Shown here: positions 1 through 64,000 of the stretch, piece by piece
How positions within the stretch are numbered: position 1 is the first letter of the stretch
How the letters are laid out: each line of letters opens with the position of its first letter
Sequence record: NC_048673.1
Length of the DNA stretch: 64,000 bases
Reading direction: 5' to 3' (one strand)
Position numbers and translations under genes: made by a program
The notes under the pieces: model-generated
The model's input: only the letters and a program-made list of their open reading frames with translations
Told to the model about the DNA's origin: nothing
Database searches by the model: none

Positions 1-118
1 CAAAAAAGCAAACTTTAGTGTAGAAAGTTTTGATCTTGGTATAGTTACCCATATCAACAACTTCTACCTTTTCGTAAGCTTCTTCGCAGATTTCAATAAC
101 ACGTTTTACATCGTACAT
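1..118 (-). CDS. hypothetical protein, truncated by the window edge
   Basis: ATG at 118 with upstream AAGGG SD-like sequence; frame is open to position 1 (MYDVKRVIEICEEAYEKV...). Confidence 0.55.
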   Translation of the reverse strand, partial: MYDVKRVIEICEEAYEKVEVVDMGNYTKIKTFYTKVCFF

Positions 119-196
119 CTTTATATCCCTTTTTATTCTTATAGTTTCTTCACTATACACAAATGAAAATCCCCCGTCAATAGACGAGGGATGTTT

Positions 197-598
197 TTAT
201 TTGAAACGTTTTACCTTGTAGATCACCAGCTTAATGAACTCCAATGAATCCTCAAGTGCGTTTAAAGTTCCTTTAAACTCTGGTTTTCCATCAAGTAACT
301 CAGCCAACTCAGAGCCGTTGTCGTAAAGTCCCTGTAACACACTCAGAGCGTCGTCTGACGCAACTTCAAAGTGGTTGTATACCAACTCGATGTCGTTAGC
401 CAAGGCGCTCTCTGCAACCGAATCTAGGTAGTCATCTGGGAATTCCTTATAGAACTCATCAAGTGCCATATGGAGCGCATAATTGTTGGTTGTAAGATGG
501 AGATAGTGGATCTTTGCAACCGTCTTTAATCCAAGAGTCACAAATCTAGATACTCTATCTGAGATTCGTTTCATATCATATTTATAAGCTATTTTCAT
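197..598 (-). CDS. Dps/ferritin-like four-helix protein
   Basis: HYLHLTTNNYALHMALDEFY...D..AE matches the Dps ferroxidase-type H..H/D/E pattern; terminator-like hairpin at about 167-196. Confidence 0.6.
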   Translation of the reverse strand: MKIAYKYDMKRISDRVSRFVTLGLKTVAKIHYLHLTTNNYALHMALDEFYKEFPDDYLDSVAESALANDIELVYNHFEVASDDALSVLQGLYDNGSELAELLDGKPEFKGTLNALEDSLEFIKLVIYKVKRFK

Positions 599-1149
599 TG
601 CATTCCCAATTTAACGATTAATGATTCCATCCTGAATGCGGCATAACTAATTAGACCGTATGTGGTATTTATTTGTTTACCACCATCCAAGTGATATGAA
701 CAACTACTACGATTAGTGAATTGTCTCTGACCATTGGTACATGTGAAATAAGGTTCATCAATAATGATCATACTATATTTTTCAATCCTACTTCCATGAA
801 TAACATGATTGTATGTACCACGAGAATAAAACCTATTAACAAAGTCGCTAATTGACAACACTTGGTCTTTTAAATGTGGTGCCACCGACAATATAGATCT
901 GATAGTAGGATGGTTGTGAACAACATACAAAGCGTCTTTATGTTCTTCTAACAACATAATAGCAGCAGATGTTTTTCCTGTTTGTCTTCCCATATCCAAG
1001 CATATAGTCCCCAACTCTTGTTGGAATGCATCAGGAGATATCATCAATCGACTCCTGTCTAGATATTCGGAACTTTTAAATAATTTTAATTTTTTGTTTA
1101 CCATACTAACATATTCGTCTCTAAAGAAACTGTTTGGCGATATCATCAT
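595..1149 (-). CDS. small P-loop ATPase-like protein (terminase/SF2-like motifs)
   Basis: Walker A GRQTGKT and Walker B IIIDEP. Confidence 0.6.
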   Translation of the reverse strand: MMISPNSFFRDEYVSMVNKKLKLFKSSEYLDRSRLMISPDAFQQELGTICLDMGRQTGKTSAAIMLLEEHKDALYVVHNHPTIRSILSVAPHLKDQVLSISDFVNRFYSRGTYNHVIHGSRIEKYSMIIIDEPYFTCTNGQRQFTNRSSCSYHLDGGKQINTTYGLISYAAFRMESLIVKLGMQ

Positions 1150-1177
1150 ATCTGTTTTACCTTCTTATTAGTTTATT

Positions 1178-1387
1178 TTAATAAGCCATCGCGAACATAC
1201 GACGCTGTTTTGCTCGAAGGTCTTCACCTTCTTTCTCTTTCAACAGTTCATCCGGCTTTGCATCCAGACTAACCTGTTTGGCTTCTACGTTTTCCCACAG
1301 TTTGGAGTTATACCATTTTTCATTACCACCATTGGCACCACCACGACCCTCACGGGCATGACTTTTCTCATGAATATTCTTAGCCAT
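1178..1387 (-). CDS. hypothetical protein (late promoter upstream)
   Basis: 69-aa ORF with AGGAG SD; CTAAATA on the minus strand at 1417-1423. Confidence 0.6.
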   Translation of the reverse strand: MAKNIHEKSHAREGRGGANGGNEKWYNSKLWENVEAKQVSLDAKPDELLKEKEGEDLRAKQRRMFAMAY

Positions 1388-1426
1388 TTAAAACTCTCCT
1401 ATAGTTGATATGAACATATTTAGGGA

Positions 1427-1612
1427 TTAAAGACTACGAATAATCGACATAGCAATCAAAACGGGCCAAATTGCTGATACAGAAAGATAATCCATAACTT
1501 CTTTAAAAGTAGGGGTCCTATCCTCTTCTCGGTCTTGATGATCGGTAATCCCAAATGCGGTAATGAATACCAGAACACCAATCAAATACACAATAAAAAT
1601 TCCAGTCAACAT
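1427..1612 (-). CDS. small membrane protein
   Basis: 61 aa with two hydrophobic segments; GGAG SD upstream. Confidence 0.6.
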   Translation of the reverse strand: MLTGIFIVYLIGVLVFITAFGITDHQDREEDRTPTFKEVMDYLSVSAIWPVLIAMSIIRSL

Positions 1613-1629
1613 ATCAAATTCTCCGTTAA

Positions 1630-1875
1630 TAAAAAGAAAAACGGGGACTATATCAAGCCAGTCAAAGCAAGATAAAGTCCCCGTTGCCGAACGTTGTCTT
1701 TGGTGTCAGACAACAACCTTGTGATAGTGGTAGGTCACACCACCCTCTTTAAAACGGGGACCATAATCGAGGCAATATGGTCTCTTTTCGTCTAGTGACA
1801 ATACAGGGTATCACCTTTACCCTTGACTCGTATTGTTTGACGCCGCTGCGCCACTCTTGGGGCGCGTACACTTTA
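1630..1875 (-). ncRNA. candidate structured ncRNA (~240 nt)
   Basis: Intergenic; five or six consecutive hairpins, ending in the long AACGGGGACT/AGTCCCCGTT stem followed by a U-tract on the minus strand. Confidence 0.45.
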
Positions 1876-1880
1876 AAATC

Positions 1881-2132
1881 TTAACTATATTGATAACCGG
1901 CGTTAGCCTTTTTCATTTCGTAATCATCATCAACAAAAACATCGTGATTACCGTGCATGATATCATGTTTCAATTTACGATCTCGCTGACGACTCAATGT
2001 ATTATAACGATCTTTGACACCCGATTCTGGATAACTAGGATATTTATCTCCCAGATCCCGATTCACTTTAAGTTCATCACCATACCAACTGTCCAGATGT
2101 TTTTCATTTTTACGACGAAATGTCTTACCCAT
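1881..2132 (-). CDS. hypothetical protein
   Basis: 83-aa ORF (MGKTFRRKNEK...) with AAGGA SD. Confidence 0.65.
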   Translation of the reverse strand: MGKTFRRKNEKHLDSWYGDELKVNRDLGDKYPSYPESGVKDRYNTLSRQRDRKLKHDIMHGNHDVFVDDDYEMKKANAGYQYS

Positions 2133-2142
2133 ATATCATTCC

Positions 2143-2337
2143 TTACAGGCTTTCTATGTATTTAATCACTCGGTTTAGTATTTCATCTGAATCATTTATC
2201 TCAATATCATCAAATGCATACTTTATCTTTTTTATTACAGTTTCTTTCTTCCATCCGATCTCGAAAGCATCATTAACGAAAGAAACCCAATCAATAATAT
2301 AACCGGAATTATAAAATTTCTCTATCAGAATATCCAA
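2143..2337 (-). CDS. hypothetical protein; the in-frame upstream extension carries an AlaRS-like motif
   Basis: Frame is open upstream to a TAG at 2392-2394 and reads FYQFETNGIPLDILIEKF; true start unclear. Confidence 0.45.
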   Translation of the reverse strand: MDILIEKFYNSGYIIDWVSFVNDAFEIGWKKETVIKKIKYAFDDIEINDSDEILNRVIKYIESL

Positions 2338-2487
2338 CGGAATACCATTTGTTTCAAACTGATAAAATATATTACATAAAACCGGAATACCACTATTGGT
2401 ATAACCATTTACAAAAACACTATTTTTACCTTTACGTCCTAACGGCTTGCGTTTAGCGGTGACATATACAACCTCTCTTTTTAAGTT

Positions 2488-2960
2488 TTAGCTTCATGTG
2501 CGGCTGCAAAGCAGGTCGAACCACCAAGGCACATACTTGTTGATGTGGTTCCGTAAATCGATCCGGTCGCACCATCACCGGACTTAATAGCATTGGCTAT
2601 CCGAGCCCAACATACAAACATCATCACCCCAATGGACTACGCCTGCAAAACGGTCTTGCTCGTTACTTTTACGCTTAGGCCCTTATGGGAATCTAAGCCT
2701 TATATTTAACGTCATAACGGACGAGCTTATGTGATGGCTTGAATCAGTGGTCATTCACAAGCAATACTCCCTATGTAACCTTTTACCCGTCACGGACTAG
2801 AACCTTATTACAGGGAAGGAACCTACATCACCATTTGAGTAATGGGAGAGGTCGGGGTTCGGTTTTTATTTTCTAGCTTTCACTAGATTTTTTACAAATA
2901 CCGGTGGGCTACTTAAAGCGTCGATTCTCATAGACCGGACTATTGACGAGAATCCAAAAT
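2488..2960 (-). ncRNA. candidate large structured ncRNA, 3' part
   Basis: About 470 nt with no credible ORF, higher GC, at least 9 hairpins and a possible pseudoknot (loop 2934-2939 with 2900-2905). Confidence 0.5.
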
Positions 2961-2961
2961 T

Positions 2962-3037
2962 TGGTGCCGAATGTCCGACTCGAACGGACCACCCCAGCGT
3001 TACAAAGGCTGTGCTCTACCAGATGAGCTAATTCGGC
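2962..3037 (-). tRNA. tRNA-Thr(UGU)
   Basis: 76-nt cloverleaf; GCCGAAT/ATTCGGC acceptor stem, TTCGAGT T-loop, encoded CCA. Confidence 0.95.
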
Positions 3038-3038
3038 A

Positions 3039-3315
3039 GCGGATTATAATCAGGATCGTTAGACTGTGATTATATCCTAATGTAGTTGACATGCTATCAC
3101 AAGGAGGAAGGACGTTCAACTGATTTTGTCCATCTGTTCGTTGTTTGGTAAAGGACAGTTACCTCAAGTTCAACCCTGCTTGTCAAGGAGTAGTTACCAT
3201 ATCGTCTTTATACTACCAATCCCGCCTGAAACCTAAAGGCACGTTTCAGGATATCCAGATTCTCTATGGCTGGCTTATTCCGGGGCATACGTCGTTACCC
3301 GTTCTTTGTGCTAAG
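3039..3315 (-). ncRNA. candidate large structured ncRNA, 5' part
   Basis: Non-coding; hairpins at 3225-3250 (8 bp) and 3041-3077 (11 bp) plus others. Confidence 0.45.
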
Positions 3316-3391
3316 TGGTCGGTGATACAGGACTCGAACCTGTGACCCTCTGGTCCCAAACCAGACGCGCTACCAACTGCGCTAATCACCG
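3316..3391 (-). tRNA. tRNA-Pro(UGG)
   Basis: 76-nt cloverleaf; TCTGG-TT TGG GA-CCAGA anticodon arm; CCA. Confidence 0.96.
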
Positions 3392-3545
3392 AAAAGTTCC
3401 AAACCAACTGTATTTTACATACCAGATGACCACATCCCTATAATGGTTGATTTGGATTACCCCGTGCTTATCCGTAACGGTTTAAAACCGCAAGGGGGCA
3501 TCGTCTCCGAGGATTTTATCAGAACGTCTTCTAACTTCTTCTATT

Positions 3546-3636
3546 TGGTGGATGCTGTTGGATTCGAACCAACTTGTTTACCCAGAGGGAACGGATTTAC
3601 AGTCCGCCGCTACACCGCCATCGTAGCCGAACATCC
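3546..3636 (-). tRNA. tRNA-Tyr(GUA)
   Basis: 91 nt with long variable arm; anticodon GTA; CCA. Confidence 0.95.
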
Positions 3637-3642
3637 AGAATT

Positions 3643-3718
3643 TGGCTGGCGAGGTGGGATTCGAACCCACGACATACGGATTAACAGTCCGCTGTTCTAC
3701 CTACTGAACTACACGCCA
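3643..3718 (-). tRNA. tRNA-Asn(GUU)
   Basis: 76-nt cloverleaf; anticodon GTT; CCA. Confidence 0.95.
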
Positions 3719-3719
3719 T

Positions 3720-3797
3720 TGGAAGCGGGAGGTGGATTTGAACCACCGATTTCCAGATAATGAGTCTGGCGAGAACTCCTGACTTCTCCACCCCGCT
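3720..3797 (-). tRNA. tRNA-Met(CAU), initiator-like scaffold with atypical features
   Basis: AGCGGGGTGGAG... 5' end resembles fMet tRNA; anticodon loop CT CAT TA; CCA. Confidence 0.88.
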
Positions 3798-3961
3798 ATG
3801 ATATTTAGGGTGGTCTTTCACCCTTCATGAATCTTGGTCATTATAACCCGGCTACATACGCGCATCAACATCCCTTTTGATATTTTTAGAAGCGATGGGA
3901 CTCTGTATCGCTTCATTATTATCGTAAGGTCAACGACCATTAAATTCGTGAGAGCTTACAA

Positions 3962-4156
3962 CTATAGAATATATGCATTAACTATGGATTTTTCGATCTG
4001 TCTTACTGATGTAAGTTTACTCTTACCTTTAAACTTAAAGGCAGGTTCTCCATTTGGAGCAAACCCAAAGACTACTAAACTATGGCGTCCATTCTTCCAA
4101 TGGATTATACCATCACCAACTGACCAATTTTCAATTATGGATTTTATACCAGACAT
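3962..4156 (-). CDS. hypothetical protein inside the tRNA cluster
   Basis: 64-aa ORF with GAGAG SD. Confidence 0.55.
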   Translation of the reverse strand: MSGIKSIIENWSVGDGIIHWKNGRHSLVVFGFAPNGEPAFKFKGKSKLTSVRQIEKSIVNAYIL

Positions 4157-4178
4157 AATATAGCTCTCATCAAAAATT

Positions 4179-4255
4179 TGGTGGCCCCTACTGGACTCGA
4201 ACCAGTGACCAACCGATTATGAGTCGGTTGCTCTAACCAACTGAGCTAAGGGGCC
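4179..4255 (-). tRNA. tRNA-Ile2(CAU, lysidine type)
   Basis: GGCCCCT/AGGGGCC acceptor stem and body closely resemble enterobacterial ileX; anticodon CAT. Confidence 0.88.
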
Positions 4256-4339
4256 AAATGATATGTTCTTTAGTCGAGCCGACTTATCCGTATTCTTTCA
4301 ACGGTGAGCTGATAGCTGTAACACATCAATTTTAAATCT

Positions 4340-4415
4340 TGGAGCGGGTAGCCGGTAACGATCCGGTCTACTCAAACTTGGAAGGCTTGCATGTATCCAT
4401 AAACACCTTACCCGC
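4340..4415 (-). tRNA. tRNA-Gly(UCC)
   Basis: GCGGGTA/TACCCGC acceptor stem, U73, anticodon TCC; non-canonical T-loop ATCGTTA. Confidence 0.88.
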
Positions 4416-4416
4416 T

Positions 4417-4500
4417 TGGTCGGGATGGACGGACTCGAACCGTCACGCCTATGGCGCTAGAACCTAAATCTAGTGTGTCTGCCAATTTCACCACATCCCG
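4417..4500 (-). tRNA. tRNA-Leu(UAG)
   Basis: 84 nt with variable arm; anticodon TAG; CCA. Confidence 0.95.
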
Positions 4501-4577
4501 TGGTGCGCCGTACTGGATTCGAACCAGTGACCCACGCTTTAGAAGAACGTTGCTCTATCCAACTGAGCTAACAGCGC
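4501..4577 (-). tRNA. tRNA-Arg(UCU)
   Basis: 77-nt cloverleaf; anticodon TCT; CCA. Confidence 0.95.
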
Positions 4578-4579
4578 AA

Positions 4580-4624
4580 TTTATATAAACATCATATCAT
4601 AGTTAGAAAGGATGTTTAACTTTT
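4580..4624 (-). promoter_or_regulatory. sigma70-type promoter driving the tRNA array (copy 1 of a 45-bp repeat)
   Basis: Minus strand TTAAAC-17 nt-TATGAT with extended TG; near-identical to 5694-5738. Confidence 0.7.
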
Positions 4625-5006
4625 ATTTGAAGTATTTTTCGAAGTAAGCGACTGGATGTCTGGCTTCTTCATCATACTCGTATTTAGGGGTGTCAGAAAA
4701 CAATACCCTATAAGCAGTTTTCATCCCCGAACCATATGGTATCTCAATTTCATCGTTAAAGTCAAATGCTATATAACCTTTTTTACGGAGAGACCGACAA
4801 CTAACACTCAACCAAGGTCCACAACAGGATCTAAGTCTACCAATTGCATAGATATCCTTACCATCATTGTTAATATAGCAATAAATTTTGTCTACATCAA
4901 CACCATGGATATTTTTCCATTCTTCGCTGGTTTGTTTGAAGACCAAACTTGATTGAATCTCAGTAAGATCTTTCATGCTAAACCACCATATATTTCCACA
5001 TCCCAA
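4623..5006 (-). CDS. hypothetical protein
   Basis: 127-aa ORF; true start probably at an internal Met. Confidence 0.6.
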   Translation of the reverse strand: MGCGNIWWFSMKDLTEIQSSLVFKQTSEEWKNIHGVDVDKIYCYINNDGKDIYAIGRLRSCCGPWLSVSCRSLRKKGYIAFDFNDEIEIPYGSGMKTAYRVLFSDTPKYEYDEEARHPVAYFEKYFK

Positions 5007-5362
5007 GAAATGATTTCTGTAACTTTGTAATTAGCACAGTCACCATTAGCCAAACCACGGATACAGAAAGAAGGAAGACACCCATGAACATCATACACTT
5101 TGTCATTGGTTATTTCTACGTCACCCGTAACAATAATGATATTACCTTTCTTGTAAGTTTCTACGGAATTCAGAATACCAACCGGATCGGGGGTATCTTT
5201 AGCATTATCGACGTTAAAACATTTTTGACCAAAATTGATTAGAACTGGTAGCTTTTCAGAGAATTCATCTACAACTTGTTCACTCAAAATGAATTTTTGA
5301 CCATTAGTATTGACCAATAAACCTTTTTCATTAAGGTTATAGGCACCAAGCTTCACTTTCAT
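4973..5362 (-). CDS. hypothetical protein, possible degenerate prohead-protease-fold paralog
   Basis: 129 aa; SFCIRGLA...ISWDV resembles gp21 GVSSRGLG...VGVDV. Confidence 0.55.
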   Translation of the reverse strand: MKVKLGAYNLNEKGLLVNTNGQKFILSEQVVDEFSEKLPVLINFGQKCFNVDNAKDTPDPVGILNSVETYKKGNIIIVTGDVEITNDKVYDVHGCLPSFCIRGLANGDCANYKVTEIISWDVEIYGGLA

Positions 5363-5597
5363 TTTAATATCTCGATTTTTGATAGAAAGGCTTCAAATGT
5401 TTACCACGCATAATCTTAACGCATTTACCTTTACAGTGATCTTCATTGAAGATACTACTCCAAAGGACATCGCGCATGTAATTTCTGATGTATACGTTCA
5501 TATTAAGCATCTCATATTGAATTTTGGAGATGATAAACTCATTTTACGTTCAAAAGCTCATTCAACAAAAAGGAATTTGGGTTTATCATCTCGTATT

Positions 5598-5690
5598 TGG
5601 TGCGTGAGGTGGGAATCGAACCCACGATGTGCCATTATGCAGTATCGGATTTTAAGTCCGATGCGTTTCAACCAACTTCGCCACTCACGC
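5598..5690 (-). tRNA. tRNA-Leu(UAA)
   Basis: 93 nt with long variable arm; anticodon TAA; CCA. Confidence 0.94.
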
Positions 5691-5693
5691 TCA

Positions 5694-5738
5694 TTTATAT
5701 AAACATCATATCACAGTTAGAAAGGATGTTTAACTTTT
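5694..5738 (-). promoter_or_regulatory. sigma70-type promoter upstream of tRNA-Leu(UAA) (copy 2)
   Basis: Differs from 4580-4624 by 1 nt. Confidence 0.7.
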
Positions 5739-5990
5739 ATTTTTACTTTCTTTTATACCAAGTCGATACGCTTCCACACAGTATGCATCTATCCTCGATA
5801 CAGGGACCATAAAAGCTTTAGAAAGCCGAATCTTAATACGTTCGTTCTCTTTAGCCCGCTCATATAGTTTTCGAAATGGCTCAGGGTCTATAGGCTGAAC
5901 AGAACATATTTGGTTTGCTATATCTAGCGGGTGTATTCTTCCCACCAAATTTACTTTTTCTGTTTCTAAAAACATCATATCATTTCTCAC
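5730..5990 (-). CDS. hypothetical protein
   Basis: 86-aa ORF overlapping the end of the upstream gene. Confidence 0.6.
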   Translation of the reverse strand: MRNDMMFLETEKVNLVGRIHPLDIANQICSVQPIDPEPFRKLYERAKENERIKIRLSKAFMVPVSRIDAYCVEAYRLGIKESKNKS

Positions 5991-6969
5991 TCAGATAAAC
6001 ATCATCATGCTTATACTCTTTGAACTCATTGTATTTAGAGTCCGTAATTTCAAGACAGTCGCCAACTCGAATCAAATCAACTTCATTTGACCAATTTGGT
6101 TTAGTTGATTCCACAACCATAGAGTAAGGAATCTTAACATCCCATTCAACCGGAGTCAACTGAATTTTTTCTGTTTGGTTAAACCCAGCAATCTGGATTT
6201 TTGTCATCATACGAACCTTTTCAAACTGCTTGCATGTCTGACGACCATATTCCTGTGATGTTAGCACAATATCCAAGTTATTACAACCAGCATAAAAATT
6301 TTCTAATTTTGCAAATTCTTCAATATTTTTGAAGATTGCATAAGTTGTATCGTCGTGATGAGCATAATCATTAATCTGATCTTGAGTTTTAATCAATCTG
6401 CTAAGTTCATAATGTTTTGCATTACCAATATGAACATTATCAATCATGATCTTAACATGATTCACAAGGATATCATCTTCTGGGTCTTCACTATCTTCGA
6501 TCAACTCTTTCAGTCTTTCTTGGAGAGTTTTAAGATGTCTAGCGACTCGTTCCGGTGTTACCGGTAGCCAGTCATCTGCATCAGAAACGTCGTATACAGG
6601 TTTCTCCCACCAACAAGTAATACCAAACTCCGAAACGAGATCGTATACATCAGACTTTACTACAATAAAAGAAGTCTCGTATTTTGTTTTGCTCCATAGG
6701 TCTGGGATTGTCCAACGATTTTCATCGTATGGATAAAATCCATGGGCTAAGTTCTCTTTAGAGACACCATCGTTAAACATGGATACGTTTTTCATTAAGC
6801 ATTCTAACGCAAGATTATCATCAATGTCAAACTCACCATAATCGTCATACACCGCAGTAAGTGGGAAAGCACTAATACAGTGTTTACCAGCAACTGGGAT
6901 CAAGCGAACTTTATCACCACCTTGAACGATTTGACGACTAACAGAACAAACAGTATTAAAACTACCCAT
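5980..6969 (-). CDS. conserved phage hypothetical protein
   Basis: Probable start MGSFNTVCSVSRQ at 6969 (the ORF track starts at an upstream TTG); YDDYG motif. Confidence 0.7.
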   Translation of the reverse strand: MGSFNTVCSVSRQIVQGGDKVRLIPVAGKHCISAFPLTAVYDDYGEFDIDDNLALECLMKNVSMFNDGVSKENLAHGFYPYDENRWTIPDLWSKTKYETSFIVVKSDVYDLVSEFGITCWWEKPVYDVSDADDWLPVTPERVARHLKTLQERLKELIEDSEDPEDDILVNHVKIMIDNVHIGNAKHYELSRLIKTQDQINDYAHHDDTTYAIFKNIEEFAKLENFYAGCNNLDIVLTSQEYGRQTCKQFEKVRMMTKIQIAGFNQTEKIQLTPVEWDVKIPYSMVVESTKPNWSNEVDLIRVGDCLEITDSKYNEFKEYKHDDVYLSEK

Positions 6970-6970
6970 A

Positions 6971-7108
6971 TCACCACCAAACCACGGTTTTGATTTCTTT
7001 GTTATCAATCCAAAATGCAGCACGTTCAGTAACAACAAGGTGATCGTATTTTGATTTTACTACATCTTTCGCTTCGATTTCTTGACCATTTTTAAGAACT
7101 ACTTTCAT
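6971..7108 (-). CDS. small hypothetical protein (45 aa; not in the ORF track)
   Basis: MKVVLKNGQEIEAKDVVKSKYDHLVVTERAAFWIDNKEIKTVVWW; AGGA SD upstream; stop lies next to the following ATG. Confidence 0.6.
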   Translation of the reverse strand: MKVVLKNGQEIEAKDVVKSKYDHLVVTERAAFWIDNKEIKTVVWW

Positions 7109-7168
7109 AAACCATCCTATCAAAAAAAATAAACCCCTAACGAAAATCGCTAGGGGTGTTAATACGTT

Positions 7169-7393
7169 TTACTGGCTAAGTTTGATCCGTTCATCAAACT
7201 GCATATATGAGAAAATTGCTTCGAAATCCTGATGGACTGCAATCGTTTTTTGCTTATCGGTTCCACGAACATCAAAGGTGATATAAGAAACACCGTTCTT
7301 CTCAGAGAGACCTTTGATCAGTTTGGTGTCAATAACGGTACGAGACGCACCACCAAATTCAGACGGATCTACAATATCAGCAATAAAAATCAT
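7169..7393 (-). CDS. hypothetical protein
   Basis: 74-aa ORF with AAGGA SD; terminator-like hairpin at about 7126-7160. Confidence 0.65.
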   Translation of the reverse strand: MIFIADIVDPSEFGGASRTVIDTKLIKGLSEKNGVSYITFDVRGTDKQKTIAVHQDFEAIFSYMQFDERIKLSQ

Positions 7394-7454
7394 TTATCTT
7401 TCCTTTTGTTATTTTATAAGGAGATTATAACACTATAATCTCCTGTTTTTAATT

Positions 7455-8468
7455 TTAAACTTTGTTAGCTTTCAACATAAATTTCTTGACAAGAGCTTCC
7501 ATCTGAGCACCACCAGAAGAACTATGAGATTTCATAGTCTGTACAAGTTCTTTCATCACATCCATGTTTTCCGGTGTTTCAGTTTCATAGAACGGAGTAG
7601 TTACAGACCAACGTTCTTTTGTTCCTGTACGACCACTGATATTCCATACACCCTTTCGCATCCATGTCATACGAGAAAAATAAATCACGGAACCGTTACC
7701 AATGTCAACTGCGAAATCATCACCGCCCAAATGTTTTCCTTCAAGTTCTTTTTTGACGAAAAGAACATAATCGGCTTTCTTGAGCGGTTTAACCTTTTTA
7801 TCACCAGAAAAAGCTTTCTTTAGCTTGGTTTCTGGGAAAAGGATTTTCGGATCCTTCATAAACTTTTCAGTTTCGGATTGGTTGTAATTGCTTTGGGTCA
7901 TTTTTACTTTTTTACGGTCAATCAGAACCTCAGTGAAAACACCCATCTTATCCAACTCAGGTTTATCAATACCTGCACCCAGAGCTTTGGTGATAAACAC
8001 ATGAGCCATTGCATTCAGATCAAAGAAAACTGTACGGTCTTCCGACGTAAATTTATAATCGACAGAAGAAGTTCCCCAAGTACCAACGGTAATTTTACGT
8101 TCAAATGTGAACTTTTTACCGCTCATCTTTTGGAAGTAGTCGAGATAAGCCTGAGTATCAAAAAACTTGTCAAACATATGGGTTACGAAGTTAGTTACAA
8201 CATGTTTCTCTTCTTCCTGTTTCTGTTTTCGCTGTGCCCATGTAGCTTCTTGGGTTGCAGGAGAACCAGATTTTCTCAGTTCTTCGTAAGCTTGGTTTAC
8301 TGCCTGCATTTTTTCGGTGGAACCACCACGGTCTGGGTGGTTATCCTTTGCTGCCTTGCGATATGCAGCCTTTAGTTGGTCATCAGTAAACTTACCAGTC
8401 AAACCAAGAGCCTTCATCGCGACTGCTTGAGTCATAGATTCAAACAGCTCATTAAACATCTTAGACAT
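7455..8468 (-). CDS. J-domain (DnaJ-like) protein
   Basis: LKAAYRKAAKDNHPDRGGSTEKMQAVNQAYEEL is a J-domain with an intact HPD motif. Confidence 0.88.
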   Translation of the reverse strand: MSKMFNELFESMTQAVAMKALGLTGKFTDDQLKAAYRKAAKDNHPDRGGSTEKMQAVNQAYEELRKSGSPATQEATWAQRKQKQEEEKHVVTNFVTHMFDKFFDTQAYLDYFQKMSGKKFTFERKITVGTWGTSSVDYKFTSEDRTVFFDLNAMAHVFITKALGAGIDKPELDKMGVFTEVLIDRKKVKMTQSNYNQSETEKFMKDPKILFPETKLKKAFSGDKKVKPLKKADYVLFVKKELEGKHLGGDDFAVDIGNGSVIYFSRMTWMRKGVWNISGRTGTKERWSVTTPFYETETPENMDVMKELVQTMKSHSSSGGAQMEALVKKFMLKANKV

Positions 8469-8512
8469 AAAATCATTCCTTTATAAAACAGTATTTAGGC
8501 AACAACTATAGG

Positions 8513-8668
8513 TTACATCTCTTTGTTTTCGTTGTCAACTGTTTTTAACCAATCCAACCACTCCCGCACGGTCATACCTTCTGGTTTATAGATTGTATCT
8601 CCTTCAACTGCGATTCGCATCCGTTCTAGATCAAAATCAAAGTAGTCATCCATTTGAATATCTTCCAT
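8513..8668 (-). CDS. small hypothetical protein (51 aa; not in the ORF track)
   Basis: MEDIQMDDYFDFDLERMRIAVEGDTIYKPEGMTVREWLDWLK...; its 3' end contains a TTGACA promoter at 8533-8538. Confidence 0.55.
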   Translation of the reverse strand: MEDIQMDDYFDFDLERMRIAVEGDTIYKPEGMTVREWLDWLKTVDNENKEM

Positions 8669-8707
8669 AAAATAAAGGGGTTGCTTAATAGCAACCCCTT
8701 TATAACA

Positions 8708-8953
8708 TTATTCTTTTACAACTTCAACCTGATTTTGTTTCAGATGATTGATTTTATTCAGATAGAACTGAATGTCGGAAGATTCTTCTTTGTCTAGTTC
8801 GAGTGCTTCTGCGAGCATACTAAAGATTTTAGCATTTTGTTGACTAATTGCTACTGATTCTTCACTCATATCAAAAATACGGGCTTTCAGTACGATGATG
8901 TCACTAGACAGTTTTTGAATTTGTTCTTGCATTTTATTTTTCCTATTAAACAA
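8708..8953 (-). CDS. 57A: tail fiber assembly chaperone gp57A
   Basis: QKLSSDIIVLKARIFD resembles T4 gp57A; lies downstream of gene 1. Confidence 0.75.
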   Translation of the reverse strand: MFNRKNKMQEQIQKLSSDIIVLKARIFDMSEESVAISQQNAKIFSMLAEALELDKEESSDIQFYLNKINHLKQNQVEVVKE

Positions 8954-9689
8954 TTGATTTGATATTTTTCTTAAGAGCTTCTAATGTACCATCATTAAAA
9001 ACTATAATATCACTTGCTGATGGTTCTAAACCACGCTCGGTGATATGTGAATCGGTTGATACGATTCCAGTCTTACAAATAAAGATTACTTTAGCACCAT
9101 TATCACGACAAAATTGCATTTCGTGAGCCTGTCTGACATCGGTTATAATGATGTCTTTCCCATCATCCGGGATACACTCTAACCAATAATCACGTCTTAC
9201 ATTGACAACTAGATCCGTACCAAGAACTTGCATCAGTCTACGAATAGACCATTTATATTTATTTTCAATTTCTGCTGCTTTTTTCTTATTACCAAAGAAT
9301 TCAGCAAAGCCAATACACAACATATCTTTTATTGTCATTTTGTCACTAGATCTAAATTCAGAGACAGAATTGAAAAGTTTGTGCATTTCACCGAATGTGA
9401 AATTGTTGTGTCTATGGCAGAACATTATAGCATTATTCAGAAGACTCTTTAATTCTAAAGTAGTCAAGCCCAAATCTTGCTCTCGGTCATATTCAGTTTC
9501 TCCATTAACATCAGCAAAGCTGATATCTTTTGTTTTCTGAATACGTTGTAATCCATTATGGATGGATTTTTTAATTGGGTGAGCTAAAGCATATGGAACA
9601 GCCCCAGTAAGTTCTTGGATGAACTTCGAGGCTGTGTCTTTACCCGTCCGTTTCAAACCAGAAATAGCGTATATCATATAGTACCTCAT
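8946..9689 (-). CDS. 1: deoxynucleoside monophosphate kinase gp1
   Basis: ISGLKRTGKDT P-loop, RRLMQVLGTD and IITDVRQ motifs; synteny. Confidence 0.92.
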   Translation of the reverse strand: MRYYMIYAISGLKRTGKDTASKFIQELTGAVPYALAHPIKKSIHNGLQRIQKTKDISFADVNGETEYDREQDLGLTTLELKSLLNNAIMFCHRHNNFTFGEMHKLFNSVSEFRSSDKMTIKDMLCIGFAEFFGNKKKAAEIENKYKWSIRRLMQVLGTDLVVNVRRDYWLECIPDDGKDIIITDVRQAHEMQFCRDNGAKVIFICKTGIVSTDSHITERGLEPSASDIIVFNDGTLEALKKNIKSIV

Positions 9690-9723
9690 CTTTTTGTTTA
9701 TTATACCTCAAGACGAAGAACCT

Positions 9724-10287
9724 TTAGATTTTACTTTGGAATGGGTGTCCTGCACCGATACCGACCGGGTTTTGTTTTGGTAGGATTTCCAAATCGTTTA
9801 CACCAACAACACTCATAGATGAGTAACTAAATGTTACATTACCTATAAGGGCTGGGTTTCCGTCATCAACATAGGACAATTCTATATCGTCCAATGAACT
9901 CGGGAATGGGTCATGAAACTTGAAAGTCAATACTATATTCTTTTTTGAGTTATCCAGAATATGAACCAAAATAGATCTAGGTCTAGCACCCGGTAGATGG
10001 GCGGTGGAATTGAAAGTTCTACTATCAGTAACAGAGATCATCCATTGATACAACTCTTTATAAGATTCGAAATTTTCATCAATCAAAAATCTAATCCTAA
10101 ATGGTTCGTAAATGATCTTCGAACCCGGCATAAGTCCGGACGTCATCTGATTTATCGAAACTCTTGTTATATCCATTTCCATAGTTGGAAGAACAACAGA
10201 TTGAGCTGATGTTACAAAGTTGGCGGTTGTGTTTGCGTCTGGGATTTCCAGACGCATGTTTGTTATGTGTGCTTGATTATGTATCAT
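9724..10287 (-). CDS. 3: tail tube terminator/completion protein gp3
   Basis: NQAHITN...SAQSV, YEPFRIRFLIDE, ILDNSK resemble T4 gp3. Confidence 0.88.
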   Translation of the reverse strand: MIHNQAHITNMRLEIPDANTTANFVTSAQSVVLPTMEMDITRVSINQMTSGLMPGSKIIYEPFRIRFLIDENFESYKELYQWMISVTDSRTFNSTAHLPGARPRSILVHILDNSKKNIVLTFKFHDPFPSSLDDIELSYVDDGNPALIGNVTFSYSSMSVVGVNDLEILPKQNPVGIGAGHPFQSKI

Positions 10288-12152
10288 GTTGACGGTTGAA
10301 CCCCATATGAATATTGTGGTTGGTCTGGTCTAAATTCACCAAAACCAGACGGTAGAACGGAATTCATACTATTATATGTGGTATTATTTACAGCAGCCAT
10401 TAACGCACCTTCTTGACGTCGTGCATCTCGTTCTTCCTTTTCACGTTGTTGTTTAGCTCGGAATTCTTCAACCTCTTGGTTTCTTTTCTCAAGGGTTTTA
10501 AATACAGGCTCATTTTCACCCGCCTTAATTTCATTCCCTAATTTAGATTCCGGTTGAGCTTCACTAGCATTAGCTTTTCCAAACAATGACCCGGTAAGAC
10601 TTTCCCAAGCACCCTTCGCAGCATCAACACCCTTATCCAACAGATCTGGATTCTCTTTGGCGAAGTTATACAACTCATAAGCCATCAAGCCAGCACCAAC
10701 AAAAGGAATTGCTCTACCGGCGACACGTACCGCCATACCAGCACCAGTTAATGCGCTTTTTGGTATAAATTTTGAGGCTGATTTTGCAGCATCGGTAGCA
10801 ACAGACCAACCCTTTTTACCAAGATCAGCAGCCCTTGACAAAATACCAGCCTTCCCTTTAGGGGTAGGTGTCTTTGTTTTAGGTGTCTCAATTTTTGCTG
10901 GTTGCCCCGGTCTTGGTTCTGGTGTAGGTGGCTTCTTTCCATCCGGTTGTGTAGTTTTCGGAGACTTCTTAGGATCCTTAGACACATCGTTTGGATTAAC
11001 ACCACCAGAGCCAGACGATGGTGTAGGGGTCTTACTTCCCAATCCCGGTATCTTATCAAACAACCCCGAAAACTTAGCAATTAAACCACCAACAGCAGCA
11101 GATAGGGCACCCGCAATCATAGGAGCCAAACCAAGAACCGCACCAGATAGAACACTGATACCAGAAACAAGACCACTAAGAACAAATCCAACACCACCAA
11201 TCAGTTTACCGATCAACATGGACATCTGGATACCTTTAAGAACATCGATTAAGCTTTTATGACGCTTTTCGTTGTTCTCTCGTTCTCTTCCATTTTCTTG
11301 TCTTTCTTTCTTTTGCTCTTGGTTATTTCTATCTGTTTTTACTTTGTCTTCTGGTTTGTTTTGTGGGATCTGTTGGAATCTAGAAGTAGCATCAGCCTTC
11401 TTCTCTTCATAAGCCGCATTCGCTTTTGCATCTAATTTCTTTTCCTTACGGGCGTTATGTGCATCAATAATAGACCCACCAACAAACTTCGTTGCATTAG
11501 CGGCCTGATTATAACCGGGAATAGTTGATAACAAATCGTTTATGGTTCCAGTAACCATACCGATACCAGCGGACATAGTATGACCAAGTATTTTCGCTGT
11601 TGCTGATGTTTCTGATTTCTTCATTCGATCAACTATATTAGCTTTTTTTGCTATCTCTCGAACAAATTTACCAGTTTTTTGATTTTCTTCTTTGAAATTT
11701 TCCACAAATTCACGACGATCACCAACTTCGCGTTGTATAAATTCTTTCAAAGTCTCCCTAGTGTCTTCCTGCATAGGTTTGGCAGTTTCCCCCTGTTCCG
11801 GGTTCTGACTTTTTACACCTTGGCTATAATCCACTAGGGGTTGTTTATTATTTAAAATGTCTTCCAGTTGCTTTCGTCTAGCTGAAACTAATTCGTTTTC
11901 AACCTTATTACTACGCTTATTATCCTTTCTGGCACCTTTTATCTGGTTCGCTAATTTTTCTTGTTCTTGTGCGACTTCCAGACTGGAATCAGAGGTAATA
12001 TCATAAGACGCGGTAAGGTCTTTTGTTGAGTTGGACAACTTTTCTGTCTTGTCGTCCAACTTAAGCATCGAATCAGAAACAATATCCATAGCATCCGTGA
12101 CATCTCGAACCGATTTATCAAGTTCGTTCTGTTTCTGCTTGTCAATCATCAC
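10284..12152 (-). CDS. 29: tape measure / baseplate hub protein (gp29-like)
   Basis: 622 aa with coiled coils, a central Gly/Ala hydrophobic stretch, a Pro/Lys-rich linker and RAIPFVGAGL; lies downstream of gp26/51. Confidence 0.7.
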   Translation of the reverse strand: MMIDKQKQNELDKSVRDVTDAMDIVSDSMLKLDDKTEKLSNSTKDLTASYDITSDSSLEVAQEQEKLANQIKGARKDNKRSNKVENELVSARRKQLEDILNNKQPLVDYSQGVKSQNPEQGETAKPMQEDTRETLKEFIQREVGDRREFVENFKEENQKTGKFVREIAKKANIVDRMKKSETSATAKILGHTMSAGIGMVTGTINDLLSTIPGYNQAANATKFVGGSIIDAHNARKEKKLDAKANAAYEEKKADATSRFQQIPQNKPEDKVKTDRNNQEQKKERQENGRERENNEKRHKSLIDVLKGIQMSMLIGKLIGGVGFVLSGLVSGISVLSGAVLGLAPMIAGALSAAVGGLIAKFSGLFDKIPGLGSKTPTPSSGSGGVNPNDVSKDPKKSPKTTQPDGKKPPTPEPRPGQPAKIETPKTKTPTPKGKAGILSRAADLGKKGWSVATDAAKSASKFIPKSALTGAGMAVRVAGRAIPFVGAGLMAYELYNFAKENPDLLDKGVDAAKGAWESLTGSLFGKANASEAQPESKLGNEIKAGENEPVFKTLEKRNQEVEEFRAKQQREKEERDARRQEGALMAAVNNTTYNSMNSVLPSGFGEFRPDQPQYSYGVQPST

Positions 12153-12320
12153 TTAGTCCTTTTCTCTCGCCTGTTCTTTGAGATCGTTTAGGTAGAGGTG
12201 AACATAAACACCAAATTCAAAGGGGGTCATATCCTCAAGATCCGAATGGCTCCATCCATCTTTTCTAAGCTTATATACCGTATTAAAATGATCGTATATG
12301 GTATGGTTAACAAGCGTTAT
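12153..12320 (-). CDS. 51: gp51-like C-terminal module (55 aa, no start codon; probably reached by -1 frameshift from gp26)
   Basis: ITLVNHTIYDHFNTVYKLRKDGWSHSDLEDMTPFEFGVYVHLYLNDL resembles the gp51 C-terminus; lies in the -1 frame of gp26. Confidence 0.72.
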   Translation of the reverse strand: MTLVNHTIYDHFNTVYKLRKDGWSHSDLEDMTPFEFGVYVHLYLNDLKEQAREKD

Positions 12321-13102
12321 GCGAAAAAACTTTCTACCCCTTTAAGTGTAACAATTTCTTGGTGTCCACATTTTTTACACTTTACAGGTATATTTAGAGT
12401 ATGTTGGGGGAGGGATGTTACAAATTTACCCATTTTGGTCAAAGCAACTGAATCGGCGTATTCCATAATTTCAGAAATATCCTCATACGGAATATCAACA
12501 CCAACCTTAACAACCTGATCTCCCATATGAACTTCGTCAATACAGCGATTGATTAAGTTAAACAAGTCGGACTCAACTTCTACGTTGAAATATTCAACCT
12601 CGCTGATATTAGGATATCTCATATAAACTGTCATGTTCTCATTCAGAACAATTTTGTTATCTGGTGCATCCGACAATTTAGCGTTATTCAAGTTTACGTT
12701 TACTTTGATATCAGAGCCACAACGAATAATTTCACCATATTGGTCATATTGAACATTACCATCTTCATCAAGAATTTCGTTGGCGCAAGTAAACATAACC
12801 GGAACAGTAGGACTTGCTTTTGATAACTTATACAAAGCTAGATAAACTGCTTCCAAGTCAAACACAGGTAAAAGGTCTACATCAACATTATCAGTTAGGA
12901 TACAGTTTTTTACGATTTGGATGATTGCATCATCGATTCCAGTATTGGCTTCGTTAGCTAACATCAACAGTTTCATTTCTTTCATCAAGAAAGCACGAAC
13001 CTTGATCTTTCTACCATCTGATAAAGTTACATTGGTCTGCTGTACGTTTTTCTGCATAGCAGCAAGAAGTACACTCTTGTCAATTGTGGTTTTGTTTGTC
13101 AT
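12317..13102 (-). CDS. 26: baseplate hub assembly chaperone gp26
   Basis: VRAFLMKEMKLL, MRYP and CKKCG...KGVESFFA resemble T4 gp26. Confidence 0.85.
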   Translation of the reverse strand: MTNKTTIDKSVLLAAMQKNVQQTNVTLSDGRKIKVRAFLMKEMKLLMLANEANTGIDDAIIQIVKNCILTDNVDVDLLPVFDLEAVYLALYKLSKASPTVPVMFTCANEILDEDGNVQYDQYGEIIRCGSDIKVNVNLNNAKLSDAPDNKIVLNENMTVYMRYPNISEVEYFNVEVESDLFNLINRCIDEVHMGDQVVKVGVDIPYEDISEIMEYADSVALTKMGKFVTSLPQHTLNIPVKCKKCGHQEIVTLKGVESFFA

Positions 13103-13130
13103 AGTTAAAAATCCCTTATAGATCTATACT

Positions 13131-13272
13131 TATTTAGTACATTGTAACATGATGTTCTTCAAGACTTAATCTTAGATAGTTTCACTTGCAATCAAACTAT
13201 AAAGTCTCTATAAGTATTTATATAGAAAATCTATAATTAGAAAGAGTGTGAGCGAAGCGAACAGGCGGCTAN
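13131..13272 (-). repeat. promoter/stem-loop cassette, copy 1
   Basis: Core 13229-13271 and 13177-13186 match 56077-56123 in reverse complement; contains TTAAGT-17-TACAAT, CTAAATA and TATAAATA. Confidence 0.65.
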
Positions 13273-13282
13273 GTAGATATGA

Positions 13283-13305
13283 AAAAGCCACCCCGTAGGA
13301 TGGCT
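13283..13305 (-). terminator. rho-independent terminator after gene 54
   Basis: AGCCA..TGGCT stem with a U-tract on the minus strand; 1 mismatch to 56494-56516. Confidence 0.7.
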
Positions 13306-13310
13306 TAGTA

Positions 13311-14252
13311 TTAACGAATGGCTTTCACAACGCCTGTAGTACGTCTTATGATACTCTCTATAGAGTCGATGGTGTTCTCTTCACCCTTAGTAGGAACATG
13401 CACTGTAGTTGATACAGCGAATGTGACGGTAAAGGTTGCTACCTGAGAATTGTTCTCAAAATCTAGTTGAACTTCACCTACCTCTATGGGAAAGCACCCT
13501 GTATTATGTACAGTGGATTGCTTAACTCCATGACGGTCTAACGTGATGACGTCAATATCCTTTGCATACGTATTATAAAATCCAAATTGTCCATTTCTTG
13601 GGTTGACAATTGTATTCTGCCATGTTAACATCAAAGAACGTTCCTCATAAGAAGGGGAACAGTAAAACGTCATACTCATGGTTCCGTAGTTTCTACCTCT
13701 TACTTCGTGTCGAGGTAGTTTGTCTGTACGGTTGATTGTCGTTTCCAAAGTAGAACTAGGGAGTCCGACGCTTTTTACCATAAGTGCAAGATCGCGGTTT
13801 ACATCATAATCGGTTCCCAGAAATCCATCAAGGATCTCTCCTGCTCCCGGTATGATCCGGATCAAGGACGGATCCCAAGCACCAAAAATCTTCTTCATGC
13901 TAGGCGTGAGGATTTTGTGTGCTTGTCCCAAAGCAATGTCCTGAACTCTATGCCAAGCATAACTTGTACCAGAGAAAAGACTATCATTGACGTCCATCCC
14001 GCTGCTTGAGTCCGGAAATATCGGTAAATCCCTATCAAAAACACCATCACTGAATATAGAGGTTCGGAAATCTCCGAACCTTACAATAAACATGTTTGGT
14101 CTAGCCAAATCGGTATTCTCAACTTTCCGCATAAACCTAGTTAGATCGGGGATCTCGCTTGCATCCCCACCATCGTTTAATAAATCTTCACCAAACCCGA
14201 TAGTACTATCTATCATACTATCTATGGTTGGAATAGGTGGTATTAAGTTCAT
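13311..14252 (-). CDS. 54: baseplate tail tube initiator gp54
   Basis: LARPNMF tail-tube-family motif, WQNTIVNP, FTVTFA; ATG overlaps the gp2 stop (TAATG). Confidence 0.82.
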   Translation of the reverse strand: MNLIPPIPTIDSMIDSTIGFGEDLLNDGGDASEIPDLTRFMRKVENTDLARPNMFIVRFGDFRTSIFSDGVFDRDLPIFPDSSSGMDVNDSLFSGTSYAWHRVQDIALGQAHKILTPSMKKIFGAWDPSLIRIIPGAGEILDGFLGTDYDVNRDLALMVKSVGLPSSTLETTINRTDKLPRHEVRGRNYGTMSMTFYCSPSYEERSLMLTWQNTIVNPRNGQFGFYNTYAKDIDVITLDRHGVKQSTVHNTGCFPIEVGEVQLDFENNSQVATFTVTFAVSTTVHVPTKGEENTIDSIESIIRRTTGVVKAIR

Positions 14253-15250
14253 TAGTATGATCTCCAAACGGAATTCGTATTATAGGTCTTCGGAGGAACA
14301 CCAGATACAAACCGTTGAGTCGGTAGATTAATAACAGAACTCCAATCCTGCGGTTTAATCTCCATTAATGGACCCTTAATATGACCCGGCAAATACGCTT
14401 TGATCATATGGTCTGCACCTCTCATTCCCTTAACCTTACCCCAGTTGATATTTAGGGATGTACGGTTGGTAATCCTCTCTGTGGTTGCATGTTTCAGCAA
14501 CTCTTCCATAAATTCTTTACGGGCTTTGATCGGGATGTAGTGAAGGTTGAGACCCAACATCAAACCTTTGTGTTTTGCACTTAGGCCAAGATATACGATC
14601 AGGGGGAATTTATCCCAGTATGGTAGTGTTGCCTTATGTTTTGCGTCATATGCGAAAGTATACAATCGACCAGCAATTGGTCTTGTTACTTGGTGACCAC
14701 GAACGTTTTTCTTTATGAAATTGTTAAACCATTCCGTTGACTTCTTCTGAGACTTCACAGGCTCTTTTTCGTGTTGCCTTACTTTATTTCTAAAGTCAGC
14801 CAATAGCATCTGATATTTTTCGGCTTTAGATAGTTTTCTTCCGCTTATTTGTGCGTCTTTTAATTTCTTAGCCAGTAGAATATCTTGCTTGAATCTTCTG
14901 AATGCCCGTTCCGTGGTTTCTTTATTAAGTCCACGTCCTTCAATATAATTTTTTAGAGTAATGCTACTCTTTTCTTTTTGTGTCAAATAATCAACACCAA
15001 GCTCAATCCATTGTTGTTTATTCTTGTTTGGGTTTACCAGAGAATAATAAGTCTTTATTTCTTCTCTGTGTCTGCGCATAGCTCTACTGAATGTTTCATA
15101 ATTCAACCCTTTTTCCTCTGCATATTTCTTTGCAGTAAGACTTGGGTTCTTTTTCTTGGCGTTCATATAATCAACACCAACATCAATCCATTGTTTTCTA
15201 TTGCGTTTTTCTGTTGTGGACTCTGCACGTTCAGTTATTTCGAATATCAT
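14252..15250 (-). CDS. 2: DNA end protector gp2
   Basis: YDAKHKATLPYWDKFPL and GLNLHYIP. Confidence 0.95.
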   Translation of the reverse strand: MIFEITERAESTTEKRNRKQWIDVGVDYMNAKKKNPSLTAKKYAEEKGLNYETFSRAMRRHREEIKTYYSLVNPNKNKQQWIELGVDYLTQKEKSSITLKNYIEGRGLNKETTERAFRRFKQDILLAKKLKDAQISGRKLSKAEKYQMLLADFRNKVRQHEKEPVKSQKKSTEWFNNFIKKNVRGHQVTRPIAGRLYTFAYDAKHKATLPYWDKFPLIVYLGLSAKHKGLMLGLNLHYIPIKARKEFMEELLKHATTERITNRTSLNINWGKVKGMRGADHMIKAYLPGHIKGPLMEIKPQDWSSVINLPTQRFVSGVPPKTYNTNSVWRSY

Positions 15251-15717
15251 TTAGTAAGTCCTTTGAAACCCATTGCTCTCAATGAGTCCTCATTAATTAT
15301 ATTAAATCTCCACCCTTTTTTCTTGCATAATTCAGCGGTGGTTTTCCATTTGTCGTTATTGACTTGCCATGTATACACAGCTTGAATATAAGCATTTTTT
15401 GCTTTTAATGTATTTCTTTTTGGTGGTACTGGTGGAAAGCATTCTTTTTTAGGCTTAACTTCCCAGAGAGAAATAGAACCGTCGGACCACTGTATCCACA
15501 TATCCATAAAATAACGTCGTTTCTTTCCATCTGCATTAGAAAAATACGGAATGACCATACATTCGCTGTTCCAATATCTAACGTCTGGATTATTATCCAA
15601 CATCTCCATTATATACTTTTCCCACGAACTACGGTAGGTAACCTTTTTTGGGTCTCCTTTATATTTTTCTCTATTCTTTACAAAGTATTGACCTTTGTAT
15701 GTATTATTTCCGGCCAT
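15247..15717 (-). CDS. 4: head completion nuclease gp4
   Basis: YRSSWE, WNSE, RYFMD, EVKP and NNDKW. Confidence 0.95.
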   Translation of the reverse strand: MAGNNTYKGQYFVKNREKYKGDPKKVTYRSSWEKYIMEMLDNNPDVRYWNSECMVIPYFSNADGKKRRYFMDMWIQWSDGSISLWEVKPKKECFPPVPPKRNTLKAKNAYIQAVYTWQVNNDKWKTTAELCKKKGWRFNIINEDSLRAMGFKGLTK

Positions 15718-15738
15718 AATAAATTCTCCTATTTGTTT

Positions 15739-15761
15739 TATTTAGGGTTTGCCCCTAAATA
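15739..15761. promoter_or_regulatory. back-to-back late promoters (CTAAATA on both strands)
   Basis: TATTTAGG...CCTAAATA between divergent genes 4 and 48. Confidence 0.8.
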
Positions 15762-15786
15762 CAAGTAAACAACATGAGGTTTAAAA

Positions 15787-16845
15787 ATGAAAGTTAATAT
15801 TCTCAATGGGGTTAATAGAGCTACTGGTGGTAGTTTCAACCCACTCACTGACACTAAGTCAGAGGGAACTGATCTTATTATAGAAAATAAAAACTCTAAG
15901 AAACCCGGTATAAAGGCTTTACAGTACCCATTAACCATGAAGGGTAGTGACAACAAACACTCTTCCTATTTAGTTTTCTATGCTGTGAAACCAACAAATG
16001 GGGGGCTTAAAAACAGTGATATCCACGAACGTTCTATGAGGTCTGTTAAGGGTAAATTCAACGAAGAAACCCTAGCCGTTATTCAGCTATATATGCCAAA
16101 CATGAACGAAAACATTAGCCATAATTATGAAGATAACGATGGTGGATTCCTTCAAGATATAGTTATGAACTACCAAGCCAACGCATCAGAAAGAGATGGA
16201 ACATTAGATAGCATTGCAAACGGTGGTAAAGCCGTTGTAAACGCAATGGCACAAAAGGTTATCGTCTCCACTGGTGGTATTGCACAGCGATATAATTCTC
16301 AGGTAACTGGTAATTTGCTTGGTGATCGAGCCGCCCAAATGTATCGTGGTACTGGTGTACGTTCCCAAACATTTATATTTCAATTCCGACCGAGGTCTAT
16401 GGCAGAATTAAAAGAGGTTGGACAAATAATTAAAACTTTTATGGTTCTTAGTGCTGCCGAAAACAAAGGGGCTGTAGATCTTGCTTCTCTTGGAATTGGT
16501 ACTGATTCAGAACTTGGTGCGGGTGAAGGGTATACTTATCTCGAAGTACCACCTTTGTGGTTTATAGAAGAAAGGGTAAGTCAAAGTCAAGAACAGAAGA
16601 TTAGATTTACACCTAAATTCGCAATGGGTCCAGCCGGTATTAGTAATATCCGGATCAACAAAACCCCAGACCAAATATATGATACATTCGCGTCAACGGC
16701 TGCGGATTCCGTCGCAATAGATCTAGAAATAACTGTTACAGAACTTCGTCCGGTTTATCGCGATTACTGGGAAGCTCTTACATCAGATTTGGGTAATCCT
16801 GATTCTGGTGAATTCTTCTTCGGTTCGTATGGAGGTAAGAGATAA
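15787..16845 (+). CDS. 48: baseplate tail tube cap gp48
   Basis: LQYP, IQLYMP, RSQTFIFQFRP; lies before gene 53. Confidence 0.82.
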   Translation: MKVNILNGVNRATGGSFNPLTDTKSEGTDLIIENKNSKKPGIKALQYPLTMKGSDNKHSSYLVFYAVKPTNGGLKNSDIHERSMRSVKGKFNEETLAVIQLYMPNMNENISHNYEDNDGGFLQDIVMNYQANASERDGTLDSIANGGKAVVNAMAQKVIVSTGGIAQRYNSQVTGNLLGDRAAQMYRGTGVRSQTFIFQFRPRSMAELKEVGQIIKTFMVLSAAENKGAVDLASLGIGTDSELGAGEGYTYLEVPPLWFIEERVSQSQEQKIRFTPKFAMGPAGISNIRINKTPDQIYDTFASTAADSVAIDLEITVTELRPVYRDYWEALTSDLGNPDSGEFFFGSYGGKR

Positions 16846-17411
16846 TGCTATTTAACTATTTCCCCCCTATAAAATATAATGGGGCTCAAACTGCTGATAT
16901 ATTTCGTCCACATGGAAACTATTTTGATGATATTTTAAGCAAATTCATTGTAAGAAAATATATCGTCTCTGGTTCTCCTAGACCAGAAGTTGTTTCCTAC
17001 GATTTATATGGGGATACGAAATATTATTGGATCCTACTATTTCTTAACCAAGTATACGATCCTTTTTATGATTGGATATGTGAAGAAGAAATAGTTCATC
17101 AATATACAGCGCAAAAATATAAAAACCTACCAGCAAAAGAGGGAACTGTTTTATATCATATTGATGAAAATGGTGAGATGTATTTTCGTATGAAAGAATA
17201 TCCGGTTGGTTCTGGTGTTTGGTATGATGAAGGGGATACCGCTCATCTATATAAACAGTATGTCGGGACTTTAGTCCCTGTTACTGCCATAGAACATGAA
17301 TTAGCAACCAACGAATCCAAGAGAACCATAAACGTTTTAAATCCGTCAGATTTGGGTAGGTTTATGGATGAATACACAAGATTAATGGAGCGTATCCGTG
17401 GGAATAAGTAG
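16845..17411 (+). CDS. 53: baseplate wedge gp53
   Basis: RPEVVSYDLYGDTKYYWILLFLNQVYDPFYDW (LysM-like). Confidence 0.92.
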   Translation: MLFNYFPPIKYNGAQTADIFRPHGNYFDDILSKFIVRKYIVSGSPRPEVVSYDLYGDTKYYWILLFLNQVYDPFYDWICEEEIVHQYTAQKYKNLPAKEGTVLYHIDENGEMYFRMKEYPVGSGVWYDEGDTAHLYKQYVGTLVPVTAIEHELATNESKRTINVLNPSDLGRFMDEYTRLMERIRGNK

Positions 17412-18636
17412 ACGCAGTACGGCGGCGTATGAAAACTTTACCATTGAGCGTATTGTTTTCTTTCAAAGCCTTGATAGTGAAGGGTTTGATATAACTGATA
17501 TATTCAAATCCTTCTCCATATATGAAGGGATTAGTCAAGGGTTGCTGAAAGGCACCCTTGAATTTGTTGATTTCATGAATTTAATAAACTCAATTAATCC
17601 AAGAGGTGATGAGAAGGTACAAATAAGTTTTAGATCCGTACATTTAAACGGGGTGGATGCAAAAACGTATTCTAAAATATTCAAAGTTACTCGTTACGAA
17701 GATATTACAAACCCAAATACACAAACTCAAAAGTTTGTAAGACTTCATCTTGTATCCGAACAAGATCACAAGAATGAATATAGTCGGATCAGTAAAAGTT
17801 ATAAAGGGACATCCATTCATGCAATCGTTTCTGATATGCTCCGGGTGATTGGGTTCACTGACGAAACCATATTTGTCGAACCAACGCTTTATAACCGGGA
17901 TATTGTAATCCCAAATTTAACACCGATATCAGTTATTAATTTCTTAGCTTCTTCTGCACAATCATCGGATGTTAATTCAAAGGGTGATAGTAATTTCTAC
18001 TTTTATGAGGATGTAGATGGAGCCAAATTCAGAACTGGTACATCCATGATGGTTGGAGACCCGGTTGTTGACCTGATATTTGAAGCAACCCACGACACTA
18101 CAATGTATAACAAGATAATCAAGATGCAGCGTGTTAAGGGATACAACATACCAGAACAATATAGGAATGGTGGTTTAGGCGTTAACGTTCATTCGATGTC
18201 TTTGGATAAAAAGCTTTATACAAATAATTATCAGGACTATACGTCTGTAAAAGATGTATATCCAACACTAAACCCAGAACCGTGGTTTGGTGGTGATATA
18301 AAACCAGAAAGAAATGCATGTGTTTATTTCACAACAGAAGACCAGATGTATAAGTATATCAATATGGGTTCAAATGGTAACTCTCTTGGTATAAGAGCAA
18401 CAAACCGAACATCACTAAACGCAAAAAGAATGCTTATTCAAGTTGCCGGTAATTCGGACCTGAGTTGTGGTCAGGTGGTAAATATTATTGCTGGTGATAT
18501 GAATGGTGAAATGACATCAAAAGATGCAGGGCGCTGGCTTATCAACTCAATAAATCATGTCTGTACACAGGGCTCTTATATCATGAACTTAGAATTGATA
18601 TCTGATTCCGATACTAGAGGGAAGGATATACAATGA
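17398..18636 (+). CDS. 27: baseplate hub gp27-like protein
   Basis: SFSIYE, FYFYED, GNSDLSCGQ, GRWLINSINH; lies directly before gp5. Confidence 0.72.
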   Translation: MGISRRSTAAYENFTIERIVFFQSLDSEGFDITDIFKSFSIYEGISQGLLKGTLEFVDFMNLINSINPRGDEKVQISFRSVHLNGVDAKTYSKIFKVTRYEDITNPNTQTQKFVRLHLVSEQDHKNEYSRISKSYKGTSIHAIVSDMLRVIGFTDETIFVEPTLYNRDIVIPNLTPISVINFLASSAQSSDVNSKGDSNFYFYEDVDGAKFRTGTSMMVGDPVVDLIFEATHDTTMYNKIIKMQRVKGYNIPEQYRNGGLGVNVHSMSLDKKLYTNNYQDYTSVKDVYPTLNPEPWFGGDIKPERNACVYFTTEDQMYKYINMGSNGNSLGIRATNRTSLNAKRMLIQVAGNSDLSCGQVVNIIAGDMNGEMTSKDAGRWLINSINHVCTQGSYIMNLELISDSDTRGKDIQ

Positions 18637-20471
18637 AATTTGAATTCTTTTTTGGCGTTGTAGAGGATCGGTTTGATCCTCTTAATCAAGGTAGATATAG
18701 AGTTCGTGTGATGGGATACCACACTGACCAAAAATCAAAAGATGATTTGATTGGTATACCTACTGATGAACTTCTTTGGATGCGCTGTGCCACGTCAACG
18801 GATTCAGCCTCTATATCTGGTGTGGGAAATAGTCCAACAAACCTAGTAGAGGGTGTGTGGGTTATGGGGGTTTTCAAGGATGAATTTAAACAGGATGGTT
18901 TAATACTTTTTTCTATCCCCGGATCTTATGTCCAAAAACCAAATACTCTACGGGGATTCTGTGACCCAACAGGTCAATACCCTCGTTATATTGGTAACGA
19001 CGTTAATATATTAGCCGGTGGTGGACAAAAAGGGGCTGGTATTCATGGAACTGCCCCGGTGTCTATTGATGGAAAGCCGTTATCGGTTTATACTCAGGAT
19101 GAAAATACTTCTGGTGCATTAGCCCCTGATGACAAATCATTTGACGATGCAATCGCAGATGACGATCCGGATTTCACAATTGAAAAAATGTTGAAGGGGG
19201 ACGAAGGGGTTAGGAACAAATGGTATCTCGATTCTCTTGGATATCCAACCATAGGTATTGGTCATCTAATCATACATGAGAATACACGAAACGTAGCCCG
19301 TATAGATGCGATTCTAACCCAACAGTTGGGTCATCCTGTACAAGGGGGTGTGATCTCCCCAGAAGACGTTACAAAGCTGTTTAACGAGGATATCCAAAAG
19401 ACTCGTGCTGATATGATGAGATTCGAAAATATACGTCGTGTCTACGTCAAAGAAAATAGAAGTCGTCAAATGGCTTTAGAAAATATGGCGTTTCAGATGG
19501 GGGCTGGCGGATTAGCGAAATTCAAAAATACACTAAACGCTATGTATGAAGAACGTTGGCGAGATGCATATAATGGTATGCTCGACTCTCTTTGGGCTAG
19601 ACAAACTCCGGGTCGAGCGAATCGGGTTGCCAAGATTATTTTAACCGGAAACCTAGAGTCTTATGGAGTAAAACCAAAACCAGAGGAACCGCCTATTATC
19701 CCAATATCTGGGAGAATGAAGCGTTCTATTATGGCATTGTCCTCTCCGGTTGTTTTTGCTGACGAAGTAGACCCAGATGATCCGTCCGTTCCACCACCAC
19801 CTCGTACTGATGGTCTTCTTTTCGAAGAACCACCTAGCGCATATGCTGCTGAATACCCATATAACCATGTATATGAATCGGAGAGTGGTCATATTCAGGA
19901 ATTTGATGATACTCCGGGGAAAGAACGATATAACCTGAAACATACATCAGGGACGTATATTGAGATTTCTGGTGGTGGTCGTCAAGTAAACAAAGTTATG
20001 GGTGATGACTATGTTATCGATATGGCAAACCGGATGATCAACGTAAAGGGTGATTATCAGGTAGTTGTTGAAGGTAACGCGACTGTATACGTTATGGGTA
20101 ACTGTACCCAGCAAGTTGATGGAAACTTGACTCAGGTTGTCAAAGGAAACGTATCTGAATCGGTTTATGGTAACGTTGAACAGTCGGTGAAGGGGAACGT
20201 TAAGCAAACTGTTAACGGTGGCTTAGAATCGCGTATAGACGCTGATGTGACCCTATCTGTCGGTGGTAGTGTTGTTAGTGATATAGAAGGGAATTTAACT
20301 GCAACAGTTCAAGGTAATTGCAACGAGAACGTAGAAGGTGATATGAACCTTAATGTTTTTGGTGATTATACAGTTACTGTATCTGGTGACTATAAATCGC
20401 AAGCTGCTCAATCTCTTATTACCTCTCAAGGTACGACCGAGATTAGTGGTTCTACTGTTAGTATTAACTAA
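18633..20471 (+). CDS. 5: baseplate hub needle / tail lysozyme gp5
   Basis: OB-fold GVVEDRFDP; T4-lysozyme domain (DEG...YPTIGIGH, FQMG, WARQTPGRANRV); C-terminal VxGNxxxxV beta-helix repeats. Confidence 0.96.
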   Translation: MKFEFFFGVVEDRFDPLNQGRYRVRVMGYHTDQKSKDDLIGIPTDELLWMRCATSTDSASISGVGNSPTNLVEGVWVMGVFKDEFKQDGLILFSIPGSYVQKPNTLRGFCDPTGQYPRYIGNDVNILAGGGQKGAGIHGTAPVSIDGKPLSVYTQDENTSGALAPDDKSFDDAIADDDPDFTIEKMLKGDEGVRNKWYLDSLGYPTIGIGHLIIHENTRNVARIDAILTQQLGHPVQGGVISPEDVTKLFNEDIQKTRADMMRFENIRRVYVKENRSRQMALENMAFQMGAGGLAKFKNTLNAMYEERWRDAYNGMLDSLWARQTPGRANRVAKIILTGNLESYGVKPKPEEPPIIPISGRMKRSIMALSSPVVFADEVDPDDPSVPPPPRTDGLLFEEPPSAYAAEYPYNHVYESESGHIQEFDDTPGKERYNLKHTSGTYIEISGGGRQVNKVMGDDYVIDMANRMINVKGDYQVVVEGNATVYVMGNCTQQVDGNLTQVVKGNVSESVYGNVEQSVKGNVKQTVNGGLESRIDADVTLSVGGSVVSDIEGNLTATVQGNCNENVEGDMNLNVFGDYTVTVSGDYKSQAAQSLITSQGTTEISGSTVSIN

Positions 20472-20473
20472 CG

Positions 20474-20505
20474 AAAAGGGATCCCAAATCGGGATCCCTT
20501 TTGTT
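20474..20505. terminator. bidirectional terminator
   Basis: AAAAGGGATCCC-AAATC-GGGATCCCTTTT between convergent genes. Confidence 0.85.
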
Positions 20506-20781
20506 TTAGATGTCGTCTGCACTTCGTTTGATATATTCTTGGAGTGCTTCTTTTTCAAGTCCCCACACAAAAGATAGAGTGCCGCCACCTACATCAATTT
20601 CAAATGGACAGAAATCCCAATAAATGGTTTCTTTCATCTTTACTTCCATCAGAAGTTCTTCGTCTTCAACTTTATCAAAGTTCTTTTCGATAAAGTTTTT
20701 TAGTTCTCGACGAACTCGAAAATTATGAACCTGATTTTCTTTAAAACCAGCAAAATTAGTTCCTACATAAATTAGTTTCAT
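20506..20781 (-). CDS. hypothetical protein (counter-oriented)
   Basis: 91-aa ORF with AAGGA SD. Confidence 0.65.
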   Translation of the reverse strand: MKLIYVGTNFAGFKENQVHNFRVRRELKNFIEKNFDKVEDEELLMEVKMKETIYWDFCPFEIDVGGGTLSFVWGLEKEALQEYIKRSADDI

Positions 20782-20792
20782 ATTTATTTTCC

Positions 20793-21158
20793 TTATAGAG
20801 ATTCCAACATCTCGTCAATTCGATGTACTTGCTTCATCAATTCTTTGCGCAAAACCAATAAATCATTTTTGGTTTTGTTTACCTTCGGAGGTTCGTACGA
20901 TTCCACTTCATCTGGTTCCGCGATCATAAGGTATTCTTTCATCTCTTTCGAAGTAAAGATTGGGTTGAATTCATTTAGATTTTCATATCCTTCTATTTTA
21001 TAGATTTCATCTTCCTGTTTTTCATCGACAAAAAAGATATCCATACCAAGTGTTTCCACTATGATGCGATTATTTTCCTCGTTGCCATCTTTTTCTCCAA
21101 ACTGGATAAATTTTTCCATTGCTTCTTCGTTTTTGAATTTAAATTTATTATACATCAT
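20793..21158 (-). CDS. hypothetical protein (counter-oriented)
   Basis: 121-aa acidic ORF with AGGG SD. Confidence 0.7.
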   Translation of the reverse strand: MMYNKFKFKNEEAMEKFIQFGEKDGNEENNRIIVETLGMDIFFVDEKQEDEIYKIEGYENLNEFNPIFTSKEMKEYLMIAEPDEVESYEPPKVNKTKNDLLVLRKELMKQVHRIDEMLESL

Positions 21159-21202
21159 ATTATACCCTATATTTTATATGAACAACCCCTAAATACTCCA
21201 TA

Positions 21203-21730
21203 ATGGAGGATTTTTATATGGCACAAATTAACACACCTACCAACTGGAAGTCAACCATTTTTGATGGAGAAACTTCTGTGGATAGCTTGTTTAGCTATAC
21301 ACTAACCGCATCTGAACAACTGGTGAGTTTTACGGTGGTTCCATCAGAAGACCTATCACCAGATGGAATTTTTCTTGATGGTAACAGATTGCATGGGAAA
21401 GTCAATGACTATTTTGATGGGAAAGTAGATTTGGTTCTAAAGTATAGAGATAGGACATCTCTACAGATATCACAAACAAATTCGTTCGCTTCTTTACCAG
21501 AACCAACTACTTGTGACCTCATAGCATTTAATCCACCAAGCGAATTAAAAAAGGTTGTTACTTATACACAGACATTGGTTTATGACGATATTACTGACCC
21601 CACACTACCAATTAGAAAAACAGTTAGGGATTCTATAAATATGACTATCATAGGTTCTTTTGATGGTTGGGTTGTAAAATTTAGAGCGTATGTATCTTCG
21701 TCTGGGCCTTTTCCAAAATTGGGGATATGA
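21203..21730 (+). CDS. 5.1: gp5.1-like conserved protein
   Basis: Late promoter at 21189-21195; position between gene 5 and the PAAR gene. Confidence 0.6.
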   Translation: MEDFYMAQINTPTNWKSTIFDGETSVDSLFSYTLTASEQLVSFTVVPSEDLSPDGIFLDGNRLHGKVNDYFDGKVDLVLKYRDRTSLQISQTNSFASLPEPTTCDLIAFNPPSELKKVVTYTQTLVYDDITDPTLPIRKTVRDSINMTIIGSFDGWVVKFRAYVSSSGPFPKLGI

Positions 21731-22029
21731 AAATGGCAGGTTTAGTATTAAATGGCGCAAAAACTGTTGGGCCGGGGCCTTGGTTACCAAGTCAGGTTAT
21801 TGGAACCACAACTACGGTTTTTGCTAACGGAAAACAAATTCTAGTTAGAGAAGATGATAGGGTGATTACTCACATAAAGCCCGGTGATGACCCAAGTCCG
21901 AAGTCTGGACTTGTTATCGCCAGTAGCGCGAAAGTATTCATCGAAGGGAAACGGGTTGCGCAATTAGCAGATCTTTGTACAGAAGGGGAAGTTATTGTGG
22001 AATGTTCATCTAATGTATTTGTTGTTTGA
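21727..22029 (+). CDS. 5.4: PAAR spike-tip protein gp5.4
   Basis: VFANGK, SAKVFIEGKRVAQLADLC, SSNVF. Confidence 0.85.
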   Translation: MKMAGLVLNGAKTVGPGPWLPSQVIGTTTTVFANGKQILVREDDRVITHIKPGDDPSPKSGLVIASSAKVFIEGKRVAQLADLCTEGEVIVECSSNVFVV

Positions 22030-22466
22030 GGTTTATTATGGCTGGATTTTTTGGAAACAGATTAAAAATTATCACCAACGAGAAAACTGTCTATTATACA
22101 GATATAGACCCTAATTTTCGTCGTGATATAAAGACAAACGATGTTCTTATGACACAGAACATCGGTGCTGTGCAATTGTCAATGGCTGGTATTATAGCAA
22201 CTAGGAAGCGTGAAAAACCGTTTGATCCTGATTTCGGCTGTGATATTAGTGCAGAACTATTTGAATTAATGAATGATGCGTCAACTAGTGCGGTTGAACG
22301 AAGTATATATGATGCAATAAGAAACTATGAACCTCGTGTAAAATTGAGGCAGGTACAAGTCGTTCCTTTATACGACAGAAACGAATATATAGTTTCTATT
22401 TATTATTCTCTTATCACAAATTTATCAACTGTTGTTGAACTAAAAATGGAACTATCAAATGGCTAA
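22026..22466 (+). CDS. 25: baseplate wedge gp25
   Basis: YTDID, RKREKPFDPDFGC, IRNYEPRV. Confidence 0.92.
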   Translation: MRFIMAGFFGNRLKIITNEKTVYYTDIDPNFRRDIKTNDVLMTQNIGAVQLSMAGIIATRKREKPFDPDFGCDISAELFELMNDASTSAVERSIYDAIRNYEPRVKLRQVQVVPLYDRNEYIVSIYYSLITNLSTVVELKMELSNG

Positions 22467-24414
22467 TATTAACTCAGTTGAAATCCCAAACGTATTCAAA
22501 GAGAGTACCTTTGAAGGTTTCAAAACCAGATTACGGGATTTCTTTAAAAACCAATATGAATTTAAAGATTATGATTTTGAAGGGTCGAGATTGACTGTCC
22601 TGATAGAATCGATGGCTTATGCAATGCTATATCATCAGCAATTTGCAAACGGGGCTTTATTTGAAGGGTACAACCAAACTGCCCGTCTTCGTTCTTCTGT
22701 GGTTCAACACGCACAAGATAACGGGTATATGCCTTGGGGTATGAGTGCTAGTACTAATATGATACAGATCCAAGCGTATTATAGCCCGATTGATAGTAGT
22801 CCTCGTTCTATTACAATTCCGAAGGGTACTAAATTCACTGCTTCTATTGAAGAAGTTGAATTTTATGATTATGTAACTTGGGAAGACGTCGAGGTAATCC
22901 GTGGTATAGACAAACGATATATTACAGATCTTAACTTGGTTCAAGGTAGAATTATCAGAAACCAAATGACGTTTGGACAGGATGGAACTATTGTAATTCA
23001 GGATCCAAATATTGACCGTAGATATGTTAACGTTTATGTGAACGGGGCTAAATGGGAAGACTGGTCTAATAAACCGATTGTTCGTGTTGGTGGTACTTCG
23101 ACTGTTTTTTATCAACGAGAAACAATTGATAGTTTCACTGAAATATATTTCGGGGAAGGCGACTCTACCGTTGATACTAACGGTATGCTCCGCAGTAACT
23201 ACGTTGGTGGTTTAAAGCCTTCTGTAGGGGATACCATCGTTTTGGAATATATAAGCACCAAAGGAACCGCCGCTAATGGTTCTCGTGGTTTTGATTATGT
23301 GGATACAATTCCTAACTTGGTTGTTGAAGAGATTAGAGAAAACCCAACTCATCCTGACGGAATCAACGATGTGAATTATGTCGGATCTATTGGTGGTGGT
23401 GAAGTTGAGGATATAGAACGTATTCGTTCACTAGGTCCGGTAATGAGAGAGACACAGCGTCGTTGTGTTACTGCTTCCGACTACGAAACTTTCATATCTA
23501 GTCGATTTGGAAATATCGTTCAGGCTATCCAGTGTTATACCAACCCAGAAAAGCCGGGTTATGCATTCATTGCGATAAAGCCTCAAGATGGTTTATATCT
23601 GACTACTGTGCAGAAAGAAGACATCCAAAACTATCTGAGACCGTTTAACGTTAGTACGATTACTCCGGTTGTTCATAGTCCAAATTATATGTATGTGAAA
23701 ACCAATGCCAAGGTTACCTACGCAATAAACCAACTCCCACAAACAGAAGAATGGTTACAAGGTCAGATCTTGAATTCCATAGACCGTTATTATACGGAAG
23801 AGGTTGAAATCTTCAACGCTGGTTTCTATACATCCAAAATGAACAGTCGTATTGATAATACTGATGTGTCTATTCTTGGTACTGAAACAAAAATTGGACT
23901 TGTTCGAGAAATAGACAACTATCTAGTTAGTCCGATGAATGGTATTCAGTACAATAACGACCTAGTTGAAGGCTCTATCTATAGCACCGAAATAAAATAT
24001 ATCCATAACACAACAACAAGTTATGATGTTCATTATGTTGGTACTAAGAAGAACGATATTCCTGATCCGTCTGGGGTACACAGCGAAAATACTGGGTTGA
24101 TGTTGGTTGGACCCTTTGCTGCTGGTCATATATCTGGTGTTCAAGAATATACCGGAAGCGACTTTGATAGGAAAGAAATTGATGGGCGCAGTAAATACTA
24201 TGTAGTTGGATCTATAAATTATGAAATAGACCAAATCACATTCGACCTTGGCGTTCTCAATAAAGATCCAGATCAGTTTATTGCGGCATATATTGAATTA
24301 CATAGTGAACCAACTTCACTTAATATATTCCCGTCAGATGGTACATTGATCGTTTTTGAGAATAACCTACGTCCTCAATACACAACAATTGAAATGAACT
24401 CGGTGGTAATTTAA
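22459..24414 (+). CDS. 6: baseplate wedge gp6
   Basis: DYDFEGSRL, ARLRSSVV, QRRCVTASDY. Confidence 0.95.
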   Translation: MANINSVEIPNVFKESTFEGFKTRLRDFFKNQYEFKDYDFEGSRLTVLIESMAYAMLYHQQFANGALFEGYNQTARLRSSVVQHAQDNGYMPWGMSASTNMIQIQAYYSPIDSSPRSITIPKGTKFTASIEEVEFYDYVTWEDVEVIRGIDKRYITDLNLVQGRIIRNQMTFGQDGTIVIQDPNIDRRYVNVYVNGAKWEDWSNKPIVRVGGTSTVFYQRETIDSFTEIYFGEGDSTVDTNGMLRSNYVGGLKPSVGDTIVLEYISTKGTAANGSRGFDYVDTIPNLVVEEIRENPTHPDGINDVNYVGSIGGGEVEDIERIRSLGPVMRETQRRCVTASDYETFISSRFGNIVQAIQCYTNPEKPGYAFIAIKPQDGLYLTTVQKEDIQNYLRPFNVSTITPVVHSPNYMYVKTNAKVTYAINQLPQTEEWLQGQILNSIDRYYTEEVEIFNAGFYTSKMNSRIDNTDVSILGTETKIGLVREIDNYLVSPMNGIQYNNDLVEGSIYSTEIKYIHNTTTSYDVHYVGTKKNDIPDPSGVHSENTGLMLVGPFAAGHISGVQEYTGSDFDRKEIDGRSKYYVVGSINYEIDQITFDLGVLNKDPDQFIAAYIELHSEPTSLNIFPSDGTLIVFENNLRPQYTTIEMNSVVI

Positions 24415-24416
24415 AA

Positions 24417-27400
24417 ATGATAAAAGCTCCAACAATAACAAGTCTTCGCGTCGCCATGCTCGGCGCGAACTTCGTTCACCTAAAATGGGATGATGTAGGT
24501 TCGAACTATTTTTATATTGTCGAATACACCATCGTTTCAGGTACTGGGGTAGATAGTTGGACACAATTGGGGGTGGAATATTCCCCCGAATTTTTCAGTT
24601 CATCTCTCATTCCAGATACAAAATATAAATTTAGAATATCTACAACTCATCCCGGTTTGGAGCCGTCTGATTGGGTTGTTAGTGATGTAATAGAATCATT
24701 CACAACAAACGCATATCAAATAACTACCATGGAGAAATTCATTCCATCGTTTAAGTTTATTGATATGAAGTTGCATAAAAACAAGATGGATTATATCAAC
24801 CTCAATAGTGATGTGATTCAGGCTAGTTTGATGAATGAAAACTTTATATACGATCCTAGTATCTCAAACGTCACGAATATAGAAAATTTTGTTACTAGTG
24901 ACGATGAATACCATGAGATTTTGGGTTCTGTATCAAAAATTTGTCGGGATATTAATAGCGTTTACCTTGGCGCAAACCGTCGTGTTGTATACGCATTTGA
25001 AAAATATCAAAACTACTGTAAGGTAACTAATGACGGTGGGCAGAACTGGTATTACTACCAAGCTATTTCTGATCGCGTTGGATATCCAACCGGTAATACC
25101 GTAATGAGCCAAAACAGGAATACATCTTTCCTTCTTGGTTATGATTTTGCTTTTNTCAGACCTTCATTTTTGGTCGGATGATCAGCTTACATTTGTTAAG
25201 ATGGATACTGATTCGTCTATCCCATTTCCTACTATGTTCTTTGGGACTTTTGCCAAGTACCCAGACGATATCAGAAGAAAAGTAGAAGCTCAAACGTCCT
25301 CTAATATGTGGCTATATGCCGCTGCAAATGGTGTTGCTAGACGTATACGAGTATCTGGTGGTCCAACCGATAATGAAGGTAATATCATATGGGACCCGGA
25401 AGTCTTTACGATCTGTGATAATCCAAACGTAGTAGTTAAGAAAATGGATGTACTTAACGAGGTTTGTTATGCGCTGGTATCCGGTGAAGTAGATGCAGGG
25501 AAAGATAAAAGAGATCCGAAAAACGTAAAGAAATCTGTATATTCTGGTGTATATCGCCTCAACGAAAAATACAAGAAAGAAGATTTCATGTTGGGAAATA
25601 TGAATTTCTCCGACCCAACAGAAGATATTAATTTTGTAAATGGTATTGACGTTGGTCGTGAGATGGTAACTTTCCTTCCTGACGGTACACACGTTGGTAA
25701 AGTTTCTACTAGATGGGAATCTAGAGTATTCCAAGGTAGAACCCATGGAATGCAAATGAAAGTCAACTTTGTACCAAGTGATAGCCATGACTCGTTTGAG
25801 TTTATTGCTGATATCTATTCCGATCCAGTACAAAAGATAGTAGACCCGGTGAAATATAGTCGGTTTGTTGATGATTTTGCATATCCTAATATTTTTGACC
25901 TTTACCAAGAAGATGGGCAGATAGTAAAGCCTTCTGTTCCGGATGGTGGGTCATGGGAAAGAGTGTTTGGAAATACTGAGGATGAAAGGTATAATATCGA
26001 ACACAAATATTCCGATATGAGTGTTGATGGTACTAAATTATTTGTATCTGGTGCAACTTACAAATACACCAATACTATCGAAGATCTTGATACCGTTAAT
26101 AAATACCCGGATGATGTGACCTATGCGGTAAAATACAGTTCGGACTTTGGATATCTTAGTGAAAAGAAAGTTTTCATGTATCAATGGGAAACCGAAGATG
26201 GTGATGTTTTCTCCTTAAGACCAGCTAGATATTATAACGAGGCTGGGTTTGATTATATGGCTATGACTGGGGAGAGAGTTTGGAAAAACCATGAAAACCG
26301 AATAGTTCTTATAACACCTTCCACCAAATACCAATATAACATAGACCCTACACGGGAATATAACAAAGAAGTTTGGAATAAAGGTTCTGTAAAATTTTAT
26401 CTGAACAATATTAATTTCAAAAACTTTAGTAAGTATTGTAACGGTATTTTGATTCACACTGCCTACAATAGAGAGAATGGTCTTGGTGGGGAGATATTTG
26501 GATACTATGAGTTCCCTTATCGTGTTAGAGATGAAGCATCTGTATTTTGGAGACCAGAATATATCGCGTTGCAAGCTTCTTTGATAAACCAAGAAAGAGA
26601 AGTTGTTGAAGAGAAGAAGGATGATACAGGTATAATTGATCCAAATATCGCACCTATGTTGAGAATTATGGGTCCTGAACATTATTTCAACGACTCAAAT
26701 TACTCTAAGTTTGCTGAATATTATCTTCAATTCCTATCAGAAGGTACTGATTCGATGTATGGTAAACTTCTCAATTTCATCAAACTAAAATACCCGAGAG
26801 AGAAAGATTCTTTTGTATTTTTGTGGTCTGAGATGAGACGACGAAATATATATCTAGACCAAAACAAGAGAGATGAGGTTGTTAAATTCTTCGAAGCCAA
26901 CGCCAATAACTTTTATAGCTCAAAGGGAACTCTGGATAGTTATAAGTTCTTGTTCAAACTGCTATATGATGCCGATGTAGATATTGAAATCGAATCTCAA
27001 GTTGGGATAGATTATGATATACTGGTTAAGTCGTCTAATATCAGTACTGATCTTGTTGGAAGAACGATATTTACCAAAACTGGTCGAGCCAACGTTACCT
27101 ATATTGAACGTCAGTTTGTTGATGGTCAATTAAGATGGAAAATAACGATTCATAACCTTATTGGGAAGTTGGAAGTTGGGCAAGAAATAAAATCTGAATC
27201 TAGTTCTTTTGTTGGTGAAGTTACTCGGGGAGTTAAGGGTAAAGAGCTAGCATATTCCGACATAGATTATATAAACAGAAACAGATCTTACTATATGATG
27301 AGAATTCGTTCTGAATTGAACACATCTCGGTATAAGGATGATGTTATTCGGTTTGTTCATCCAGTTGGATTTGGATTTGTTGGTATTACTCTACTAACTG

Positions 27401-27888
27401 TTATGGTTAACGGGGGTATTTCTATGAAACACATAGAGACTATCGTCGATATAAATAAATCATATCGGTGGGATTCTGGTTTACCTAGCCTAACCCCTAA
27501 ATATAGAACAGTACCAGACCCCAATGGTTCGTTTACAGATCCAGTACCTCTATTCGACCCGATAACTGGGGAATTAATGGAAGTGGAACAACCACAAACG
27601 CCATTTGATGTGTCTGAGTGGAATAACGCAATTGATACAAGTACTGGTAATGTATTTGAGGTCAGGAATTATGACCAAGATGAACAGAACTGGACTGTTG
27701 ACGGTGTTGTTTATACCCCATCGGCACGTAGGCTTGATGGTAGTCCCCTGTTTAGCGATTTCAGTAGTAGGTATTCTGACCTTAAACGGTTGTCAGAAAA
27801 ACGGCTTAAGGATGATATAGGCAATCCTCGTGATGTAAGTAAACTCCTTGTGCCAGTACCGCCTACCCAAGTTAAGGTAGAACAATAA
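24417..27888 (+). CDS. 7: baseplate wedge initiator gp7 (split by a frameshift at the N at 25155)
   Basis: The two ORFs 24417-25181 and 25135-27888 together give gp7 (MIKAPTITSLR..., SKGTLDSYKFLFK, HPVGFGF). Confidence 0.9.
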
Positions 27889-28871
27889 TGTCAGTGATTT
27901 ATAGAGCAATGGTTACTAGCGACTTTCGGGTCGCTAACCTTTTAAACTTTTATTCTCTTATCGGAGATGGTAATACACAAAATACCCTCTATGCATATTT
28001 CGGGAGAAGTGAAGCATGGGCTGATAATGAATCAGACCCAAAATTTGCACCACCATATCCCGATGATACGTCAGAGGGGTATTCTGATGTTTGGTCTAGA
28101 ATGCTGGGAGCTGTTAAGATCCAAAAAGAGCTTATTCGTCCAGTAGTGCCCCGTAAGGATTGGGGGGACCAGAGATATGCAGACCCATACACTTTCCATA
28201 TCGGTGACATTGTAGTTACCAACTCAGCCCCGTATAATACAACTGAAATTGGATCTGGATGGATGGTATATCGTTGCGTTGATGTACCATCAGATGGTAT
28301 GTGTTCAATTCAAACCATCAAAGACAAGGATGAGTGTTTGAAAGTTGGTGGTAAATGGACTCCATCAATATTCAGCATACTCCCGATAGGACGTTCTGAT
28401 GGTGTAAACATGCAAGATGGTTATATATGGGAATACCTATACACAATACCAACCGACGTTGCGATAAACGATTGTTCAAATGAATATATCGTAGTACCAA
28501 CTCCAGATGAACTAAAAACATCTCCTGATGTATGGGGATACCAACACGTTATAACTTGGTATCCAAATGATTATAACCTAATTGGTAGAATAAAATGTAA
28601 TACACTTAGGTTTAGATCATATTTTGATAGTTATAATTTCCCCGCATCAAGCAAAATCGGTAACACTGGTTTTCGGCAGATGGGGATTATAAATAATCCA
28701 CTTTTGGTTAAAAATACACCAGCAGATCCGGATGTAAAAGCAACTGCACTCAGTTATGATCCATCTCAGTTAGAAAGACATAGTGGGAATATTATCTATA
28801 TGGATAATAGACAACCTGTAATTCGTTCTAGAGATCAAACGGAAGAATTTAACGTGGTGTTTAGTTTCTGA
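27888..28871 (+). CDS. 8: baseplate wedge gp8
   Basis: IYRAMVTSDFR, PRKDWGD, WEYLYTIP, GFRQ. Confidence 0.95.
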   Translation: MSVIYRAMVTSDFRVANLLNFYSLIGDGNTQNTLYAYFGRSEAWADNESDPKFAPPYPDDTSEGYSDVWSRMLGAVKIQKELIRPVVPRKDWGDQRYADPYTFHIGDIVVTNSAPYNTTEIGSGWMVYRCVDVPSDGMCSIQTIKDKDECLKVGGKWTPSIFSILPIGRSDGVNMQDGYIWEYLYTIPTDVAINDCSNEYIVVPTPDELKTSPDVWGYQHVITWYPNDYNLIGRIKCNTLRFRSYFDSYNFPASSKIGNTGFRQMGIINNPLLVKNTPADPDVKATALSYDPSQLERHSGNIIYMDNRQPVIRSRDQTEEFNVVFSF

Positions 28872-28917
28872 AAAAACCCGACCATAAAAGGTCGGGTTTT
28901 TTATTTTCTCCTAAATA
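28872..28917 (+). terminator. terminator followed by a late promoter
   Basis: AAAACCCGACC-ATAAAA-GGTCGGGTTTTTT, then CTAAATA at 28911. Confidence 0.8.
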
Positions 28918-28953
28918 CAAGGGTGAACCCTATAAAATAAAGGATATAAAATA

Positions 28954-29880
28954 ATGTCTGTACAAAAGCCTAAAGAGCTAGTTGATACTGGCGTCCGTGG
29001 TCAAGAAGGAACCGGTGATACCCTTCATGACGGCGGCTTAAAATTAAACCAAGATATAAACAGTATTTGGAACGTGTTCGGGGACTACAGAATTGGTAAG
29101 ACTTCTGGTTTTGGTAATCGCGTTCAGACCCTCCATGGTACTGGATATTATCAAAAACACACTCGGGCATACTATGCAGGGGCAGAACAGCCGTCTGGCA
29201 ACCCAGTAGAATTTGGTTCTATGCACGACCTATCTGTTATCAGAGACGGTACAGGAGACCTTACTATAACTCTCCCTCAAGGTAGTGGTCATGGTGGGGA
29301 ATGTATAGAATTCGTCAATACAGACGGTTCTGTGGGGTTTGGTGCGGGTAAAGAAGTGATTATTCGGACTAGTGGTTCTGGTGATACCATCGGGGCTAGT
29401 GGGAATAGATTGGTTGTAAACCGTTCCAATTTCAAATTAACCATATGGGTAGCAGAAGCAAGTCCAGCAGGTTCGAAATGGAATTATAAGCTTGAATCGA
29501 TTTATGGCGACTCTGCAACTTCATATAGCGCCACTATTACTGGGATCGCAGTTGGTGCTGACCGAAACGTGGTTTTGTTTAGTAAGCCACAATTCAACGC
29601 GGTTAAACACATGATCTTTGTTACTCAACGTGGTGTTGGTGCCCTCCAAGAATCATGCGAAACTTTACTGATGGTAAATAATACCAGTACCGCAGATACC
29701 AAAGTTTATTCTACTGAATACGCTAGACTGCGAACCAAAACACCAGATAAAGCGGAAGAAAACCTTTTATTTGAAGCTTCTTATAGCATCACAGGTAATT
29801 CTGTTTTACTGACCATAAAAAACATTAGTCAGTCAACGATAGACGTATATATAAAATCTATCGATGCAATTGGGGCATAA
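28954..29880 (+). CDS. 9: long tail fiber connector gp9
   Basis: QKPKELVDTG...TGDTLHDGGLKLN, HGTGYYQK. Confidence 0.92.
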   Translation: MSVQKPKELVDTGVRGQEGTGDTLHDGGLKLNQDINSIWNVFGDYRIGKTSGFGNRVQTLHGTGYYQKHTRAYYAGAEQPSGNPVEFGSMHDLSVIRDGTGDLTITLPQGSGHGGECIEFVNTDGSVGFGAGKEVIIRTSGSGDTIGASGNRLVVNRSNFKLTIWVAEASPAGSKWNYKLESIYGDSATSYSATITGIAVGADRNVVLFSKPQFNAVKHMIFVTQRGVGALQESCETLLMVNNTSTADTKVYSTEYARLRTKTPDKAEENLLFEASYSITGNSVLLTIKNISQSTIDVYIKSIDAIGA

Positions 29881-29882
29881 AA

Positions 29883-32021
29883 ATGAAACAGCAAATTATT
29901 ATTGGTAATCGTGTTGATGACGGAACCGGTGATTACCTTAGAAAAGGTGGTCAGAAGACAAACGACAACTTTAATGAACTTTACTACAACTTGGGGGATG
30001 GTAACATTCCTCATGCTGCTGGTGCATGGAAACCATATAGCGACCACACAAAAACTCTATCGGCTATTATGGGTCAGGCGTGGGTAATTAATACAACAAC
30101 CGGTCGTATTACTGTCAATCTTCCGAGTGGAACACCAGCCGACTATGGTAAGGTTATTCGTGTTCGTGATGTAATGGGAACTTGGGGAGGAAACCCTGTA
30201 ATTCTGGTTCCCGGTGGATTTAATACCATCAAAGGGTCTTCTGGTACACACCGATTAGAAAACAACTTCATGGACGTTGAGCTTGTATATTGCTCTCCCG
30301 GCAACTGGGATTATGTACCAAGTAAATATGTTGGTGAAATTAGATCCAACGACATAGCAACCGTTGCCAAAAAAGAATTTATTGCCACCGAAGGTCAAAC
30401 CGATTTTCAAAATATATTCTCGTCTGGTTATAACAGAAACTCGATTAACGTATATAAGCGCGGTAATATTCTTTATTACGGTCAGGAATACGGTCCCGAA
30501 TCAAACTATGGGTCTATTGTTCAAAAGACTGTTGCAGACCCAGCCAAGATTGATATTAACCCGGTACAAATCGATAGCGATAGATGGGGTACTATTGTTG
30601 GTAAGGGAACTAGGTTTGGAACAGTTGAAGGGAATACTATAGTATCCTTTTATTCCAAAGAGTCGGATAAAAAGACATACATAAAATTTGACCTTAATAA
30701 GAAACCACTTAACGAAGACCGTTTGGTTTGTGTTTATAACGATAAAACATACCTAATGAAATTCGATAAGCTGACCAGCGAATATGTTTCTGTGAATGAA
30801 ACCCCTGACATTCTAGCTCAAATGAAAATAGCGTCAAAATTTTCATATTATGTTGGTGTTAGCAAAATAACAGACCTTGATGGATATACCATTAAGCTAG
30901 AAAAGCCGTGCGAAGCTGGTGATGTTGTTGTTATCGAAACTTTCTTAGACGGTTTGGCTACATATAGAAGTTCTTACGAAACTGCGACTATTCGGGTTTA
31001 TTCCGACCAATATGTTCCTGTAGATTATGTTTCTGAAACAGGGCGTCGGTTTGTTGGGGATCTGTCTGCTAAATTTAGATTTAACCTTTCCGAATTTGGC
31101 TTCCAACCAAGTGAGACTTTTAACCCAAAAACTCTAGAGATGATTGTCAACGGTCGTCAATTGGTTAAATCTGGACAGGGTGATATACCGTTTTTTACTT
31201 GTGAGGGTGCGGATAGCTTAACTCAAGAATCTTGTATTGCTAATGGTGGTGTTTGGGTTCCTACTGGTGTTGATTTTGGACCTATCGAAGATGAGAACGG
31301 TTATATGCGTGATATTGTGGTGAACGAACCGTTCAACCATGAAGACGTTATTACGATTCGTTGGTTTAATAATGATATTGGTTCGTTGCTTGAACTTGAC
31401 GATATTATCAAAGAGACAGACAAAAAGTATATCAATACTGTTCCTGTTACTTTGACCGGGAAAATTAGATATTCTGATCCTTTCAATCCAACCCCAAAGA
31501 CAGTACAACCAGATCCTAACGATTTGATCAACGTTCCTGCAAACTCTATTGCAATGCTGTTTGATATGTTTTATCCAGTTGGTACTATCTACGAAAACGC
31601 ACATAACCCGAACAACCCAGCAACCTATATGGGGATTGGTACTTGGGTTCGTTGGGCAGAGGGTAAGGTTGTTGCTGGGTGGAATAGTCAGAATCCAAAC
31701 GATCCGATATACGGTCTGAATAACCAAGATTTGGATATTAACGGACAACCAAGACACAGTGCTGGTAGTATTTTTGGTGAAAACGACGTAACCCTTGCGG
31801 TTGACAATACCCCCGGAACAAAAAGTACGGAAAAGGCGCTTATTGCAGATCCGAATGGTGATGTTCTTGTTGGTGGGTGTCAATACGACCCAGACGAGAG
31901 TGGTCCGGGTTATAAGAAATACAGAGAGGATTATGTCTATACCAGACCAAACGAAACAGTAAACCCGTTCTCTGTGATCCAACCTACAACCACCGCCCAT
32001 AGATGGCTAAGGGTAGAATAA
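29883..32021 (+). CDS. 10: baseplate wedge / tail pin gp10
   Basis: GNRVDDGTGDYLRKGGQKTN, YPVGTIYEN, QPTTTAHRWLR. Confidence 0.95.
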   Translation: MKQQIIIGNRVDDGTGDYLRKGGQKTNDNFNELYYNLGDGNIPHAAGAWKPYSDHTKTLSAIMGQAWVINTTTGRITVNLPSGTPADYGKVIRVRDVMGTWGGNPVILVPGGFNTIKGSSGTHRLENNFMDVELVYCSPGNWDYVPSKYVGEIRSNDIATVAKKEFIATEGQTDFQNIFSSGYNRNSINVYKRGNILYYGQEYGPESNYGSIVQKTVADPAKIDINPVQIDSDRWGTIVGKGTRFGTVEGNTIVSFYSKESDKKTYIKFDLNKKPLNEDRLVCVYNDKTYLMKFDKLTSEYVSVNETPDILAQMKIASKFSYYVGVSKITDLDGYTIKLEKPCEAGDVVVIETFLDGLATYRSSYETATIRVYSDQYVPVDYVSETGRRFVGDLSAKFRFNLSEFGFQPSETFNPKTLEMIVNGRQLVKSGQGDIPFFTCEGADSLTQESCIANGGVWVPTGVDFGPIEDENGYMRDIVVNEPFNHEDVITIRWFNNDIGSLLELDDIIKETDKKYINTVPVTLTGKIRYSDPFNPTPKTVQPDPNDLINVPANSIAMLFDMFYPVGTIYENAHNPNNPATYMGIGTWVRWAEGKVVAGWNSQNPNDPIYGLNNQDLDINGQPRHSAGSIFGENDVTLAVDNTPGTKSTEKALIADPNGDVLVGGCQYDPDESGPGYKKYREDYVYTRPNETVNPFSVIQPTTTAHRWLRVE

Positions 32022-32992
32022 TGATAAGTATTTTTCAACAACCAAGAAGCCTAACATATTATGCTGGTAGTTCATACCAGCTTTCTATTTTAGCAAGTAC
32101 AAACAACGTAGATGCAGAACTTAGATATTCTTGGGAATCTTCCGTAGATAGCAATGCTTGGACTGCCGTTGTTGATGCTAGTGCGGCAACTGATAATCTA
32201 AGAGTTCTTCCATCAAACGCATCATATAATCATGGTTATTTCAGATGTCGTGTTAAAGAAGTCAATTCCACATCAGGCGCGGAACTAAGTTCTTTGGATT
32301 CGTCTGTTGTAACCGTGACTATGTTTGACGGTAGAACAAACACAGATATGACTAGAAGTCGAATGGCTTCTATGATCAAGAGTAGAAAAGCATCAGATCA
32401 CGAATTTAATGGAGACCCGACATTAGAGACGTTATCTGTTGTTGGTGGTATCGGTAACCTAACAATCCAAGATGCCAGAAGTCATAACAAGTTCAAGACA
32501 GTTGAAAACGCAATTTCCGATGCTGCATATGTGGGAAGACTTAATAAAGGTTCTGTTATTATAAATATAGATAATACGGACCCCGGCGGAAAACCACAAA
32601 TCGATACATTAACCTTTTCTGGTGCTATTTCCTCTCCAATTTCTGGTATGCCTGTTGTTCTTGATGTATTTGGTACTCGAATTGAAGTTGCAGATGGTGT
32701 AAGTCCGACATTTGTTAGAGATAAAGTATTCGATTTACTTAAACAATTTGAAGTGGATGGTTTATATGTGAGGGATGTTACTAAACTTTCTAGTGATTCT
32801 ATAAACTTCACATATAGAGACCTTCGTGATCACACACCAGAACCATGGTCAGAATATGGGATGACCATCGATTGGGTTGTTGGATCTCCTGCATCTTATG
32901 GTTACGGATATTGGGAAATGTTTTTCAAAGAAGATAAAGTTGCAATTGATACCACGGTAACAACACTTTATTACTGGAAAAGGATTGGTTAA
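32021..32992 (+). CDS. 11: baseplate wedge gp11 with an N-terminal Ig-like extension
   Basis: C-terminal part (SRKAS..., YGYWE, LYYWKRIG) is gp11-like; ATG overlaps the gp10 stop. Confidence 0.85.
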   Translation: MISIFQQPRSLTYYAGSSYQLSILASTNNVDAELRYSWESSVDSNAWTAVVDASAATDNLRVLPSNASYNHGYFRCRVKEVNSTSGAELSSLDSSVVTVTMFDGRTNTDMTRSRMASMIKSRKASDHEFNGDPTLETLSVVGGIGNLTIQDARSHNKFKTVENAISDAAYVGRLNKGSVIINIDNTDPGGKPQIDTLTFSGAISSPISGMPVVLDVFGTRIEVADGVSPTFVRDKVFDLLKQFEVDGLYVRDVTKLSSDSINFTYRDLRDHTPEPWSEYGMTIDWVVGSPASYGYGYWEMFFKEDKVAIDTTVTTLYYWKRIG

Positions 32993-32994
32993 AA

Positions 32995-34347
32995 ATGATT
33001 AATAATACAGAACAACATATTAGTTCTAAAGCTGTTGATGTGGTGCTAGATCCTAGCACCACTAATTTCCCAGCAACAACTAATGATGTACAAAAAATGG
33101 CTGAACTCATACAACCCCATGCAATTGGAAGGTATGAGGATATGAAAGCGACCGAAACAAAAATGGGTATTCTCAGGATTGCGACGGAAGCGGAAGTATT
33201 GGCAGGAACCGTGGCTGATGCAATCGTTACTCCCAAGACCCTACAAGCCAAATGGGTGCGCCCAGATGCATCAGAAACGGTTAAGGGTCTAGTTAGGTAC
33301 GCTACCAGCGCGGAACGTCTAGAAACAGCAGCAAGCGCATCTATAGGCATTAATACGGCTGGTATATGGGATATCATCAGAACAAAAGCAATTGGTTCTA
33401 CCACAAAAGCCGGTACGTTGAAATTATCGACGATTACCATTGGACAACAAGGGACTGATTCAACTACTGCAACAAGTCCTGATGTTGTTAAGGCAATGAT
33501 AGATAAGTTCGCAGTTACTGCAAATTCCGGTGCAACTGAATTGACCTCTGGGATAGTTAAGATTTCCCCATCCCCAGTAATTAATGCGGCTTTACATAAC
33601 GGTGTAGCAGTTAGCCCGAAAGGTTTTATTGAGACTCGCGCAACTCAATCAAGAGTTGGTACAGTAAAAATGGCAACTCAAGCCGAGTCTAATGCCCGTA
33701 CTGCAACTGACGTAGCCATTAGCCCTGCAACTCTTCCGATTGCATCGTCTTCCCAGTGGGGTATTGTTGCATTGACAGACGTCGCTGTACAAGGGGCAAC
33801 GAATAAAGCGTTGAGTTCCCATGGAGCAACAACCCTTGTTGCAAAAACTGGGGGAACAATGACCGGTGCGCTGATCACTCCAAATATATATCTTACAAAT
33901 CCCCAAGATGGTTCACCAAATGCGGTTGTGAGATATGATTGGGCTGTTAGTGCATTTGATGATAAACAAAATCAAATAAATGGCAAGGTTAACCGTGGAA
34001 GCGCAGTAACTCTTAATAGAACCGACAAACAATTGATTTTTAATGCTGCTCCATACGGAGGGCATAAAAGTGGTGACTTTAATATGTCACAGCCGTGGTG
34101 GAATTATGATGGGTTAATAGTTGTATCCTCTGGGGATGATGGTAGACACATGAAGTCGAATTATATATCGAAGGCACAGATCTCTATCCTTCAAGATAAT
34201 TTCGCTAACGCTTGGTGGATTGCAGACACTGATTCTACTTGGTGGATTGGTAGGTTTAACGCCAATGGTACTTATTTCCATACCACAGGTGACAACTGTA
34301 TTATATGGCATGTTTGGGGTGTTAATGACATATACCAAACAACCTAA
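32995..34347 (+). CDS. 12: short tail fiber gp12
   Basis: NNTEQHISSKA and repeated ATET..G..R.AT..E units. Confidence 0.9.
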   Translation: MINNTEQHISSKAVDVVLDPSTTNFPATTNDVQKMAELIQPHAIGRYEDMKATETKMGILRIATEAEVLAGTVADAIVTPKTLQAKWVRPDASETVKGLVRYATSAERLETAASASIGINTAGIWDIIRTKAIGSTTKAGTLKLSTITIGQQGTDSTTATSPDVVKAMIDKFAVTANSGATELTSGIVKISPSPVINAALHNGVAVSPKGFIETRATQSRVGTVKMATQAESNARTATDVAISPATLPIASSSQWGIVALTDVAVQGATNKALSSHGATTLVAKTGGTMTGALITPNIYLTNPQDGSPNAVVRYDWAVSAFDDKQNQINGKVNRGSAVTLNRTDKQLIFNAAPYGGHKSGDFNMSQPWWNYDGLIVVSSGDDGRHMKSNYISKAQISILQDNFANAWWIADTDSTWWIGRFNANGTYFHTTGDNCIIWHVWGVNDIYQTT

Positions 34348-34381
34348 ATACTAATATATAAAACGAATGGGGTAAAAACTA

Positions 34382-37300
34382 ATGGAAATTATTAAACCTG
34401 TATTGGATGACCTGAAATATACTTCTGATATGCCTGTTGCTGGTTCTGGTCAAAAACAGGTTGAATGGATTAAAAATGGTGAGCAACCACAAGGTGCAGA
34501 TCCTTATATTGTTGGTGATAAAGGGGGCGTTTTAAACCGCCCCTCTACTCAAATTTCTGCCAACGTAGAGACATTGGATAAAAACCAAGAAAAAATCCTT
34601 TCTAAAATGTCGGAAGTTATCGACAAGGTGAATATTCATGATGATATAATTAATGCTGGTGACGGACGAGATTTATATCAACGAGTTGGCGATTTGGAAA
34701 CCGAAATGGATGTCCATAGTGGGATCCTTGAAGATATCAAAGAAACCGACGTAATCCTCGACGCAAAAATCCAGTCAATTTCCGATAATATCGGAGTTGG
34801 TGATCCATCTCTTAGATTCCGAACTCTCCGAGCGGATGACCTTCATATCAAAAAAATGTTGGGTAATTATAAAGATTTTGATATTGATGGTGTTCCATCA
34901 CCCGGTTCACTTTCTTCCGGGGTAAAAGGTCAAATCGAGCGTAACTATAACACAGGTGTTAATCTTGATGTTCGTGTTACTTCTCTCGAAAAATGGTGGG
35001 AAGACTCCACACCTGCATCTTTGAGGGAAGAAGTTAACCAGATTAGAACCGAACTCGGACAAGACCCGGATCCGACTAGGAACATTTATTCTCGTATCGG
35101 CGATTTAGAAATGGCTGATGAAACAAATTCACCTTTGGTTCAAGAGCTTGTAGAACACACTGGATATGGTGAATTTCCTCTTCAATACCTTGATGTACAA
35201 ACAGATTCTTATCAAACAGTAGATAATCTATACGATTACTCTCTACATGTCAAGAAAGACGTGGATTATATTAGTGGTATTGCCAAACAAACCGAAGGTC
35301 TGTCCGATGACTTGGCTCGTTCACTTGGTTCGGCTAGTGATTCCACACTGGATACCACCGCTTGGGGTAGAATTAATGATCTTCGTGTCCGTATGGAGAA
35401 TAACGAAGGTATTCTAGGATCTAGTCCTCTAGATGGATTGCAGGGAAAAGTTAAAGAAGTAGACCAGAGAGAGAAAGAACATTTCGAAGATCTTGATGGT
35501 CGTGTTTCGAGTATATCAACTACTGTTAACGTCGAATATAGAACTTCTATTGAGGATCTACAAAATACCGTAGGTAATCCAAACACAGGTTTGGTTATCA
35601 AGGTAGAAGGGACAAAAAACGTCGCTGACGACGATTACCGTAGAATTGGTTCATATCAAGCATCGAAAGATATGTATGAACAGATGTACCGTGATTATAA
35701 GAATGGTGCTGGATATATCCCTAACCCAACAGAAACTCGGCTTGGTGCTGTATGGTCGCGAGAATATGATGGTGCTAACTGGGTATGGCGAGATTTGTTT
35801 ACCACTAACTTTGTGGTTGGTGATAACAATAAGATTACCGCCATCGACGGAACCACACTTGTTTCTTATTCTACTGGTTCTGATGGGAAATATATCCCGA
35901 CCTTTGGTCATAACGGAACAACCAAACTCCGTATAGTCGGCGACATTATCGGAAATATTTCTCTTGATACAACCTCTGATATCAGAAAATATGGGAAAAC
36001 TATTCTTGGCTCTACCGATCAAACTATAAAAGTTGGTCAGAGTGATAAGAATATAGTTATGGTTGGTAAGGATATCGATTCTTTCAAGTATAACACACCA
36101 ACCGGTGAATTTGATGTTCTGCATATTGGGAACTACAAAAAATATATCACCGACGTTAACCCAGAGAATGGATTTACCCTAAACCAGAATGCGGTAATTG
36201 GTTATGCAGGCGCAGATGTTATTAAATTAGATAACACTACAATAAATATTGGTTCTGCTAATACAAACCTCGCATTTAAGGGAAATGTCGGCGAATTGAT
36301 TATGGACCAAGACAAAGCGTTTAAGATGAATGTTGGTATGGGTAAACATCTAAACGTGGTCAATAACTTTGGTGGAATATTGACATACGGTGATATTGAA
36401 ACTACTAACGTATTTGCAACGGACCTTTATATTCAAGGTACTGGGGTTGATCGGTTTAAGGTTTGGCACCAAGGTATGGATGCACCCGCAGATGGTAGTT
36501 TTTACGCTCGTAAAAACAACCAATGGATGGTCGTTGAACAGGGTGGTTCTGGTACTGGTATTATTGGTGATGCACCACAGTCCGGATTGGCATACGCTCG
36601 GGTAAATGACGATGGTGTTGGTTTCTGGCAAGCCGTAGGCGAAAGAAATATAACCCTAGCAGAAAACGTATCTATAATGGCAAAAACCAATAGTGGTACG
36701 ATTACTGCATTTACCGTTGATTCTGCAACCGTAACAACTCGAATTGGTGGAACTACAGGGAAAATAAACCTTCGTGGTACTGTATCCGATTTCAAATTAG
36801 AAAGTAAAATTTCTACATCTTATGGTTCTCTTTTAGAAAGTACCCAAACCAAAATAGTGATCGGCGACACAACCACACCAGTGAATGTATATTCTACTGG
36901 GAATCTGTTTGTTGGTGTTGGTTCTGATGCTAAGAAAGTTTGGACCGACGCACATGACGCACCAAACAACGCGAATTTCTACGCTCGTAAGGGTGGGCAA
37001 TGGACTCTAATCCATGACGGTATAGACCCAACCAAGGATGTTTCTGTTGGTGAAACCAGCGATTTCATCATTGGTGGATATAACGTAGCCAAGGTGGATA
37101 CAGTTGGTGTCGATAAGCTAATGGTTATTGGTGATAGTAGAACGTTCATGAAGTTTGACGGTAAGGTAACTAACCTCAAGCTTGCAGAAGTAGGTGCCAA
37201 TAATAGTTTCGGTATTACCACACAGGTAAATAATGTCGATAAGAACATAATTAGTATATCGCAACCTTCTACAGAAAAGTTTATCGCAATTGGTGACACC

Positions 37301-37507
37301 GATCTACCGGTTCGTATTACCGCATCTGAGGTAACAATCAATAACGATAAAGTCCTCACAAAGGATAGTTTCGAAGCACCAGCAGACGGAAACAAGTACG
37401 TAAGACAAGATGGTCAGTGGACAAGAGCGTATTACTACGGTGATTTTGCTACAGACGCACCGACCAGTCCTAAAGAAGGTGATGTGTTCTTCGAATTCAT
37501 CAACTAA
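34382..37507 (+). CDS. wac: fibritin (neck whisker), extended
   Basis: N-terminal IEWIKNGE...GVLNRP-type motif, segmented coiled coil, five foldon-like motifs; late promoter at 34344. Confidence 0.88.
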   Translation: MEIIKPVLDDLKYTSDMPVAGSGQKQVEWIKNGEQPQGADPYIVGDKGGVLNRPSTQISANVETLDKNQEKILSKMSEVIDKVNIHDDIINAGDGRDLYQRVGDLETEMDVHSGILEDIKETDVILDAKIQSISDNIGVGDPSLRFRTLRADDLHIKKMLGNYKDFDIDGVPSPGSLSSGVKGQIERNYNTGVNLDVRVTSLEKWWEDSTPASLREEVNQIRTELGQDPDPTRNIYSRIGDLEMADETNSPLVQELVEHTGYGEFPLQYLDVQTDSYQTVDNLYDYSLHVKKDVDYISGIAKQTEGLSDDLARSLGSASDSTLDTTAWGRINDLRVRMENNEGILGSSPLDGLQGKVKEVDQREKEHFEDLDGRVSSISTTVNVEYRTSIEDLQNTVGNPNTGLVIKVEGTKNVADDDYRRIGSYQASKDMYEQMYRDYKNGAGYIPNPTETRLGAVWSREYDGANWVWRDLFTTNFVVGDNNKITAIDGTTLVSYSTGSDGKYIPTFGHNGTTKLRIVGDIIGNISLDTTSDIRKYGKTILGSTDQTIKVGQSDKNIVMVGKDIDSFKYNTPTGEFDVLHIGNYKKYITDVNPENGFTLNQNAVIGYAGADVIKLDNTTINIGSANTNLAFKGNVGELIMDQDKAFKMNVGMGKHLNVVNNFGGILTYGDIETTNVFATDLYIQGTGVDRFKVWHQGMDAPADGSFYARKNNQWMVVEQGGSGTGIIGDAPQSGLAYARVNDDGVGFWQAVGERNITLAENVSIMAKTNSGTITAFTVDSATVTTRIGGTTGKINLRGTVSDFKLESKISTSYGSLLESTQTKIVIGDTTTPVNVYSTGNLFVGVGSDAKKVWTDAHDAPNNANFYARKGGQWTLIHDGIDPTKDVSVGETSDFIIGGYNVAKVDTVGVDKLMVIGDSRTFMKFDGKVTNLKLAEVGANNSFGITTQVNNVDKNIISISQPSTEKFIAIGDTDLPVRITASEVTINNDKVLTKDSFEAPADGNKYVRQDGQWTRAYYYGDFATDAPTSPKEGDVFFEFIN

Positions 37508-37518
37508 AAGGGTTTACG

Positions 37519-39015
37519 ATGGCTAACAAAGTGTATAAAAATGGGGTGGTGCATGACACCATCCCATCCATTTATAAAAATAACTGGCATAGGTCCGTAC
37601 CGTGGGTTTTTTCTAATGGGGCATGGCATAGAGCTTATGACCTTGGCGACGAAAACCTATTAGCAAATAGTCGAATGTTGAATGGTACTGATATTTTTTG
37701 TTATTCTGACGGGGTTGTTATTGGAAACGTTCCACCATGCTATACCGTTTATAATAACTCGACAAATACGGGAAATAACGCTTTTGCTATAAGCTTCAAC
37801 CAAGATAATGAAAATACGAAAGGATATACATTCAGAACTATTGATAGTCGAATGTTCTTCCAAACCCGTATTTCGTTAAAGGCTGGAAAAACTTATACCG
37901 CAAGCGTTATGGTTAAAAACAACGATCTTACGTTGGTTCATAGTGGTGTACTTGCTGATATATACATGGACAATGGTGACCCCATTGATAATTATCTAAC
38001 ATTTAAAACTAAATTTGATAATAATCCATTAATTGGTGATGAGAGAACCCGTATATACTCTACTTTCACCGCAAAGAAAGACTGTCTAATACAATTTAAC
38101 TTTGGTGTTGGAGTTAGATATAACACAAATGGTGATTTCTCTTTTGATTCACCTATGGTTACAAATACAAATATCCTGATCGATTATCAACCAACCCCCC
38201 ACGTTTTAACCAACGAAGCAATTATTTTAAATAGAGACGCTGGATTCTCTACCACTGGTTCTTTGATGGTTGCGAACAAGACACATAAAGTTTCTGGTGG
38301 CCTTGTTATTGGTGATATCGCTACAGAACTAGTGATAGCTTCAAAAAACATTGGTGGTATTTCTACTGGTATGGGCATAAATCTAGAAACTAACACATTC
38401 TGGGTTAAAACTCCCGATGGTGTATATCATACCAAACCGTTGAAAAGACCATTACCAAGAAATAACAGTATTGGTGTATCTGTTTGGTTTGATGTATCTA
38501 ACGGATTTGCCCAAAACATAAGGTTGTATGTAAACGGTGAAGTCTACGCAAGAATAACAGACCCATATCTTAGTCTTGATACAGGGCTTAATACTGTATT
38601 CGGGTTAAATAGTAATAACATCACCATTGAACAATTTGAAATTTACATGGATGGAAACAGTCATCTATTTAATATTTCAAATCAAGGTAATGGAAAATTG
38701 GTATCTACTGATGGAAAACTGGTTCTTGATATCGTCGGTGATACAATTTGGTGGAGTACGGTTGCGCCTAAAATAACGAAACAACCGCAAGTTATATATA
38801 ACGCGCAAGTTGGTGATACGGTCGTGATAGAATCGGATTGTGATAGATTTTCCACAGTTCAATGGAAAACCTCAAGGGGTGTTGAAGTAGGTAATTCTAA
38901 AAATCTAGAGATAGAAGTTACCCCAACTCTAGACACATCAATTTTCTACTACGCCATTTATAAGAACAGTTATGGTCAAGTAACCACTCGCTCAACTAGG
39001 ATCCAAATATCTTAA
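37519..39015 (+). CDS. putative whisker-associated adhesin (beta-rich domains plus C-terminal Ig-like domain)
   Basis: Trp-rich N-terminus (WHRSVPWVFSNGAWHRAY); C-terminal PKITKQPQ...VQW...YYAIYKNSYG Ig-like signature. Confidence 0.55.
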   Translation: MANKVYKNGVVHDTIPSIYKNNWHRSVPWVFSNGAWHRAYDLGDENLLANSRMLNGTDIFCYSDGVVIGNVPPCYTVYNNSTNTGNNAFAISFNQDNENTKGYTFRTIDSRMFFQTRISLKAGKTYTASVMVKNNDLTLVHSGVLADIYMDNGDPIDNYLTFKTKFDNNPLIGDERTRIYSTFTAKKDCLIQFNFGVGVRYNTNGDFSFDSPMVTNTNILIDYQPTPHVLTNEAIILNRDAGFSTTGSLMVANKTHKVSGGLVIGDIATELVIASKNIGGISTGMGINLETNTFWVKTPDGVYHTKPLKRPLPRNNSIGVSVWFDVSNGFAQNIRLYVNGEVYARITDPYLSLDTGLNTVFGLNSNNITIEQFEIYMDGNSHLFNISNQGNGKLVSTDGKLVLDIVGDTIWWSTVAPKITKQPQVIYNAQVGDTVVIESDCDRFSTVQWKTSRGVEVGNSKNLEIEVTPTLDTSIFYYAIYKNSYGQVTTRSTRIQIS

Positions 39016-39026
39016 GGGGCATTAAA

Positions 39027-39170
39027 ATGCAAACCGCTGTACTTTTATTCTTTAGGACAATAGGTCTCGAAATTCTAACTCAGTTGCTTAAGGTGGCGGC
39101 GGAAGCAATCACCAAAAAACAGAAGCAGAATGAAGAAGATAAAGAGGCTAACAAAAATAAAGAACAATAA
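39027..39170 (+). CDS. small protein (47 aa; not in the ORF track)
   Basis: MQTAVLLFFRTIGLEILTQLLKVAAEAITKKQKQNEEDKEANKNKEQ; AAGGGG SD; terminator at 39174-39206. Confidence 0.55.
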   Translation: MQTAVLLFFRTIGLEILTQLLKVAAEAITKKQKQNEEDKEANKNKEQ

Positions 39171-39243
39171 TTAAAAGCCCCGTTCGTTTATTCGTTCGGG
39201 GCTTTTCTCTAAATACCATTGTAAACTATTAAAGGAAGATAAA

Positions 39244-40164
39244 ATGTATAATACCTGTAATAACCCTAAAGAACTAAAAGATAATATTCTTCGTCGGTTA
39301 GGTGCTCCAATTATAAATATTGAGGTTACAGAAACTCAGATCTATGACAGTATCGGGCGGGCTCTTGAACTTTATAAAGATTACCACCACGATGCACTAA
39401 ACCGGGCCTTTATAACCTGTATTCTAACCGAAGAACAAGCCATGACCGGGTATATCGATTTGAGTGAATACCCAGTTTTCGCAGTAACTAGAATTCTGCG
39501 TAGTATGGTCGGTAATATGACTCTGTTGGGTGGTGGTGTTCCTCTAAACTGGTTTGCTAGTTTCATTACTGGGTTAGCAACGAGTGGCGTTGGTTCTTGC
39601 TACCATGGACCTTTTGGGACAATCGGTTCCGTTGGATATTTTGCTGCATTTAGTTCCTATCAGAAACTCCTACAAGACCAATTAAATCCACTACCGGATT
39701 ATGATTTTGATACCAAATCTGGGATTCTACAGATCACACACAACAACCTCAAAAAAGGTGATGTGATGGTTATTGAAGCATATGTTCAAAACTTCGTAGA
39801 CCTTGACGAATATGCATTTAACAATATAGGTAGTGCTTTACCAATAGGTCACGGTGTACCTGCATCAGATTTAGAAAATAAATGGTCTAACCCATACAAG
39901 AAACTCCCCCAAAGCATCATAGGAAGCGCAAGGAACGATTTCCCAGACCAGAAGGTGTATAACAACAGGTGGGTTAAAGATATGTCCACAGCGCTCGTTA
40001 AAGAGGTTTGGGGGAATATAATGGCTAAACACCAAGGGATGCAACTCCCCGGTGGAGTAACTGTTGACGGAACTAGACTAATCCAAGAAGCCAAACAAGA
40101 AATTGAGACTCTTCGAGAGGAATTGCTTCTGTTGGCTGGTCCAGATCCAATTATTATGGGGTAA
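39244..40164 (+). CDS. 13: neck protein gp13
   Basis: NPKELKDNILRRLGAPIINIEVT, LPGGVTVDG. Confidence 0.95.
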   Translation: MYNTCNNPKELKDNILRRLGAPIINIEVTETQIYDSIGRALELYKDYHHDALNRAFITCILTEEQAMTGYIDLSEYPVFAVTRILRSMVGNMTLLGGGVPLNWFASFITGLATSGVGSCYHGPFGTIGSVGYFAAFSSYQKLLQDQLNPLPDYDFDTKSGILQITHNNLKKGDVMVIEAYVQNFVDLDEYAFNNIGSALPIGHGVPASDLENKWSNPYKKLPQSIIGSARNDFPDQKVYNNRWVKDMSTALVKEVWGNIMAKHQGMQLPGGVTVDGTRLIQEAKQEIETLREELLLLAGPDPIIMG

Positions 40165-40167
40165 TAT

Positions 40168-40959
40168 ATGTACGATTCTAATCTATTTGCCAGACTAGAA
40201 GATGGTTCCGGATATGAGGATTCAACTAATAAGAAAGAAGTATTGAATCCTCATGTTAATAATTATGGTCATGGCTATACACAAGCATTTGCTAGACATT
40301 TAATGTCGGAAGCAATCCAAATGAAAGGAATTGAGGTTTTCTATATTCGAAGGGAACTGGTGAAACTTGACCTTTTGTACGGGGAAGATATGCAATCCAA
40401 ATTCAACAACGCTTTCCGGGTTGCTATGTATTTGGAAAACTTTGAAGGGTATCAGGGACGTCAAGAATTTTTCTCAAAATTTGGTATGAGTGTAAATGAT
40501 GAGGCTGAATTCTCTGTATCCCCAGAACTGTTTAATAGACAAGGGGATGGAGAGAAGGCAAGGGAGGGAGACTTAATATATTTCCCTATGAATAATGCCC
40601 TTTTCGAAGTAACTTGGGTTGAACCAAATAACCCATTCTATCAAAATGGACAAGAAACCCTGTATAAAATCACAGCACAAAAATTCATATATTCTGGTGA
40701 AGAGATTCAACCGGAGTTTAGTCCGTCTGATTATATTATGAATCCGGCACTCGACCCAGTTCGTAAACTCGATAAAAGAGTTGATACATCGATTCTTGAA
40801 TATGAAGAAGATGATTTTGTTTCTGACGAAGCAGATGATTTTGTAGAAGAATTTGATGTGTTAATTGGTACTGGTGCCCCGGTTGCAGAAGCTCCGTATC
40901 AACCATTTGTTAATGGTCAAACTAATAAAGACCCATTCAGTGATCTTGACTTTAGATAA
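40168..40959 (+). CDS. 14: neck protein gp14
   Basis: FSKFGM, EGDLIYFPM, FIYSGE. Confidence 0.95.
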   Translation: MYDSNLFARLEDGSGYEDSTNKKEVLNPHVNNYGHGYTQAFARHLMSEAIQMKGIEVFYIRRELVKLDLLYGEDMQSKFNNAFRVAMYLENFEGYQGRQEFFSKFGMSVNDEAEFSVSPELFNRQGDGEKAREGDLIYFPMNNALFEVTWVEPNNPFYQNGQETLYKITAQKFIYSGEEIQPEFSPSDYIMNPALDPVRKLDKRVDTSILEYEEDDFVSDEADDFVEEFDVLIGTGAPVAEAPYQPFVNGQTNKDPFSDLDFR

Positions 40960-41021
40960 AATATAAAGGCGGGGGAAACCCCGCTTCCCTAAATACAATA
41001 AATACATATGGAGTGTAAATT

Positions 41022-41834
41022 ATGTTTGGATATTTCTATAATAGCTCAATGCGTAGATATACGGTTTTGCTAATGGACCTCCTTAGCGGTGTACAAGTAG
41101 AACGTACACGGGGAGACCAAAAGTTTTATAATAAAGTACCAATTACAAACGCATCAAAAGAGCGATTTATCATAAAGCTTAACAATGCGTTTAGTAACAA
41201 TTATGATGGTGAAATGGCTCGTGGTGAAACCATTCTCCCTAGAATAAATATCCATATGGTGGATATGATGTATAACTCCCAGTATAAAACAGGTATGCAG
41301 GGAAGACAAGCATCTGACCAAAACAATAAGTCATATAATATTTTCAACCCAGTACCTTGGAAATTTACTTTTGAGGTTTCTATTCATACCAGATATGAAA
41401 CTGATATGCATACCATCGTAGAGCAAATTCTACCATATTTCCAACCTAACTTCCCATGCAAAATTGTTGAACTTCATGACGGTAAAACCCCCGTCAATAG
41501 AGATATTCAGATAACAATTCAATCTGTTTCTATGTCAGAAGAATTAGAAGGAGACCGGGGAGAACGTCGTCGTCTAGAATGGACCTTATTCTTTGAACTA
41601 GATGGATGGATGTATGCGAACTTTGCAGACCTTAAGGGTGAGATTAAAACAACATATCTTGATTTCTTTGGGAATATGAAAAGACTACCGGTTGAAGCTT
41701 ATGAATCCGTTGACTCACAAGTGGTTCCTTTCGATTCCACACCGAATACATGGAATGGGGATTATATAGAAACTTGCTCTGCTGGAGTACCAATCCCCGT
41801 AGATCCAGAACCATCAAAACCAAGAGAGAATTAA
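41022..41834 (+). CDS. 15: tail terminator gp15
   Basis: MFGYFYNSSMRRY, EQILPYFQP. Confidence 0.95.
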   Translation: MFGYFYNSSMRRYTVLLMDLLSGVQVERTRGDQKFYNKVPITNASKERFIIKLNNAFSNNYDGEMARGETILPRINIHMVDMMYNSQYKTGMQGRQASDQNNKSYNIFNPVPWKFTFEVSIHTRYETDMHTIVEQILPYFQPNFPCKIVELHDGKTPVNRDIQITIQSVSMSEELEGDRGERRRLEWTLFFELDGWMYANFADLKGEIKTTYLDFFGNMKRLPVEAYESVDSQVVPFDSTPNTWNGDYIETCSAGVPIPVDPEPSKPREN

Positions 41835-41835
41835 A

Positions 41836-42348
41836 ATGAGTGAATTAGATATGAAAAGTCTACTTGATGTGTCTGGGTTGCCCGGATTTGATGGTGGCGA
41901 AGTTGTTGTGTATGAACCAACTGTATTACTTCCGGTGGAATCCAACCCGTTAGATAGAGCAAAAGACCTATCAGACGATTACAGTTTGGCTAGACAAGCA
42001 TTAAACCAACAACAACAAATGATTATGGCTATGGCGGCAATTGCATTGGAGAATGCAAAGAATTCAGAGAGTCCAAACCAAGTTAATGCGTTCACTCAGT
42101 TAATGGGAACGTGGACTGCTAATACAAAGGAAATTCTTAAGCTCCATAAAGAAATGGACGCAATTACAGCCGAGAAAACAAAAACTGGTGGAAATAAACC
42201 AGAAACTCCTAGCCCGAGTATGAATATTGAAAACGCTACTGTTTTTATGGGAACCCCTGCTGAACTAATGCTAAGAGAAGGAACCCAAACACAGGCTCAA
42301 TCTCTTGTTATTGATGGTGAATCAGAAGAGGTTAAAAATGCAAATTAA
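41836..42348 (+). CDS. 16: small terminase gp16
   Basis: VESNPLDRAKDLSDDYSLAR, NATVFMGTPAELM. Confidence 0.92.
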   Translation: MSELDMKSLLDVSGLPGFDGGEVVVYEPTVLLPVESNPLDRAKDLSDDYSLARQALNQQQQMIMAMAAIALENAKNSESPNQVNAFTQLMGTWTANTKEILKLHKEMDAITAEKTKTGGNKPETPSPSMNIENATVFMGTPAELMLREGTQTQAQSLVIDGESEEVKNAN

Positions 42349-42643
42349 TTGGCGAGAACATATAAAAACAGAAGAACATCTAAGGGCTTATATTGACCTA
42401 GATAGAACGGAATTTAATGACTATCTAATTAGTACATCGTGGGATATTCTAACACACAGAAATGGTGTTAGAGTTCAAGTTGTTAATTATCCACTGGTTA
42501 GAGAATTATACACCTATATATTTTCTAAATTAGGATATGATGTTTCTGGTGACAAATATATCATCGGAAACTCGGTTATCAAATTTACTAATGTGTTAGA
42601 TATCCCCAGAGGTTCATTCTATAGGTATGTTTTTGAGGGATAA
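42338..42643 (+). CDS. hypothetical protein between the terminase genes
   Basis: ATG at 42338 (GAGG SD) overlaps the gp16 end; 101 aa. Confidence 0.6.
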   Translation: MQINWREHIKTEEHLRAYIDLDRTEFNDYLISTSWDILTHRNGVRVQVVNYPLVRELYTYIFSKLGYDVSGDKYIIGNSVIKFTNVLDIPRGSFYRYVFEG

Positions 42644-44566
<1,923 letters not shown>

Positions 44567-44578
44567 AAGGAAAATAAA

Positions 44579-46615
44579 ATGGCATTACTTTCTCCGGGTG
44601 TAGAAGCTAAAGAGAATAATATGCAAACTACTATTGCCCGTTCATCTACTGGACGGGCGGCTCTAGCTGGTAAATTCCAGTGGGGTCCTGCATATCAAAT
44701 TTCTCAACTAGTTTCCGAGACCGACCTTATCGACCGTTTCGGTCGTCCTGATAATCAAACTGCTGATAGCGTTCTCAGTGCGATCAACTTCCTGAAATAT
44801 GGTAACGATCTTCGTACCGTCCGTATTCTTGATGAAGATACTGCACGTAACTCTAGTCCGTTTTTTGAAACAATTGATTATACTATTACATCTCCGGGTG
44901 TTGATTATCGTATTGGTGACGATGTTAAAATTCTCCAAAATGGTGCAACTATCACCACTGGTAAAGTGTCCGCACTTAACTCCGTTGGTGGTATTACCTT
45001 CGTTAGATTCTCTACTGCCGAAGTAGTCAAAAAGGCAAAAGAACTTAACGATTACCCAGCCCTTCAAAATGGATGGCAGATCCAATTTACCTCTGGTGGT
45101 CCCGGTAGTGGTCAATCTGCAACGGCTGTACTGAATGGTATTCGTCAAGATAGTAAGATTTATATCCGTAATGATGAATATTCCCGTGAATCCCTGCTTC
45201 GTAGAGACGAAACGACCGAAACATACATCGATATGTGTGAATCCTATGGTATTCCGGTTGTTGCTTCTCGTTATGCCGGTCTGACCGGTGATAATATCCA
45301 AGTCGCATTTATTGCGTACAAAGATTATTACAAGTTTGGTGTTGATGGTAAGATTTCTTCTGTTAATACAGTAAACCTGAAAACTTTCCCAAGTGGTTTG
45401 AGTTTTGGTAATATCACCCCAAGCTCTTATTTGGAATATGGTCCACAAACAAAAGACCAGTTCGCAATGATTGTTTTTGTTGGTGGTTCTGCTGTTGAAT
45501 CTCGTGTTCTGTCAGTAAAAGAGAATGACCGCGATATATACGGTTCCAGTATCTATGTTGATGAATTCTTCATTAATGGATATTCCACCTTTATTCAAGG
45601 TGTTGCTGAGTCGTGGCCTACTGAATATTCCGGAATCCTTACATTCGGTGGCGGTAATAGTGGTAACTCGACTGCTTCTGCCGGTGATTGGATCGAAGGT
45701 TGGGATATGTTCTCCGACCGTGAGCACGTAGATGTAAACCTGTTTATTGCCGGTTCTTGTGCTGGTGAAGGTGTAGAAATTGCATCAACTGTACAGAAAT
45801 CCGTTGCCGCCATCTGTGATGAGCGTCAGGATTGTCTTGGCTGGATCAGCCCACCCCGCGAATACATGGTAAACCTACCTGTAGCAACTTCGGTTAAGAA
45901 GATGGTTGAATGGCGTCGTGGTGTTACCGATTCGGGTGTTGTGGTTGATGATAACATGAACATAGGAACCACCTACAGTTCTACATCTGCAAACTACAAG
46001 CTGCAATATGACAAATACAACGACACCAACCGTTGGATCCCGCTGTCTGCTGATATGGCTGGTTTGTGTGCTCGTACAGACACAGTAGCCCAACCATGGA
46101 TGTCTCCGGCTGGTTTTAACCGTGGTCAGATCCTAGACGTTCGTAAGCTGGCTATCGAGACTCGTCAAGCACATCGTGATGAGCTATATCAAAACAGTAT
46201 GAACCCAGTAGTTGGATTCCCCGGTCAAGGTTTCATTCTGTATGGTGATAAGACTATGAGTCTTCAACCAACCCCATTCGATCGGATCAACGTCCGTCGT
46301 TTGTTCAACCTGTTGAAGAAGTCTATCTCTGAAAGTGCGAAATATAAGCTGTTTGAGAATAACGATGCGTTCACTCGTAACTCTTTCCGCAGTGAGGTCA
46401 ATTCCTACCTAGATTCTATCAAGTCTCTTGGTGGTATCTATGATTTCCGTGTCGTGTGTGATGAGACAAACAACACCCCAGCGGTTATTGACCGTAACGA
46501 GTTTGTTGCAACTATTCTAATCAAACCAGCACGGTCTATCAACTATGTTAGCCTGAACTTCTCCGCCGTGGGAACTTCCGCTAACTTCGATGAGTTGGTT
46601 GGTCCACAAAACTAA
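44579..46615 (+). CDS. 18: tail sheath gp18
   Basis: MALLSPGVE, FDRINVRRLF, IKPARSINY. Confidence 0.97.
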   Translation: MALLSPGVEAKENNMQTTIARSSTGRAALAGKFQWGPAYQISQLVSETDLIDRFGRPDNQTADSVLSAINFLKYGNDLRTVRILDEDTARNSSPFFETIDYTITSPGVDYRIGDDVKILQNGATITTGKVSALNSVGGITFVRFSTAEVVKKAKELNDYPALQNGWQIQFTSGGPGSGQSATAVLNGIRQDSKIYIRNDEYSRESLLRRDETTETYIDMCESYGIPVVASRYAGLTGDNIQVAFIAYKDYYKFGVDGKISSVNTVNLKTFPSGLSFGNITPSSYLEYGPQTKDQFAMIVFVGGSAVESRVLSVKENDRDIYGSSIYVDEFFINGYSTFIQGVAESWPTEYSGILTFGGGNSGNSTASAGDWIEGWDMFSDREHVDVNLFIAGSCAGEGVEIASTVQKSVAAICDERQDCLGWISPPREYMVNLPVATSVKKMVEWRRGVTDSGVVVDDNMNIGTTYSSTSANYKLQYDKYNDTNRWIPLSADMAGLCARTDTVAQPWMSPAGFNRGQILDVRKLAIETRQAHRDELYQNSMNPVVGFPGQGFILYGDKTMSLQPTPFDRINVRRLFNLLKKSISESAKYKLFENNDAFTRNSFRSEVNSYLDSIKSLGGIYDFRVVCDETNNTPAVIDRNEFVATILIKPARSINYVSLNFSAVGTSANFDELVGPQN

Positions 46616-46660
46616 TAGAGTGGGGGATAATATCCCCCATTTTACAAAGGATTTATTATT

Positions 46661-47380
46661 TTGCTTATAACTAACATCCACAATATAAGGGTATATGGGA
46701 GAACTGTTAGGGTTATATCTGACGTTATTGGATATACCCCCGACTATGGTTATATTTCTGTGTCATCTAGCATCCTACTGGAATGCAAAACATCCAAAGT
46801 TAAGGTATCCGTCAAATGCGATAAATGTTTAAATGTTAACGAAACAACTTCATGTGTTATATATAAAAACCCAGATAGGTTAAATTTGTGTGTAAAATGC
46901 TTCAAAAGTAAAGCACAAAAGATATATAAATCAACAAAAGAAGGGGTTGAGTCAACAAAGAGGGCAACTTTATCGAGGGTAAATAATAGTGGATGGAAAG
47001 AATCAAGACTTCGGGCTGGTGAAAGCTATAAAAATTGGTATTATTCACTACCAGAAGAAGCAAAAATGGAAAAGAGAATATCTTCCAGAAAACAGCTTAT
47101 AAGATTTGGTTCAGATAACGGTAGGTGGAACCCAAATAAAGAGGATTTCAAAAAATATCGAAATCTAGTTAGAACATTAACTGCCAGAAATGAGCACTTA
47201 TATAGTAAATGGGAAAACTTCGATAAGATTGGAAAATCAGGAGTGGATGGTGCTTATCAGCTAGATCATATAATTTCCATAAAGTATGGGTTTGACCATA
47301 ATATATGTCCTACTGTTATTGGTGACATAAAAAATTTACAATTAATACCATGGCAAGAAAACCGTTCTAAATGGTATTGA
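46661..47380 (+). mobile_element. free-standing HNH homing endonuclease-like gene
   Basis: C-terminal YQLDHIIS...NLQLIPWQENRSK HNH motif; TTG start with AAGGA SD; sits between genes 18 and 19. Confidence 0.75.
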
Positions 47381-47401
47381 ACAAAAATAAGAGGTTTAAA
47401 A

Positions 47402-47890
47402 ATGGATCTTACTGATGTTTCTAGAGCATTCTCTAACGGTGATCTGGCTCGCCCTAACCTGTTTGAGATTGAAATTCCTTTCATGGGGCAAGACTTTTCA
47501 TTTAAATGTAAAGCTGCTTCTATGCCGGGTGCAACTGTAGAACCCGTAATTCTGGGTTATCAGAATAAAAAGCTCAAACTGGCTGGTGACCGTACATTCG
47601 ATGACTGGACACTCACAGTCTATAATGACACCGAACACAACACACGTCAACAATTTATTGAGTGGCAAAATATAGCTCAATCCCTTGGTCGTAATATCAA
47701 TGGTGAAGTTCCAACCGTGTATAAGAAGGAAGCAACCGTACATCAACTCGACCGTACTGGTAAGCGCACTCGTTCTTATACAGTTTATGGTACTTGGCCT
47801 ACCCAAATTTCCGAACTTGCTTTGGACTGGGATACTGGGTCTGAGGTTGAAATGTTTGAAGTTATTATGGCTTTGGACTGGTGGGAATAA
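47402..47890 (+). CDS. 19: tail tube gp19
   Basis: DLARPNLFE, AGDRTFDDWTLTVYND. Confidence 0.97.
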   Translation: MDLTDVSRAFSNGDLARPNLFEIEIPFMGQDFSFKCKAASMPGATVEPVILGYQNKKLKLAGDRTFDDWTLTVYNDTEHNTRQQFIEWQNIAQSLGRNINGEVPTVYKKEATVHQLDRTGKRTRSYTVYGTWPTQISELALDWDTGSEVEMFEVIMALDWWE

Positions 47891-47971
47891 AATGATTGGG
47901 GTAGAAATACCCCATATCCTTTTAATTTTATTGCCCTAAATAAATATAGATAAAATAAAAGGATTACTCAT

Positions 47972-49549
47972 ATGTTCAATGGTCGTTTTACTGTTCCAAG
48001 TTTTCTTCGTCCGTGGGCGAAAGATGACGATAAGGAACTAGATATAGAACTCAAATCGGGTATTGATAGTTTCTCCGCACCAGACAATCCCGATGGTGCA
48101 AATTCTATTGATAGAACCGATACATCAGCACCCAGTCGTGCATATCAAGCTTATGCATATGGTACTGAACAAAAAATTAATTCAACTCGTCAACTTATAG
48201 ATCAATATCGCGCTCTAACAAATTATCACGAAGTTGATAATGCGATTGATGAAATCGTAAACGATGCAATTGTTCAAGAAGACGAAAAGAATACTGTTTC
48301 ATTGGATTTGGATGCAACTAAATGGAATAAATCCATTAAAGACCGGGTTCAGGAAGAATTTGAAGAAATATTGTCTCTTTTGAACTTCGAAAAAGAAGGT
48401 AAGAGATTATATCGCCGTTGGTATGTTGATAGTCGGATCTATTTCCATAAAATGATCGATCCGAAACGCCAAAAAGAAGGTATTAAAGAACTTCGGTTGT
48501 TAGACCCACGAGCCGTATATTATCACAGAGAAAACTTTAAAGAGGTTGAAGGTGGTAATAGCATTTATAAAGGTCATCGTGAATATTTTACTTATTCTGG
48601 TACTGAATGTTCGACTTATAATATAAACCAAGCCAATACAAACCATATCGTTATTCCCCGCGATGCGATGGTTTATGCTCATAGTGGCAAAGTATCTTGT
48701 GATGGTAGATCCATTATAGGGCATTTACATGCTGCAATAAAGCCAGCTAACATTTTGAAGATGTTAGAGGATGCATTGGTTATATATCGCGTATCACGCG
48801 CACCAGAACGTCGTATTTTTTATATTGACGTTGGTAATATGCAACCGAAAAAAGCAACCGAACACGTAAACAAAGTCATGCAAGGTTTTAAAAACCGGGT
48901 TATCTATGACAGTTCAACTGGTAAGGTTAAAACAGCAGCCAATAACCTAAGTATGACAGAAGATTTCTGGTTGATGCGTCGTGATGGTAAGGCTTCTACT
49001 GAGATTTCTACTCTTCCGGGTGCTCAGTCTATTGGTGAAATGGACGACGTTCGTTGGTTCAACCGTAAAGTGTATGAAGCAATGAAATTACCACTTAGTC
49101 GCCTCCCAATGGAATCTGGTGGTGTTACATTCTCAAATGGCGGGGAAATATCTCGTGATGAGCTGTTGTTTTCTAAATTGGTTCGTGGTATGCAGCGCCA
49201 ATTTGACCCAATTTTCTATGACCCACTTGTTACAAACCTTATTCTAAAAGGTATTATGAGTCAGGAAGAATGGGATGAAGAAAAGAATAACATCAAGATT
49301 GTATATGCCAAAGATTCTTATTATGAAGAACTTAAAGATATTGAGATTCTTCAACGTAGAGTAGATGTGGTTAGTAGTCTCATTCAAAATAACATTGTCG
49401 GAAAATATATGTCTCATAATACAATTATGAAAGACATAATGAAAATGACAGATAAACAAATTGAAGAAGAGGCGAAGAAAATTGAGGAAGAAATGAAATC
49501 CGAAATTCTCAATCCACCAAATCCAGAAGATGGTCTCGCTGATTTTTAA
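47972..49549 (+). CDS. 20: portal gp20
   Basis: RRWYVDSRI, RAPERRIFYIDVG, EDFWLMRRDG. Confidence 0.97.
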   Translation: MFNGRFTVPSFLRPWAKDDDKELDIELKSGIDSFSAPDNPDGANSIDRTDTSAPSRAYQAYAYGTEQKINSTRQLIDQYRALTNYHEVDNAIDEIVNDAIVQEDEKNTVSLDLDATKWNKSIKDRVQEEFEEILSLLNFEKEGKRLYRRWYVDSRIYFHKMIDPKRQKEGIKELRLLDPRAVYYHRENFKEVEGGNSIYKGHREYFTYSGTECSTYNINQANTNHIVIPRDAMVYAHSGKVSCDGRSIIGHLHAAIKPANILKMLEDALVIYRVSRAPERRIFYIDVGNMQPKKATEHVNKVMQGFKNRVIYDSSTGKVKTAANNLSMTEDFWLMRRDGKASTEISTLPGAQSIGEMDDVRWFNRKVYEAMKLPLSRLPMESGGVTFSNGGEISRDELLFSKLVRGMQRQFDPIFYDPLVTNLILKGIMSQEEWDEEKNNIKIVYAKDSYYEELKDIEILQRRVDVVSSLIQNNIVGKYMSHNTIMKDIMKMTDKQIEEEAKKIEEEMKSEILNPPNPEDGLADF

Positions 49550-49574
49550 CAACACTAAATAAAGGTATAGAGTG

Positions 49575-49730
49575 ATGGAAGAATTTATTAATGCAGCACG
49601 AGCTGGTGATCTTATTGCCGCTAAAGGTGCATTCGAAACTGAAATGTTTTCACGTATTGCCGCTAAAACTCATGATATGCGGGTTCAGATGGGAGCATCC
49701 TTAGCCCCCTTCGAAGACGAACAAGAATAA
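49575..49730 (+). CDS. 67: prohead core protein gp67 (51 aa; not in the ORF track)
   Basis: MEEFINAARAGDLIAAKGAF resembles T4 gp67; late promoter at 49555. Confidence 0.8.
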   Translation: MEEFINAARAGDLIAAKGAFETEMFSRIAAKTHDMRVQMGASLAPFEDEQE

Positions 49731-49758
49731 TTTTTAACAACCCCATAAGGAAAATAAA

Positions 49759-50235
49759 ATGGAAAAACAAGAAGTAATTTCCAAATGGGGAGTAAAAGGT
49801 TCTCGCATTCTTGAAACCGATTTGGAGTACGACGTACTCCTTTCGTTAATCGCTGAATGCGTTGAATCAACTGCTCCCGAAAAAGCACAACACCTTAAAT
49901 CTGTATTTGGTGAAGATGACTCTTTGACAATTGCAGAAAATATGATTTCTGAAAATGCGATTGAAGCATTGGCGATCCTAAGTATTTTGGAAGAGTCTGA
50001 GGAACTTGATGAAGTTCTTGTGAAGCGTGTAAATGCTGCTGGTACTGTTACACGTATCCATGACCGTGAAACCCGTAAACGTAGAGCGACACAAACCACT
50101 GGATTAAGTAAGTCACAGCGTCGTCAAATTGCTAGACATGCGGTTAAAACCAAAAGAGCTAACCCGTCTATTCAGATTCGAGCTAATAAGAAATATAAAA
50201 AGGCTATGCGTAAGCGCCATTCGATGGGGCTCTAA
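49759..50235 (+). CDS. 68: prohead core protein gp68
   Basis: RRATQTTGLSKSQRRQIAR...RKR. Confidence 0.9.
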   Translation: MEKQEVISKWGVKGSRILETDLEYDVLLSLIAECVESTAPEKAQHLKSVFGEDDSLTIAENMISENAIEALAILSILEESEELDEVLVKRVNAAGTVTRIHDRETRKRRATQTTGLSKSQRRQIARHAVKTKRANPSIQIRANKKYKKAMRKRHSMGL

Positions 50236-50237
50236 TC

Positions 50238-50963
50238 ATGTATGAAAATATTCTAGTAGAAAACTGGGAAGGTAGAGACAACGGTGAACCTTCAAAAAAT
50301 ATGCTTTTAATTGAGCATTGGAGCACCGAATATAGGACTGATACTAATCTAACCGAGAAAAATGAATCTGGGGTTCCCAATAAAGAATGTTACCTTATTG
50401 AATCAGTGGATGACAAAGGTACTGGTAATCTTTATATCGAGGGTATTTTCCTCCAAGCGGAAGTTCCTAATGGTAATGGTCGCATTTATCCAAAACGGGT
50501 AATGGAAAAAGCCGTAGAAAGATACATTAAAGATCAGGTTGCGTCTAAACAATCTCTTGGTGAGCTAAATCACCCCGGTGATCGTTCTTATCCAGACCCA
50601 TCAAAATCAGCTTTGGTCATTGAAAAGCTCTGGTGGAAAGGTAACGACGTTTATGGTCGTGCTCGTATTGTAGAAGGAGACCATGCGGAAGGTGATAAGG
50701 TCGCTGCTCTTATTAGAGCTGGTTGGATTCCGGGTGTTAGTTCTCGTGGTCTTGGTTCTTTAAAGCGTAATTCACGCGGTTTAAATGAAGTTCAAGAAGG
50801 TTATCGTTTAACTGTTGGGGTAGATGTTGTTTGGGGACCAAGCGCACCTAATGCGTATACAAACGCATACCGAGTTAACGAATCAAAAACCGATCAAAAA
50901 CCTACCCTAAATAATACAGACGATGCAAAGATTCTCAAATTAATCGAAGCATTGAAAAGTTAA
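50238..50963 (+). CDS. 21: prohead protease gp21
   Basis: YIEGIFLQAE, NGRIYP, GELNHP, GVSSRGLG. Confidence 0.96.
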   Translation: MYENILVENWEGRDNGEPSKNMLLIEHWSTEYRTDTNLTEKNESGVPNKECYLIESVDDKGTGNLYIEGIFLQAEVPNGNGRIYPKRVMEKAVERYIKDQVASKQSLGELNHPGDRSYPDPSKSALVIEKLWWKGNDVYGRARIVEGDHAEGDKVAALIRAGWIPGVSSRGLGSLKRNSRGLNEVQEGYRLTVGVDVVWGPSAPNAYTNAYRVNESKTDQKPTLNNTDDAKILKLIEALKS

Positions 50964-50984
50964 CTTTCAAATAAGGAAAAACCA

Positions 50985-51818
50985 ATGTCTATTAAAGACC
51001 AACTGCTCAGTGAATCTAAAAATATCACTGTACAAGTAGATGCCATTTCTGGTGCTCTACAAGGGCTCAATTTGAGCGAGGGTGTCGTTGACGCACTGAC
51101 CCAAGTATTTCAAACCAAACTGCGTGAAGAAGCCGTACAGCTCGCAGAATCGCACATCGAAGCCCTAGCCGCTAAATCCGATGAACTGGTTCAAGAAGCT
51201 GCCGAAGCAAAGAATGCAGAACTGATTAAAACCATGGATAGTTATTTCGAACATCTAGCAGAAAGCTTTATGGAAGATAACAAAGTAGCTATTGAAACTG
51301 GTATCCAAGCCCAACTTGCTGAAAGTCTGCTTGCTGGTATGAAAGAACTATTTGTGTCTCATCATGTTGTTGTTCCAGAGGATGCAGTCGACATCGTTGC
51401 TGAACAAGCTGCTGAACTGGAAGAAGCCCAAAGCATGATTAACGATCTGGTTAGTAAAAACTCTGCTCTGACCGAAAGTATTCAAGCTAAAGAACGTGAA
51501 GCTGTTATCGCCGAGTCTATTAAAGATCTGACTATGGTTCAACAAGAACAAGTTAAAACTCTTTGTGAAGGAATTTCGTTTGGTTCTGCTGAACAATTCG
51601 GTACTCGTGTAAGTGCTCTGGTTGAAATGGTTTCTCAGAAGAAAGATGTAGACCCAGCCCAAAAACCTCTAAACGAAAATCTTAACTTCAATGATGACGA
51701 AGGTCAGAAAGACGACAAAGATGAAAAGGGTGAGAAAGGCGAAAAAGGTAAGAAAGATAAAAAGCCAGAACCCAAATCAAAAATCGATGAGTCTGTGCAA
51801 GAGTTCATGCACTGGTAA
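50985..51818 (+). CDS. 22: prohead scaffold gp22
   Basis: KDQLLSES, acidic coiled coil; synteny. Confidence 0.93.
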   Translation: MSIKDQLLSESKNITVQVDAISGALQGLNLSEGVVDALTQVFQTKLREEAVQLAESHIEALAAKSDELVQEAAEAKNAELIKTMDSYFEHLAESFMEDNKVAIETGIQAQLAESLLAGMKELFVSHHVVVPEDAVDIVAEQAAELEEAQSMINDLVSKNSALTESIQAKEREAVIAESIKDLTMVQQEQVKTLCEGISFGSAEQFGTRVSALVEMVSQKKDVDPAQKPLNENLNFNDDEGQKDDKDEKGEKGEKGKKDKKPEPKSKIDESVQEFMHW

Positions 51819-51943
51819 TTTTCTGTTTAACGGGGAGTTATAAAAATAACTAGAAATAACTCCCCTAAATATATTTGTAAGGGAAAGAAGAAATGGTTCT
51901 TCTCCCAGAAAATTAAATTTCAAATCCAAAAAGGAAAACAAAA

Positions 51944-53626
51944 ATGTCTAAGACCGCTATTATCGCTAAGTGGAAACCGCTGCTTGAAAAAGAAGGTATG
52001 CCGGAAATTGCTACCATGAAGCGCAAGGATATCGTCGCTCGTCTGATGGAAAACCAATATGAAGACATCAAGAGTAACGACGGTGCTGCATATACCGACC
52101 AAACCGTAATCGACTCCATGGTTGACGTTCAAGGTCGTAAAGCTCAACTGGCAGAAGCCAAAAAGATGCTGAACGAAGCTCAAGCCGCTGCTCTGGCAGA
52201 AGGTCGCGAACTGACCGGTGAAGAGATGGAAACCATGCTAACCGAAGCTAACATCGTCGGTGACCACGGTTATGATGCTGTTAAGATCGCCTCTGGTGAA
52301 GCTTCCGGTAACATCACCAACGTCGGTCCGGCTGTTATGGGTCTGGCTCGTCGTGCTATCAGCAACCTGATTGCCTTTGATATCTGTGGTGTTCAGCCGA
52401 TGACCTCTTCCGCTGGTCAGGTATTCACCCTTCGTGCCATCTATGGTACTGATGCGCTGGATGCTCAAGCTCGCGAAGCTTTCCACCCGCAATATGCACC
52501 TGATTCCAGCTTCTCTGGTCGTGGTGCCACTGCCCCGCTGATTCCTGCTTTTGATAAAGACGGAACCTATGCAATCGGTGATCTGGCTCGCTTCCAACTG
52601 GATGAAGAAGTAGACGCTTATTCCAACTCCGGTACTAAGGTTGTTCAGTTCGTTACCGCTTATACTGCTGGTACTGCTGCTGACGTTAAAACCGCTGGTT
52701 ACCTGAAACTGATCCACGACAAGATCGCGGTTGAAATCGGTGAAGGTATGGCTACCTCCATGGCGGAACTGCAAGAGAACTTTAATGGTTCCAGCAATAA
52801 CCCGTGGCCCGAAATGAGTTTCCGTATTGATAAGCAAGTAGTTGAAGCTAAGGCTCGTCAACTGAAAGCTCAGTACTCCATCGAACTGGCTCAGGACCTG
52901 CGTAACGTTCACGGTCTGGATGCAGACAGCGAACTGTCCAGCATTCTGGCTAACGAAATCATGCTGGAAATCAACCGTGAAATGATCCTGTGGATCAACG
53001 CTACCGCTCAAATTGGTAAGACCGGTTGGACTAACCAACATGGTGGTCAAGCTGGTGTCTTCAACTTTGCCGACCCGAACGACATTCGTGGTGCTCGTTG
53101 GCAAGGTGAGAGCGCCAAGGCTCTGGTTACCCAAATCGATAAGGAAGCTGCTGAAATCGGTCGTCAAACCGGTCGTGGTAACGGTAACTTCGTAATCTGT
53201 TCCCGTAACGTTGCCGTAATGCTCGGTTCCACCGACCAACTGGTTTCTCCGGCTGCTGCTGGTACTACCAAGCTGAACACTGATACCTCCGTATCTCAGT
53301 TCGCTGGTGTTCTGGCTGGTAAGTATCGTGTCTTCATCGACCAGTACGCTGTTGAAGATTACTTCACTGTAGGCTTCAAGGGTAGCTCCGAACTGGATGC
53401 AGGTCTGTACTACTGCCCATACGTCCCGTTGAGCCCGCTGCGTGGTGTGGATCCTAAGTCCTTCGCTACCATTCTTGGCTTCAAGACCCGTTACGGTGTT
53501 AAACTGCACCCGTTCGCTGACGGTTCCAAGAACAAAGGCTTCTCCAAGATCACTTCCGGAATGCCGGGTGCTGCAATCTTCGGTAAGAACTCCTTCTACC
53601 GTCGTGTACGTGTTCTGGGTGCCTAA
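51944..53626 (+). CDS. 23: major capsid protein gp23
   Basis: IAFDICGVQPM, KARQLKAQYSIELAQDLRNVHG, YCPYVPL; late promoter at 51865. Confidence 0.98.
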   Translation: MSKTAIIAKWKPLLEKEGMPEIATMKRKDIVARLMENQYEDIKSNDGAAYTDQTVIDSMVDVQGRKAQLAEAKKMLNEAQAAALAEGRELTGEEMETMLTEANIVGDHGYDAVKIASGEASGNITNVGPAVMGLARRAISNLIAFDICGVQPMTSSAGQVFTLRAIYGTDALDAQAREAFHPQYAPDSSFSGRGATAPLIPAFDKDGTYAIGDLARFQLDEEVDAYSNSGTKVVQFVTAYTAGTAADVKTAGYLKLIHDKIAVEIGEGMATSMAELQENFNGSSNNPWPEMSFRIDKQVVEAKARQLKAQYSIELAQDLRNVHGLDADSELSSILANEIMLEINREMILWINATAQIGKTGWTNQHGGQAGVFNFADPNDIRGARWQGESAKALVTQIDKEAAEIGRQTGRGNGNFVICSRNVAVMLGSTDQLVSPAAAGTTKLNTDTSVSQFAGVLAGKYRVFIDQYAVEDYFTVGFKGSSELDAGLYYCPYVPLSPLRGVDPKSFATILGFKTRYGVKLHPFADGSKNKGFSKITSGMPGAAIFGKNSFYRRVRVLGA

Positions 53627-53641
53627 TAGCAAATCCAAAAA

Positions 53642-53672
53642 TAAGGGAACCTTCGGGTTCCCTTTTCGTTTT
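53642..53672 (+). terminator. terminator after gene 23 (UUCG tetraloop)
   Basis: AAGGGAACC-TTCG-GGTTCCCTTTT. Confidence 0.9.
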
Positions 53673-53759
53673 TCTTACTGGTCTAAATAATACTAGATAG
53701 AGTTCATACAGTCAACCAATGAATGAGCCCTAAATAAAAGAAAAAGAGGAATCTTAAAA

Positions 53760-54989
53760 ATGGCTAAAGTAGTCTCCAAAAAAATACAAGACCTAATTAA
53801 AGAGTCTGGTATGTCCGGGCGGTTGGTTGAATCTAGTAGTGGTGATATCGTAACGGGTCGCCCTTCTTTAGTTTCACTAACTCGCAAAACATTTAATAAA
53901 ATTTATGATGAGCTTGCTGGTGTTCAACCAACTACAGACCCAGTAGCAAACGTATTTGGTGTACGTTACGAGTATATTAGCGAAGACAATCAAAGTCATC
54001 GGGATATTAACCTTGACAACCGTAATTATGGTGGTGAATTTGATATGGCCGCCGTTGCTGCATTACCAGCCGGTAGTGCTAGTATGGTATCAAAAACATA
54101 TTTTGCCAGTGAAGGTTATGTGTTCCAAGTTATCAATGATGGTGATTACTCCGGTGATTTGAATTCTCTTTTTGAGAATGTCTTTACTGGTAACCTTCGT
54201 CTTGTTGTTGACGCAATTGTACCGAACACACAAGAAGATAAAGAAATCCAAAAAACCAGATATGTAATGAACAAATGGAAATCCGTTGTTCGTAGTCGCA
54301 AACTAAAATCTAACATCACCCTAGAACTTCTTCAAGATATGGGTGGTATGAATATGGATGGTGATGCCGCAGTAGAAGATCTATTGTCTGTTGCCATCGC
54401 AGAAGAAATTAACAGCGATATTATCATGAAACTGGTAACCGTCGCATCTAAAGAAGTTAAAGCAACCCCGTACAATGTAGCAACCACTGAATATTTTGCT
54501 GGTCGTGATCTTGTTGCTCGGGCGTGTCGTATGGCGGCTCAAATTACTTTAGATACCACGTTTAAACCAACTTATATTCTTGCTTCTGCTCATGTAGCTG
54601 CACTTATTCAAACGTCTGGACTAGTTGACGACCAACACCGAATTATCGGTACTAAAATGAAATTGGTTGTTGATTCAAAGACTCCTGTTCATTATATGTT
54701 GGTTGGTGTTAAGGCTAAATTTGATGAAGGTGTTGATACAGTAAGTGCTGTTTATTACAGTCCTTATATCGAAGAAGATGAAGCGGGGACTTTTATGGTT
54801 GCTGCCGATCCGGACGCACTACAACCTGTAGTTGGTATTATCTCAAGATACGCTCTATCTACTAGCCCAGATTTCAGAAAAATTGAATCCAACCCGGCTA
54901 AGGTATATGATGGGGAAGATTGGGTAGGTGCCGCCAACAAGTCTCAATTGGCTCGTATGTGCATGGTCGAAATGAAAGATTACGCATAA
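53760..54989 (+). CDS. 24: capsid vertex protein gp24
   Basis: GRPSLVSLTR, RSRKLKS, YSPY; synteny. Confidence 0.92.
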   Translation: MAKVVSKKIQDLIKESGMSGRLVESSSGDIVTGRPSLVSLTRKTFNKIYDELAGVQPTTDPVANVFGVRYEYISEDNQSHRDINLDNRNYGGEFDMAAVAALPAGSASMVSKTYFASEGYVFQVINDGDYSGDLNSLFENVFTGNLRLVVDAIVPNTQEDKEIQKTRYVMNKWKSVVRSRKLKSNITLELLQDMGGMNMDGDAAVEDLLSVAIAEEINSDIIMKLVTVASKEVKATPYNVATTEYFAGRDLVARACRMAAQITLDTTFKPTYILASAHVAALIQTSGLVDDQHRIIGTKMKLVVDSKTPVHYMLVGVKAKFDEGVDTVSAVYYSPYIEEDEAGTFMVAADPDALQPVVGIISRYALSTSPDFRKIESNPAKVYDGEDWVGAANKSQLARMCMVEMKDYA

Positions 54990-55033
54990 TTAATTTTCCA
55001 GATAAAAAGACGTAGAAGCTTTATTCTGGATAA

Positions 55034-55069
55034 AAGAAAGCCCCAACCTTTTTAGGTCGGGGCTTTTTT
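55034..55069. terminator. bidirectional terminator
   Basis: AAAGCCCC...GGGGCTTTTTT between convergent genes. Confidence 0.8.
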
Positions 55070-55418
55070 ATTTTGATTGCTCAAGAACAGTTTCGATGAA
55101 AATATAATATTTCATCTTTTCTATTTCATGTAGTTCATCGTAAGATGTCAAACATGGATGGGTTTTCTCGTCTCTAGATTTATCTTCACCAAATATCCAA
55201 CCTTCTCCCTCTTTATAATTTCTCCAAAGCTCATGAACAGTTCGAGCGTCAGAATCAGGGTGATCGATTATATATGTTACATGTTTAGTCCAAACCCGTT
55301 TAACTTTTTCTGGTTCTTCTTTCCACAATGTATCGGTGTCGCCTAGTATTAAATTAAACCGTCGAATCGCATCATGCGCAGTTCTGGCGATCTTACGTGG
55401 TGAGCTTTTCATTTTCAA
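55068..55418 (-). CDS. RyR-domain protein
   Basis: HELWRNYKEGEGWIFGEDKSRDEKTHPCLTSYDELHEIEK matches the RyR repeat motif (H..W...K...GW.YG......KTHP.L.PY..L...EK). Confidence 0.78.
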   Translation of the reverse strand: MKMKSSPRKIARTAHDAIRRFNLILGDTDTLWKEEPEKVKRVWTKHVTYIIDHPDSDARTVHELWRNYKEGEGWIFGEDKSRDEKTHPCLTSYDELHEIEKMKYYIFIETVLEQSK

Positions 55419-55450
55419 CCTCGTTTATTGTTATTATTCCACAACAATAT

Positions 55451-56011
55451 TTAGAGATTGAAAATGTCAACCTTTTCTAATACTGGTATATCATCAATAC
55501 CTAACCACTTACAAAGTTTTGATCTTTGAACCGGGTTCATAATGTTTAGGGTAGGTATATTTAGGCTTCTTGCTATTTTAACCGCAGTAGCAGTTCCACC
55601 AGATACAGTACCATGTATCGATTCTTCCGCACAAAATACAACTAAGTCAGAATAAGACTTGAGATTTAATCCCATAACTTGAGGAACGTTCCTAGCATGT
55701 AATTCTTGGTGACCAATTGGCATAAATTCCCATCCAATACCAGACCCATGAACACGAGAAGCAAGCAATTCAAATTCATAATAGTTTTCATGATTTTTGA
55801 CATTAACACAACCGGGTCTATCATCAGGACGATATACAATGGTTAATGCTGGGTCATATTCGGTTAGGAAAAGCGTATCAGAACCAATGGCACCACCAGA
55901 TCTAGCACCATAACCACGATCAGAAAAAGCTTTTCCAATTCTTATCATCAACTGTTTATACTCTTCGTTAGGATATCTGGTTCCTATAAGAGTTACAATT
56001 TTCCTTTTCAT
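55451..56011 (-). CDS. SLOG-superfamily (DprA/SMF-like) nucleotide-binding protein
   Basis: IGTR, RSGGAIGSD, ARN, GGTATAVKIARSLNIP. Confidence 0.72.
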   Translation of the reverse strand: MKRKIVTLIGTRYPNEEYKQLMIRIGKAFSDRGYGARSGGAIGSDTLFLTEYDPALTIVYRPDDRPGCVNVKNHENYYEFELLASRVHGSGIGWEFMPIGHQELHARNVPQVMGLNLKSYSDLVVFCAEESIHGTVSGGTATAVKIARSLNIPTLNIMNPVQRSKLCKWLGIDDIPVLEKVDIFNL

Positions 56012-56029
56012 GATGATATTTTAACACAC

Positions 56030-56212
56030 CTAAATAGCATTATAAATAAATAGATCTCGAACGTAGTGAGACGGCGTAGCCGCCTGTTCGCTNACTCTTT
56101 CTAATTATAGATNAGTGAAACTAATTATTTTTGTATATAAAAGATACAAAAAAGGTGATCTCTCGATCACCTAAGTATAAAAGTTAAAAACATTCGTAAT
56201 GTCTGATACAAT
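56030..56212 (+). repeat. promoter/stem-loop cassette, copy 2
   Basis: Matches 13177-13271 in reverse; hairpin at 56153-56172; TTAAAA-17-TACAAT at 56184-56212. Confidence 0.62.
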
Positions 56213-56218
56213 ACGAAA

Positions 56219-56440
56219 TCAAAAAACGTAAAATTTATCTCCATCTAGCTTAACGAATAAATCTTCTTGTACATCATGTACAACCACAATATTCCCCTTC
56301 CCCAAATATTCCTTTATCTTCACGATCATTAAATGGTCATCTTCTTCAAGTCTTTTCCATCTCTCAATCAAATTATAAGATCCGAAATATCCAGTAAGAA
56401 CAAAAATATTTTCATTAACTTCGATGAAATTGTATTCCAT
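56219..56440 (-). CDS. hypothetical protein
   Basis: 73-aa ORF; late promoter at 56479-56485 (minus strand). Confidence 0.6.
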   Translation of the reverse strand: MEYNFIEVNENIFVLTGYFGSYNLIERWKRLEEDDHLMIVKIKEYLGKGNIVVVHDVQEDLFVKLDGDKFYVF

Positions 56441-56521
56441 TAAACACCCTTCTTATATTGACCAAAATGGTCAATTGGTATTTAGGGATACAAAAAAGCC
56501 ACCCAGTAGGATGGCTAGATA

Positions 56522-57319
56522 TTAGTAAATGGTATGGAAACGAGAATTACGACTCTCGCGCAATGTCACACTACCATTAATCTGGATGTAATAAAGAACT
56601 GTTTTCAGAAGTGCTTTATCCGGTTCGCGTTCATGAGTATCAATAATACTCTTCCAAGACGGTCCTTTCTCAAGGATCCAATCAAGAATCCAATACGGGC
56701 AATTGAGGTATTGGTTACCAACAGCCCCAATCAGATTTACTTTCGGCTTGAAACCATAAGTCAAATCCGGTTCTTGGGTATCTTTAGTAGTTTCCAAATT
56801 CATTTTTTCTTTAACGAACTTCTTTTCATCTTCAATTAATTCGTCAAGAGTTTTAAACCCAGAAGAATCAATATATTCTGGTTGTTTCGGTGGAGTGAAT
56901 TCAATTTTAACATCGTTGGGAGTATTGATATTAACCACCCCATCATCAATTTTGATTGATTCAACCACACCAAGTTCAATAACCTCATCTACATTGTCGA
57001 ATTCGTCATCGACTACAACTGGTTCGACAAAAGGGGTTTTTTCTTTCGGTTCCGGTGCAAGGTCCAGTTTTTCATTCTCTTTGGCGTCCGCCATTTCAAG
57101 GAGTTTAACGATCATATCGTCAACCGAAGTATTAGACTTGCTAATTTTAAAACCACATTCCTTAGCATATGCTTGAATTTTCGCTTTCGCTTCTGGTGCG
57201 GTATTAGCATCAACAATTTCGTTGATTACCCCAAGGTCAAGTTCTTTTTGTTTTTTCACAGTAGACTTTTTTGGTTTAGTTTCTTTTTCTACTGGTTCTT
57301 CTACATAATTCAATGCCAT
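56522..57319 (-). CDS. inh: inhibitor of prohead protease
   Basis: AKAKIQAYAKECGFKISK, PYWILDWI, GSVTLRESRNSRF; late promoter at 57346. Confidence 0.92.
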   Translation of the reverse strand: MALNYVEEPVEKETKPKKSTVKKQKELDLGVINEIVDANTAPEAKAKIQAYAKECGFKISKSNTSVDDMIVKLLEMADAKENEKLDLAPEPKEKTPFVEPVVVDDEFDNVDEVIELGVVESIKIDDGVVNINTPNDVKIEFTPPKQPEYIDSSGFKTLDELIEDEKKFVKEKMNLETTKDTQEPDLTYGFKPKVNLIGAVGNQYLNCPYWILDWILEKGPSWKSIIDTHEREPDKALLKTVLYYIQINGSVTLRESRNSRFHTIY

Positions 57320-57331
57320 TTCGCATTCCTC

Positions 57332-57598
57332 TTAGTTTGTTAATGTATTTAGGGATTTGAGATATTTTACTGCCATCCCAATCTCGTTATACCCAAAGAT
57401 CATGCCATATTTGGTCTTTTTATAGCCATGATCTTTTCGGATCTGAGTTCCTTTGAACTTAGAATGACCTCCGTGGTCTGAAACCCTCACCATATGCCCC
57501 TGTACGTCGATATAAGAGCTTGTGGATGAAGATACCAACCTACACTCGATCCCGCTATTGAATAGCTCTATCATCAATTCACGAGCTTTTGGGTTCAT
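57332..57598 (-). CDS. hypothetical protein
   Basis: 88-aa ORF (VRVSDH motif). Confidence 0.65.
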   Translation of the reverse strand: MNPKARELMIELFNSGIECRLVSSSTSSYIDVQGHMVRVSDHGGHSKFKGTQIRKDHGYKKTKYGMIFGYNEIGMAVKYLKSLNTLTN

Positions 57599-58317
57599 TA
57601 ATATAATTCTCCGGAATCACACATGATTTTAACAAGACCCAAATCACCCTTCACGGAATCCACCATATATTTGATCATCATGTTTGCAGCAACAATTTTA
57701 AAGCTATGCTCATTATTAACATAGATATCAAATTGACCATATTTCTTGGCGTCGTTGATGAAGTATTTTGTACCGTGTACTTCTCCTACCATCATCCCAC
57801 AACCTTTTAACCAGCTAGGGTAACCCTTCCCAACTTCTTTTGCAGAAAAGAATCCGTCCTTACCAGTCATTCCACCAGTACGTTGTACTTCATCGACATA
57901 ATATTTAATGTCTTTCACTACGTTTTTATTTTCAACAACAGACACTTTCTTGATTTTTGGTTTTTCCGCACGGGTGAATACACTTTCATCATCTTGTTCG
58001 ATGATTGGTTTAAGCATGGCCTCAAGTTCTTGGATCCGTGTTTCATGGAGTTGGTCAAGTTCTTCGATTGAAGATGCTTTATTACGACGTTTGACCCAAT
58101 CTCGCTGACCTTCTATGATCGCTGGGTTAATTTTTCGAACTTCTTTATAAACAGAATTCAGTTTCTCATCTGATTCACTCAGCCGTTCGTCTGCACAAAT
58201 AGTTCGCTCTATTTTACTCGATGCTTTCTCACAGTCAAAAGATGCCGCATTAACCTGTACCACACTAATAGCACACATAGCACCTAAGATAGCAAAACTA
58301 ACAAACCGCTTTTTCAT
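57598..58317 (-). CDS. exported LprI-like (lysozyme inhibitor family) protein
   Basis: Signal peptide followed by ASFDCEKASSKIERTICADERLSESDEKLNSVY...QRDWVKRRN. Confidence 0.72.
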   Translation of the reverse strand: MKKRFVSFAILGAMCAISVVQVNAASFDCEKASSKIERTICADERLSESDEKLNSVYKEVRKINPAIIEGQRDWVKRRNKASSIEELDQLHETRIQELEAMLKPIIEQDDESVFTRAEKPKIKKVSVVENKNVVKDIKYYVDEVQRTGGMTGKDGFFSAKEVGKGYPSWLKGCGMMVGEVHGTKYFINDAKKYGQFDIYVNNEHSFKIVAANMMIKYMVDSVKGDLGLVKIMCDSGELY

Positions 58318-58338
58318 TTTTCATTCCTCAATTTAAAG

Positions 58339-58974
58339 TTATTTTGTTTCTTTTTTTGCTGCTTCTTCCATAGCAGCAATGATGACATTCAGGGGAGTCA
58401 GGTGTCCACAAACGTAGTAGAAGGCGCGAACAAACACAGTACCTTTGTGTCCACGAACAAGGTGAACGTTAGCGGTTACCATCATCCGACCAAACATCTC
58501 ATCCAAACGAAGACACCGGTTGAACTGTTCACCCCGAAGTTCCATGATCTCCATGATGTTTTTCTTGATAACGGCTTCCTTCTCGCTAACTTTCGGTTCT
58601 GGTTGGTTGATGGGAGCGTTTTTAACTGTTGCAATCATAGCAACAACCTGTTCACCCATAGAAACCAATTCTTCACACAGAGCTTTATCCATCCAAGGCA
58701 TTGCTTTTTCTGCTTTTACCAGATATTTGGCGAAAGTCGCGGTGTTTGGTTGTGCATAATAAAGGTCTACCGCTGCTTCGTGTTCCGGAAGATTCATATT
58801 ACGCTGTTCGATGTTGATGGAGTCCAGATAGAAAGAAGAGAATTCGGCCCGCACCAGTTCCATCATTTTTGCGCATTCGTTCAGGGCGCGTTTCTGACCG
58901 GCCTTAGAAACAAAACCGGCTTCAACCATACCAACTACGTTTTCCATAATTTCATTGAATTTTTCGTTGTTCAT
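58339..58974 (-). CDS. hypothetical protein
   Basis: 211-aa ORF with AAGGA SD and an upstream TTGCCA promoter-like site overlapping a hairpin (about 59015-59048). Confidence 0.75.
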   Translation of the reverse strand: MNNEKFNEIMENVVGMVEAGFVSKAGQKRALNECAKMMELVRAEFSSFYLDSINIEQRNMNLPEHEAAVDLYYAQPNTATFAKYLVKAEKAMPWMDKALCEELVSMGEQVVAMIATVKNAPINQPEPKVSEKEAVIKKNIMEIMELRGEQFNRCLRLDEMFGRMMVTANVHLVRGHKGTVFVRAFYYVCGHLTPLNVIIAAMEEAAKKETK

Positions 58975-59058
58975 GGTTCGTTCCTTTTTGTCTCTTGTTT
59001 CGATATGGATAAGATATCAAAAAGGCTCACCCATTGGCAAGCCTTTTTTCATTTATTT

Positions 59059-60060
59059 TTAGAAATTTCCATCAAGGATATTCATCCAGTGTTCCCGAAC
59101 AAGTTCCCCTGCTAGGTTGTTCACTGCTTTACCTACATCAGAAGGACGTTCTGCATCTCGTAGATTTTTGCTGGTATCCTTAGTGAAATCTTCAATTGCG
59201 TCTTTCGAGAGGTTACCAGAAACCTTACCAAACTCTTTGGTGGTAGGGATCCCAATCTTACTGAGGACATTTTTAAGACGATTCACGTTGATATATTCAG
59301 CAATCTCATGAACCATAGCAAGATCTGATTCACCCAGAGGCTCTTTTACCTTTACCGGTTTGTCAGATTTCCCTTTCTCTGTAAACTTGGAGTTTTTAGA
59401 TTTGAAAATAGTCCGACCTTGACGGGTATAATGTGGGTCTACTGTCTTCGCAACAAACCCCTCCGCAATGTTATCAGTTCCTTCAACAAGATCGAATTTT
59501 CCTGCTTTGTTGCTTGGGATAACAACTGATTGGAAGTCGTTCGGGAGTTTTGTTACACCATCGAAATCCCCACGGTAGATAACAGGGGCATGTTTGAAGA
59601 TCCCATCGATTGCATCCATAACGAAATCGTGGGAGAGGTACATTCCAGTTTCACCAGAGAAAATGAAGATATCAAACACATAAAAGTCTTGATCTCCATA
59701 CTCTACTTCTTTTTGAATCATTTTTCCAGTAGTAAGATTACCGGCATATTCCCCGAAGATTGTAACTTGATCAACTTCTGGGTGTTTTTGTTTAACAAAG
59801 TTGTATACTTTTCGGGCATTATCATGATATTTCTTTACAATCAGGTCTGCTTCATAAAACTGGTCAAAATCACCAAGAAGATCAGTTCGACGACCAGCCT
59901 GTACATGTTCATCATTTACAGCAAGTTGAAAATTAGTACCATGAATCTTTTCCATTGCAACCCATTCAACACCCTTTGCAGTATATCCGGAAGTTGCAAA
60001 AGAGTCGATGACGTTTTGACGATAGTGGTTCTCAAGAGAGTTATATTTTACAAAAATCAT
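59059..60060 (-). CDS. rnlB: RNA ligase 2
   Basis: FVKYNSLENHY, EKIHGTNF (motif I), FGE, EGFV, FKSKN..F.EK. Confidence 0.95.
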   Translation of the reverse strand: MIFVKYNSLENHYRQNVIDSFATSGYTAKGVEWVAMEKIHGTNFQLAVNDEHVQAGRRTDLLGDFDQFYEADLIVKKYHDNARKVYNFVKQKHPEVDQVTIFGEYAGNLTTGKMIQKEVEYGDQDFYVFDIFIFSGETGMYLSHDFVMDAIDGIFKHAPVIYRGDFDGVTKLPNDFQSVVIPSNKAGKFDLVEGTDNIAEGFVAKTVDPHYTRQGRTIFKSKNSKFTEKGKSDKPVKVKEPLGESDLAMVHEIAEYINVNRLKNVLSKIGIPTTKEFGKVSGNLSKDAIEDFTKDTSKNLRDAERPSDVGKAVNNLAGELVREHWMNILDGNF

Positions 60061-60075
60061 ATTATTTCCTTTTAT

Positions 60076-60399
60076 TTAGTCGTAAAAACCGGGTTTTTTG
60101 CTTTCAGCAATAGATTTGCGAATTTGTGGCTCTTTGTCATAGCAGGTTTTGCAATATTTCCCAGCAAACACATTACCAACAAGTTGGTCTTCGTCTTGTG
60201 CAGTACCACAACAAGTACATACAAAATATCGAACACCTACATTTACCAAACCACACTGTTCGTTAAGGAACTCAAGTGGTTTGTTTCGTGGGAGTGCTTC
60301 TGCATCTCGACCACCAACCCCTTTTCGCCAATAAGACCCTGTGCAGTACTTCGAAAAATAAATGTTTGGGTATTTTACTTGCAATTCTTCGTTACACAT
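60076..60399 (-). CDS. hypothetical Zn-finger protein
   Basis: CTCCG...CKTC. Confidence 0.6.
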   Translation of the reverse strand: MCNEELQVKYPNIYFSKYCTGSYWRKGVGGRDAEALPRNKPLEFLNEQCGLVNVGVRYFVCTCCGTAQDEDQLVGNVFAGKYCKTCYDKEPQIRKSIAESKKPGFYD

Positions 60400-60710
60400 T
60401 TTTGTTTCCTTTCTTTATAAAGGTTGTTAATAAAGTTAACAATAACCGGGTGTGGAACACAAATTTCTTTCTCGGTATAACTTACCCTAGCTTTGTGTTT
60501 TCCACCATAAAATTTACCAAACACATTTTTGGCGATCATACCTTTTTGGTGGTGTTGGTTCCTCATTACTGAATATTGATCTGCGTTAGATCGCATCAGT
60601 TTTGATGGAGTTTTCTCTTTCCAAGAAAATATACCAGTTCCTAAAAACTTGTCAAGACCATATGCCAGACCAAGACAAACAACACCAACAGACAAACTTT
60701 CTACCAACAT
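60375..60710 (-). CDS. hypothetical protein with an N-terminal hydrophobic segment
   Basis: 111-aa ORF with GAGG SD. Confidence 0.6.
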   Translation of the reverse strand: MLVESLSVGVVCLGLAYGLDKFLGTGIFSWKEKTPSKLMRSNADQYSVMRNQHHQKGMIAKNVFGKFYGGKHKARVSYTEKEICVPHPVIVNFINNLYKERKQKCVTKNCK

Positions 60711-60722
60711 AATTAATTCCTC

Positions 60723-61253
60723 TTAAAGGTCAGCGATATCAACAGCAACACCACCAGCAGCGATGAACGGGTTGCGGCTCTTGGCACGGTCATCAACCAG
60801 ACAAACGTTAGGACGAGCAAACGCGGCTTTGTCTTCACTACACAGGGTATAATGGAAGTTTTCTAACAAGACAGCAGCGACATCAGCGGGATATACATAA
60901 GAGATCCAAGCTTTCTTCTGGCGAACTACGTTCTCTGGGTTTTGACGACCGACGCTGGTTAAGATACTTACCTTTCGACCCCGACGAACCATCTCAATAA
61001 CCAGAGAAACCCCCTTTTCCATCACCGGAAGATGACGATAGAAATTACCATTTGCCAGTTCTTCTTTGATAAGATTCTTATCTTCTTTGTTCAGACTGTC
61101 AAACTGTTCTGCTGCACCCTCACCAAAACGAGCATCGAATGCACGACACCAGTCAGCCATCACCCCATCCATATCAAAAAACAACTCGTAAGGATCATTC
61201 AGCATTGTAATTCCTCTTTTGTGTCTCAACGAGATAGATAATACTACACACAA
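60723..61253 (-). CDS. HAD-family phosphatase (5'(3')-deoxyribonucleotidase-like)
   Basis: FFDMDGVMADW, ILTS, LVDD; probable start at MLNDPY. Confidence 0.8.
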   Translation of the reverse strand: MCVVLSISLRHKRGITMLNDPYELFFDMDGVMADWCRAFDARFGEGAAEQFDSLNKEDKNLIKEELANGNFYRHLPVMEKGVSLVIEMVRRGRKVSILTSVGRQNPENVVRQKKAWISYVYPADVAAVLLENFHYTLCSEDKAAFARPNVCLVDDRAKSRNPFIAAGGVAVDIADL

Positions 61254-61326
61254 GTTTCATGAGTCAACCCCTTTTTAAAAGAAAAAAGGCCATGAGCAAA
61301 TTGCATCATGACCCACGTTAGACAAC

Positions 61327-61689
61327 TTAACCGTCCTCGCGTTTTGTTTGAGTTTTCTTCTCAACTCTGGCGTTTTCCATCTCACTGATCCGCTTCTCAA
61401 GTCTCTCCAATTCAACTCGGTTCCCCCTATTAACCTCATCGATAAGATCCTTACTATAAAGCATTGCCCGCAGTTGAGCAGTTTCTACAGAATCCTTATT
61501 TGGGAGAGATTTAATCTCCGTTCTTAGGTTATCTATAGATTTGTCCATGTGGGAAGTGATTTGCTCTTTAAAAGCTACTTGGCGGGAATCCGCTATAAAT
61601 TCATTATATGAAAATATAGAGGCCCAGATCGCCACAATAACGGTTAGGACGGGTAGGGTGTCTTTAAACAGCTTACTATTTATAAGCAT
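61327..61689 (-). CDS. single-pass membrane coiled-coil protein (late promoter)
   Basis: LPVLTVIVAIWASIFSY transmembrane segment; CTAAATA on the minus strand at 61735-61741. Confidence 0.65.
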   Translation of the reverse strand: MLINSKLFKDTLPVLTVIVAIWASIFSYNEFIADSRQVAFKEQITSHMDKSIDNLRTEIKSLPNKDSVETAQLRAMLYSKDLIDEVNRGNRVELERLEKRISEMENARVEKKTQTKREDG

Positions 61690-61789
61690 TTTATTTTCTC
61701 CCTACGTCACGAGGAAATGGTATTCCCTCACATTTATTTAGTGTTGCCCTAAATAATTATATATGTGAAAAATTTAAAGAGAGAATGAG

Positions 61790-63295
61790 ATGAAAGTATC
61801 AGTTAAATTCAACGACTATAGTAATGCTATTATTGAATGTGAACGTGACATATTCATGGAATTGAGAGAGTATTATTCATTTGAGACGGAAGGTGGTGCT
61901 AGATTTAATCCTAAGTTTAAATATAGCGGTTGGGATGGTCGGATCCGTCTCCTACAACCGGATGGAAAATTCCCTTATGGTCTGGTCAATAACCTTGAGA
62001 AATATTGCACTAGAAACGAATACGAATTTGAAAAAGAAGAAGACTTTACTCCTATTAACCATTTCACATCTAGAGAAGAGTTTGATAAATGGTTGGCTGA
62101 TATTGATATATATTCTGGGGGAAATAAGATTACCGCGCACTGGTATCAGGCTGATGCGGTTTATTACGCAATTCAGAATAACCGGGGTATCTTAAACCTT
62201 CCTACGTCTGCCGGTAAATCCCTAATAGCAGCTCTTATTTGTTACTGGTATATGACTAATTATGATGGGAAAATATTGCTAATCGTTCCAACAACCTCCC
62301 TTGTTACTCAGATGATGGACGATTTCGCAGATTATCAGTTTATGAGACGGGAATTTTCTCATGGTATTATGGCTGGTAAAACAAAAGATCACCCGGCACC
62401 AGTATTTGTTAGTACATGGCAAAGTGCATCGAAACAACCAGTTCATTGGTTCCGTCAATTTGGGGCTCTTTTGATTGATGAATGTCACAACGTAGGTAGT
62501 GAGATTAAGAATATCATCACAAACCTCTCTGAGTGCCCGTTTAAATGGGGTATGAGTGGTTCTTTGAAAGATGGTAAATGTAATATTATGTCGTATGTTG
62601 GTTTGTTTGGGGATGTATTCAAGCCGGTTAGTACTAAACAACTTATGGAAGAGGGTCAAGTAACAGATCTTAAAATAAATAACCTGTTCTTGCGGTATCC
62701 TAAACAAGATTGTGTATTAACTAAAGGAATAGAATATCAACAAGAGATTAAATATATCGAGGAACATACAAAGAGAAATGCTTTTGTGTGTCGTTTGGCT
62801 TTAAAATTAGCCAAAGAAAAGAAAGAGAATACCTTGATACTGTTTAGGCATAAGGAACATGGGAAGAAGCTTTATGAGGCCCTTAGCAAAAAACATGACA
62901 ATGTATTCTTTGCTAATGGCGATACTAACGTAGAGGAACGGGATCAGCTTAAGAAAATTGCAGAGGGTAGCGACGGAATGATCATCGTTGCTTCTATTGG
63001 TATATTCTCGACAGGTATTTCTATCAAAAAGCTATTCCACGTTATTTTCGCGTCTCCATTTAAATCTAAGGTTACCACATTACAGAGTATTGGTCGGGTT
63101 CTTCGAAAACATGGAGAAAAGACTATCGCCACTCTATGGGATATCGTAGATAACCTATGTATTGAGACAAAAAATTCAAAACCGGGTTCGGTTAAATATG
63201 CGCATCGCAATTATGCGTACAAACATGCAATGCTTCGCATCGAAAGATATGCAAGTGAACAATTTGACTATCAAATTAAGGAAATAGAACTGTGA
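61790..63295 (+). CDS. uvsW: RNA-DNA/DNA helicase UvsW
   Basis: PTSAGKS, IDECH, QSIGRVLR; late promoter at 61749. Confidence 0.97.
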   Translation: MKVSVKFNDYSNAIIECERDIFMELREYYSFETEGGARFNPKFKYSGWDGRIRLLQPDGKFPYGLVNNLEKYCTRNEYEFEKEEDFTPINHFTSREEFDKWLADIDIYSGGNKITAHWYQADAVYYAIQNNRGILNLPTSAGKSLIAALICYWYMTNYDGKILLIVPTTSLVTQMMDDFADYQFMRREFSHGIMAGKTKDHPAPVFVSTWQSASKQPVHWFRQFGALLIDECHNVGSEIKNIITNLSECPFKWGMSGSLKDGKCNIMSYVGLFGDVFKPVSTKQLMEEGQVTDLKINNLFLRYPKQDCVLTKGIEYQQEIKYIEEHTKRNAFVCRLALKLAKEKKENTLILFRHKEHGKKLYEALSKKHDNVFFANGDTNVEERDQLKKIAEGSDGMIIVASIGIFSTGISIKKLFHVIFASPFKSKVTTLQSIGRVLRKHGEKTIATLWDIVDNLCIETKNSKPGSVKYAHRNYAYKHAMLRIERYASEQFDYQIKEIEL

Positions 63296-63573
63296 TATAC
63301 TTTGCTGATTATCTTCGCCTTCAAGAAGAGGTAGAAGAAAAAAACACCGATGGTGGTGATGACAAGCCTGCTGTAAGTATCGAAAAGTTTTTGGGTAAAA
63401 TTATGTCAGCAATGACACCCAAAGGACTTGACGAATTAGAGCGTTATTATAAAAGTCGAATAAAATCCGTTGCTATTTCGGATACTGATGATATTCAGAT
63501 CCGTGATGCAATCGATGGTCGCCGCGAAGCCTTTAAACAAGAGGAAGGCGGTGAGGAAGTAGAAGACTTTTGA
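63292..63573 (+). CDS. uvsW.1: UvsW.1
   Basis: GLDELERYYKSR...DTDDIQIRDAIDGRR. Confidence 0.88.
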   Translation: MIYFADYLRLQEEVEEKNTDGGDDKPAVSIEKFLGKIMSAMTPKGLDELERYYKSRIKSVAISDTDDIQIRDAIDGRREAFKQEEGGEEVEDF

Positions 63574-63612
63574 TTTTTAAAGCCCCTTCCTTTTCGGTTG
63601 GGGCTTTTCTGT

Positions 63613-63948
63613 TTAGAATGGGTTGTGGTTTTTACTTGGGTTTTTAAGGAACTTCTCGTAATTCTTCAACTCATCATAAACCGTTTGCGCTATGAAACCA
63701 ACGCTACATTTTCCTTTTTGATAGATTGCTCCACTAACCCGAACATAACGTGATGCGGAGAACATGTGGGCGAGTTCTGGGTCTACATCATAAAGGAGAG
63801 CCAAGATGCAGTTTTGGCGGTTCTTTCCCCGTGTGTGTTCTAGAACAAGACAATTAAGTTCTTTTCGAACTTGGTTAGTCAGTTCACGGATCTCCATCAC
63901 TTGACCAAATTCACCATTTTTCAAAACATCGTTATTGTGGTGATTCAT
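63613..63948 (-). CDS. hypothetical protein
   Basis: 111-aa ORF with AGGAG SD; bidirectional terminator at 63577-63610. Confidence 0.65.
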   Translation of the reverse strand: MNHHNNDVLKNGEFGQVMEIRELTNQVRKELNCLVLEHTRGKNRQNCILALLYDVDPELAHMFSASRYVRVSGAIYQKGKCSVGFIAQTVYDELKNYEKFLKNPSKNHNPF

Positions 63949-64000
63949 TTTATCTCTCCTTAACGAACCATGGTTTTCATTTTCTTAACAACCACGGTAG

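Follow-up and report, generated by a model that had tools for sequence, protein, structure and literature searches.

Predicted independent small RNA modules in the tRNA-array spacers of Aeromonas phage AS-zj

The DNA around tRNA-Thr in the T4-like Aeromonas phage AS-zj is probably (roughly 0.7, in our estimate) part of a tRNA array whose "spacers" hold several independent small structured RNA modules. These modules would be RNA-B, a pair of hairpins that precede tRNA-Thr, the pseudoknot module IIa, element A, IIc, and IId. Alignments of homologs show that each well-sampled module retains its predicted helices by compensatory changes, and the modules were gained, lost, and relocated independently among phages. 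The first-pass annotation of the same DNA had proposed that the flanks of tRNA-Thr encode structured non-coding RNA with a possible pseudoknot, and this part of the proposal is borne out by the compensatory changes in relatives. The RNA belongs to no Rfam family, as cmscan gave no match, even at E ≤ 10 on 2300–4200. It had also joined both flanks into one RNA of about 820 nt, which is very improbable for the reasons given below.

We studied a window of 64,000 nucleotides (NC_048673.1) from phage AS-zj (MF448340; Ceceduovirus, Straboviridae), with which positions 2400–3400 share 100% identity. ARAGORN and Rfam identified ten tRNA genes at 2962–5690, all on the minus strand, and all features of the span 2488–3315 are read on this strand inside the array. 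The two GC-richer non-coding blocks that it described beside tRNA-Thr are real. Block I is the Pro-Thr spacer (3315–3038, 278 nt), and block II is the 474 nt located 3' of tRNA-Thr (2961–2488). The GC content of the blocks is 44–46%, against 29–40% in the adjacent ORFs, and the blocks contain only short ORFs. The features are as follows.

3316–3391, minus strand: tRNA-Pro(UGG) (ARAGORN; Rfam tRNA, 70.1 bits), the upstream neighbor of RNA-B
3124–3310, minus strand: RNA-B, a predicted 187-nt structured RNA with eight proposed helices, including two pseudoknots; covariation
3301–3298/3284–3281, minus strand: RNA-B helix H0, 5' domain
3273–3270/3258–3255, minus strand: RNA-B helix H1, 5' domain
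3250–3243/3232–3225, minus strand: RNA-B helix H2
3217–3212/3194–3189, minus strand: RNA-B helix H3, with the conserved GACGAUA in its loop
3188–3184/3178–3174 (S1) and 3182–3179/3168–3165 (S2), minus strand: RNA-B pseudoknot 1
3163–3159/3151–3147, minus strand: RNA-B helix H5
3156–3153/3131–3128, minus strand: RNA-B pseudoknot 2, the H5 loop with the 3' tail
3084–3121, minus strand: hairpin AGUUGA/UCAACU, Aeromonas lineage only, with the loop CCUUCCUCCUU at 3111–3101
3041–3077, minus strand: hairpin of an 11-bp imperfect palindrome, immediately 5' of tRNA-Thr; folded and conserved, one-sided changes only
2962–3037, minus strand: tRNA-Thr(UGU), an ordinary tRNA gene (ARAGORN, Rfam) between block I and block II
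2891–2958, minus strand: module IIa, a predicted hairpin-type pseudoknot; covariation
2954–2948/2929–2923, minus strand: IIa outer stem
2943–2940/2933–2930, minus strand: IIa inner stem
2938–2934 with 2905–2901, minus strand: IIa pseudoknot helix, loop to tail
2873–2886, minus strand: small hairpin UCUAG-UGAAAG-CUAGA, preceding the A-rich lead-in of element A
2767–2872, minus strand: element A, with a conserved core and helix Pa; covariation
within 2767–2872, minus strand: A-rich lead-in of element A, AAUAAAAACC
2850–2846/2771–2767, minus strand: element A helix P1
2845–2831, minus strand: element A hairpin P2
2819–2815/2783–2779, minus strand: element A helix Pa
2814–2801, minus strand: element A invariant core CCUGUAAUAAGGUU
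2797–2795/2791–2789, minus strand: element A P3, a 3-bp hairpin
2702–2766, minus strand: stretch 3' of element A; minimum free energy (MFE) z −1.54
2559–2701, minus strand: module IIc, 143 nt, multi-hairpin (hairpins 2698–2673, 2600–2587, and 2582–2562)
2556–2558, no strand assigned: tRNA-Trp(CCA) site, occupied in AP1, P19, CC2, ZPAH1, and Aswh_1, absent here, decayed in Assk
2487–2555, minus strand: module IId, with the stem 2551–2545/2524–2518, another small hairpin, and perhaps the crossing helix 2534–2529/2501–2496; z −0.34

Searches with Rfam 15 (the whole window at gathering thresholds and 2300–4200 at E ≤ 10) gave only tRNAs and noise, and the same was true of six homologous loci. No extra tRNA or tmRNA was detected in the blocks (ARAGORN on the window; Rfam at E ≤ 10 on 2300–4200), and no tandem repeats of the kind seen in type III antitoxin arrays were found. 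None of the modules is annotated in any GenBank record we examined, and we found no paper that describes these motifs. About 10,000 candidate viral structured RNAs have been catalogued (PMC10690425); this catalogue could already include some of the modules.

The best-supported module is RNA-B, which starts 5 nt past the CCA end of tRNA-Pro. Among nine sequences, 98.9% of the alignment cells in the proposed helices were paired, against 27–48% in slid controls, and 12 pairs were changed on both sides, against 1–2 in the controls. For the 3' domain, 12 sequences from five lineages were available; 97.4% of the cells were paired (at most 44% in slid controls), and both pseudoknot helices were 100% paired. 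Thirteen pairs and 57 cells were doubly changed in this set, a level reached by 0 of 500 shuffles; as the alignments in this study are small (6–17 sequences) and the sequences related, shuffle counts are not probabilities. The helix of pseudoknot 2 occurs as GUCC:GGAC, ACCC:GGGU, and GCCC:GGGC. The stem at 3225–3250, which the first-pass annotation had listed, corresponds to H2 and has five of its eight pairs doubly changed in relatives. The 5' domain consists of two hairpins at the same positions in all 12 sequences, although the sequences differ. There is no reading frame that stays open throughout the family.

A distant blastn match linked the core of RNA-B to E. coli jumbo phages, and searching back with the copy from an E. 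coli jumbo phage gave 70 phage records with RNA-B. The carriers are jumbo phages (Asteriusvirus and Alcyoneusvirus) of E. coli, Salmonella, and Klebsiella, T4-like Bragavirus phages of Proteus, Morganella, and Shigella, and T5-like Proteus phages. The RNA-B unit of about 185 nt takes up exactly the gap between tRNA-Gly and tRNA-Asp in PM2 and SdyM_006, and in Proteus phage 1 it occupies the gap between tRNA-Leu and tRNA-Ser. In vB_Ec-M-J and RaK2, jumbo phages of E. coli and Klebsiella, RNA-B stands alone behind a predicted sigma70-type promoter with an 11/12 match: TTGACT-17-TATAAT in vB_Ec-M-J, ending 7 nt upstream of the 5' CACAA of RNA-B, and TTGACA-17-TATTAT in RaK2, ending 13 nt upstream of the common 5' CACAA. 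We defined the family as a unit of about 185 nt with 5' CACAA, two 5' hairpins, H2, H3 with a GACGAUA loop, an H-type pseudoknot (CUUGAC-AG-CAGG...CU-G), and an H5 loop pairing with a 3' GG-C tail; the copy in the window has all of these. It is the only copy in the window according to the covariance model R1. Positions 3124–3250 scored 148.6 bits with R1, by construction, as this sequence is a seed member; the independent support is the covariation. RNA-B was absent from the T4 tRNA region (R1), and neither the other T-even loci nor that of Aswh_1 contains it; no host copy was found in 5,426 E. coli genomes.

The loops GACGAUA, CGGGAUUG, and ACCAAAC of RNA-B are invariant and look like binding surfaces. 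Because RNA-B occupies either a tRNA-sized slot between two tRNAs (in T4-like and T5-like phages) or a position behind its own predicted, strong promoter (in jumbo phages), and because of these loops, we regard it as a candidate trans-acting, partner-binding RNA, which would most likely work as a free molecule.

Between RNA-B and tRNA-Thr are two hairpins known from the Aeromonas lineage alone. The loop sequence CCUUCCUCCUU of the first (3084–3121) is similar to an anti-Shine-Dalgarno sequence, and a compensatory change from A-U to G-C in AP1, G2, and phage 65 can be read off the alignment. The second (3041–3077) overlaps a promoter-like sequence, ATCACA-16-TATAAT (10/12).

Module IIa, located just 3' of tRNA-Thr, was compared in six sequences, including those of ZPAH1, Aswh_1, and the T5-like contig L044. 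The pairing of the loop 2934–2938 with 2901–2905, which had been proposed as a possible pseudoknot, was 100% paired, and four of its five pairs were doubly changed; its three versions are CCGGU:ACCGG, CGCCU:AGGCG, and CGCAC:GUGCG. The stem at 2923–2954 likewise shows compensatory changes in relatives. The linker between hairpin and tail, CGACGCUUUAAGUAGCC, is invariant. In L044, IIa is inserted within element A; in phage 65, it is placed after tRNA-Asp, and phage 65 and avDM6 carry a weaker second copy. We also considered the linker sequence CUUUAAGU, which we take to resemble a ToxI antitoxin repeat, and dropped this reading: Rfam gave no ToxI match, and there are no repeats. The adjoining hairpin at 2873–2886 is replaced by other hairpins or domains in other phages.

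Element A has an invariant core, CCUGUAAYAAGGU, inside the covarying helix Pa, with the variable hairpin P2 before it; we used this arrangement to define the family, and the window sequence has it (87.3 bits at 2767–2834 with the covariance model R2, of which it is a seed member). For Pa and P3 in 12 sequences, 90.6% of the cells were paired, against 41–60% in slid controls. When the set was extended to 17 sequences including T4, the outer part of Pa was 94% paired, in six or more complementary versions: CCUU:AAGG, CUUUU:AAAAG, CUCUU:AAGAG, CUGG:CCAG, CCC:GGG, and CGCG:CGCG. P2 varies in sequence and length between phages, and GNRA loops are frequent in it. P3 is not retained in the enterobacterial members, and we regard the fold inside element A as partly provisional. 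The stem previously drawn at 2768–2816 falls on the core of this conserved motif; the helices supported there (2819–2815/2783–2779 and 2797–2795/2791–2789) do not match it exactly. Two further candidates were rejected. A helix UGUAA:UUACA would cross Pa with a zero-length linker and is broken by two of three variants, and a T-loop reading of GGUUCUAGUCC clashes with the covarying P3 hairpin.

Elsewhere, element A is located between tRNA-Glu and tRNA-Ile in T5-like Aeromonas phages, and it is also present in Ahp1, Citrobacter Ci1, Shewanella KASIA, and IMG/VR contigs. A pattern search gave 5 real matches among 25 in IMG/VR and 2 real matches in genome contigs, both of them mis-binned phage contigs; a scan of JGI metagenome contigs with a 26-nt pattern gave 0 matches. 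E. coli phage ESCO10 carries element A between ADP-ribosyltransferase genes and a vs.8 homolog, and a search with the intergenic leader around it gave matches to 1044 phage records. In T4, the core was found at 64849–64917, between the denV stop and vs.8 (R2, 30.4 bits). The annotated vs.8 start in T4 falls within element A, and a comparison with ESCO10 and ECML-134 placed the conserved vs.8 start (MRTFLTGPYLSLMN) downstream of it, which suggests that the T4 annotation is probably wrong. Since element A lies in the vs.8 leader of T-even phages, it may act in cis on vs.8 there; in AS-zj, it may be another excised RNA. Neither vs.8 nor the ORF downstream of the blocks has a known function, so that no ligand or partner is suggested by these genes.

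The remainder of block II is less widely distributed. Conservation of the stretch 2702–2766 extends to ZPAH1 and Aswh_1 alone; phage 65 and avDM6 lack it. IIc and IId were found solely in this Aeromonas phage lineage and show little or no covariation. RNAalifold predicted 43 pairs in IIc, four of them changed on both sides, from an alignment holding two alleles only; of the stems claimed earlier, 2562–2582 has one doubly changed pair, while 2673–2698 and 2587–2600, like 3041–3077 in block I, are present and conserved, but with no two-sided change or with one-sided changes only. IId is absent from avDM6, ZPAH1, and Aswh_1 and may simply serve the downstream ORF as its leader. Identity to phage 65 is about 88% for the non-coding segments, IIc included, against about 80% for the adjacent ORF; this better conservation of the blocks indicates constraint.

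We compared ten related Aeromonas phages by tRNA maps, blastn, and alignment. Phage 65 and avDM6 lack 2870–2710, yet keep 2958–2891 and 2701–2559; phage 65 also keeps 2555–2487, and it has tRNA-Ile, tRNA-Ser, and tRNA-Asp placed between tRNA-Thr and the equivalent of 2958. Among relatives, tRNA genes (Trp; Ile-Ser-Asp) were gained or lost between modules. P19, CC2, and Aszh-1 have another allele of tRNA-Thr within corresponding flanks, and in Aszh-1 the segment 3315–3235 is replaced by a duplicate of 3085–2985. Aswh_1, for which 4.3 kb of the locus is covered, has block-II modules and no RNA-B. Jumbo, Proteus, Shigella, and T5-like phages carry RNA-B but none of the block-II modules, and T-even, T5-like, and other phages carry element A but not RNA-B.

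Such strongly modular and mobile behavior would also be expected if the blocks were passive spacers of the tRNA precursor or cassettes for DNA shuffling, whose hairpins punctuate processing or transcription, as RNase sites, promoters, or PeSL-like mobile cassettes of T4-type phages, and have no RNA function of their own. The promoter-like palindrome ahead of tRNA-Thr (3041–3077), the constant position of IIc directly 5' of tRNA-Trp in relatives, and the modules without covariation (IIc in part, and IId) fit this explanation. It fits poorly with RNA-B, which keeps eight helices and invariant loops across phages of Aeromonas, Proteus, Shigella, E. coli, and Klebsiella and stands away from tRNAs behind its own predicted promoter in jumbo phages, and with element A, which has no nearby tRNA in ESCO10, T4, and KASIA. 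Moreover, neither a DNA-level signal nor a simple cleavage signal needs covariation in a pseudoknot. We therefore consider passive spacers unlikely, but the most serious alternative to independent RNA modules.

The same distribution bears on the single large RNA, GOLLD-like or new, with two domains around an embedded tRNA-Thr. Many conserved helices and pseudoknots, and the lack of a terminator between the two blocks, would suit such an RNA. However, its parts are found separately in other phages: RNA-B alone in five other lineages, and element A alone in T-even and T5-like phages. Modules are deleted, inserted, and permuted, and tRNA genes have entered the spaces between. The proposed end-to-end pairing is only 5 bp long and shows no covariation, and in relatives its two ends are not inherited as a pair. 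No match to GOLLD (RF01998), ROOL (RF03087), OLE (RF01071), or tmRNA (RF00023) was obtained at E ≤ 10 on 2300–4200, and ARAGORN found no tmRNA. GOLLD is a single RNA, often longer than 800 nt, with a 3' region that is always present, a more variable 5' region, and a linker that may hold tRNAs; it self-assembles into multimeric RNA-only cages. The AS-zj locus gave no covariance-model match to the conserved 3' region of GOLLD, and the parts are separate and rearranged in close relatives rather than forming one contiguous RNA with a constant 3' region; tRNA-Thr between the blocks does place the locus near a tRNA island of a phage, a feature that is not specific to GOLLD. Membership in GOLLD fails because there is no model match and the parts are not one co-inherited RNA. 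The distribution has already largely refuted the large-RNA reading, to which we give very little credence.

The claim that the hairpin density exceeds chance does not hold by folding energy. Compared with shuffled sequences, the MFE z was −0.05 for block I (3038–3315), −1.76 for block II (2488–2961), and −1.89 for the whole span with tRNA-Thr included, which also argues against one large RNA; on the plus strand, it was −1.34. Values per module ranged from +0.66 (RNA-B) to −2.66 (3038–3123), with −2.14 for IIc. Most modules fold no better than shuffles, while homologs of the well-sampled modules do show compensatory changes. The first-pass annotation had named a folding energy no better than that of shuffled controls as a ground for refutation; by this rule its proposal would fall, but the comparative data show the rule to mislead here. 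As RNA-B combines the best covariation with the worst z, the energy test is uninformative here, and used as a filter it would have discarded the best-supported RNA of the locus.

The idea that the blocks represent tRNA genes in decay, or small protein-coding genes missed by annotation, can be given hardly any weight: tRNA loss is visible in the array (Trp is absent here and decayed in Assk), and GeneMark ORFs (65p134 and 65p135) are annotated in the longer Pro-Thr spacer of phage 65, but there is no extra Rfam tRNA match in 2300–4200 at E ≤ 10, no frame is open across the RNA-B family, substitutions occur as compensatory pairs and not at third codon positions, and the ORF at 2453–2593 is split by tRNA-Trp in relatives.

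For the independent modules, T4 RNA C and RNA D (rnaC and rnaD, the species 1 and species 2 RNAs) are the closest analogs. These are stable RNAs that have been detected and whose function is still unassigned (PMC9697503). Both sets consist of small non-tRNA RNAs, predicted ones in AS-zj, on the tRNA strand inside a phage tRNA cluster. Homology was not found: R1, R2, and R3 (the models for RNA-B, element A, and IIa) gave no match in T4 69000–75000, and we saw no common motif by eye. In our own reading of its sequence, T4 rnaC has a tRNA-like T-arm (GGUUCGAAUCC), which RNA-B lacks. RNA-B is also longer (187 nt, against 139 and 119 nt for rnaC and rnaD), has two predicted pseudoknots, and occurs in T5-like and jumbo phages as well.

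Other known systems share fewer features with the modules. GOLLD and ROOL are likewise phage-encoded, often near tRNA islands, and rich in pseudoknots, but they form single RNAs with lengths from about 580 to 800 nt or more, whereas the modules are independent, are 70–190 nt long, and lack a universally co-inherited 3' domain. PeSL cassettes, reportedly described by Arbiol, Comeau and Krisch in 2010 as a simple stem-loop with an early promoter, located beside small ORFs, are also short modular non-coding units shuffled among T4-type genomes, and the hairpin at 3041–3077 with its TATAAT box resembles their promoter and stem-loop. RNA-B, IIa, and element A differ from them in having multi-helix or pseudoknot folds that are kept by covariation and cross phage families. 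The Y RNA-like YrlA (RF02553) and other tRNA-like passengers of tRNA arrays are structured non-tRNA RNAs beside the tRNAs of bacteria and phages, as the modules are predicted to be; RNA-B, however, has no tRNA-like domain, and the single YrlA match in 2300–4200 was sub-threshold and fell on ordinary tRNAs (18.6 bits, against a gathering score of 69 bits).

How the modules might be expressed is suggested by the array itself. In established T4 biology, tRNA precursor transcripts also yield the species 1 and 2 RNAs. Because no minus-strand terminator was found in 2000–6200, co-transcription of the AS-zj modules and their release by tRNA-processing enzymes are likely. The array would be transcribed as a long precursor, and the pieces between tRNAs would be freed by tRNA processing, with RNase P acting at tRNA 5' ends and endo- and exonucleases at 3' ends. 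The freed pieces would then be trimmed to their folded cores, as with T4 species 1 and 2 RNAs; by the same analogy, the modules may accumulate stably as free RNAs. As a tentative suggestion at best, their partner may be a protein, from the host or the phage, with a role in translation, tRNA biology, or defense. It is possible, although we would not assume it, that RNA-B, and perhaps IIa and element A, represent new functional classes of phage RNA that use tRNA arrays for expression and processing and have their effect in trans; they could be decoys or inhibitors of host defenses that target tRNAs or sense RNA, or else folds similar to aptamers or ribozymes.

Annotation of phage tRNA clusters usually gives tRNAs and "spacer". 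Here, the spacers hold covariation-supported RNAs, and these span Straboviridae, Demerecviridae, and the jumbo phages of Asteriusvirus and Alcyoneusvirus. If our reading is true, element A is an unrecognized conserved RNA element in the denV-vs.8 leader of T4. To our knowledge, RNA C and RNA D of T4 have gone without an assigned function for 50 years; a second and a third family of "tRNA-array passengers" would give comparative leverage on this question, as RNA-B fits a tRNA slot exactly and element A is present in T4 and in hundreds of genetically tractable coliphages.

The Aeromonas phages related to AS-zj differ in a tRNA-Trp(CCA) gene, located at the following sites (L001 and L005 are sequences of relatives).

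window 2556-2558, tRNA-Trp(CCA) site in AS-zj
L001 1658-1732, tRNA-Trp(CCA) site
L005 ~1660-1730, tRNA-Trp(CCA) site

AP1, P19, CC2, ZPAH1, and Aswh_1 carry the gene at this point, and it is missing from AS-zj. Assk has a remnant with a 6-nt deletion, which is no longer called by ARAGORN. Judged from the sequences, the distribution looks like ongoing tRNA gene loss.

In Aszh-1 (L008 ~2355-2460; record marked UNVERIFIED_ORG), the 5' third of RNA-B, the structured RNA upstream of tRNA-Thr, is missing, and in its place stand a second copy of the stretch immediately upstream of tRNA-Thr and a truncated copy of tRNA-Thr. The loop of the hairpin at 3121-3084 (window 3101-3111, minus strand) reads CCUUCCUCCUU and is similar to the end of 16S rRNA that carries the anti-Shine-Dalgarno sequence; CCUUCCUC is conserved in all the Aeromonas relatives.

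The following entries concern the starts of two reading frames.

NC_000866 64790-64940 (L054 7790-7940), minus strand, T4 element A and vs.8 start region
window 2143-2487, minus strand, ORF phrog_22967, directly after the non-coding blocks flanking tRNA-Thr

The annotated start of T4 vs.8 (64912) lies inside element A, the conserved RNA element. The start common to the homologues in phages ESCO10 and ECML-134 (MRTFLTG...) is downstream of it, and in ECML-134 a stop codon interrupts the T4-type N-terminal extension. The annotation of the T4 start is probably wrong. The phrog_22967 ORF has an open frame with codon-level conservation extending to at least 2463, and no ATG, GTG, or TTG start was found in it before 2337. 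An AUG at 2465 with a good Shine-Dalgarno sequence is in a different frame, which meets a UAG stop after 8 codons. In phage 65, one extra A in an A-run joins the AUG frame to the ORF, interrupted only by the in-frame UAG. This arrangement could reflect slippage, frameshifting, or read-through.

Among the T5-like phages, the contigs L044 (JBOFFJ010000068.1) and L046 are placed in a Phocaeicola MAG. L044 has 23 tRNA genes in 4.9 kb, including an amber-suppressor-like tRNA with the anticodon CUA, called 'Pyl' by ARAGORN. The tRNA arrays of T5-like Aeromonas phages also give weak Rfam matches to YrlA (Y RNA-like) at L011 439-499 and L044 1318-1378, scoring about 24 bits with an E-value of about 0.2; these may be a different type of non-tRNA passenger. 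In the T5-like spacer RNA, the 5' domain (L044 2881-2947) is a further hairpin, whose loop pairs with CGCAACG downstream. This domain is found alone in numerous other phages of Aeromonas (phiA047, PAc, 4L372D, TS9, and ST4) and so shows the same modular behaviour as the other modules.

Further modules may be sited in other non-coding spacers of the AS-zj array.

window 3392-3545, minus strand, non-coding spacer
window 3798-3961, minus strand, non-coding spacer
window 4256-4339, minus strand, non-coding spacer

Homing-endonuclease genes (HNH, segD-like) lie inside the tRNA arrays of relatives (P19, L006 3190-3693; ZPAH1, L009 3257-3616; and L052 530-1135), as T4 segB likewise does in its array, and it is plausible that such endonucleases drive the shuffling of modules.

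What the first reader, a model, noticed from the sequence alone, without database searches (positions are those of the whole stretch)
12153..12345. Probable -1 programmed frameshift fusing gp26 to a start-less gp51-like module upstream of the tape measure gene
Seen: gp26 ends ...GTA GAA AGT TTT TTC GCA TAA. This contains a canonical X XXY YYZ slippery heptamer, T TTT TTC (12329-12323), 7 nt downstream of an SD-like AAGGGG. The -1 frame has a stop just upstream (12344-12342), then stays open for 55 more codons (RITLVNHTIYDHFNTVYKL...DMTPFEFGVYVHL) with no ATG/GTG/TTG until its last 25 codons. Its stop abuts the tape measure start. Known: lambda G/GT-type tail chaperones use a -1 frameshift just upstream of the tape measure gene. 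From memory, T4 gp51 is a gp26-like domain plus a C-terminal LVN...MIP.E segment that aligns with this extension. Inference: this phage makes both the gp26 and gp51 forms from one gene by recoding, whereas T4 encodes them as separate paralogs.
Basis: partly seen in the sequence, partly recalled or inferred. Interest (0 to 1): 0.85.

Follow-up and report, generated by a model that had tools for sequence, protein, structure and literature searches.

The report
Frameshifted tail chaperone gene, T4-like phage
In this T4-like Aeromonas phage, gene 26 very probably makes a short and a long tail-assembly chaperone from one gene, by a ribosome slipping back one base at a run of six T's; the call is sound and missing from the database record, but the phenomenon was already published for T4-like phages in 2022.

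Summary
The window is Aeromonas phage AS-zj (100% identity). Gene 26 (12317-13102, minus strand; Pfam PF12322) ends two codons after an in-frame T_TTT_TTC heptamer (12329-12323). The -1 frame is open from 12341 to 12153 and has no start codon in its first 37 codons. Its stop abuts the start of a 622-aa ORF.

Comparative evidence is decisive. The same T-run heptamer sits in the same slot in 16 of 16 diverse T4-like lineages and in 79 of 79 cyanophage contigs. The joint chance of the required codon choices is about 1e-10. The downstream module is always in the -1 frame and evolves under coding constraint. It is homologous to the C-terminal tail of T4-type gp51 (profile E 5e-9 against T4 gp51), which is a gp26-like domain plus this tail. 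AS-zj has only one such gene.

- The 622-aa "tape measure" is assigned by position and composition only; it shows no similarity to T4 gp29.
- The idea is not new. Vladimirov, Gautam and Davidson (Virology 2022), as summarised by two citing papers, identified these genes as the tail assembly chaperones of T4-like phages, with poly-T slip sites or separate short and long genes.

The value here is annotation: none of about 25 GenBank records inspected joins the two frames.

The parts
12317..13102 (-). Gene 26: zero-frame ORF of 261 aa, the short form of the tail/hub assembly chaperone (TAC-N, gp26 type)
   Evidence: PF12322 E 2.5e-54; phrog_150 E 7e-59. Annotated 'baseplate hub subunit' in MF448340. 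The AlphaFold model is confident, pLDDT 85.7.
12323..12329 (-). Slippery heptamer T_TTT_TTC in the X_XXY_YYZ register; proposed site of the -1 shift
   Evidence: Sequence. Same slot in 16/16 lineages and 79/79 cyanophage contigs. Joint probability of the codon choices about 1e-10. Identical in CC2, AP1 and vB_AdhaM_G2.
12317..12319 (-). Zero-frame stop codon, one codon after the heptamer
   Evidence: The stop follows the heptamer by 3 nt in 14 of 16 lineages and by 0 nt in 2 of 16. It follows by 3 nt in 79/79 contigs.
12337..12342 (-). SD-like purine motif 7 nt upstream of the heptamer; possible clade-specific stimulator
   Evidence: Duplex with the anti-SD is -7.9 kcal/mol, better than any other 25-nt window of gene 26. 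It is kept in different forms in phage 65 and Aswh_1 but absent in S-RSM4, Vibrio D479 and RSP15. It overlaps a conserved Gly codon.
12153..12341 (-). -1 frame open stretch of 62 codons plus stop. From 12323 downstream it encodes the 56-residue C-terminal module of the long form (TAC-NC, the gp51 equivalent). Predicted long form: 260 + 56 = 316 aa
   Evidence: phrog_634 E 2.2e-12. tblastn finds it in 290 phage records. It aligns to the gp51 tail. Differences by codon position are 8/4/28 and 6/5/31. There is no start codon in the first 37 codons.
10284..12152 (-). 622-aa ORF, candidate tape measure protein; not annotated in the GenBank record
   Evidence: phrog_11300 E 2e-265, function unknown. 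No CDS in MF448340. Synteny gp54 - gp26 - this ORF - gp3 in Aeh1, phage 65, nt-1, D479 and LPCS28. Almost all-helical low-confidence model. Charged N-terminal half, hydrophobic Gly-rich segment 300-365, Pro-rich linker. No similarity to T4 gp29.
13311..14252 (-). gp54-like baseplate-tail tube initiator, upstream neighbour
   Evidence: phrog_45 E 1e-46. phmmer with T4 gp54 E 4e-13. Annotation.
9724..10287 (-). gp3-like tail tube terminator (tail completion and sheath stabiliser), downstream neighbour of the 622-aa ORF
   Evidence: PF06841 E 1.3e-6; phrog_45. Annotation.

Best explanation
Gene 26 of Aeromonas phage AS-zj encodes the tail (hub) assembly chaperone in two forms.

Short form: most ribosomes read the zero frame and terminate one codon after the heptamer. 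This gives the 261-aa short form, equivalent to gp26.

Long form: a minority of ribosomes, with two tRNA-Phe on UUU UUC, slip back one base on U_UUU_UUC (12329-12323) and continue in the -1 frame for 56 more codons. This gives a long form of about 316 aa. Its extra C-terminal module is the counterpart of the C-terminal tail of T4 gp51.

By analogy with the lambda G/GT and P2 E/E+E' chaperones, I infer that the shared N-terminal domain holds the tape measure protein, which here would be the 622-aa product of the adjacent gene. I also infer that the extra module of the long form docks the complex to the growing tube or hub.

What is shown: the anatomy, the conservation, the homology to gp51, and the single gene copy in this genome.

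What is inferred: that the shift is ribosomal, its efficiency, any stimulation by the nearby stop codon and by the SD-like motif in this clade, and the binding partners.
For: - Anatomy.
- Heptamer in the same slot, 0 or 1 codon before the stop, in 16/16 lineages of Straboviridae, Kyanoviridae, Pootjesviridae and unclassified Pseudomonas, Ralstonia, Xanthomonas and Acidovorax phages, and in 79/79 IMG/VR cyanophage contigs.
- The preceding codon varies (AGT, AAT, TCT, GAT) but always ends in T, and the first Phe codon is always TTT, even where TTT makes up 13-25% of Phe codons. The joint probability is about 1e-10.
- The module is always in the -1 frame. Homology begins at the two Phe of the heptamer, and start codons sit at varying positions further downstream.
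- Differences against two relatives fall mostly on the third codon position of the -1 frame.
- Module matches: phrog_634 at E 2e-12; a T4-type gp51 tail at E 5e-7; the module profile hits T4 gp51 residues 200-244 at E 5e-9 and no T4-type gp26.
- T4-type gp51 is PF12322 plus this tail, and T4-type gp26 ends at the slip position.
- AS-zj has one family member and one module in the whole genome.
- The gp26 model's best meaningful PDB match is the HK97 tail assembly chaperone 2ob9, at probability 0.82 and TM 0.50.
- Literature: Vladimirov et al. 2022, as cited in PMC10885494 and PMC12846349. Leiman et al. 2010 list gp26 and gp51 as hub assembly chaperones.
Against: - No protein or RNA data are available for this phage.
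- There is no significant downstream RNA structure in the window (z 0.01 and -1.46). The cyanophage stem shows no compensatory changes.
- The SD-like motif is clade-specific and overlaps a conserved Gly codon.
- Sequence alone cannot separate ribosomal from transcriptional slippage on a T-run, since both give the same protein.
- The match to the HK97 chaperone is not statistically significant (E 0.49).
- The tape measure identity of the neighbour rests on position and composition only.
- In RSP15 and ACP17 the gene pair is not followed by a long ORF of this kind.
- Direct BLASTP of the module against T4's own gp51 is not significant.
Confidence: 0.72

Rival explanations
1. Transcriptional slippage. 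RNA polymerase occasionally adds one U while copying the T6 run. Ordinary zero-frame translation of those transcripts then gives the same long form.
For: The site is a pure homopolymer, and pf16 and RSP15 have seven T's. There is no conserved downstream structure. [quoted passage not shown]
Against: - From established knowledge, efficient slippage by bacterial RNA polymerase usually needs runs of about eight or more. Here the run is six in 14 of 16 lineages and in 79/79 contigs, with no trend towards longer runs.
- The run always sits in the exact X_XXY_YYZ register, with a stop 0-1 codon downstream. However, the register is also fixed by the conserved Phe-Phe.
- One citing paper reads the 2022 work as describing separate short and long genes. 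The other reads it as describing poly-T -1 frameshift signals.
Confidence: 0.17
2. The downstream frame is a separate small gene with its own start, as annotated in many records ('gp51', 30-60 aa). It would be made without recoding.
For: Many GenBank records annotate such small ORFs: S-RSM4 44 aa, phiM9 59 aa, D479 30 aa, nt-1 55 aa.
Against: - In the window the first start-type codon is codon 38 of 62. That would discard more than half of the conserved module.
- Start positions differ in every lineage and lie downstream of conserved residues.
- Homology begins at the heptamer.
- In T4-type phages the module exists only as the covalent tail of a full-length gp51.
- AS-zj, Aeh1, LPCS28 and ACP17 have no callable small ORF at all.
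Confidence: 0.05
3. Artefact or decay. Either the run is really seven T's and the gene is one fused ORF, or the downstream frame is a dead remnant.
For: Homopolymer runs are error-prone in some sequencing chemistries.
Against: - The T6 run is identical in four independently isolated close relatives, in phage 65 and Aswh_1 at about 70% nucleotide identity, in 13 further lineages, and in 79 metagenomic contigs.
- The third-position substitution bias and the amino-acid conservation show the frame is under selection.
Confidence: 0.01

Closest known systems
Tail assembly chaperones of T4-like phages: gp26 (short) and gp51 (long). Vladimirov, Gautam and Davidson, Virology 2022, doi 10.1016/j.virol.2021.11.003
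   Same: Same protein family (PF12322, phrog_150, phrog_634). Same logic of a short and a long form. According to citing papers, poly-T slip signals in the short-form genes of T4-like phages, and separate short and long genes in others.
   Different: Nothing in kind, as far as I can tell without the paper, which is not held. AS-zj is an unannotated instance. I cannot say whether the paper covers the Ceceduovirus clade, the clade-specific SD-like motif, or the non-gp29 neighbour.
T4 genes 26 and 51 (separate genes on opposite strands)
   Same: gp51 is a gp26-like PF12322 domain plus the C-terminal module. gp26 ends 2-3 residues after the position of the slip site.
   Different: T4 hard-wires the two forms in two genes, with no overlap and no frameshift. 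Its genes lie next to genes 27, 28 and 29, which AS-zj lacks in recognisable form.
Lambda G/GT and P2 E/E+E' tail assembly chaperones (Levin et al. 1993; Christie et al. 2002; Xu, Hendrix and Duda 2004)
   Same: Two overlapping frames, a -1 shift near the end of the first frame, a start-less second frame, and a position just upstream of a long helical protein. As far as I recall, the P2 site is a T-run heptamer of the same class. I could not verify this, because the paper is not held.
   Different: No sequence similarity. The gp26 domain, at about 260 aa, is roughly twice the size of those chaperones and carries conserved Cys pairs. The fold match to the HK97 chaperone is weak. The upstream neighbour is the tube initiator gp54, not the major tube protein.
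Vandenendeviridae / Andersonviridae chaperone locus (Pseudomonas phage Adele paper, PMC12846349)
   Same: [quoted passage not shown] The downstream region is routinely mis-annotated as a small hypothetical gene.
   Different: A different protein family and a different motif, as reported there.

Membership tests
Frameshifted tail assembly chaperone pair (lambda G/GT type; TAC-N / TAC-NC) | A second frame overlaps the 3' end of the first in the -1 frame and lacks its own start | tested here: met
   The -1 frame opens 25 nt before the end of gene 26. There is no start codon in its first 37 codons. The frame relation is the same in 16/16 lineages.
Frameshifted tail assembly chaperone pair (lambda G/GT type; TAC-N / TAC-NC) | A conserved slippery heptamer X_XXY_YYZ, in register, within the overlap | tested here: met
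   T_TTT_TTC at 12329-12323. Conserved in 16/16 lineages and 79/79 contigs; codon-choice probability about 1e-10.
Frameshifted tail assembly chaperone pair (lambda G/GT type; TAC-N / TAC-NC) | Located immediately upstream of the tape measure gene | tested here: inconclusive
   The pair abuts a 622-aa ORF that is helical, charged and carries a Gly-rich hydrophobic core, flanked by gp54 and gp3. No family assigns it a function, and it is unrelated to T4 gp29. The adjacency is absent in RSP15 and ACP17.
Frameshifted tail assembly chaperone pair (lambda G/GT type; TAC-N / TAC-NC) | Fold of the known chaperones (for example HK97, PDB 2ob9) | tested here: inconclusive
   The Foldseek hit to 2ob9 has probability 0.82, TM 0.50 (normalised by the target) over 105 columns, and E 0.49.
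Frameshifted tail assembly chaperone pair (lambda G/GT type; TAC-N / TAC-NC) | Two protein products in a fixed ratio; needed for tail assembly; absent from virions | not testable with these tools
   This needs proteomics of infected cells and of virions.
T4 gp26/gp51 family (Pfam PF12322 T4_baseplate; phrog_150) | A full-length PF12322 domain | tested here: met
   E 2.5e-54, profile positions 6-219 of 219. T4 gp26 and gp51 match the same model.
T4 gp51 'baseplate hub assembly catalyst' (phrog_634) | The C-terminal module that distinguishes gp51 from gp26 | tested here: met
   The -1 module matches phrog_634 positions 55-112 of 121 at E 2.2e-12. The module profile hits T4 gp51 residues 200-244 at E 5e-9 and no T4-type gp26. 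Direct BLASTP against T4 gp51 is not significant.
T4 gp29 tape measure (Pfam PF25671), for the 622-aa neighbour | Sequence similarity to gp29 | tested here: not met
   No Pfam hit. hhalign probability 0.3%. T4 gp29 itself matches PF25671. phmmer with T4 gp29 finds nothing in the whole AS-zj genome.
Transcriptional slippage sites | A long homopolymer, usually about eight or more bases (from established knowledge) | tested here: not met
   The run is six T's in the window and in 14 of 16 lineages, and seven in two.

The most novel reading that the evidence does not exclude
The frameshifted single gene is the ancestral state of the whole T4 superfamily, and T4's gene pair 26/51 arose by duplication of a copy in which the two frames were already fused. 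T4-type gp26 proteins would then be truncated long forms. They run 2-3 residues past the conserved Phe-Phe, and those residues resemble the start of the gp51 tail. Alongside this, the frameshift stimulators were replaced clade by clade: an SD-like motif in the Aeromonas clade, and hairpins in Pseudomonas and Acidovorax phages. The chaperone would also serve a tape measure family (phrog_11300) unrelated to gp29. I cannot tell how much of this the 2022 paper already covers.
Probability: 0.3. Interest if true: 0.4.

Novelty: already known. Interest (0 to 1): 0.27.

Why it matters
The finding corrects annotation on a wide scale. The AS-zj record annotates neither the long form nor the 622-aa gene. 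None of about 25 GenBank or RefSeq records inspected joins the two frames. Many records carry a fictitious 30-60 aa 'gp51' gene, or nothing at all. PHROGs files the module as a separate family. Correct gene models matter for counting the core genes of T4-like phages, for virion and infected-cell proteomics, and for understanding how tail length is set in the many T4 relatives that lack a recognisable gp29. As biology it confirms a published idea rather than opening a new one.

Tried and rejected
- Downstream stimulatory RNA structure: none in the window (z 0.01 over 93 nt; z -1.46 over 60 nt). The close relatives phage 65 and Aswh_1 are worse than shuffles. The cyanophage 5-bp stem has only one-sided changes.
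- Homology of the 622-aa ORF to T4 gp29 or any named family: Pfam, NCBIfam, PDB by sequence and by profile, hhalign and the large protein search gave nothing beyond a weak SMC coiled-coil match. Its AlphaFold model is low-confidence (pLDDT 40), so I did not search with its fold.
- The search for related loci with the seven-lineage gp26 alignment failed, because no stretch was conserved enough. With the Vibrio protein it found one weak locus.
- A second frameshift-like configuration at 56760-57176 is spurious. It lies antisense to a real gene.
- A second gp26/gp51 gene in AS-zj: none.
- The primary 2022 paper and the P2 paper could not be read. All ten literature searches are used.
- I built no joined-frame protein. 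The two frames were searched apart throughout.

Full report
IDENTITY OF THE WINDOW. The 2-kb stretch around the finding is 100% identical to Aeromonas phage AS-zj (MF448340; Straboviridae, Emmerichvirinae, Ceceduovirus). It is 95-99% identical to CC2, AS-sw, Assk and others, and about 70% identical to phage 65 and Aswh_1. The window corresponds to record positions 165930-229929.

THE OBSERVATION. On the minus strand, the 261-aa ORF 12317-13102 ends with AGT TTT TTC GCA TAA.
- The heptamer T_TTT_TTC (12329-12323) is in the X_XXY_YYZ register.
- The -1 frame has a stop at 12344-12342, then 62 open codons, with its own stop at 12155-12153.
- The only start-type codon in that frame is codon 38.
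- GTG ATG at 12152-12147 begins a 622-aa ORF.

The motif by itself is weak evidence. The window has 74 runs of six or more T or A, and 7 of 107 long ORFs have an in-register heptamer in their last ten codons. One other case with a long -1 frame is antisense to a real gene.

WHAT THE PIECES ARE.
- The 261-aa product is a full PF12322 'T4_baseplate' domain (E 2.5e-54) and matches phrog_150 'baseplate hub'.
- The -1 piece has no Pfam family. It matches phrog_634 'baseplate hub assembly catalyst', that is gp51, at positions 55-112 of 121 (E 2.2e-12). It also matches the last 50 positions of phrog_150.
- The neighbours are gp4, gp2 and gp54 upstream. Downstream lie the 622-aa ORF, gp3 (tube terminator) and gp1 (dNMP kinase).

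COMPARATIVE EVIDENCE. tblastn with the -1 piece finds 290 phage records (cyanophages, Vibrio, Aeromonas, Rhizobium, Cronobacter and others). In 284 of them at least 80% of the piece is covered. The match usually lies under the junction of features called 'baseplate hub' and 'baseplate hub assembly catalyst'.

I fetched 16 lineages that differ widely, with gp26 identity to the window of 23-72% among the seven that I aligned: phage 65, Aswh_1, Aeh1, Cronobacter LPCS28, Vibrio D479, nt-1 and TCU-VP04, Synechococcus S-RSM4 and S-CRM01, Sinorhizobium phiM9, Pseudomonas Astolliot and pf16, Ralstonia RSP15, Xanthomonas X1, and Acidovorax ACP17. In all 16:
- the module is in the -1 frame;
- a T-run heptamer (T6 followed by C in 13, by T in 2, by G in 1) sits 0 or 1 codon before the gp26 stop;
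- the module's conserved residues begin with the two Phe read from the heptamer.

All 79 analysable IMG/VR cyanophage contigs have T_TTT_TTC in that slot.

The codon before the heptamer varies (AGT, AAT, TCT, GAT) but always ends in T. The first Phe codon is always TTT, even in phages where TTT is 13-25% of Phe codons. The product of these probabilities over the 16 lineages is about 1e-10.

Start-type codons in the -1 frame occur at different places in every lineage, all downstream of conserved residues. Between AS-zj and phage 65 or Aswh_1, differences in the module fall 8/4/28 and 6/5/31 on codon positions 1/2/3 of the -1 frame. This is the signature of a translated frame.

Of the window's module residues, numbered from the first Phe, these are shared by at least 60% of lineages: F1 and F2 (100%), R3 (62%), L6 (75%), L21 (62%), L31 (62%), E32 (75%), M34 (81%), P36 (81%), F37 (62%), E38 (88%), Y42 (75%) and L45 (69%).

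ASSEMBLY ERROR EXCLUDED. CC2, AP1 and vB_AdhaM_G2, which are independent isolates from China and India, have the identical run and frame layout.

RELATION TO T4. T4's own gp26 (208 aa) and gp51 (249 aa), taken from record HM137666, both match PF12322 over its whole length.
- gp51 matches phrog_150 to position 280 of 282 and also matches phrog_634. gp26 stops at position 235 of phrog_150.
- In an alignment of natural proteins, T4-type gp26 ends 2-3 residues after the conserved Phe-Phe. T4-type gp51 reads on from the same column for about 50 residues.
- The window's module aligns to residues 197-253 of the gp51 of Shigella phage vB_SdyM_006 (30% identity, E 5e-7), starting at the slip-site residues.
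- A profile of the 16 modules as they stand hits gp51 of vB_SdyM_006 (E 1e-17), POP12 (1e-13), EcS1 (5e-10) and T4 (5e-9, residues 200-244). It hits none of the four T4-type gp26 proteins.
- Direct BLASTP of the module against T4 gp51 is not significant, so the link to T4 itself is profile-mediated.

I searched the AS-zj genome in five separate pieces. It has exactly one ORF of the family (E 5e-68), exactly one module (E 3e-28), and no phmmer hit to T4 gp27, gp28, gp29 or gp51.

MECHANISM. A tandem -1 slip of two tRNA-Phe on U_UUU_UUC is the simplest reading. Possible stimulators:
- The zero-frame stop lies 0-1 codon after the heptamer everywhere.
- In the window's clade there is an SD-like motif 5-7 nt upstream. 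Its pairing to the anti-SD (-7.9 kcal/mol) is better than anywhere else in gene 26. Phage 65 and Aswh_1 keep it in different spellings. It is absent in several other clades and overlaps a conserved Gly codon.
- No downstream structure is supported in the window. Astolliot, pf16 and ACP17 do have significant hairpins (z -3.5 to -4.2). The cyanophage stem shows no covariation.

Transcriptional slippage would give the same protein and cannot be excluded from sequence. A six-base run is short for it, by established knowledge.

THE NEIGHBOUR. The 622-aa ORF is not annotated in MF448340. Its family (phrog_11300) has no known function.
- It shows no similarity to T4 gp29 or PF25671, and none to any PDB chain.
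- A large protein search returned only unnamed close relatives.
- In favour of a tape measure role: its conserved place between the chaperone gene and gp3, with gp54 upstream, in Aeromonas, Vibrio and Cronobacter phages, and between the chaperone gene and a gene annotated 'tail tube protein' in Pseudomonas phage Astolliot.
- Also in favour: a size close to gp29; a charged N-terminal half with a weak SMC coiled-coil match; a hydrophobic Gly-rich segment at 300-365 and a Pro-rich linker; and an almost all-helical, low-confidence model.

This is inference, not a membership result.

STRUCTURE. The gp26 model is confident (pLDDT 85.7, pTM 0.75).
- Against the PDB nothing is significant. The hit with the highest probability is the HK97 tail assembly chaperone 2ob9 (probability 0.82, TM 0.50 by target, E 0.49).
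- Against predicted viral structures, the model matches gp26/gp51 relatives across T4-like phages and parts of longer proteins of several jumbo phages.

PRIOR ART. Eight keyword searches combining gp26, gp51, 'baseplate hub', 'tail assembly chaperone', frameshift, 'slippery' and related terms were run. None returned a paper that itself describes a frameshift in these genes. [quoted passage not shown] PRFect summarises it as follows: some T4-like phages carry one short gene and one long fused gene instead of frameshifting. The Adele paper (PMC12846349) cites the same work for poly-T -1 slip signals in the short-form genes of T4-like phages. Leiman et al. 2010 (PMC3004832) already list gp26 and gp51 as hub assembly chaperones. 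The 2022 paper is not held, so I know it only through its title and these two summaries. On that basis the finding is a correct, independent rediscovery.

ANNOTATION STATE. In about 25 records inspected, no CDS is flagged as joined. The module is left unannotated (AS-zj, Aeh1, LPCS28, ACP17, CC2). Elsewhere only a downstream part of it is called as a small separate gene, of 26 to 59 aa, labelled 'gp51', 'baseplate hub assembly catalyst' or 'hypothetical protein' (phage 65, S-RSM4, phiM9, D479, nt-1, TCU-VP04, S-CRM01, RSP15, Astolliot, pf16, X1).

RULES. I built no sequence that joins the two frames. The frames were translated, searched and aligned apart, and I do not repeat the junction peptide quoted in the finding.

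VERDICT. My confidence is about 0.9 that two forms are made by recoding at the T-run, and about 0.72 that the shift is ribosomal. The novelty is low because the idea is already published. The remaining value is in annotation and in the open identity of the tape measure in these phages.

Noticed in passing
window 10284-12152 (-): The 622-aa ORF has no CDS in GenBank MF448340; the record has a gap between positions 176216 and 178246. Its homologues are annotated in phage 65 (65p120), CC2 (CC2_346) and Aswh_1. It belongs to phrog_11300, function unknown, and is unrelated to T4 gp29.
   Followed up: yes
alignment A4; L097:3752-4375, L098:2465-3091, L008:1286-1867, L099:2661-3206: T4-type gp26 proteins run 2-3 residues (up to 6 in two of the four) past the conserved Phe-Phe, and those residues resemble the first residues of the gp51 tail. 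This hints that T4 gp26 is a truncated copy of a hard-wired long form.
   Followed up: partly
L091:3229-3335, L092:3148-3254, L095:2513-2619; window 12337-12342: Candidate frameshift stimulators differ by clade. There are significant hairpins just after the heptamer in Pseudomonas phages Astolliot and pf16 and in Acidovorax ACP17 (z -3.5 to -4.2). There is an SD-like motif instead in the Aeromonas CC2/65 clade and in S-CRM01.
   Followed up: partly
window 12317-13102 (-), residues C106, C128, C242, C245: Four cysteines are invariant in the clade alignment A7. There is a weak zinc-ribbon Pfam hit at residues 239-247 (E 0.027). The chaperone domain may bind zinc.
   Followed up: no
L099:1934-3209 (Pectobacterium phage POP12): A full-length gp51 and a gp26 lie in tandem on one strand, overlapping by 14 nt and directly after gp54. 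This looks like an arrangement intermediate between the frameshifted single gene and T4's divergent pair.
   Followed up: no
window 14252-15250 (-): The gp2-like DNA end protector (phrog_429, residues 137-332) carries an extra N-terminal piece that matches an HTH DNA-binding family (phrog_32288, residues 1-69). Phage 65 has an HNH homing endonuclease between gp2 and gp4 that AS-zj lacks.
   Followed up: no
window 56760-57176 (+): An in-register T_TTA_AAA heptamer near the end of an ORF, with a 65-codon -1 frame. It is spurious: the ORF is antisense to a 265-aa gene at 56522-57319 (-).
   Followed up: yes
BFVD matches to model m92b800e8cc60: The gp26 fold matches parts of longer proteins (313-686 aa) of jumbo phages phiRSL1, PaBG, RP12 and phiEaH2. 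These may be their unrecognised tail assembly chaperones.
   Followed up: no
L093 (Ralstonia RSP15), L095 (Acidovorax ACP17): In these two phages the frameshifted gene pair is not followed by a long helical ORF. Opposite-strand genes or a 200-aa ORF follow instead. Adjacency to the tape measure candidate is therefore not universal.
   Followed up: no

Follow-up and report, generated by a model that had tools for sequence, protein, structure and literature searches.

The gene directly downstream of the double-length fibritin gene wac in Aeromonas phage AS-zj encodes a 498-aa protein that, on balance, we take to be the tip protein of this fibritin, a role in which it would act first as a folding helper and then as a retained adhesin. 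Both genes lie in a window of 64,000 nucleotides from a T4-like phage genome, AS-zj (NC_048673; 100% identity). Because the relative in phage Aeh1 has been published as a whisker folding helper, the pair itself is no novelty; what is added here is the proposal that the protein is a tip adhesin.

The long fibritin and its C-terminal tail

The wac gene (HWB28_gp369; 34382..37507, on the plus strand, as are all features below) sits between gene 12 and gene 13 of the T4-like structural module and encodes an Aeh1-type long fibritin of 1041 aa. Its product belongs to phrog_9687, annotated as ‘fibritin neck whisker’, and also matched phrog_1056. Profile searches aligned it to T4 fibritin (3j2o, E 1.5e-60, positions 7-410; about 1e-60 for 3j2o/2bsg), whose N-terminal collar-binding domain and segmented coiled coil have homologous counterparts in it. 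An internal Fibritin_C or foldon-like region (residues 388-474; 35543..35803) has a motif at residue 458 and scores 35.6 bits against PF07921, for which the Pfam cut-off is 21 bits. This region is where a fibritin of T4 length would stop.

Beyond it extends a tail-fibre-like C-terminal extension (residues 475-1019; 35804..37438), recognized by motif scan, profile hits and internal repeats. It consists of repeated beta-rich segments with foldon-like (D/E)APxDGxxYxRxxGxW nodes between them, which the motif scan placed at residues about 700-720, 730-752, 859-880 and 998-1019. Profile searches also matched the T4 foldon carried by engineered PDB constructs, the matches covering profile positions 705-746, 869-886 and 1008-1024, and pairwise comparison detected internal repeats in the wac product at E 4e-10 and 2e-5.

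The chain closes with a putative docking tail (residues 1020-1041, ...GDFATDAPTSPKEGDVFFEFIN; 37439..37504), delimited by conservation and by the complex model described below. The tail resembles the first half of a foldon-like unit with the return strand missing. It is nearly invariant even among fibritins that are 25-31% identical overall, and the conservation maximum of the whole protein falls on the 20-aa window 1018-1037 (0.845 vs a mean of 0.56).

The ORF list and the raw sequence both confirmed the fibritin end and the start of a second gene 11 nt downstream, as given in the first-pass annotation: the terminal residues are ...ATDAPTSPKEGDVFFEFIN, the TAA stop occupies 37505-37507, and the 11-nt spacer (37508..37518) reads AAGGGTTTACG, with a Shine-Dalgarno-like AAGGG as ribosome-binding site. 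Scans for late promoters and terminators returned no signal between the two genes, which are therefore probably co-transcribed. Read-through or frameshift fusion of wac with its neighbor was rejected, as the frame offset varies among relatives (2, 2, 0, 2, 0, 1, 0, 1), an ATG and a ribosome-binding site precede every downstream gene separately, and a search of 1.84 billion representatives yielded no wac/498-aa fusion.

Domains of the downstream protein

The downstream ORF (HWB28_gp370) begins with an ATG at 37519, and its last position is 39015. Its product starts with about 40 residues rich in Trp, followed by a CBM4-like domain, a LamG/ConA-like domain and a C-terminal Ig domain. These fold classes come from an AF2 model, VIA-align, Foldseek and profile searches, the AF2 monomer being mediocre (mean pLDDT 67, from an 11-row alignment). 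A Pfam scan of the protein returned no family at E <= 0.1, the PDB holds no homologue of the family or of its N-terminal 60 residues, and the AS-zj genome encodes no paralogue.

The N-terminal module (residues 1-43; 37519..37647) is predicted to be a docking module from its AF2 strands, the complex model and its conservation. AF2 places two predicted beta-hairpins in it (strands 4-13 and 29-38), at a pLDDT below 50 when the module is folded alone. Its description as Trp-rich in the first-pass annotation proved correct: three of the eight Trp residues of the protein lie within the first 40 residues, in which W, Y, F and H together account for 23% of positions, vs 11% in the remainder. One segment of the module, PWVFSNGAWHRAYDLGD, resembles the last fibritin node, KYVRQDGQWTRAYYYGD, the two matching at 8 of 17 positions.

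Domain 2 (residues 44-228; 37648..38202) has by fold comparison a CBM4/9-like beta-sandwich, modelled at pLDDT 59-81. It aligned with the CBM4-2 structure 4bj0 (Z 11.5, rmsd 2.8, 133 aligned) and, at Z about 10.3-10.5, with CBM70, a porphyran-binding CBM, CBA120 TSP4 and Kp7 fibre domains; an Atlas feature match to a viral CBM_4_9 cluster (0.92) serves as a lead only. Domain 3 (residues 229-413; 38203..38757), with a pLDDT of 75-90, resembles a LamG or ConA-like lectin jelly roll, aligning with laminin LG 5xau (Z 13.0, rmsd 3.3, 163 aligned) and also with pentraxins, galectins and CBM66 (Z 10.5-12). GH16 glucanases were among its fold matches, but glycosidase activity was rejected since the domain has no ExDxxE or ExDxE motif.

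Domain 4 (residues 414-498, followed by the stop; 38758..39015) is Ig-like, of I-set/Ig_3-like type, both by fold comparison (3bfo, Z 11.1, rmsd 1.8, 82 aligned) and by profile: the family profile drew about 160 matches to Ig_3/I-set repeat proteins, all of them on the Ig domain (positions 420-505). The homologue in S13 scores 32.7 bits against Pfam Ig_2, above the cut-off of 27, and the AS-zj protein alone stays under the Pfam thresholds. Aeh1-type members have an extra C-terminal tail beyond the Ig domain that is absent in AS-zj. AF2, VIA-align, Foldseek and the Ig_3/I-set profile hits thus recovered the beta-rich, lectin-like domains and the C-terminal Ig-like domain that had first been read from the letters of the sequence. 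Sugar binding does not follow from the likeness of these modelled folds to lectins.

Co-occurrence and conservation of the pair

The 498-aa protein is a member of phrog_9363 (E 3.9e-247, covering 1-498 of 499 profile positions), a rare family for which 1.84 billion protein clusters contained only about 7 representatives of full length. It is 68% identical between AS-zj and phage 65, while the proteins of Aeh1, PX29 and phiAS5 are 36-39% identical to it over 94-98% of the length; for Aeh1 gp218 (Aeh1p218) the figure is 37.5% over 98%. The gene order 12, long wac, 498-aa-protein gene, 13 is conserved in phages of Aeromonas, Cronobacter, Citrobacter and Vibrio, as well as in contigs from metagenomes. 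Every phrog_9363 case examined directly follows an Aeh1-type long fibritin. Of 50,697 phage records, 40 hold the fibritin extension (represented by its last 241 aa), and exactly these 40 also hold a gene of the 498-aa type, adjacent to it each time.

Conservation within the protein peaks at residues 39-58 (0.82) and 19-38 (0.66), vs a mean of 0.55. The N-terminus is better conserved than the distal domains. Between AS-zj and CC2, 30 of the codon differences in the gene are synonymous and 6 non-synonymous, a balance similar to that in wac (101:13) and gp13 (25:3). These comparisons indicate that the gene is under purifying selection over its whole length. The protein is also not hypervariable, unlike typical host-range determinants, a point against a tip-adhesin role.

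Predicted interface between the fibritin tail and the 498-aa protein

The first-pass annotation had suggested modelling a wac C-terminal trimer with the N-terminus of the downstream protein. We modelled three fibritin chains (940-1041) with one chain of the 498-aa protein (1-232), 3:1 being the only stoichiometry used, and an interface was predicted with ipSAE values of 0.79/0.80/0.79, vs 0.02 for the best control. In calibration, 58 of 80 solved complexes and 2 of 110 mismatched pairs attained the corresponding mark, counts that are only a rough guide for a 3:1 prediction with its own alignments and multiple copies, the score itself being the model's own confidence. At least 93% of contacts were common to the runs, and the pLDDT of the 498-aa-protein chain was at least 82. 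In the model, fibritin residues 1019-1041 of all three copies face residues 1-40 of the 498-aa protein. Beta-strands pair across this interface with each of the three folded tails, giving 163-174 contacts in total. As the N-terminus has no homologue in the PDB, recall of a solved complex is unlikely.

Work on Aeh1 bears on the same pair. Its gp218 is a true homologue of the 498-aa protein, in the same PHROG and in the same place after a fibritin of about 1035-1041 aa. The Aeh1 fibritin is insoluble when expressed alone, and co-expression with gp218 renders it soluble, trypsin-resistant and oligomeric in an SDS-resistant form; gp218 is soluble on its own (PMC3797505). Letarov & Krisch, 2013 (PMC3797505) described Aeh1-type fibritin as unable to fold by itself and named gp218 a chaperone, citing for this unpublished results, a proceedings article of 2004 and a paper of 2005 (Letarov et al.). 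As published, the role of gp218 is a folding requirement in E. coli co-expression only. A literature search of limited coverage returned no virion proteomics, whisker EM or binding studies on phages that encode both proteins.

Taken with this co-expression result, the co-occurrence, the conservation and the complex model support a physical pairing of the fibritin tail with the N-terminus of the 498-aa protein, as modelled. Dependence of fibritin folding on the partner is known from the literature only, for the 37%-identical relative Aeh1 gp218.

Discussion

We propose that the first ~40 residues of the 498-aa protein, as two Trp-rich beta-hairpins, dock on the three fibritin tails (...KEGDVFFEFIN) and so would supply, in trans, what is missing from a foldon-like cap left unfinished by the fibritin chain. 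Such docking would register and nucleate the fibritin trimer, which may be the ‘chaperone’ activity reported for Aeh1 gp218. The protein would then most likely stay on the tip, as gp38 of T2/T6/S16 does on gp37, and each of the six collar whiskers would carry three modules, one CBM4-like, one LamG-like and one Ig-like. In T4, the fibritin whiskers help to assemble the long tail fibres and serve these as sensors of the environment. The displayed modules may be weak glycan or surface adhesins, allowing reversible contact or sensing beyond these usual roles. Retention in the virion, the ligand and the biological role are what we infer here.

The same docking could also be transient. By the logic of T4 gp38 and gp57A, a pure assembly chaperone would bind the tails during folding, be released and be absent from virions, its lectin-like domains serving substrate handling or solubility. 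The predicted interface is equally compatible with transient binding, Aeh1 gp218 was named a chaperone from co-expression and is soluble by itself (PMC3797505), and the moderate rate of divergence is atypical of receptor-binding proteins. On the other side, about 450 residues in three binding-type domains are under purifying selection in Aeromonas, Cronobacter and Vibrio phages, and the size of the protein is far beyond the needs of known fibre chaperones. The modelled strand pairing with all three tails looks like a stable cap, and RB43-type fibritins, with their 1-3 Ig-like domains in cis (PMC3797505), hold these permanently at the same end. We consider a chaperone that leaves the fibre unlikely, while giving the idea real weight.

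Clearly less probable is a trimeric distal fibre segment, in which the 498-aa protein would trimerise by its foldon-like N-terminal hairpin and join fibritin 3:3, much as T4 gp36 joins gp37. Foldons trimerise, the hairpin shares 8 of 17 positions with the last fibritin node as noted above, and the two tightly linked genes probably have similar translation rates. However, only globular domains follow residue 43, with no coiled coil or triple-helix, and in the 3:1 model a single N-terminus touches all three tails with high confidence, leaving little room for two more copies. That the protein is an unrelated neighbor acting elsewhere (for example on the capsid, as an Ig-bearing decoration of Hoc type, or as a lectin that is secreted or exposed on the cell surface) and placed here by history is very improbable: numerous surface proteins of phages, Hoc among them, do have Ig-like domains, but this reading is opposed by the strict co-occurrence and adjacency with the fibritin extension in 40/40 records, the conservation maxima at the two apposed termini, the experimental dependence of Aeh1 fibritin folding on the homologue gp218 and the complex model (0.79 vs 0.02).

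If the 498-aa protein is indeed a folding helper that remains as a tip adhesin, the whiskers would be a second host-contact organ, with a bearing on the host range of phages being studied for use against the fish pathogen Aeromonas salmonicida and against Cronobacter, and a 20-year-old ‘chaperone’ observation would gain a structural explanation. Trans-completion of a foldon-like unit would also be a compact and testable docking principle for cargo on trimeric fibres. Were the protein a chaperone only, the outcome would be no more than a better annotation for a ‘hypothetical protein’. As a wider and more tentative possibility, the whiskers of the Aeh1/65/CC2/S13 clade might form a second set of receptor-binding fibres, each with an adhesin attached by what we term a ‘split foldon’. 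The fibre chain would stop after the first strand and a separate cap protein would supply the other hairpins, one interaction thus both nucleating trimer folding and anchoring the adhesin. Such a tail-plus-cap code may recur on other fibres. A candidate second pair was seen in a metagenomic relative, in which a second fibre ends in ...PDGHIYFQHI and a cap-like gene follows 9 nt later; the cap-like protein has hairpins at its N-terminus, matches LamG below threshold and may contain an Ig-like domain.

Comparison with known systems

In T4, no gene is known to separate wac from gene 13, as the first-pass annotation also stated. This is consistent with the published account, in which ORFs at this position are confined to the Aeh1 cluster (PMC3797505).

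The adhesin gp38 of T2, T6 and S16 is encoded directly downstream of its fibre gene, whose product requires it to mature, and stays on the gp37 tip; it is a single polypeptide with an N-terminal module seated on the fibre tip and a distal part made of a glycine-rich PGII sandwich. The 498-aa gene likewise lies downstream of a fibre gene, and its product is predicted to dock by its N-terminus on a trimer tip, with the remainder pointing away from the fibre. It differs in its CBM/LamG/Ig distal part and in its carrier, a neck whisker rather than a long tail fibre, and neither this protein nor anything else in the genome matched Pfam GP38 (PF05268). Of the gp37-gp38-like arrangement put forward in the first-pass annotation, the pairing of tail and N-terminus is supported by the model, the co-occurrence, the conservation and Aeh1. 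The protein is not a member of the gp38 family, and the likeness is one of analogy.

T4 gp38 and gp57A and the Mu/P2-type Caudo_TAP proteins are similarly fibre-specific helpers from an adjoining gene that act on the C-terminal end of the fibre, and some Tfa proteins stay on the fibre tip. The 498-aa protein has two to three times their size and includes three binding-type domains; Tfa membership was rejected, with no Caudo_TAP (PF02413) match at E <= 0.1 and no NCBIfam match. The T4 foldon has at least four homologous nodes in the AS-zj fibritin extension and a similar hairpin in the N-terminus of the 498-aa protein, the difference being that the last unit of the AS-zj fibritin is incomplete and stops after its first strand. 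RB43-type fibritins, finally, share with AS-zj an Ig-like domain at the distal whisker end; theirs is part of the fibritin chain, whereas in AS-zj the Ig-like domain, together with two lectin-like domains, would be supplied in trans.

Results

The window spans bases 165930-229929 of the genome of Aeromonas phage AS-zj (Straboviridae, Ceceduovirus), with 100% identity over 6.2 kb. T4-like gene order surrounds the fibritin gene and its neighbor: a gene 12-like sequence (32995-34347) precedes wac (34382-37507), which is followed by the ORF for a 498-aa protein (37519-39015), a 47-aa ORF on the + strand (39027-39170, HWB28_gp371), and genes 13, 14, 15, 16 and 17. Fibritin ends in ...ATDAPTSPKEGDVFFEFIN, then TAA, and an 11-base spacer, AAGGGTTTACG, leads to the next ATG; the first-pass annotation, which had described this terminus and the 11-nt gap, was thus correct as written when compared with the raw sequence and ORFs. 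Signal scans found no promoter-like or terminator-like signals of note between the two genes. The 47-aa product is hydrophobic in its N-terminal half and Lys/Glu-rich in its tail. A 58-aa ORF of like character occupies the same position in Vibrio phage vB_VmeM-32; aligned pairwise, the two are only weakly similar (28% across 36 aa at E 0.01).

The match to T4 fibritin covers residues 1-~410 of the 1041-aa wac product (profile against PDB 3j2o, E 1.5e-60), and residues 388-474 fit the Pfam Fibritin_C model at 35.6 bits (cut-off 21). T4 fibritin is 487 aa long, and the Fibritin_C match lies where a protein of that length would stop. Beyond it are 565 more residues of repeated beta-rich segments, in which self-comparison detects internal repeats (E 4e-10 and 2e-5). 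A motif scan found (D/E)APxDGxxYxRxxGxW at approximately residues 700, 730, 859 and 998, and the fibritin family profile matches the T4 foldon of engineered PDB constructs at profile positions 705-746, 869-886 and 1008-1024, so that the extension motifs are recognized as T4 foldon. The extension (35804-37438, + strand) is a chain of units, each a ~140-aa beta-rich segment closed by one or two foldon-homologous nodes. Such a multi-foldon fiber architecture is unusual and could interest protein engineers working with the T4 foldon. The last complete node is followed by 22 more residues (...GDFATDAPTSPKEGDVFFEFIN), which, judged by sequence, look like the first half of another foldon-like unit ending at the position of the hairpin turn. 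In Aeromonas phage Ah1 (locus L006:1863-4969) fibritin is divided between ORFs of 882 and 163 aa, annotated wac_1 and wac_2, the result of a frameshift or of an error in sequencing; the gene downstream is intact.

The 498-aa protein aligns over its full length with phrog_9363 ('unknown function'; E 3.9e-247) and is 37.5% identical to Aeh1p218, which places it in the Aeh1 gp218 family. Pfam and NCBIfam searches with it gave no match, and membership of the gp38 family or of the Caudo_TAP assembly proteins was rejected for lack of a Pfam match. An AlphaFold2 model built from an 11-row alignment had a mean pLDDT of 67, lying below 50 for residues 1-86, at 59-81 for 110-210 and mostly at 75-90 for 230-498; folded alone, the N-terminus and domain 2 were thus modeled weakly. 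We compared this model with 48,161 PDB representatives. Residues ~60-218 best match a CBM4-2 fold (4bj0, Z 11.5, rmsd 2.8, 133 aligned), and also other carbohydrate-binding modules and phage fiber or spike domains. Residues 230-416 match laminin-G/pentraxin/galectin/ConA-like jelly rolls (5xau, Z 13.0, rmsd 3.3, 163 aligned), and residues 414-498 match Ig C2/I-set domains (3bfo, Z 11.1, rmsd 1.8, 82 aligned). These assignments agree with Foldseek, so both methods recover the carbohydrate-binding-like beta domains and C-terminal Ig-like domain first read from the sequence. An atlas feature match to a viral CBM_4_9 cluster (0.92) is in line with them, as a lead only. A motif check of the jelly roll found no GH16-type catalytic motif, and the modeled lectin-like folds are no proof of sugar binding.

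Full-length family members are rare, with only ~7 found by profile search among 1.84 billion representative proteins; ~160 further matches all fall on the Ig domain alone and are Ig_3/I-set repeat proteins. In Cronobacter S13, the homologue scores above the Pfam Ig_2 cut-off. In homologues of the Aeh1 and S13 groups (L001:5980-7584 in Aeh1, L002:6001-7548 in S13, and P0006-P0011) the Ig domain is followed by an additional acidic tail containing repeats such as TEDGxxIxTEDG. The AS-zj and phage 65 proteins have the Ig domain as their C-terminus; no Ig domain is present in the Vibrio homologue (413-416 aa). Phages of the Aeh1 and S13 types also have a third gene at the locus, absent from AS-zj. 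Its products, Aeh1 gp219 (L001:7594-8199) and S13 gp093 (L002:7550-8761), have in common an N-terminal module of ~53 aa (MxxIKIS...G.E...VQ.G; 32% identity, E 2e-6), and S13 gp093 itself has foldon-like motifs and heptad-like repeats. Published work found gp219 to lack homologues in other Aeh1-like phages and considered that it may be a pseudogene (PMC3797505); PX29 and phiAS5 have a 201-aa ORF after the gp218 homologue. Acidic tail and further fiber-like gene go together in the Aeh1 and S13 groups, and both are missing from AS-zj and the Vibrio phage, a coupling that may hint at a further docking step.

On a metagenome contig (ERZ27315841 k119_960397; L012:7293-11054), a second fiber-like gene lies between the gp218 homologue and gene 13. 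Its 902-aa product ends in ...GEPDGHIYFQHI, resembling the fibritin tail, and a gene for a 347-aa protein begins 9 nt later. Hairpin-like repeats (IKVNGGY, IKVNGVYK, VKDGGVYQ) lie at the N-terminus of this protein, which may also contain an Ig-like stretch and matches Laminin_G_3 below the cut-off (E 0.0019, 18.8 bits versus 27.6); sequence comparison with the 498-aa protein gave no significant similarity. The pair may be a second case of a fiber tail plus cap.

Queried by tblastn against 50,697 phage records, the 498-aa protein and the last 241 fibritin residues each matched 40, an identical set (Aeromonas 34, Cronobacter 4, Citrobacter 1, Vibrio 1), and the two matches abut in all 40. Two metagenomic contigs have the same pairing. 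The most conserved 20-residue window of fibritin is 1018-1037 (0.845 versus a mean of 0.56; 11-row alignment, most distant members 25-31% identical to AS-zj), and the tail KEGD(V/L)FFEF(I/V)N is almost invariant. In the 498-aa partner (15-row alignment) the top window is residues 39-58 (0.82), and the value for 19-38 (0.66) likewise exceeds the mean of 0.55. Of 17 positions, 8 match between the partner hairpin PWVFSNGAWHRAYDLGD and the final fibritin node KYVRQDGQWTRAYYYGD.

The first-pass annotation had tentatively placed an adhesin/Ig-domain protein at the fibritin tip and proposed modeling a wac C-terminal trimer with the partner N-terminus. We predicted the AS-zj complex at 3:1, with three copies of fibritin 940-1041 and one of partner 1-232, and an interface was indeed predicted (ipSAE 0.79, 0.80 and 0.79; best control 0.02). 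Solved complexes reached the ipSAE mark in 58 of 80 cases and mismatched pairs in 2 of 110, counts only rough for this job because it used alignments of our own and contains copies. Runs had at least 93% of contacts in common, with partner pLDDT of at least 82. The predicted interface joins residues 1019-1041 of all three fibritin copies to partner residues 1-40; contact is tightest between fibritin 1033-1038 and partner 26-31 and 36, and between 1035-1037 of a second copy and partner 17-18. In the model this is strand pairing between fibritin tails and partner hairpins. A PDB search with the partner N-terminus found no relative, so the score is unlikely to reflect a solved complex already known to the prediction model; the foldon part of fibritin, however, is certainly familiar to it. 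The model supports binding but does not show it.

Synonymous and non-synonymous codon differences between AS-zj and CC2 number 30 and 6 in the partner gene, a balance much like that of wac (101:13) and gene 13 (25:3). Sequence identity declines from the partner N-terminus and domain 2 toward the jelly roll and Ig domain, a mild gradient of the kind that an anchored, outward-facing protein would show.

Discussion

ORFs inserted after wac were described as confined to the Aeh1 cluster, all Aeh1-related genomes carrying gp218 homologues (Letarov and Krisch, Ecol Evol 2013, PMC3797505). Aeh1 fibritin expressed alone formed inclusion bodies, and soluble, trypsin-resistant and SDS-resistant oligomers were obtained when gp218 was co-expressed with it at 25 C or lower; the authors concluded that gp218 is a chaperone and suggested that the long, tail-fiber-like fibritin may share in host recognition (PMC3797505). 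The gp218 data are cited there as unpublished, or to a 2004 proceedings article or a 2005 J Bacteriol paper. Given that report, both the pair of genes and the functional link between them were already known; the first-pass proposal that a distinct protein sits at the whisker tip is absent from it. To the known pair, with its published chaperone label, we add a predicted interface, a map of the putative domains and a possible role as adhesin. The literature searched contained no report of localization or ligand for this family.

We propose that a single 498-aa copy would cap the trimeric fibritin tip through its first ~40 residues, completing in trans fibritin's unfinished last foldon-like unit. 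This 'split foldon' is our reading of contact lists and aligned motifs rather than of coordinates. Capping would align the three C-termini in register so that the long fiber zips up, which would account for the reported chaperone effect. The cap would then stay on, leaving whiskers tipped by a head that binds glycans or surfaces. That the protein binds the fibritin C-terminus specifically is quite likely; the whole proposal of tip binding, retention and an adhesive role we favor by a little.

The best-surviving alternative, a pure chaperone released once fibritin has folded, fits the published label. Retention is nonetheless the likelier outcome, because the predicted interface is extensive and ~450 further lectin- or Ig-like residues are conserved, and we consider release unlikely. 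A 3:3 trimeric joint is improbable; the confident model, run at 3:1, has one partner touching all three fibritin copies. That the protein's role is unrelated to fibritin, when fibritin tails abut its family's genes in all 40 records, is very improbable.

The proposed retained cap would resemble gp38 of T2, T6 and S16, which is encoded right after the fiber gene, is needed for maturation and sits by an N-terminal module on the gp37 trimer tip. Likewise, the 498-aa gene directly follows a fiber gene, a relative of its product is reportedly needed for fiber maturation, and one copy is predicted to place its N-terminal module on a trimer tip. RB43-type fibritins also have Ig-like domains at the whisker end, but these one to three domains are borne in cis at the C-terminus (PMC3797505), whereas the 498-aa protein would supply its Ig-like domain in trans.
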